DNA of 24,000 nt from Limnobaculum parvum (GTDB lineage: Bacteria > Pseudomonadota > Gammaproteobacteria > Enterobacterales > Enterobacteriaceae), in the NCBI RefSeq assembly GCF_003096015.2, contig NZ_CP029185.2, positions 2,009,488 through 2,033,487 on the forward strand, given 5' to 3'. Every line of letters begins with the position of its first letter. Position 1 is the stretch's first letter. The notes beneath the pieces are model-generated. The model saw only the letters and a list, made by a program, of their open reading frames with translations, was not told the DNA's origin and did not search any database. The translations under genes were made by a program, and so were the position numbers. Positions 1 through 24,000 of the stretch are shown here, in pieces.

Positions 1-57
1 ATGCGTGACATTAAAGATAAGTTATTACTTAATAAATGGGCGTTAATTTTTTAGACT

Positions 58-94
58 GGAAAAATAAAGAGGGCACTCATATTAGAGTGCCCTT
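58..94 (-). terminator. Rho-independent terminator downstream of rtcA
   Basis: On the minus strand, a 9-bp stem AGGGCACUC / GAGUGCCCU (70-94) with a 6-nt loop is followed by CUUUAUUUUU. It lies about 40 nt after the rtcA stop. Confidence 0.75.
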
Positions 95-135
95 ATCTGG
101 TGTTATCCATGCTGCCCGATAGATTTCTTTCGGTT

Positions 136-1161
136 TCACTGTCTTTGAATGTTTACTTCAATTCCCTGATGTACAGATTGAATATCAATACGGCAATTTA
201 GAAACTGACCGATAACGAAAGCATTGGTAGAAAGATGGTCAGTTATCACTGGTGTTGTAAAACTCCCTTCCCCTGCTATAGCCATTGGTAACAGTAATTG
301 GTCGGCTAAATACTCACCCACCGCCGCCGCCGACTTCAAATAGACTTGTGCTTCATCACAAGCTTCCTGTGCCACTTTCGCTGCCGCTTTTCCTTTAGTA
401 CCAATCGCACAGAATAGTTCGGTTAAATGCTCAAATTGCAGCTTTACTAACAGCGCATTACCGGCACAACGTGCTGATGAAACATCAACCGAGCACAACA
501 TTGATTCGTCAGCCTTTAACTGCTGTTTTACGATGTTCAATTCTCTGAAAGCAACGGATTCAGGTACGCCAGCGATCAGTGATTGTGCACCGATATCAAT
601 CAGTTTACCGCGCTGAGGCAAATGTAGCGCCTGCCATTGTTTAACCGGATCAATGGTCACTTCAACCTCACCGCCACCCGCAGGATAAAAGCCACAGCGA
701 TGTACCACTAAGGTTGCTTTTGCGCCCATTTTCGCCATTAATGGCAGCCAAACCTGCTGCAGAAAACTGGCTGATGGTGCCATAGGGTTATGTGTACCAC
801 CGATCAATTTCACTCGACTTTCACCATTGGCTGACCATAAGGCCGGTAACAGCGTTTGTAATACCAATGCACAACTGCCTGCACCACCTAAATCAAACTG
901 ATAGTCTCCTGACTTAATTTGACCGGGAATAAACGTCAACTCAGTTGAATTTAATGTTGCTCCACTCACCTGAGCAGCACAAACCTGTTGTGCTGCCAGA
1001 ATCGCGGTTAAATGTTGGCGCATAATACCGGGCTTACTTCGCCCGGCTCGAATATGGGTAAAACTCACGGCTTTACCGGTGATCATAGACAGCGACAACC
1101 CGCTGCGGAGAATTTGCCCCCCACCTTCACCTTTTGAACCATCAATTTCAATCCATTGCAC
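136..1161 (-). CDS. rtcA: RNA 3'-terminal phosphate cyclase RtcA
   Basis: The 341-aa ORF is colinear with E. coli RtcA, sharing GEGGGQILRS.LSLSMITG, IRAGR.KPG..RQHL, GFYPAGGG and AVGEYLADQL.LPMA. It has a GTG start with AGGAG 7 nt upstream and lies 41 nt downstream of rtcB. Confidence 0.95.
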   Translation of the reverse strand: MQWIEIDGSKGEGGGQILRSGLSLSMITGKAVSFTHIRAGRSKPGIMRQHLTAILAAQQVCAAQVSGATLNSTELTFIPGQIKSGDYQFDLGGAGSCALVLQTLLPALWSANGESRVKLIGGTHNPMAPSASFLQQVWLPLMAKMGAKATLVVHRCGFYPAGGGEVEVTIDPVKQWQALHLPQRGKLIDIGAQSLIAGVPESVAFRELNIVKQQLKADESMLCSVDVSSARCAGNALLVKLQFEHLTELFCAIGTKGKAAAKVAQEACDEAQVYLKSAAAVGEYLADQLLLPMAIAGEGSFTTPVITDHLSTNAFVIGQFLNCRIDIQSVHQGIEVNIQRQ

Positions 1162-1202
1162 TTTACGCTCCTGTTTAATCTTATACTTTGCGCATCAGGT
1201 AA

Positions 1203-2426
1203 TTACCCTTTAACACAAACTACCTGCTTTAAAGTATGAACAATTTCTACCAGTTCTGACTGTGCGGTCATCACTGCATCAATATCTTTATAGGCCATTG
1301 GTATCTCATCAATAACGTCTGAATCTTTACGGCATTCAACGCCAGCCGTCGCCTTGATTTGATCTTCTATCGAGAAACGACGTTTGGCTTCGGTACGGCT
1401 CATGGTTCGACCCGCTCCGTGGCTACAGGAGCAGAACGCGTCCGGGTTACCTTTTCCTCGCACAATAAAGGATCTTGCCCCCATGGAGCCTGGAATAATC
1501 CCTAATTCACCCGCCTGAGCGCTCACTGCACCTTTACGCGTTACCAAGACCTCTTGACCAAAATGCTGCTCTTTCTGTACATAGTTATGGTGACAGTTCA
1601 CCGCTTGCATCTCTAAAGTAAAGGGCTTGGTGATAACACTACGTACTGCGGCAATCACATTATTCATCATGGTTTCACGGTTTAATCGGGCATAACGTTG
1701 CGCCCAATCAACGGCAAAAACGTAATCGTTATAATGTTCGCTCCCTTCAACCAGATACGCTAAATCTTGATGTGGTAGGTTAATGAAGTGTCGTTGCATA
1801 TCCTTTTTAGCCAGTTCAATGAACAGGCTTCCGATAGCATTACCGATACCTCGTGAACCGGAGTGCAACATAAACCACACTGCCTGGTTCTCATCCAGAC
1901 AAACTTCAATAAAGTGGTTACCGGTTCCCAAGGTTCCTAAATGAACACGGTTATTGGTATTTTTTAACTTCGGATATTTATCAATAATCTGCTTAAAGTC
2001 AGGATCTAACTGTAACCATGCGCGGTTTACTACTTCAGGCACATCATTCCAGGCACCTTTATCTCGTTTGGATCGATTAACGTCTCGTCCATGTGGAACC
2101 GCTCGTTCTATGGCGTCACGCACGGCAGATAAGTTATCCGGCAAATCGCTGGCGTGCAGAGAGGTTCTTACCGCAATCATGCCACAACCAATATCCACGC
2201 CCACTGCGGCCGGAATAATCGCCCCCACAGTAGGAATAACGGATCCAATGGTTGATCCTTTACCTAAATGCACATCCGGCATCACCGCAATATGTTTAAA
2301 GATAAACGGCATTTTGGCCGTGTTCTCTAACTGGCGTTTAGCCTCGTCTTCAACCGGCACCCCCTGAGTCCACATTTTCACCGGGCGGCCATTCTCAACG
2401 TTCATTACCTGAATTGAAGGTTTCAT
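1203..2426 (-). CDS. rtcB: RNA-splicing ligase RtcB (3'-phosphate/5'-OH RNA ligase)
   Basis: The 407-aa ORF is near-colinear with E. coli RtcB, sharing MPFIFKHIAVMPDVHLGKGSTIGSVIPT, GTGNHFIE, HSGSRG, NCHHNYV, CSCSHGAGR and the C-terminal QVVCVKG. An RBS (AAAGGA) lies upstream. Confidence 0.97.
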   Translation of the reverse strand: MKPSIQVMNVENGRPVKMWTQGVPVEDEAKRQLENTAKMPFIFKHIAVMPDVHLGKGSTIGSVIPTVGAIIPAAVGVDIGCGMIAVRTSLHASDLPDNLSAVRDAIERAVPHGRDVNRSKRDKGAWNDVPEVVNRAWLQLDPDFKQIIDKYPKLKNTNNRVHLGTLGTGNHFIEVCLDENQAVWFMLHSGSRGIGNAIGSLFIELAKKDMQRHFINLPHQDLAYLVEGSEHYNDYVFAVDWAQRYARLNRETMMNNVIAAVRSVITKPFTLEMQAVNCHHNYVQKEQHFGQEVLVTRKGAVSAQAGELGIIPGSMGARSFIVRGKGNPDAFCSCSHGAGRTMSRTEAKRRFSIEDQIKATAGVECRKDSDVIDEIPMAYKDIDAVMTAQSELVEIVHTLKQVVCVKG

Positions 2427-2496
2427 TATTTATCCTTTACTCTTTTCCATTTCTTCGTTTGTCTTATCATTTCAACAAACGGTATTCATTGAGGTC

Positions 2497-2622
2497 GGGC
2501 AACAAGTTTTAGTGAAACATTCACAATGCTCTATCCAACTGAGCTACGGAACCTGGTTAGATTCCGGCGGGAGTCGAACCCGCGACCTTTGCACTTGGAT
2601 GTAGTTCCACCGGCATTTGCCC
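2497..2622 (-). ncRNA. Y-RNA-like module 4 (YrlA-type, permuted tRNA mimic)
   Basis: On the minus-strand RNA the closing helix is GGGCAA/UUGCCC and the 5' motif is AAUGCCGGUGGAACUACAU, in which GUGGAAC pairs with the 3' GUUUCAC. The T-arm is GCGGG-UUCGACU-CCCGC. The acceptor helix CGGAAUC/GGUUCCG is closed by the loop UAACCA. UA plus the D-arm GCUC-AGUUGGAUA-GAGC follows. The ends are approximate. Confidence 0.75.
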
Positions 2623-2633
2623 TGTATTTAGCT

Positions 2634-2743
2634 GCGGTAACAAGTATTATGCGAAACACGTGCTCTACCACTTGAGCTATTACTGATGACTCAGTAACCC
2701 GGGCTCGAACCGGGAACAATGTAGTTTCGCCTGCATTTACCGC
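2634..2743 (-). ncRNA. Y-RNA-like module 3 (YrlA-type, permuted tRNA mimic)
   Basis: The closing helix is GCGGUAA/UUACCGC and the 5' motif is AAUGCAGGCGAAACUACAU, in which GCGAAAC pairs with GUUUCGC. The T-arm is CCCGG-UUCGAGC-CCGGG. The acceptor helix UUACUGA/UCAGUAA is closed by GUCA. UA plus the D-arm GCUC-AAGUGGUA-GAGC follows. The module is separated from module 4 by only about 11 nt. Confidence 0.75.
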
Positions 2744-2755
2744 TTATTCATAAAG

Positions 2756-2855
2756 CAAACCGATAACAACCAACGATGCTGAGATTTCGCCTTACCGAGG
2801 CCGGATTTGAACCGGCTAAGCTATGTAATCCCTGCGGGCATTGGTTACCCGTTTG
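2756..2855 (-). ncRNA. Y-RNA-like module 2 (reduced/degenerate, YrlB-like?)
   Basis: The closing helix is CAAACGGGUAAC/GUUAUCGGUUUG (12 positions, 1 mismatch). It carries the family motif AAUGCCCGCAGGGAUUACAU, in which GGGAUU pairs with AAUCUC. A T-arm-like hairpin GCCGG-UUCAAAU-CCGGC is present, but I found no recognisable acceptor helix or D-arm. Confidence 0.45.
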
Positions 2856-2914
2856 CGTTGTTCTGCAATGGTGCTAACTATTATTTTTACGATTAATCTA
2901 ACAATCTAACTCTG

Positions 2915-3080
2915 GCCCTGAAAAAGCGGAGGACAACAGTGATGAAACGTATTGGATGCAAGCATCCGGTGCTCTGCCTCTGAGCTACGGTTCCATTGTG
3001 GCGGAACCGACGGGATTCGAACCCGTGACCTCCTCATTCGTAGTGATGTAGTTCCATCGGCATTCCTCCTTTATCAGGCG
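2915..3080 (-). ncRNA. Y-RNA-like module 1 (YrlA-type, permuted tRNA mimic)
   Basis: The closing helix is GGAGGA/UCCUCC, extendable to GCCUGAUAAAGGAGGA / UCCUCCGCUUUUUCAGGGC. The 5' motif is AAUGCCGAUGGAACUACAU, in which GAUGGAAC pairs with GUUUCAUC. The variable-loop-like GGUC precedes the T-arm ACGGG-UUCGAAU-CCCGU. The acceptor CGGUUCC-G-CCA-CAAU-GGAACCG is followed by UA and the D-arm GCUC-AGAGGCA-GAGC. An extra hairpin GGAUGC-UU-GCAUCC is inserted. Confidence 0.75.
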
Positions 3081-3154
3081 AGGCATAACATTATGGTGAT
3101 CGGGAAAGTAAATTCCTTATCATTTAGTTCTAGCGGTTATGCCACGATGCTCAG

Positions 3155-4738
3155 TTATTGTGACAATGTCACTTTATCAATTTCACCTAACCAATGTTGA
3201 GATTGCATTTGTCCTTGGGAAAATGCGCTAATCAACTGAAATACGGTGTCAGAAAACCCACCAATATTCAGAATGTCATCCCGTTCCTTTGCCTGTGTGG
3301 TGGCATTGGGCTGGATATCCAGACAAACCAGTCTGGCCGACGGATTAAAACGCTTAAACATTTCCCACTGGCGCATGGTTTCTGTTGCGCCACTTCCCTT
3401 ACGATTTATACTTCCCCAAGACTCGTTATCCGAAACCAACAGTACCAAATCAGCACGAATGCCTTTAGCATTTAACCATTTCAGCGGTGCGCTACAATCT
3501 GTTCCACCACCGCAGGCCGCAGCCAACTTGGCGGCATTGGTCAGTACCGTATCTCTTGGATTCAATGTTACCCGGTTGCTCTCTACCACTTGATACTCAA
3601 AGGGTAAAATTACCGTATCTCGCTGCTTACGCAGATAAGTGGCAGCAATTAATGCCGCAATATCAACGCAGCGGGTTACGGTTGTTGCTCCAGGGCGAAA
3701 ACCGGTTGCCGGCGAATGCATAGAACCAGATACATCTGGACATACCACCATTTTCCCCACCACGGGTAATACATTTTCTAATGCAATTTCTAGCGCATCC
3801 TGTAATGCTTCGCGCACCATCAGCGGGATCGCTTTACTGGATGACTGATATGCCGTCATTAGCTGATATGGGAACACGTTTGCCTGCATGATGTTCTTTC
3901 TATCACTCAACTTGTCAGCAACCATTTTTGCCATGCCCGGCAATTCAAACACGCCGTGACGGGCAAAGGTATTCAGATTCATTCGCACCATTTGCCAGCT
4001 ACCCTGCTTTGCGATCTCCGCCCAGTCAGCCGTGGTTAAATTCAAGGACGTCAACATCTGAAACGGCACTGCCGGTAATCCACCCTCATCACAGCTACCT
4101 TGGCGTTTATATTGTTCAAACGCACGAGTAATGGGAGGTAATGCATTTTCATCATAAGGTTTCCCAATTAACCAAGCAAAGAAGGCTTCTCTCCAGCTTT
4201 CTTGAGGTTTCGGGTGCACCATTTTTACCACATCAGCTAACGATGGATTATTACCGACTGCTGCCGATAATAAAGCTCGCTCGCTAGCGTTATTTAACCA
4301 ATCCTGCACTAATTTTTTAGGACGAGTCCCTAAAGATTTACGTCCAACGGTGCCACTACGTAATATTTGCACAAAGTTACGCAACATTTTGCCGTTATCC
4401 ACCACCTGTGGAAACGCCATCGGTAAATACGCTTTTCCCTTAACTGAAAGCACCGCTAGCAGCAATGCCGGCATATCTTTCATGTAGCCGTATTGACGGC
4501 AGTACACCGCTATTTTTGCCAGCATTAACGGGTCAACTTGAGAACACAACGTCATCACTGTTTCTAACTGAGTTTCTGCCGAGGCGTAATAAGTACCGTT
4601 TAAGCACCCTGTCGCAGCGTACTGGGCCAGAGCATGTTCCGCACTAAACGGGTATGCCGTTCCACCTGCTTGGTTCAGGCTATTGGCTTTTGGTAACAGG
4701 CGACCCTTTAATGATTTAAATAGTTGAATATTCGCCAT
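3155..4738 (-). CDS. rsr: Ro60-related protein Rsr (TROVE domain + vWA domain)
   Basis: The ORF has N-terminal TROVE-like and C-terminal vWA architecture, with the MIDAS motif DVSGSM in VVCPDVSGSMHSP. It lies immediately upstream of Y-RNA-like genes and rtcBA, as in the Salmonella rsr-yrlBA-rtcBA operon. I moved the start from the track's 4801 to the ATG at 4738 (MANIQLF...), which lies 7 nt after AGGAGA. The ATG at 4744 is too close to that RBS. Confidence 0.88.
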   Translation of the reverse strand: MANIQLFKSLKGRLLPKANSLNQAGGTAYPFSAEHALAQYAATGCLNGTYYASAETQLETVMTLCSQVDPLMLAKIAVYCRQYGYMKDMPALLLAVLSVKGKAYLPMAFPQVVDNGKMLRNFVQILRSGTVGRKSLGTRPKKLVQDWLNNASERALLSAAVGNNPSLADVVKMVHPKPQESWREAFFAWLIGKPYDENALPPITRAFEQYKRQGSCDEGGLPAVPFQMLTSLNLTTADWAEIAKQGSWQMVRMNLNTFARHGVFELPGMAKMVADKLSDRKNIMQANVFPYQLMTAYQSSSKAIPLMVREALQDALEIALENVLPVVGKMVVCPDVSGSMHSPATGFRPGATTVTRCVDIAALIAATYLRKQRDTVILPFEYQVVESNRVTLNPRDTVLTNAAKLAAACGGGTDCSAPLKWLNAKGIRADLVLLVSDNESWGSINRKGSGATETMRQWEMFKRFNPSARLVCLDIQPNATTQAKERDDILNIGGFSDTVFQLISAFSQGQMQSQHWLGEIDKVTLSQ

Positions 4739-4858
4739 GCTCATTCTCCTTTGAGACAAATTTAATCTGGTGGACAAAACGCAACCTTCTGTTGTTATCA
4801 CTACCAGTTAATCTTTGATGGTGTGTTCTAACGTTGCTGCCCTTCATGCCAGATATAT

Positions 4859-4875
4859 AGCGATAAGCGTGCCAA
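4859..4875 (-). promoter_or_regulatory. Sigma54 (-24/-12) promoter of the rsr operon
   Basis: The minus strand reads TTGGCACGCTTATCGCT, compared with the consensus TGGCACG-N4-TTGCW. The GG (4873/4872) and GC (4861/4860) are exactly 12 nt apart. The predicted TSS is near 4848, about 110 nt upstream of the rsr start. rtcBA is known to be sigma54/RtcR-dependent in E. coli and Salmonella. Confidence 0.7.
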
Positions 4876-5013
4876 CTTTTAAAATCAACGGAAAAATAAA
4901 TTTAATCACATGAATTAAAAGAAAATTAAATTTATTTTTAATTTTGAGGGATACCTCAACGGAAAACCAGCTGGGGATATAACTATCTATAAGGATAAAT
5001 AATTATCTATTAA

Positions 5014-5054
5014 TATAAAAAATGGCAACGCAATCGGGTTATCGCCTTGCCATT
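5014..5054 (-). terminator. Rho-independent terminator of the sgc/HAD operon
   Basis: On the minus strand, the stem AAUGGCAA...UUGCCAUU (5021-5054, with further internal pairing) is followed by UUUUUAUAUU. It lies about 35 nt after the HAD gene stop and separates that operon from the rsr promoter. Confidence 0.75.
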
Positions 5055-5088
5055 CAGCACGCTCTTTTCAATTATGAACAAGATACGT

Positions 5089-5745
5089 CTATTTTAACTG
5101 CTGTATTGCATGCCAAACTTCGTTCAGCGTATTAACCTGCACATCAGCTAATCCAAATCGCTTATCCTGACGCGCTTCTGGCGCAGGCATAACAATCACT
5201 TTCATCTGGGCCGCTTTGGCCGCCACCATACCGTTTACCGCATCTTCAATCACGATACACTCTTCCGGGCTAACGTTAAGTATCTCTGCCGCTCGTAAAA
5301 ACACCGCCGGATGAGGCTTACCATTGATCATGCCTTCAGCAGAAATTTGGTGAGAAAAGTAATGGCTAATATTTAACGCTTCCAATACACAGGCAATTTG
5401 CTTTTGTGGTGAAGAAGAAGCAACCACCATCGGTAAACCGTGCCGTTGAATCGTTTCCAACAGTTCCACTACGCCTGACATCGGCTGGGGATGGGTTTGT
5501 ATTTGTTGTCCAACATCAGTAACGATTTCTTCAACACGGAGAGGGATATCTTCCAACGGGAGTGAATAACGGCGGTGATGCTCAATCAGTAATTTATCAA
5601 TACGGATACCTGCGCTGTCTTTAAAATCCTCATGGCCTAAGTGGACCCCATAGCGCTGCAAATAAATTTCCTGTTCGACCTTAACCCAAACAGGTTCGGA
5701 ATCCACCAATACACCATCCATATCAAAGATAATAGCCGTCGTCAT
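5089..5745 (-). CDS. HAD-IA family sugar phosphatase (beta-phosphoglucomutase / YniC-HxpB-like)
   Basis: The 218-aa ORF has HAD motif I (FDMDGVLVDSE), motif II (VASSS) and the C-terminal motif IEDAVNG. A strong RBS (GGAGAGAGAGGG) lies upstream. Its start overlaps the last 23 nt of the DeoR regulator gene. Confidence 0.85.
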   Translation of the reverse strand: MTTAIIFDMDGVLVDSEPVWVKVEQEIYLQRYGVHLGHEDFKDSAGIRIDKLLIEHHRRYSLPLEDIPLRVEEIVTDVGQQIQTHPQPMSGVVELLETIQRHGLPMVVASSSPQKQIACVLEALNISHYFSHQISAEGMINGKPHPAVFLRAAEILNVSPEECIVIEDAVNGMVAAKAAQMKVIVMPAPEARQDKRFGLADVQVNTLNEVWHAIQQLK

Positions 5746-6532
5746 ACCCTCTCTCTCCTGCTCTGATGATATTAATTCCTGCCTGCCGATAACGTTGGAA
5801 CGTCTCCTCTGGCAGTAACGCGTCAGTAATAATACAGCTCATCGAGAGTAACGTCGCCACGCTGTGAGGTTTTATCTGATCAAATTTGCTGTGATCGGCC
5901 AATAACACGACTTGTCGAGCCCGCTGGATCAGCATTTTCTTCACCCCTACCTCAAAAACAGTGGAATTGGTTATGCCGCTATCCAATGACAGCGCATCAC
6001 AAGACATAAAGGTTTTATCCGCTGAAAATAACTTCAACATATCAACAGCTAGGCTTTCCCCCACGGAAAAATACCCAGAGCGGATCATGCCTCCGACGAT
6101 ATAGCTTTCCAGTTGGTTATAACAACCCAATTGATTGGCTATTTTTACATCGGTGGTAATCACTTTGGCAGGGATATCCGACAGCCGTTTAGCCAACTCC
6201 AAGCAGGTTGAACCTGAATCCAGTAAAATACAGTCATCCGGCTTCATCATATTACGCGCCACTTGAGCAATGTCTTGCTTAGCCACGCGCTGAATACTTT
6301 GTTTAACATCAAAAATATATTCTTGGTCTACGGTAGTTTTGTCAAAAACGATCCCTCCGTGGCAACGAACCATGCCAGGATAGCCATCCACGATAATCTG
6401 AAAGTCTCGTCTGACGGACGCTTCGGCGTAACCGAACAGTTCAACGGCCTGACGCGTTTCTATCTTTTTATGCTGCCATAGATAGTGCAAGATATTACGC
6501 ATTCGATCGGAACGTTTATCGCTCATACCCAA
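5723..6532 (-). CDS. sgcR: DeoR-family transcriptional regulator (SgcR-like)
   Basis: The ORF has an N-terminal DeoR HTH (IETRQAVELFGYAEASVRRDFQ) and a C-terminal sugar-phosphate-binding DeoR_C region. Its position matches E. coli sgcR at the end of sgcXBCQAER. The start is uncertain, with in-frame ATGs at 6532, 6526 and 6502. Confidence 0.8.
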   Translation of the reverse strand: MGMSDKRSDRMRNILHYLWQHKKIETRQAVELFGYAEASVRRDFQIIVDGYPGMVRCHGGIVFDKTTVDQEYIFDVKQSIQRVAKQDIAQVARNMMKPDDCILLDSGSTCLELAKRLSDIPAKVITTDVKIANQLGCYNQLESYIVGGMIRSGYFSVGESLAVDMLKLFSADKTFMSCDALSLDSGITNSTVFEVGVKKMLIQRARQVVLLADHSKFDQIKPHSVATLLSMSCIITDALLPEETFQRYRQAGINIIRAGERGYDDGYYL

Positions 6533-7166
6533 CCTCTCGAAAAGTATTGACGTTTATCACATAGTCTTCAGAATTAAAAAGGGCCCGACCCAGCACCAGA
6601 TGCCGCGCTCCGGCAATGTGAAGTTTCTTAGCAGCAGCAAGCGTAATGCCCCCATCAGCCCATATCTCCCTTGTCTTAAATAGTGAAGCGGCTCGTGTAA
6701 CTTTATCAATCAACAGTGGATTAAAACGCTGTCCCATACCGTCAGGCTCACTGGTCATAATCATTATGCTATCGACAAGTGTCGCAAGATAAGAATAAGG
6801 TTCCAGTGGTGTTGCCGGATTAAAGGCCAGCCCCGCTTTACTGCCAATACCGTTGATTAGTGCCAGAATTTCAGCGGGGTTCGCCAACGTTTCAACATGA
6901 ACAAATACCCAAGCTGGATTGAGTGGTTTCAACCACTCAATCCACGGAAATGGATCATTGACCATTAAATGAAACGATAAGGGATGATGCGTTACACCGG
7001 CAACCTGAGTCGCCGTTTTTACACCGAAAGTGATATTTCGGATAAAGCTAGTGTCTTCAATATCTAAATGTATCGAACCCACCGTCGCAGTATTCAACAC
7101 GTCGAGGGTTCTTCCTAATTCGAGCTGACTGGCAGAAGCCAATGAAGGATGAATAGTGGTTAACAT
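6516..7166 (-). CDS. sgcE: Ribulose-phosphate 3-epimerase family protein (SgcE-like)
   Basis: The 216-aa ORF has an Rpe-family pattern (PSL.SA....LG, HLDIED..F..N.TFG, and the C-terminal ADGGI). It sits between the IIA and DeoR genes, as in E. coli sgc. Confidence 0.8.
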   Translation of the reverse strand: MLTTIHPSLASASQLELGRTLDVLNTATVGSIHLDIEDTSFIRNITFGVKTATQVAGVTHHPLSFHLMVNDPFPWIEWLKPLNPAWVFVHVETLANPAEILALINGIGSKAGLAFNPATPLEPYSYLATLVDSIMIMTSEPDGMGQRFNPLLIDKVTRAASLFKTREIWADGGITLAAAKKLHIAGARHLVLGRALFNSEDYVINVNTFREVGYER

Positions 7167-7168
7167 AA

Positions 7169-7618
7169 TCAGATATCCACCGTTGCTGAATGCAACACCC
7201 GATAAAGTTGCTCATCACTTTTGGCCTGTTGCATTTGTGCTATCAGCGCTGAATTGTCCAATAAAGAGGCAATAGCCTGAATAGTCTTTATATGTTGTTC
7301 CGCATCCGTTGCGCTGACGCAAATGAGCAACCAGATTGGATCGCATTCTTCATGACCAAAGCTGACTGGCTGCGACAATGTGGTAAATGCCACGCCGTTA
7401 CGAATCGCGCCCTGTTCCGGGCGCGCGTGGGGTAAAGCAATTCCCGGTGCTATCAGATAATACGGCCCATATTCCAGCGTATTATCGATAATGCCTTGTA
7501 TATACTCTATTTTTGCGTAGCCAAGTTCAATCAAAGGTGTAGCTGCCAGCGCCACTGCTTCACGCCATGATTCCACATGGCGTGAAGCCTGTGTGGCTTT
7601 ACCATCCTCAATCAACAT
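7169..7618 (-). CDS. sgcA: PTS EIIA component (type-2, mannitol/fructose/Ntr family; SgcA-like)
   Basis: The 149-aa ORF has a phosphorylatable His in the context GIALPHARPE. An RBS (GAAAGGAG) lies upstream. Its stop is 2 nt from the sgcE start. Confidence 0.85.
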   Translation of the reverse strand: MLIEDGKATQASRHVESWREAVALAATPLIELGYAKIEYIQGIIDNTLEYGPYYLIAPGIALPHARPEQGAIRNGVAFTTLSQPVSFGHEECDPIWLLICVSATDAEQHIKTIQAIASLLDNSALIAQMQQAKSDEQLYRVLHSATVDI

Positions 7619-7651
7619 CGTTGACTCCTTTCACTATTAGGTTATTGTAAT

Positions 7652-7691
7652 ATTCCCCCAAAGGTACTTTTGGCGAAGACTTTGGGGGAAT
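7652..7691. repeat. Perfect 12-bp inverted repeat (stem-loop) in the sgcQ-sgcA intergenic spacer
   Basis: ATTCCCCCAAAG (7652-7663) and CTTTGGGGGAAT (7680-7691) are separated by a 16-nt loop. Two smaller hairpins follow at about 7692-7738. No U-run follows on the transcribed (minus) strand. Confidence 0.6.
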
Positions 7692-7741
7692 AGCCGGTTC
7701 AATGGCTAACTACCGGGGGTAAGCACGTTGCTTATCCCTTT

Positions 7742-8551
7742 TTATTGGCGAATACTGCGAACTTTGTCCATAAATCGCGCTACGCGATCCCCATCGACAA
7801 AATTTTCAAAGATACCGTCTTTTTTGAAGTGCGTTGCAGTAACACAACCGTCAGCAATGGACAATTGCTCTTCTACGTTTTCCAGACAGACTCCGGTATT
7901 CGCTAATACCACCGTATTCGGGACGGTATCTTTCACTAACTTCAACGTTGCCGAGTCGGTTTTACTTCCGGCAGTCAAACCAGAAACACAAAGCGCATCC
8001 GGCCGATTGTTAAATACGGTTGATTTAGCAATTGACTGAATATCCCGGTTACCTAAATAGACCGCCGCTTCCGGCACAATATTGAACAGCGTTTTCACTT
8101 TTCCTGCACCAATACGCTGCTGATGTCGGATGGTCTCCCCCACATTGGTATTCCAAACCCCGAAATCACTGGCATAAGCCCCGGTGAAAATTTCCCGAAT
8201 AAACAGTGCGTCTACCGCCATAGCTAAATCGAAAGAGGCCACCGGATCCCAGAGTACGTTAACACCGTAAGGAACCCGAATTTCCGTCATCAACTGACCA
8301 ATGATACGCGCCATCGCAGCCGAGGTTTCTGGTTTCACTTTGGTTAAATAGGGCATACTAAATTCATTGGAGAACATCACGGCATCCACACCGCCATTCT
8401 GTAATGCGGTCAAATCATCATATGCTCTATCTATCACCCAGCTCATCCCTTTGCTGGCATCAAAACTCGGGTCTCCCGGTAGTGCTCGAAAATGACACAT
8501 GGCTATCACCGTTTTTTCTGTGCCAATAACTGACTTAAGCCAACTCATCAC
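7742..8551 (-). CDS. sgcQ: BtpA/SgcQ family protein (TIM-barrel, function unknown)
   Basis: The 269-aa ORF resembles SgcQ/BtpA in length and motifs (IAMCHF.ALPGDP, GGVDAVMFSNE). Its position between the IIC and IIA genes is identical to E. coli sgcQ. Confidence 0.75.
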   Translation of the reverse strand: MMSWLKSVIGTEKTVIAMCHFRALPGDPSFDASKGMSWVIDRAYDDLTALQNGGVDAVMFSNEFSMPYLTKVKPETSAAMARIIGQLMTEIRVPYGVNVLWDPVASFDLAMAVDALFIREIFTGAYASDFGVWNTNVGETIRHQQRIGAGKVKTLFNIVPEAAVYLGNRDIQSIAKSTVFNNRPDALCVSGLTAGSKTDSATLKLVKDTVPNTVVLANTGVCLENVEEQLSIADGCVTATHFKKDGIFENFVDGDRVARFMDKVRSIRQ

Positions 8552-8599
8552 TGTTACTCCTATTTAATTAAAACATGAATAAAAATTGTTAATCATCAA

Positions 8600-9913
8600 T
8601 TATGCAGATAACTCTTTGGTACGTAGCCACAGTACAATTGCACATACCGCACCCACCGCAATCACTACACCAATAATGCCCATAGCCATTAATTCAACAA
8701 TTGACCAACCAAACATATTCCCTACCGATAACGCACTGATTTGTGCACCATCCGCAGCAAAGCTAAACCCGCCGTTACGGGCCATTTCAGTAAAGTAAGG
8801 GGCGAACTGAGTAGAAATGAGCAATACGGTAATCATGACAATTATTCCGCTGATTAAGGTGCGAATTAAGTCGCCGCGATGAATCACCGTTGCCATGCAA
8901 ATGAAAAATGGTGCGACAGGCAGATCCGCCAGTGGTAATACCTGATTGCCGGGCAATACGCTGGCGATCAATAACATGATAGGGATGAGCAGCAAGCCTA
9001 CGGCAATGGTAGTTGGATGCCCCAACGTCACGGCGGTATCCAGACCAATATAGACTTCCCGACCGTGGAGATATTTTTGGAAGAATTTACGCGCACCGTC
9101 TGAAATCGGCATTAAGCCTTCCACTATCAGGCGAATCATTCGAGGAAACAGTACCATAATCGCCGCAACGGTGATCATTAACGTCATGGTGCCTTTAAAG
9201 TTTTCTCCGGCAGACAACCCAAAAATTAGCCCCAGCACAACGCCGATGATCACCGGATCGCCAACCATGCCGAAACGCTTCTGAATCTCTGTCGCATCAA
9301 TATTTCGTCCTTTAAGAAACGGAATATAGCTATAGAGCTTATCCAGCAGGATAAACAGCGGTACCGAGCTGGAACCATATCCTTGTGGAATCGAGATCCC
9401 TTCTAATCCAACAATGCTTTGTACTCGTTTAGCCGTCAGGTCAGCAATTTTCAAAGAAAGCGCCGCATGGCAGATTGCCGCCAGCACCCCGTAGATTATA
9501 TTTCCCGTCATTAACTGTACGACAGTACCCGTAATGGCGTAGTGCCAGTAATTATAGATATCAACGTTCATGGTTTTGGTCAGGCGGGTGACCAACATGC
9601 CAATATTAAGTAAGAAAATCACCGGAATAATAATTGCGCCAATGGCTGTGGCATAACCCACGCCGGAAGCTGGCCCCGCCCCCACATCCAGTATGTGCAG
9701 GTGCAAGCCAAAGCGTTCAATCATGATTTTTATTGGCGGGCTGAGGCTATCTATTGCCATCACAATGACTAACCCCATACCAACAAAACCAATACCTACC
9801 GTGACACCCGCTTTCACCGCTTGCAGAACAGGGATTCTGAAAATCAGACCGATCAGAATCATCACCATCGGTACGAAAACGGTTCCGCCAAGAGACAAAA
9901 TGTAATCAAACAT
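8600..9913 (-). CDS. sgcC: PTS EIIC component, galactitol (GatC) family (SgcC-like)
   Basis: The 437-aa polytopic membrane protein is colinear with my recollection of E. coli SgcC, from the N-terminal MFDYILSLGGTVFVP... through ...LDTAVTLGHPTTIAVGLLLIPIML. Confidence 0.9.
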   Translation of the reverse strand: MFDYILSLGGTVFVPMVMILIGLIFRIPVLQAVKAGVTVGIGFVGMGLVIVMAIDSLSPPIKIMIERFGLHLHILDVGAGPASGVGYATAIGAIIIPVIFLLNIGMLVTRLTKTMNVDIYNYWHYAITGTVVQLMTGNIIYGVLAAICHAALSLKIADLTAKRVQSIVGLEGISIPQGYGSSSVPLFILLDKLYSYIPFLKGRNIDATEIQKRFGMVGDPVIIGVVLGLIFGLSAGENFKGTMTLMITVAAIMVLFPRMIRLIVEGLMPISDGARKFFQKYLHGREVYIGLDTAVTLGHPTTIAVGLLLIPIMLLIASVLPGNQVLPLADLPVAPFFICMATVIHRGDLIRTLISGIIVMITVLLISTQFAPYFTEMARNGGFSFAADGAQISALSVGNMFGWSIVELMAMGIIGVVIAVGAVCAIVLWLRTKELSA

Positions 9914-9926
9914 AACGCCTCCTGCC

Positions 9927-10205
9927 CTATTGGCTTAACAGTGCTTTAACTTTTTCTTTAAGCACATCATCATTAATACCAATTAATAGCGGTGCGCCGT
10001 TCAGTGTAGGAATACCGTAATCCTTATCCACCTTCATGGATGTCACGATCAGATCCATTCCGCTACAGTTATAAGGGATCTCATTTAGGCTGCACTGTGA
10101 TGTGCTCACAGCGATACCTTGGGAGGTCAAATACTCCTGTAGTCGCTGCGCTATCATGGTTGAGGTGGACATGCCTGTTCCACAGGCTACCAATATCTTC
10201 TTCAT
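9927..10205 (-). CDS. sgcB: PTS EIIB component (galactitol/lactose-type; SgcB-like)
   Basis: I trimmed the start to MKKILVACGTGMSTS (ATG at 10205, GAGG about 10 nt upstream), giving 92 aa with an active-site Cys in the VACGTG context. The longer track ORF (to 10316) would overlap sgcX. Confidence 0.85.
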   Translation of the reverse strand: MKKILVACGTGMSTSTMIAQRLQEYLTSQGIAVSTSQCSLNEIPYNCSGMDLIVTSMKVDKDYGIPTLNGAPLLIGINDDVLKEKVKALLSQ

Positions 10206-10243
10206 CGTGCTGTACCTCATCATTGGAAAGAGTTTGTATATGC

Positions 10244-11341
10244 CTACACTTGGCGAGCGGCAACAGGAAACTGATGCCCTTTCACTTGAGCGATGGCGGT
10301 TAATAATCGAATGCAATCAGTTAGGTCGCGAATGCTGGCAACTTCGCTAGGAGAATGGGTATAACGGCAGGGAATAGACAGGCTGGCACAAGGGATACCA
10401 TCTTGCTCCATTTGGATATATCCCGTTTCAGTAATCACGCCCGGAGCCACTTCTCTTTGTACCGGGATCTGATGCTCTGCCGCTGTTTTTTCCAGAAAAG
10501 CGATCAACTTAGGGGGAGTAATAAGACCCGCCAGCGTTCCTCGACCGTGATAATTCAGACAGGTGATACCCGGACCTTTATTAATCACCACATCGGAGTA
10601 ATCCGACAAATCGGGCGTATCACAAGATGGCGTGATATCAATACCTATTGCCATATCTGGATTAATCCGTCTCAGTACCGGTAAAATCCCCCGGATGTTA
10701 AACTCCTCTTGTACTGAGGCCACCAGATAAAGGGCTATATCCAGATCCATCTGTTCTACTGCTGCGGCAACGCCCAGCAGCGCGGTACAACCCAGCCGAT
10801 CGTCCAGCGCTTTACTGCAAACCAAATCGTTAGCTAAAAGTTGTGGAGGGTTATACAGACACACCGGGGTTCCGACTTTGATGCCCATCCGGGCGGCATC
10901 CTGTTTATCTGTGGCGCCGATATCAATCCACAAATGCTCGATACTCGGCGACTGAGTACGCTCGTCACCTTTACTGAAATGATAAGATTTAATACCGATG
11001 CAACCCGGTACTGGCCCCCGTTCACCGTCCAATCTGACAGTGGAACCTGACATCGTAATCTGCGCTGGCCCCCCAACACGTTCGAAGCGCAAAAAGCCGT
11101 TTTCTTCAATTTTGCGCACCATAAAACCCACTTCATCCATATGCGCGAAAACCATCAGTCTGAATGCATCGGGGGATTGGCTACCGTATTGAGCAACCAC
11201 GTTCCCCAATCGGTCTTGCCATACCTGATGAGCACTCTGGCTAAACTGCTGCTGCATAACCGAAGCTATTTTATGTTCATGGCCAGAAATACCATCCAGC
11301 GCCAATAAACTGATTAAATTTTTTTGAACATCAAAAGTCAT
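10244..11341 (-). CDS. sgcX: M42-family metallopeptidase / cellulase-like protein (SgcX, FrvX/YpdE family)
   Basis: The ORF has M42 family hallmarks (ISGHE, FAHMDEVGF, ALDDR.G, QEE.) and is the first gene of the cluster, as in E. coli sgcX. I trimmed the start to MTFDVQKN (ATG at 11341). Confidence 0.8.
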   Translation of the reverse strand: MTFDVQKNLISLLALDGISGHEHKIASVMQQQFSQSAHQVWQDRLGNVVAQYGSQSPDAFRLMVFAHMDEVGFMVRKIEENGFLRFERVGGPAQITMSGSTVRLDGERGPVPGCIGIKSYHFSKGDERTQSPSIEHLWIDIGATDKQDAARMGIKVGTPVCLYNPPQLLANDLVCSKALDDRLGCTALLGVAAAVEQMDLDIALYLVASVQEEFNIRGILPVLRRINPDMAIGIDITPSCDTPDLSDYSDVVINKGPGITCLNYHGRGTLAGLITPPKLIAFLEKTAAEHQIPVQREVAPGVITETGYIQMEQDGIPCASLSIPCRYTHSPSEVASIRDLTDCIRLLTAIAQVKGHQFPVAARQV

Positions 11342-11433
11342 ATATCCGCCCCGTTTCGCTATTTTGAAGGCGTTCAATGCGCCTCCATTCAATCAACTAC
11401 TGAACGTTTATATGCTTACAATGGCGTTAAATT

Positions 11434-11449
11434 TGTGACATGCATCACT
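11434..11449. promoter_or_regulatory. CRP-binding site upstream of sgcX
   Basis: TGTGA-catgca-TCACT matches the consensus TGTGA-N6-TCACA at 9 of 10 positions. It lies about 95 bp upstream of the sgcX start, in the divergent sgcX/dauA intergenic region. Confidence 0.6.
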
Positions 11450-11483
11450 ACTGATTGGCTAAATCCTTGCCAATAGCGAGTTC

Positions 11484-11499
11484 TGTGATTGATTTCAAA
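11484..11499. promoter_or_regulatory. Second, weaker CRP-like site
   Basis: TGTGA-ttgatt-TCAAA matches the consensus at 9 of 10 positions. The flanking sequence is AT-rich, so a chance match is more likely here. Confidence 0.35.
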
Positions 11500-11783
11500 A
11501 TAAAATAATCAATTAAAGTGATTGTTAGCATTATTCACTCATTCGCTTTGATTGTTTTTACCTGCCAATGGGTTTTATGGCTATATGATGACTTGTGGTG
11601 AAAATTAGATGGTTGTCGCATATTAAGCCAAAAATTCAACATATAATGCTTGTAATGGTCAGATATTATTGATAATCCCCATGCAATAACGTTACAAAGG
11701 GAGTATGGTTATCAGGTAAATTTGCGACGGGTTGTTGCAGTCCGACATTTTTTAGCTCTATTTTGAGGGCGGGTTATCCCACG

Positions 11784-13484
11784 ATGAAAACGCATGGAAT
11801 TAACGGTGTCAGTCCGTTCAGTGCACTAATTGATGCCTGTTGGCGCGAGTCCTACACACTTCAACGTTTCCTTAAAGATATTATTGCCGGTATTACCGTA
11901 GGGATTATTGCGATCCCGCTGGCCATGGCGTTGGCAATAGCCAGCGGAGTACCACCGCAATATGGTCTATACACGTCAGCCATTGCGGGCATTGTAATTG
12001 CGGTTACTGGAGGCTCGCGTTACAGCGTTTCCGGACCAACGGCAGCCTTTGTCGTTATCCTCTATCCGGTATCCCAGCAGTTTGGTCTGTCCGGTTTGCT
12101 GATTGCCACCCTGATGTCTGGGGCATTTTTGGTGATTATGGGACTGGCTCGTTTTGGCCGTCTGATTGAATATATTCCTATCTCTGTCACCTTAGGTTTC
12201 ACCTCCGGTATCGGTATTACTATCGCAACCATGCAGATTAAGGACTTTTTTGGCCTGACGCTGGATGTTCCTGAGCACTACATAGATAAGGTTGTCGCAT
12301 TGGCTTCCGCCATGCCAACTATCAGTTGGGCAGATACCCTGATTGCCAGCGTTACGTTGGCCGTCTTGGTGTTATGGCCCCGTTTGCAATTACGCATTCC
12401 AGGCCACTTACCCGCATTGCTGGCGGGAACGGCTGTCATGGCGCTGCTCTCTTGGTTTGGCTACTCGGTTGCCACGATAGGCTCCAAGTTTCATTACCTG
12501 ATGCCTGATGGCAGCAGCGGTCAGGGTATTCCACCGATTATTCCTCAGTTTGTACTGCCTTGGAACATTCCTGATATCAGTGGCAAAACGTTTACACTCA
12601 ACTGGGATACCATTTCTGCTTTGCTACCTGCCGCATTTTCAATGGCTATGTTGGGTGCCATTGAATCGCTGCTCTGTGCTGTCGTATTGGATGGAATGAC
12701 CGGTAAAAAGCATCATTCTAATGGTGAATTAATCGGTCAAGGGCTGGGAAATCTGACGGCTCCATTCTTTGGCGGCATTACCGCTACCGCGGCCATTGCC
12801 CGCTCCGCCGCTAACGTCCGGGCGGGTGCCAGTTCCCCTATTTCCGCCATTGTTCACTCAATATTGGTGATTATGGCGTTACTGGTTTTGTCCCCTGCAC
12901 TTTCCTACTTGCCTCTGGCTGCCATGTCATCACTGCTGTTGTTGGTGGCATGGAACATGAGTGAGGCACATAAAGTCATCGATATTCTACGACGAGCACC
13001 AAAAGATGACATCATTGTGATGCTGCTTTGTATGAGCCTCACGGTGCTGTTCGATATGGTCATCGCCATTACCGTTGGTATTGTTCTAGCCTCATTACTG
13101 TTTATGCGGCGGATTGCTCGCATGACTCGTTTAACAGAAATGACCACTGAGTCAACGCCCGACCGTCTGGTCATGCGCGTTAGCGGCCCGCTGTTTTTTG
13201 CCGCCGCAGAAAGAATATTCAATGAACTGACGTTGCGTATTGAAAACCAGCGAGTAATTATTCTGCTGTGGGATGCGGTACCCGTACTGGATGCCGGTGG
13301 ACTTAGTGCATTCCAACGGTTTATTGATATTCTGCCAGAAGGCACCGAATTGATTAACTGCGATATTCCGTATCAACCATTAAAGACGTTGGCGCGGGCG
13401 GGTATCAAGCCTATTCGCGGTAAACTGGCATTTTATTCTTCGATGGAAGAGGCGTTGATGGCGGGGTCTGGAATTCCTAACTAA
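11784..13484 (+). CDS. dauA: SulP-family anion transporter with C-terminal STAS domain (DauA/YchM, C4-dicarboxylate transporter)
   Basis: The ORF is colinear with E. coli DauA ([66 protein letters not shown]). I placed the start at the ATG at 11784 (MKTHG...) rather than the track's TTG at 11763. Confidence 0.92.
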
Positions 13485-13490
13485 TCTGAA

Positions 13491-13507
13491 CCCCGTTTAA
13501 AACGGGG
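13491..13507. terminator. Bidirectional hairpin terminator between dauA and the DUF1090 gene
   Basis: CCCCGTTT-A-AAACGGGG is a palindromic hairpin lying between convergent genes, 7 nt after the dauA stop. Confidence 0.65.
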
Positions 13508-13537
13508 CTTATCATTTTCACCGACGCAGTTTAATCA

Positions 13538-13918
13538 CTACAGTGAATTGAGCGCTTCATCCAGTTCGGCCTCAGCTTCCTGAAGCTTCTTCTGCTTTTT
13601 ACTGATTTTGTCAGACTTACCGGTGGCTTTCGCTTCTGCCAGTTCCTGACGACATTCTTCAACTTTACGCGCTTTATCCGCTATCTTACGCTCAGTATCG
13701 GCAACATAATCTTTATTGCTACAGTGAGCTTTTACATGACTTAATGCTCGCTCTAAACCCTCCAAACGATTTGGGTTATTATCTTTCTTTGCATATTCTA
13801 TTTGCTGATTAATTTTCTCCTCTTTTATTGCGCAGTAATCTTTACCCGTATTAGATTCCGCCGCAAAAATGGCTGGGGAAATAACCAGAGGAACAATTAA
13901 ACAGATTTTCTTAAACAT
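13538..13918 (-). CDS. Secreted DUF1090 (YqjC-like) protein
   Basis: The 126-aa ORF has a signal peptide (MFKKICLIVPLVISPAIFA/AE), two conserved Cys residues and a charged coiled-coil C-terminus (KISKKQKKLQEAEAEL). The family assignment is from memory of YqjC-like proteins. Confidence 0.6.
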   Translation of the reverse strand: MFKKICLIVPLVISPAIFAAESNTGKDYCAIKEEKINQQIEYAKKDNNPNRLEGLERALSHVKAHCSNKDYVADTERKIADKARKVEECRQELAEAKATGKSDKISKKQKKLQEAEAELDEALNSL

Positions 13919-14149
13919 ATACTATCTCCATAAGAATCAATTACCCTCCATCAACCCATTGAGAACTGAAGGGATAGTAACACGATAACACACGTTACCA
14001 AGCCATTGATACCATTCATAGCATTTACTGAAATATTTCTAACCTAGATTAATAAAAATATAACCCCATATTAGTTAGTGAAAGAAATCGATGGGCGCCA
14101 TTAAGATTAATGCGTGTTATAAAATTAACACATACCGTTTAATGGGTTG

Positions 14150-14178
14150 CAAAATAAAGGAGATCCGTAGCTCTCCTT
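14150..14178 (-). terminator. Rho-independent terminator downstream of kdsA
   Basis: On the minus strand, the stem AAGGAGA-GCUACGGA-UCUCCUU is followed by UAUUUUG. It lies about 25 nt after the kdsA stop. Confidence 0.7.
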
Positions 14179-14201
14179 TTTCACTTCACTATTTCAAACA
14201 A

Positions 14202-15068
<867 letters not shown>

Positions 15069-15113
15069 TTAATTTCTTAATTAACAGATTTAACCGCCGC
15101 CATTGACCACATC

Positions 15114-15929
15114 TTAATGAAGCATGACAGTGTTTTGTTCAATATCGTTAAGTCGTAATTTTATAACATCAATCACCGGATCTTCCGGGCAATGCTCTAC
15201 AAAATAGTTCAAGTCTCTCGCGGCAACGTGATTGCACTCCAGTTGTGCATAAATCAAACCACGATCGAGAATCTCATAGGGATCTTCCGGGTCAAAGCTC
15301 AGGACCAATTCACTGGCTCTCAGGGCTAACTCCGGTTTCTTCTCCCTCATTAATGCGCCTTTAAGAGAACCCAACAGCCGTATAATAACCTGACTGTTCT
15401 CGGCATCACTCAGATCGTCATTGCTCAGCGTGGCGCTAATACCTAAGTGCCCTTTAAGCCAGAGATCCAAAATATGACTGGTTAATGTTTCACCATTCAG
15501 TGGGTTAATCATCCAACTGTCACCGTCCAGCCATTCAGCCTTAATCAGCAGTTGGGTTGGGAAAATCACCGGATAAAGAGGTATATCCAAGCGATTGGCG
15601 ATATACATTAATATCAGACCTAATGATGAAGGTGCTCCCTGATGGGTTTTTAGCACTTTATCTAACCATAAAGTATCTGACAAATTGTAGACGCCGGCCG
15701 CACCACCAAATCCCCAAGTATGGTAGAACAACTCCAGTAACTGCGCTAACTGTAGGTCTGCGCCCAACTCTTCAGAAATCAGGGCTCTGGCCTTCTCGGC
15801 TAACTGGTCTAACTCATAACGAACCTGATCTTCCGAAAAATCATCACGAATTAAACGAGTAATCAGGTAGATACCTTCATTTAACGGATGATTATTAAAC
15901 TCAAAATCAGTTATACTTCCGCGCTTCAT
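15114..15929 (-). CDS. sirB1: SirB1/YchA (transglutaminase-like/TPR protein)
   Basis: The 271-aa ORF has the conserved position between sirB2 and kdsA and YchA-like sequence. Confidence 0.85.
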   Translation of the reverse strand: MKRGSITDFEFNNHPLNEGIYLITRLIRDDFSEDQVRYELDQLAEKARALISEELGADLQLAQLLELFYHTWGFGGAAGVYNLSDTLWLDKVLKTHQGAPSSLGLILMYIANRLDIPLYPVIFPTQLLIKAEWLDGDSWMINPLNGETLTSHILDLWLKGHLGISATLSNDDLSDAENSQVIIRLLGSLKGALMREKKPELALRASELVLSFDPEDPYEILDRGLIYAQLECNHVAARDLNYFVEHCPEDPVIDVIKLRLNDIEQNTVMLH

Positions 15930-16318
15930 GCGTACCCCATAAATAACGGCATTTTATCTGTTGCTAATATCACTATCAGATATAGGCTGAGTATCGCGGC
16001 CATAAATGCTACCGATTTAACCATCTGGCTTCGATTCCCTTTTCCCAGAGCGATATACCCCAAAACAATATAAATCACCACGGCGACCAACTTTTCAGTT
16101 AACCAAGTTCCTTGAATAGAGAATGGGTAAAAGTGAGTGATAAAGATTAATACTACGCCAGTGGCAAATAAAATGGTGTCATTCAGATGCGGAGCAATCT
16201 TGAGCCAGCGCTGCTGCATGATGGCAGAACCTCGCCACTTCCAGTAAAAACGCAAAATAAACAGCACAATACTGATTACCGCAGTGAGAACATGTAAATG
16301 TTTTACCCATATGTACAT
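15926..16318 (-). CDS. sirB2: SirB2/YchQ inner-membrane protein
   Basis: The 130-aa ORF has four predicted TM helices, a 4-nt overlap with sirB1, and the conserved prmC-sirB2-sirB1 order. Confidence 0.85.
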   Translation of the reverse strand: MYIWVKHLHVLTAVISIVLFILRFYWKWRGSAIMQQRWLKIAPHLNDTILFATGVVLIFITHFYPFSIQGTWLTEKLVAVVIYIVLGYIALGKGNRSQMVKSVAFMAAILSLYLIVILATDKMPLFMGYA

Positions 16319-16366
16319 ATAAAACGGTTCCTGTTTATCTGGTGTCTGACCAGTGATAATTCAAGT

Positions 16367-17203
16367 TTAATGTTTAAACCAGCGTCCCAGAGTTACCCGC
16401 TCATTGCCGCCATAATCCTGATGAGTAGCGATCAATACAAAGCCACGCTGTTTAAACAGAGTTCGTACCTGTTCCCCCTGAGTCCAGCCATGTTCCAGTA
16501 ATAGCCAGCCGCCAGGTTTAAGGTATTCCGGTGCTTGTTCAATAATATGGTCTAAATCGGCGAAGCCTTGCCGTGCCGCAATTAATGCACTGTTTGGCTC
16601 ATAACGTACATCACCCTGGTTCAAATGCGGATCGCTTTCATCAATATAGGGCGGATTACTGACAATCATATCAAAGTAAGCGTCGTTAAGAGGTTCAAAC
16701 CAATCACCCTGCACAAAATGGACGTTGTTGATATTCAGATTATCCGCGTTATCTTGCGCCAGTGAGATAGCCTCGACTTGATAATCAATGCCGGTCACTG
16801 AACTATCGGGACGCTCATGACCTAACGCTAGCGCAATTGCGCCAGTTCCAGTACCCAAATCCAGAATATCGCAATCAATCGTGGGTAAACGTTCTAATGC
16901 TAACTCCACCAACTTTTCGGTATCCGGTCGGGGAATCAATGTTACCGGTGAAACTTTTAATAACAGCGACCAAAACTCGCGGGAACCGACCAAATAGGCA
17001 ATGGGCTCTCCCTGTCGTCTGCGGCACAACAGTTCGTCAAGACGCGATTCTTGTTCAGCGCTCAGTGCAGTTTCGCTGAATGCCATCAGAAATGTCCGCG
17101 TTTTTCCCGTCACATGCCCCAACAGGATTTCCGCATCCCGCTTAGGACTATCACCGCCGGTCAATTTTGCGATGGCTTGCTCTAACCATTGATTAAATGT
17201 CAT
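16367..17203 (-). CDS. prmC: Release-factor glutamine N5-methyltransferase PrmC (HemK)
   Basis: The 278-aa ORF has the SAM motif ILDLGTGTGAIALAL and the catalytic NPPY (SNPPYI). It lies directly downstream of prfA. Confidence 0.95.
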   Translation of the reverse strand: MTFNQWLEQAIAKLTGGDSPKRDAEILLGHVTGKTRTFLMAFSETALSAEQESRLDELLCRRRQGEPIAYLVGSREFWSLLLKVSPVTLIPRPDTEKLVELALERLPTIDCDILDLGTGTGAIALALGHERPDSSVTGIDYQVEAISLAQDNADNLNINNVHFVQGDWFEPLNDAYFDMIVSNPPYIDESDPHLNQGDVRYEPNSALIAARQGFADLDHIIEQAPEYLKPGGWLLLEHGWTQGEQVRTLFKQRGFVLIATHQDYGGNERVTLGRWFKH

Positions 17204-17212
17204 GGTGTCAAG

Positions 17213-18298
17213 TTATGCATCCTGGTCAGACAACGCTGCCAATTGGTCAGCCTGATATTCCTGAACAATAGGTTGAATTAGCATATCCAGCTTCCCTTCC
17301 ATCACTTCATCTAAACGGTAAACCGTCAGGTTAATACGATGGTCGGTTACCCGCCCCTGAGGAAAATTATACGTACGATTACGGTCAGAACGATCGCCAG
17401 AACCCAATAAATTACGACGTGTTGACGCCTCTTCAGACTGACGCTTTTGCATTTCGGCGGCGCGAATACGCGCACCTAATACCGATAACGCTTTAGCCTT
17501 GTTTTTGTGTTGGGAACGTTCATCCTGACACTCCACCACAATACCAGTTGGTAAGTGAGTTATCCGGATAGCGGAGTCGGTGGTGTTAACGTGCTGACCA
17601 CCCGCACCGGAAGAGCGGAAAGTATCAATTTTCAGATCCGACGGGTTAATATCCGGCAGCTCTGCTTCTGGAATTTCTGGCATAACCGCAACAGTACAGG
17701 CAGAAGTATGGATACGCCCCTGCGACTCTGTTTCTGGAACGCGCTGTACCCGATGACCACCAGACTCAAACTTAAGCTGACCATATACACCATCGCCGGT
17801 CACTTTGGCGATGATCTCTTTATAGCCACCGTGCTCACCGTCGTTAGCACTCATAATCTCAACGCGCCAACGACGCGCTTCCGCGTAACGGCTATACATA
17901 CGGAATAGATCGCCTGCAAAAATAGCTGCTTCATCACCGCCAGTTCCAGCGCGAACTTCAAGGTAACAGTTGCGTTCATCATCAGGATCTTTTGGTAACA
18001 GCAATACCTGAAGCTGCTGCTCCAACGTGTCGATTTGCTGTTTGGCTTCATCGATCTCTTCCTGAGCCATTTCACGCATTTCAGGGTCAGCCAACATCAT
18101 TTCGGCCGTAACCAGATTCTCTTGCACTTTCTGCCACTGGCGAAAACATTGGGTGACATCTTCCAGTTGTGCATACTCCCGCGAAAGCGCACGGAATCGG
18201 TCCTGATCGGCGATAACAGACGCATCACCCAGATGAGCCTGTACTTCTTCGTGACGCTCTTGTAATGCTTCTAATTTAGCAACAATAGAAGGTTTCAT
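17213..18298 (-). CDS. prfA: Peptide chain release factor 1
   Basis: The 361-aa ORF has the GGQ motif ([11 protein letters not shown]) and the PxT-type RF1 tripeptide region ([11 protein letters not shown]). Confidence 0.97.
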
Positions 18299-18335
18299 GC
18301 GTGGCTAAACACCTTGTGAATAAAATAAAAGAAAA

Positions 18336-19598
18336 CTAATACTGATCCAGCCCGAGGCTGTCACGTAATACATTCAATTGTTCCAGATCGCCGCTGCTTG
18401 CCGCTTTCTGGAGAGATTTGGTTGGTGCGTGAATAAGACGGTTGGTGAGCTTATGGGCCAGTTCATTAATCGTGCTTTCAACATCAGCCCCTTGTTCAAT
18501 GGAGGACAATGCTTTTTCCACTAACGCTTCCCGAATACCATCCGCCATGGCACGGTAATCCCGAATAGAAGAGACGGCGGACTGTGAGCGCACCCATGCC
18601 ATAAAGTTTGCGCTTTCTTGCTGAACAATATCTTCAGCCTGCACTGCCGCCGCTTTTCGCTGCGATAAATTGTGTTCAATAATCGCATGCAAGTCATCGA
18701 CGGTATAGAGATAGACGTTTGACAGATTACCCACTTCGGGTTCGATATCACGCGGTACGGCAATATCGATAAAGAGCATCGGCTGATTACGGCGAGCTTT
18801 CAGCGAACGTTCAACCATACCTTTACCAATAATAGGTAACGGACTGGCGGTTGAACTGATAATAATATCGGCTTTATATAAGCGTTCATCAATTTCGGGT
18901 AGCGTGATAACTTCCGCCTGAACTTCATCGGCTAACTGCTGTGCTCTTTCTCGCGTGCGGTTGGCAATAACCATTTTTTTAACCTGATGCTCGCGTAAAT
19001 AACGAGCGACCAACTCAATGGTTTCACCGGCGCCAACCAGCAGAACATTCACGTCGCTCATTGATTCAAAAATCTGACGCGCCAGCGTACAGGCGGCAAA
19101 AGCAACCGACACCGCACTGGAACCAATTTCGGTTTCAGTACGAACGCGTTTTGCCACGGAGAATGATTTTTGGAATAAACGCTCAAGTTCAGTATTTAAC
19201 TTACGGTGTTCCTGCGATTCGGCAAACGCCTTCTTCACCTGCCCCAAGATCTGGGGTTCACCCAGTACCAGCGAATCCAACCCACTGGCAACACGCATTA
19301 GATGATTTACTGCGTCAGAATCTTGATGCCAGTACAGGCTTCTCGTTAATTCTTCTGGCGATAACTGATGATACTGACATAACCATTTAATCAACTGTTG
19401 TAGCGTATTTTCATCCTGTTCAACGCTTAAATACAACTCAGTTCGGTTGCACGTAGACAACAGGACACCGCCCTGCACCAAAGGTTGTTGGTGCAGGCTT
19501 CGTAATGCATCACCTAATGTATCGGGAGAAAAGGTCACCTTTTCCCTCAATGATACCGGGGCAGTTTTATGGTTGATTCCAAGTGCAAACAGCGTCAT
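18336..19598 (-). CDS. hemA: Glutamyl-tRNA reductase
   Basis: I trimmed the start to [21 protein letters not shown], which matches the E. coli HemA N-terminus and gives 420 aa. The catalytic Cys lies in LSTCNRTE. Confidence 0.95.
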
Positions 19599-19837
19599 GA
19601 AATAGTTATAATTATTGTAGTTTCTCAGTTGAATCGGTATTTCGTTGGCACATTCTACTTGATGCTGACTACCAATAAAAGTCACTACTTATCGTGAAAG
19701 GGCCTTTACAGGATTTATCAACGTAAAACAGATATACTTTGTACTATTAATTTTTACCCGTAATAACAATCTGATTGACGCTTAACCTTAAGGCTATTAG
19801 CGTTATCGGTTACCGACAGGATCCCGGCGAGAACATC

Positions 19838-20464
19838 ATGACATTTACACGGACTGCTACTTTTTTAAAATTGATCCCTTTAGCCAGCGTATTTTTGACT
19901 GCCTGTACATTAACCGGTCAACAGAGTACGACTGTGTCCTCTTCCTCCCCTGAGTGGCAAAAACATCAGCAACAAGTTACGGCACTATCTCAATATCAAA
20001 CGCGTGGTGCTTTTGCTTATCTTTCATCTGAGCAAAAGGTGTATGCCCGATTTTTCTGGCAGCAACAGAGCCCTGAACAATACCGTTTAGTATTAACCAA
20101 CCCGTTAGGTAATACCGTCATGGAGCTAAACGTTCAACCAGGTCTGGTACAGTTGACGGACGATCAAGGCCAACGCTATGTCAGCGATGATGCAGAAAAG
20201 ATGATCCAAGAACTGACGGGCATGAGTATTCCTCTAAATAATATGCGCAAGTGGATGCTTGGCCTGCCAGCCGATGCTAAAAATTACACTCTGACACCTG
20301 AAGCTCGTTTGAATAAAGTGACACTGGAGCAAAACGGACAAACTTGGACCGTTGACTATCAAGCCTATAATCAAGATGTTCAACCAGCCCTGCCAAGCCG
20401 TCTGGAGATCGCCCATGACGAAGAGCGTATTAAACTGAAGATGGACAGTTGGACGCTGCAATGA
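19838..20464 (+). CDS. lolB: Outer-membrane lipoprotein LolB
   Basis: I trimmed the start to [23 protein letters not shown], with a lipobox L-T-A-C, giving 208 aa. It is divergent from hemA and upstream of ispE, as in E. coli. Confidence 0.9.
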
Positions 20465-21303
20465 TGGTTAACTGGCCTTCACCCGCCAAACTGAATCTGT
20501 TTTTGTATATTAATGGCCGTCGCCCTGACGGCTATCACGATTTACAAACACTGTTTCAGTTTCTTGATTATAGTGATACCCTCAATTTTATACTGCGGCA
20601 GGATCAGCAAATTCGGCTATTAACGCCGATTAGCGGCGTTCCAGATGAACAGAATCTGATTGTCCGAGCAGCCAGAATGCTGCAACAATTCAGTGATTGC
20701 CATCTGGGAGCTGATATTTCCATTACCAAAATTTTACCTATGGGTGGTGGCTTGGGTGGTGGTTCGTCTAATGCAGCAACGGTATTGGTAGCACTTAATC
20801 ACTTGTGGAAGTGCGGGCTGACAACCGAGCAATTATGCAAAATTGGACTAACACTGGGTGCTGATGTTCCAGTATTTATTTACGGTCATGCCGCTTTTGC
20901 GGAAGGCGTTGGTGAAAAATTACAGCCGACCCAACCCAAAGAGAAATGGTATTTAGTGGCCCATCCGGGTGTACATATTCCCACCCCCTTGATCTTTAAC
21001 GAACCGGAACTGGTTAGAAATACGCCAAAACGTACTCTCACCACCCTTTTAGCCTCACCTTTTTCAAATGATTGTGAACCAATCGCAAGAAAAAGGTTCC
21101 CCGAGGTTGAACAGCTCATTTCTTGGCTGTTAGAATATGCACCATCACGTCTAACGGGAACAGGTGCTTGTGTATTTTCGGAATTCGATACACAGGCGGC
21201 GGCTGTTGATGTGTTAAAACAAGCCCCTGAGTGGTTACATGGTTTTGTTGCGCAAGGTGTCAATACCTCACCGTTGCAAGCTATACTCTCAAGGCAAGTA
21301 TGA
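20461..21303 (+). CDS. ispE: 4-diphosphocytidyl-2-C-methyl-D-erythritol kinase
   Basis: [13 protein letters not shown] and [21 protein letters not shown] (GHMP kinase motif) are present. An ATGATG start overlaps the lolB TGA, so the start is either 20461 or 20464. Confidence 0.95.
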
Positions 21304-21324
21304 GCACTACTTTAAATGTTGTAA

Positions 21325-22401
<1,077 letters not shown>

Positions 22402-22436
22402 TCCCTAAGCATTGGCAAAAGCTGTCTAATGAAAAA

Positions 22437-22470
22437 AGCCCGTTATCCTATATTGGATAACGGGCTTTTC
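22437..22470. terminator. Terminator downstream of prs (potentially bidirectional)
   Basis: A 12-bp stem AGCCCGTTATCC / GGATAACGGGCT with the loop TATATT is preceded by an A-run and followed by TTTT. Confidence 0.8.
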
Positions 22471-22565
22471 AATTGGAAAGCAGCATAATTAGCAAGCCAT
22501 CGATTAATAAAAAATTACAACATCCAACCGTTCAACCTGTTAGCTGATTGTACCAAAAGCTTAAA

Positions 22566-22850
22566 CTAAAGATGCTTATGGCGATATCCACTTCTGCGCG
22601 CACCGTTATCGCTGTGTTTAATCCACCAGTAGCGATCTGCAACTCGGTCACGCCCACCGATACGCGCGCCCACCAACCACACTAAGGCCCCGACGAATAT
22701 CCCCATAATGGGTATATGAGCCAAATCTCCCGGTAAAAGCACCACATCCTTCAGATGACCGAGGATAGTCAGGCCAACACCCCCTATCATTGAAACCAAA
22801 CCTAGCCCCATTAGGATATTGCCGAGTAAAACTGCGTTTCTGCGTTTCAT
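22566..22850 (-). CDS. ychH: YchH stress-induced small membrane protein (DUF2583)
   Basis: I trimmed the start to MKRRNAVLLGNILMGLGLV (ATG at 22850, RBS GGTGGAGGG), giving 94 aa. It resembles E. coli YchH (MKRKNASLLGNVLMGLGL...DRYWW) and has the conserved position next to pth. Confidence 0.85.
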   Translation of the reverse strand: MKRRNAVLLGNILMGLGLVSMIGGVGLTILGHLKDVVLLPGDLAHIPIMGIFVGALVWLVGARIGGRDRVADRYWWIKHSDNGARRSGYRHKHL

Positions 22851-22929
22851 AGTACCCTCCACCAAAAGCTTGCTGAAGTGATTTAACCTTATATTCACTA
22901 TGAGTATAGACAGGTAAATACATTATTTG

Positions 22930-22945
22930 TGTGGATAAGGTCACA
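22930..22945. promoter_or_regulatory. CRP-binding site upstream of ychH
   Basis: TGTGG-ataagg-TCACA matches the consensus TGTGA-N6-TCACA at 9 of 10 positions. It is centred about 87 bp upstream of the ychH start. Confidence 0.5.
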
Positions 22946-23157
22946 GCTTGACCAATAATCCTTACAATTTACTTACAATTCAGTAGACAGCAAATTTAGC
23001 CATTTGTGCTACGACAATAACAACGCATTCTCGATAGGTACAATACTTCAATCAAGCAATCTGATTGCAATTTTGTAATTCAGTGGACTAAGAGTAAACT
23101 AACTTGCTTATTATTTTGTCTTCCCAATATCATCATACTGTTTTGTAGGAATTGACT

Positions 23158-23748
23158 GTGAGTAGTATTAAATTAATCGTCGGTTTAGCTAACCCTGGGG
23201 CCGAATATGCTCCAACTCGCCACAATGCTGGTGCCTGGTTTGTTGATCTACTCGCTGAACGCCATAATCAGCCGTTAAAAGAAGAAGCCAAATTTTTTGG
23301 CTATACCGCTCGTCTGAATATTGCTGGCGATGATGTCAGGCTGCTCGTTCCTACCACCTTTATGAATTTAAGTGGGAAAGCCGTGCTGGCAATGGCTAAT
23401 TTTTTTCGGATTGCTCCAGACGAAATTCTGGTCGCTCATGATGAGCTAGACCTTCCCCCTGGCGTAGCCAAATTAAAACTGGGTGGTGGTAATGGTGGTC
23501 ACAATGGTTTAAAGGATATCGCTAACAAACTGGGCAATAATCCTAACTTTTATCGATTAAGAATTGGTATTGGTCATCCGGGCGATAAAAACAAAGTCAC
23601 AGGATTTGTTCTCGGTAAACCACCGGCCTCTGAACAGAAGATGATCGATGAAGCCATCGATGAAGCCTTAAGCTGTACGGATATTCTGATAAAAGAAGAT
23701 GTGACTAAAGCAATGAATCGATTACATGCATTTAAAGCCACAGCATAA
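23158..23748 (+). CDS. pth: Peptidyl-tRNA hydrolase
   Basis: [31 protein letters not shown] and [25 protein letters not shown] match E. coli Pth. I prefer the GTG at 23158 (7 nt after AGGA) to the track's TTG at 23152. Confidence 0.95.
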
Positions 23749-23792
23749 TTTTATGCTGCGCCCACGCAAATAAAAAATACGACGATAGAAAA

Positions 23793-23823
23793 AACATCAG
23801 CCGCTAAATGAGCGGCTGATGTT
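23793..23823. terminator. 13-bp hairpin terminator between pth and the convergent GlsB/YmgE-family gene
   Basis: AACATCAGCCGCT-aaatg-AGCGGCTGATGTT forms the stem-loop. On the minus strand it is followed by UUUUUC, so it is the terminator for the convergent gene. On the plus strand no U-run follows. Confidence 0.75.
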
Positions 23824-23840
23824 AAAAAGTGGCTAAATAA

Positions 23841-24000
23841 TTAGCCTCTGATTTTGCGATAGATAAACAGAACCAGCAACGCACCAAGAACGGCAATAAC
23901 CAGACTACCGATATTGAAGCCATCTACAGAACCTAAGCCGAAGAAGGAGCTGATATATCCACCGACTAATGCACCAATAATCCCCAGAATAACGGTTACG
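23841..24000 (-). CDS. GlsB/YeaQ/YmgE-family small membrane protein (partial, runs off the window)
   Basis: This feature is not in the ORF track because it is truncated. My manual minus-strand translation reads ...VTVILGIIGALVGGYISSFFGLGSVDGFNIGSLVIAVLGALLVLFIYRKIRG*, with the stop at 23841-23843. The glycine-zipper TM pattern is typical of the family. Confidence 0.7.
   Translation of the reverse strand, partial: VTVILGIIGALVGGYISSFFGLGSVDGFNIGSLVIAVLGALLVLFIYRKIRG

Follow-up and report, generated by a model that had tools for sequence, protein, structure and literature searches.

The rsr-rtcB spacer of Limnobaculum parvum probably carries a tandem array of four Y RNA genes

In bacteria, the Ro60 ring has Y RNAs as its RNA partners, and several roles have been proposed for their tRNA-like tip. 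Rsr is known to bind YrlA and YrlB, which are encoded 3' of rsr in an rsr-yrlBA-rtcBA operon, and YrlA carries modifications made by TruB and DusA. In the 24,000-nt stretch of Limnobaculum parvum DNA analyzed here (the window), an rsr gene is separated from rtcB by 728 nt (3154..2427, minus strand), exactly as a preliminary description of this DNA had stated. What does this spacer encode? The same description had proposed four consecutive Y-RNA-like modules, three of them circularly permuted tRNA mimics. From the sequence, structure, conservation, covariation and gene context of the locus, we conclude with a probability of about 85% that four Y RNA genes of the bacterial Ro60 (Rsr) system stand in tandem in this spacer; as to what the element is, there is hardly any doubt. 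This is an already known kind of element in a known type of operon, and it adds no new principle. It is worth following for the typical size of such arrays, for the classes of tip that they carry, for a class with an encoded CCA, and for the cheap experiments that it offers on the purpose of the tip.

On the minus strand, the spacer and its surroundings comprise promoter, rsr, Y RNAs, rtcB, rtcA and terminator, most of the components of a Salmonella-type rsr-yrl-rtcBA RNA repair operon. The sigma-54-type -24/-12 promoter 5' of rsr, TGGCACGCTTATCGC (4874..4860), has one mismatch to TGGCAC-N5-TTGC. It is kept 5' of rsr in loci L001-L004 and in 23 further loci, and the rsr operon of Salmonella is known to be sigma-54/RtcR dependent. 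The rsr gene (4738..3155) has its ATG at 4738, with AGGAG 8 nt upstream, and its TAA stop at 3157..3155; the 527-aa product is a Ro60 ortholog with vWA_Ro60 (Pfam, E 3e-16) and TROVE domains. On the other side of the spacer lie the genes for the RNA ligase RtcB (2426..1203, ATG at 2426; Pfam RtcB, E 8.5e-131) and the RNA 3'-phosphate cyclase RtcA (1161..136; Pfam RTC, E 1e-75). They are followed by an intrinsic terminator, AGGGCACUC-loop-GAGUGCCCU and then CUUUAUUUUU (93..60), which stands at the operon end and was the sole non-coding terminator-like site found by the terminator scan on the minus strand from rsr to the end of the window. Within the spacer itself, the scan of the minus strand found no promoter-like or terminator-like site. 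Unlike the Salmonella-type operon, which has a divergent rtcR activator gene, neither the 24-kb window nor the orthologous L001 locus (11.6 kb, 5 kb on either side of rsr) contains rtcR.

The four modules are recognized by a common 5' motif. AATGC-N(9-10)-TACAT has exactly four matches in the 24-kb window (3064..3046, 2842..2823, 2737..2719 and 2617..2599), all on the minus strand and all in the rsr-rtcB spacer, where they read as first quoted; 0.28 matches are expected, and four were reached in none of 100 shuffles. Each motif opens a unit that is closed by its own terminal helix and contains an inner helix, and a check of the sequence confirmed that both helices pair as described in all four units. 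From helix to helix, the units extend over 3069..2928, 2856..2755, 2743..2634 and 2622..2497. Hence the array starts, in forward coordinates, at 2497 as originally given, while its other limit is 3069 and the earlier value of 3080 was 11 nt too far. The linkers between units 2 and 3 and between units 3 and 4 are AU-rich and 11 nt long, the latter in agreement with the earlier estimate, and units 1 and 2 are separated by 71 nt. All four units sit 86-658 nt 3' of the rsr stop on the same strand, well inside the distance of about 4 kb from a Ro60/Rsr ortholog that Chen et al. 2014 took as their limit. Minimum free energy (MFE) folding gives the proposed architecture for units 1 and 2 and retains most of it for units 3 and 4; the single-sequence fold z-scores of the four units range from -2.0 to -3.8.

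Units 1, 3 and 4 show the YrlA order, that is, a T-arm, a closed acceptor stem-loop and a D-arm, with a conserved T-loop UUCRA, a D-loop GG and a UA linker ahead of the D-stem. In unit 1 (3069..2928), the terminal helix GGAGGA/UCCUCC and the inner helix GAUGGAAC/GUUUCAUC enclose the T-arm (3026..3010), the acceptor hairpin (3009..2988), the D-arm (2985..2971) and an extra hairpin (2967..2954); the MFE fold is the proposed structure. Unit 3 (2743..2634) has the helices GCGGUAA/UUACCGC and GCGAAAC/GUUUCGC, with its T-arm at 2714..2698, acceptor hairpin at 2697..2680 and D-arm at 2677..2662. Unit 4 (2622..2497) has the helices GGGCAA/UUGCCC and GUGGAAC/GUUUCAC, with its T-arm at 2583..2567, acceptor hairpin at 2566..2547 and D-arm at 2544..2528. 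The T- and D-arms announced for these three units are therefore present; only the wording of the T-loop as UUCGANU has to be amended, since that of unit 3 is UUCGAGC.

This assignment was compared with the Rfam YrlA family (RF02553, gathering score 69 bits). Unit 4 scored 86.2 bits (E 1e-20), above the gathering score, whereas unit 3 (62.7 bits, E 9e-14) and unit 1 (46.3 bits, E 4.5e-9) were significant but below it, and unit 2 had no Rfam match. At the gathering threshold unit 4 alone is thus detected, and units 1 and 3 need the E-value mode, so that standard annotation sees one of the four modules at this locus. The low score of unit 1 is partly due to its extra 14-nt hairpin, which makes Rfam misalign the 3' strand; a covariance model built on a corrected alignment (R1, described below) gives this unit 108 bits and unit 3 100 bits. 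Weak Rfam matches to tmRNA, permuted tmRNA, mascRNA and plastid UTR families concern the T-arm/acceptor part only and were set aside. The RF02553 matches of units 1, 3 and 4, which adjoin a TROVE/vWA Ro60 ortholog upstream of rtcB-rtcA, bear out the YrlA-type architecture first recognized from the sequence. The reading of these three units as YrlA-type, circularly permuted tRNA mimics is supported and matches published work.

Unit 2 (2856..2755) is built differently. Its closing stem has 12 pairs with one mismatch and is followed by the AAUGC motif and the inner helix GGGAUU/AAUCUC. The tip consists of a T-arm, GCCGG-UUCAAAU-CCGGC (2816..2800), and a small hairpin, with neither acceptor nor D-arm. 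The count of three tRNA mimics out of four thus holds, with the addition that unit 2 also carries a T-arm; since this is its only tRNA part, the unit is not YrlA-type, and we describe it as YrlB-like. Model R1 gives it 17.7 bits (E 0.0036) in the window and 27-32 bits in three orthologs. The same architecture recurs in Pseudomonas, in Neisseria and in a Ponticaulis MAG (L066).

Orthologous loci were used in order to evaluate the proposed helices. The Rsr protein is 92-93% identical to the Limnobaculum proteins (527 aa) and 80% identical to that of Pragia fontium, and four units in the same order are found in L. allomyrinae, L. eriocheiris and P. fontium. Identity to the Pragia units is 81-87% (87% for unit 1 and 81% for unit 2), compared with 18% for the 67-nt spacer between units 1 and 2, which is mostly deleted, and 55% for the stretch from unit 4 to rtcB. 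Over the 117 proposed pairs, pairing reaches 98.9% in the four-species alignment and falls to 32-49% in controls with one strand slid. Double-sided changes amount to six, against 0-1 in the slid controls. They affect the terminal helix and T-stem of unit 1 (both A-U to G-C in Pragia), the acceptor stem of unit 3 (two changes, in Pragia) and the terminal and inner helices of unit 4. No compensatory change was seen in unit 2 among these four close orthologs, which show a single G-U to G-C change there; the fold of this unit is therefore supported by its conservation and by what more distant relatives show. The covariation first noticed among the paralogous units is real, and it extends to the orthologs.

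The orthologs also bear on coding capacity. Short ORFs of 43-82 aa do overlap the spacer region, but the units of the Pragia ortholog contain single-base indels, which argue against coding. A coding reading of these ORFs was rejected on the basis of such indels together with substitutions that preserve the structure, in keeping with the original view that the spacer has no credible ORF. A Megablast search of the spacer against complete E. coli genomes returned no match.

How usual is an array of four? To build R1, we combined one module of an Enterobacteriaceae bacterium with units 1, 3 and 4 as they occur in the four species. A search with this model at E <= 0.01 covered the window and 79 further rsr loci, each from a different species (80 loci), and gave 296 matches, all on the rsr strand and adjoining rsr. 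Four matches were obtained in 23 loci, five in 25, six in 3 and eight in 1, so that 52 of the 80 loci have at least four modules. These counts are lower bounds, as R1 missed a short module at about 6588-6655 of locus L004. Full-length YrlA-type modules number three in 30 loci and four in one locus. A model-free count of AATGC-N8-11-TACA led to a similar picture, 78 of 79 loci having matches, commonly 3-5 motifs and up to 7. The suggestion that four modules in a row would be at the upper end of what has been described is thus contradicted: arrays of 4-5 modules on one Rsr-binding chassis with varied tips are usual in the sampled Proteobacterial rsr loci, whose Rsr proteins are relatives of the one studied here. 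Loci with several YrlA-like sequences were already present among the 355 candidates that Chen et al. 2014 reported in 276 genomes (254 bacteria and 22 phages).

The enlarged set also strengthens the structural assignment. Among the best 150 R1 matches (143 distinct modules, 69 loci), 98.6% of cells pair, and in the 143 distinct modules double changes occur in 26 of 29 pairs, against 36-59% pairing and 9-20 pairs with double changes in slid controls; this alignment was fitted to R1, which favours the structure. For the class with a T-arm only, RNAalifold on a MAFFT alignment of 14 short modules recovers the terminal helix, with double changes in 6 of 7 pairs, and the T-stem. The inner helix of this class was not recovered by this procedure because of indels, and it is supported by single-sequence folds alone. 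Two other candidates were rejected. An R1 match on the plus strand (57..112, 17.9 bits) coincides with the rtcA terminator hairpin read on its other strand, and we put it down to chance. Just 3' of the rsr stop, a conserved hairpin (3145..3080, minus strand; GUGGCAUAAC ... GUUAUGCC(U/A)C) encloses an inner GGAA-UUUAYY-UUCC hairpin and is 67% identical to its Pragia counterpart. RNAalifold gives it 19 pairs with no compensatory change; as it has neither the chassis motif, nor an R1 match with filters off, nor covariation, it was not retained as a fifth Y RNA.

What the units share is a chassis. All four have a 6-7-bp terminal helix, a single-stranded AAUGC and a 6-8-bp inner helix ending in ...AYUACAU, answered on the 3' side by GUUUC..., a loop and UUGU leading into the terminal helix. 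The family consensus of the stem motif is GGCGAAUG, and units of the window read GGCAAAUG, GAGGAAUG and GGUAAAUG; AAUG is invariant and the remaining positions vary with compensating partners. A GNCGAAN0-1G motif was proposed for Rsr recognition (Chen et al. 2014), and judging from its sequence the chassis, with consensus GGCGAAUG, appears to correspond to the published Rsr-binding stem that carries this motif. The tip carried by this chassis can be exchanged. Among the modules it is either a full permuted tRNA-like domain (as in units 1, 3 and 4: variable region, T-arm, closed acceptor hairpin and D-arm), or a T-arm with a small hairpin, or a short loop only. D-arm stems of the GUUC/GAAC type occur in Pseudomonas.

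The tip of unit 1 deserves separate consideration. Bacterial RNase P substrates are determined by G+1, U-1 and a 3' NCCA. The acceptor hairpin of unit 1 (3009..2988), CGGUUCC-G-CCA-CAAU-GGAACCG, consists of a 7-nt strand, the discriminator G, CCA (3001..2999), a 4-nt linker and the complementary 7-nt strand. It looks like an RNase P substrate, which we take as a lead and not as a result. An N-CCA at exactly the same offset is found in 32 of the best 150 modules, representing 20 distinct hairpins and 28 of the 69 loci with a high-scoring YrlA-type module (about 40%). These modules come from Enterobacterales, Neisseria, Hyphomicrobiales, Rhodobacterales and other Alphaproteobacteria. Among the 20 distinct hairpins, the 5' strand starts with G in 18, the preceding base is U in 15 and the linker is 4-5 nt long in 19.

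RNase P cleavage and a CCA end were shown by Chen et al. for YrlA of M. smegmatis only, and were attributed to its being the sole YrlA with a 7-bp acceptor stem. Wang et al. considered that most YrlA acceptor stems should be poor RNase P substrates. Here, acceptor stems of at least 7 bp are present in 81 of 150 modules. No mention of an encoded CCA was found in these two primary papers. One might tentatively propose, at somewhat less than even odds, that unit 1 represents a widespread and apparently undescribed YrlA subclass with an encoded acceptor end, cut by RNase P into a two-piece Y RNA. Its hairpin would comprise a 7-nt 3' strand, a discriminator, CCA, a 4-5-nt linker, in most cases with a final U, and a 7-nt 5' strand that mostly begins with G. 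RNase P would cut unit 1 between U2995 and G2994 and the 3' side would be trimmed back to CCA, giving one half ending in ...GGUUCCGCCA and another beginning with GGAACCG (2994). Rsr would then hold a Y RNA in two pieces whose CCA end is free and tRNA-like, a form so far shown for M. smegmatis YrlA alone and treated in the literature as an exception. If true, each array would contain, next to tips that stay closed (units 3 and 4), one that is opened and possibly chargeable (unit 1), and these mixed tips would give Rsr different partners. The N-CCA layout would agree as well with YrlA having arisen from two tRNA genes in tandem, its acceptor stem being made of real acceptor strands and not of spacer.

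Could the spacer have another function altogether? Linkers of only 11 nt separate units 2/3 and 3/4 inside one transcription unit, and an rtcB homolog lies 3' of the array in 63 of 79 loci, as would be anticipated if the spacer were a single long structured cis-acting leader that stabilises or regulates the rtcB part of the operon mRNA, for instance a processing or translation-control element. The Neisseria loci speak against such a leader: their order is promoter (a sigma-54 element 5' of the array), array and rsr, with neither rtcB nor rtcA within 5 kb, indicating that the modules travel with rsr and not with rtcB. In addition, the number and order of modules differ among loci, yet every module retains its own closing helix, and in Salmonella and M. 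smegmatis the homologous RNAs accumulate as separate molecules bound to Rsr. We hold a cis-acting leader to be very improbable. Even less credit, close to none, can be given to a reading of the tRNA-like units as permuted or degenerate tRNA genes whose products become decoding tRNAs, as happens with permuted tRNA genes in some algae. The canonical T- and D-arms, the 7-bp acceptor stems, the encoded NCCA of unit 1 and a weak Rfam match of this unit to permuted tmRNA (21 bits, E 0.038) are what would recommend it. However, where a canonical tRNA gene has its anticodon arm, the array units have the conserved Rsr-binding stem with its AAUGC loop, and the same chassis is found on modules that have no tRNA part. 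ARAGORN calls no tRNA gene in the window, as had been predicted. Moreover, no machinery for reordering permuted tRNAs is known in bacteria, and the splicing endonuclease that this would involve has not been reported there.

A further alternative keeps the Y RNA identity and concerns the purpose of the tips, which would serve mainly as decoys or competitive inhibitors of tRNA-targeting nucleases or toxins under the stress by which the operon is induced, varied tips facing varied enemies. Hughes et al. 2020 proposed that YrlA, which is not cut by an SOS-induced anticodon nuclease, may inhibit that nuclease competitively, and the presence of several structurally distinct tips per locus goes in the same direction. 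Modules without any tRNA part are nevertheless retained in the same arrays, and the co-purification of Rsr and YrlA with PNPase fits a tether; we consider the decoy explanation unlikely. Published data support tethering to PNPase and gating of the Rsr cavity, and this function is the most likely of the published options for the Y RNAs of the array.

By analogy with its homologs, the Y RNA array would be expressed from the sigma-54 promoter (4874..4860) within a single rsr-yrl(x4)-rtcB-rtcA transcript that stops at the terminator (93..60). The spacer has no internal promoter or terminator, its linkers of 11 nt are AU-rich, and the Y RNAs of M. smegmatis are reported to be cut from one precursor; we infer from these observations that the units could be co-transcribed and released endonucleolytically by cuts in the AU-rich linkers, and the processing from the operon transcript that had been suggested at the outset is plausible. 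Each released RNA would bind one Rsr ring via its stem. The tRNA-like tip would then offer a stable surface shaped like a tRNA, through which partner proteins (PNPase in Salmonella and Deinococcus) are tethered to Rsr and/or the Rsr cavity is gated, presumably in an RNA-damage response in which RtcB and RtcA act too.

The closest known counterpart of units 1, 3 and 4 is YrlA of S. Typhimurium, whose tRNA-like domain has been solved (PDB 6CU1). As in this RNA, they are encoded between rsr and rtcB in a sigma-54 operon, their 5' and 3' ends form a stem, the T-arm is 5' of the D-arm with a closed acceptor hairpin between them, and the T-loop, the D-loop GG and the UA linker are conserved. In contrast to the single copy of S. 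Typhimurium, three YrlA-type copies are present here, with acceptor stems of 7-8 bp where the Salmonella stem is reported to be too short for RNase P, and unit 1 has in addition its hairpin after the D-arm and its encoded NCCA. Unit 1 is rather reminiscent of M. smegmatis YrlA, which is cut by RNase P and receives CCA: both have a 7-bp acceptor stem, to which unit 1 adds G+1, U-1 and a discriminator followed by CCA. In M. smegmatis, CA is added after cleavage, whereas in unit 1 the CCA is encoded and cleavage is only predicted. Unit 2, set beside YrlB of S. Typhimurium and M. smegmatis by description only, is likewise a Y RNA shorter than its YrlA-type neighbours, whose stem it shares, and like the M. 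smegmatis RNA it has a possible T-arm and no full tRNA-like domain. Unlike YrlB, it does not directly follow rsr but lies between YrlA-type units.

In D. radiodurans, Yrn1 and Yrn2, which belong to the Ro60-Y RNA-PNPase machine (RYPER), are also several Y RNAs adjoining rsr, each with a stem and an effector-binding tip, and Yrn1 has a T-arm-like stem-loop. They differ from the array units in arm order and in the sequence of the binding site, and they lie upstream of rsr, outside any rtcBA operon. Finally, the permuted tRNA genes of red algae and of one archaeon, and two-piece tmRNA, have the same succession of T-arm, acceptor 3' strand, (NCCA), linker, acceptor 5' strand and D-arm; these are processed into a working tRNA or tmRNA, whereas the array units carry a protein-binding stem at the position of the anticodon.

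The acceptor hairpin of unit 1, a YrlA-type module in the rsr-rtcB spacer, lies on the minus strand at 3009..2988. As read from the sequence, it consists of an encoded 7-nt strand followed by G, CCA (3001..2999), CAAU and the second 7-nt strand. Of the 69 loci that supplied the 150 best (143 distinct) matches to R1, our covariance model for these modules, 28 show this N-CCA layout and together contribute 20 distinct hairpins of this kind, which carry G+1 and, in most cases, U-1. Modules with the same layout include, among others, those at 4620-4754 in the Neisseria locus L012, at 6992-7126 and 7312-7447 in L030, and at 7020-7155 and 7997-8134 in L038. On the basis of its sequence, the N-CCA acceptor hairpin looks like an RNase P/CCA substrate.

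Unit 1 also contains an invariant extra hairpin, GGAUGCUUGCAUCC (2967..2954), which follows the D-arm and precedes the 3' strand of the inner helix. This hairpin is absent from units 3 and 4, and its presence in unit 1 explains why this unit is misaligned by Rfam. Another conserved hairpin (3145..3080) is located directly downstream of the rsr stop codon; it is formed by a 10-bp stem, GUGGCAUAAC...GUUAUGCC(U/A)C, that encloses an inner GGAA-loop-UUCC hairpin. Neither the chassis motif of the Y-RNA modules nor covariation was detected in it.

The Y-RNA model also matched positions 57..112 of the plus strand with 17.9 bits. This match was rejected as fortuitous, as it corresponds to the terminator hairpin of rtcA (93..60, minus strand) read on the opposite strand. 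Since it scores as high as unit 2, weak matches to the model have to be judged in context.

Far longer arrays were observed in a Pseudomonadota MAG (L064 5769-7601, 8 model matches) and in Acinetobacter sp. CFCC 10889 (L079 6710-7467, 6 model matches and 7 motifs). In Enterobacteriaceae bacterium B14 (L004), a short hairpin-type module located directly 3' of rsr (6588-6655) was missed by the model, and the module at 6676-6786 has a degenerate tRNA-like part and a terminal helix, GCGGUAA/UUACCGC, identical to that of unit 3. In the Neisseria loci (L012, L015-L019, L021, L022 and L074, at about 4110-4920), five modules intervene between a sigma-54-type promoter and the rsr gene downstream of it, and neither rtcB nor rtcA was found within 5 kb. 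This order places the array upstream of rsr, not downstream.

In the window, a sigma-54-type promoter is likewise present upstream of rsr (4874..4860). No gene for RtcR or another sigma-54 activator was found in the 24-kb window, nor in the Limnobaculum allomyrinae locus (L001 1-11581), which extends 5 kb beyond rsr in both directions. The arrangement in Salmonella and E. coli is different, as rtcR is present there in divergent orientation.
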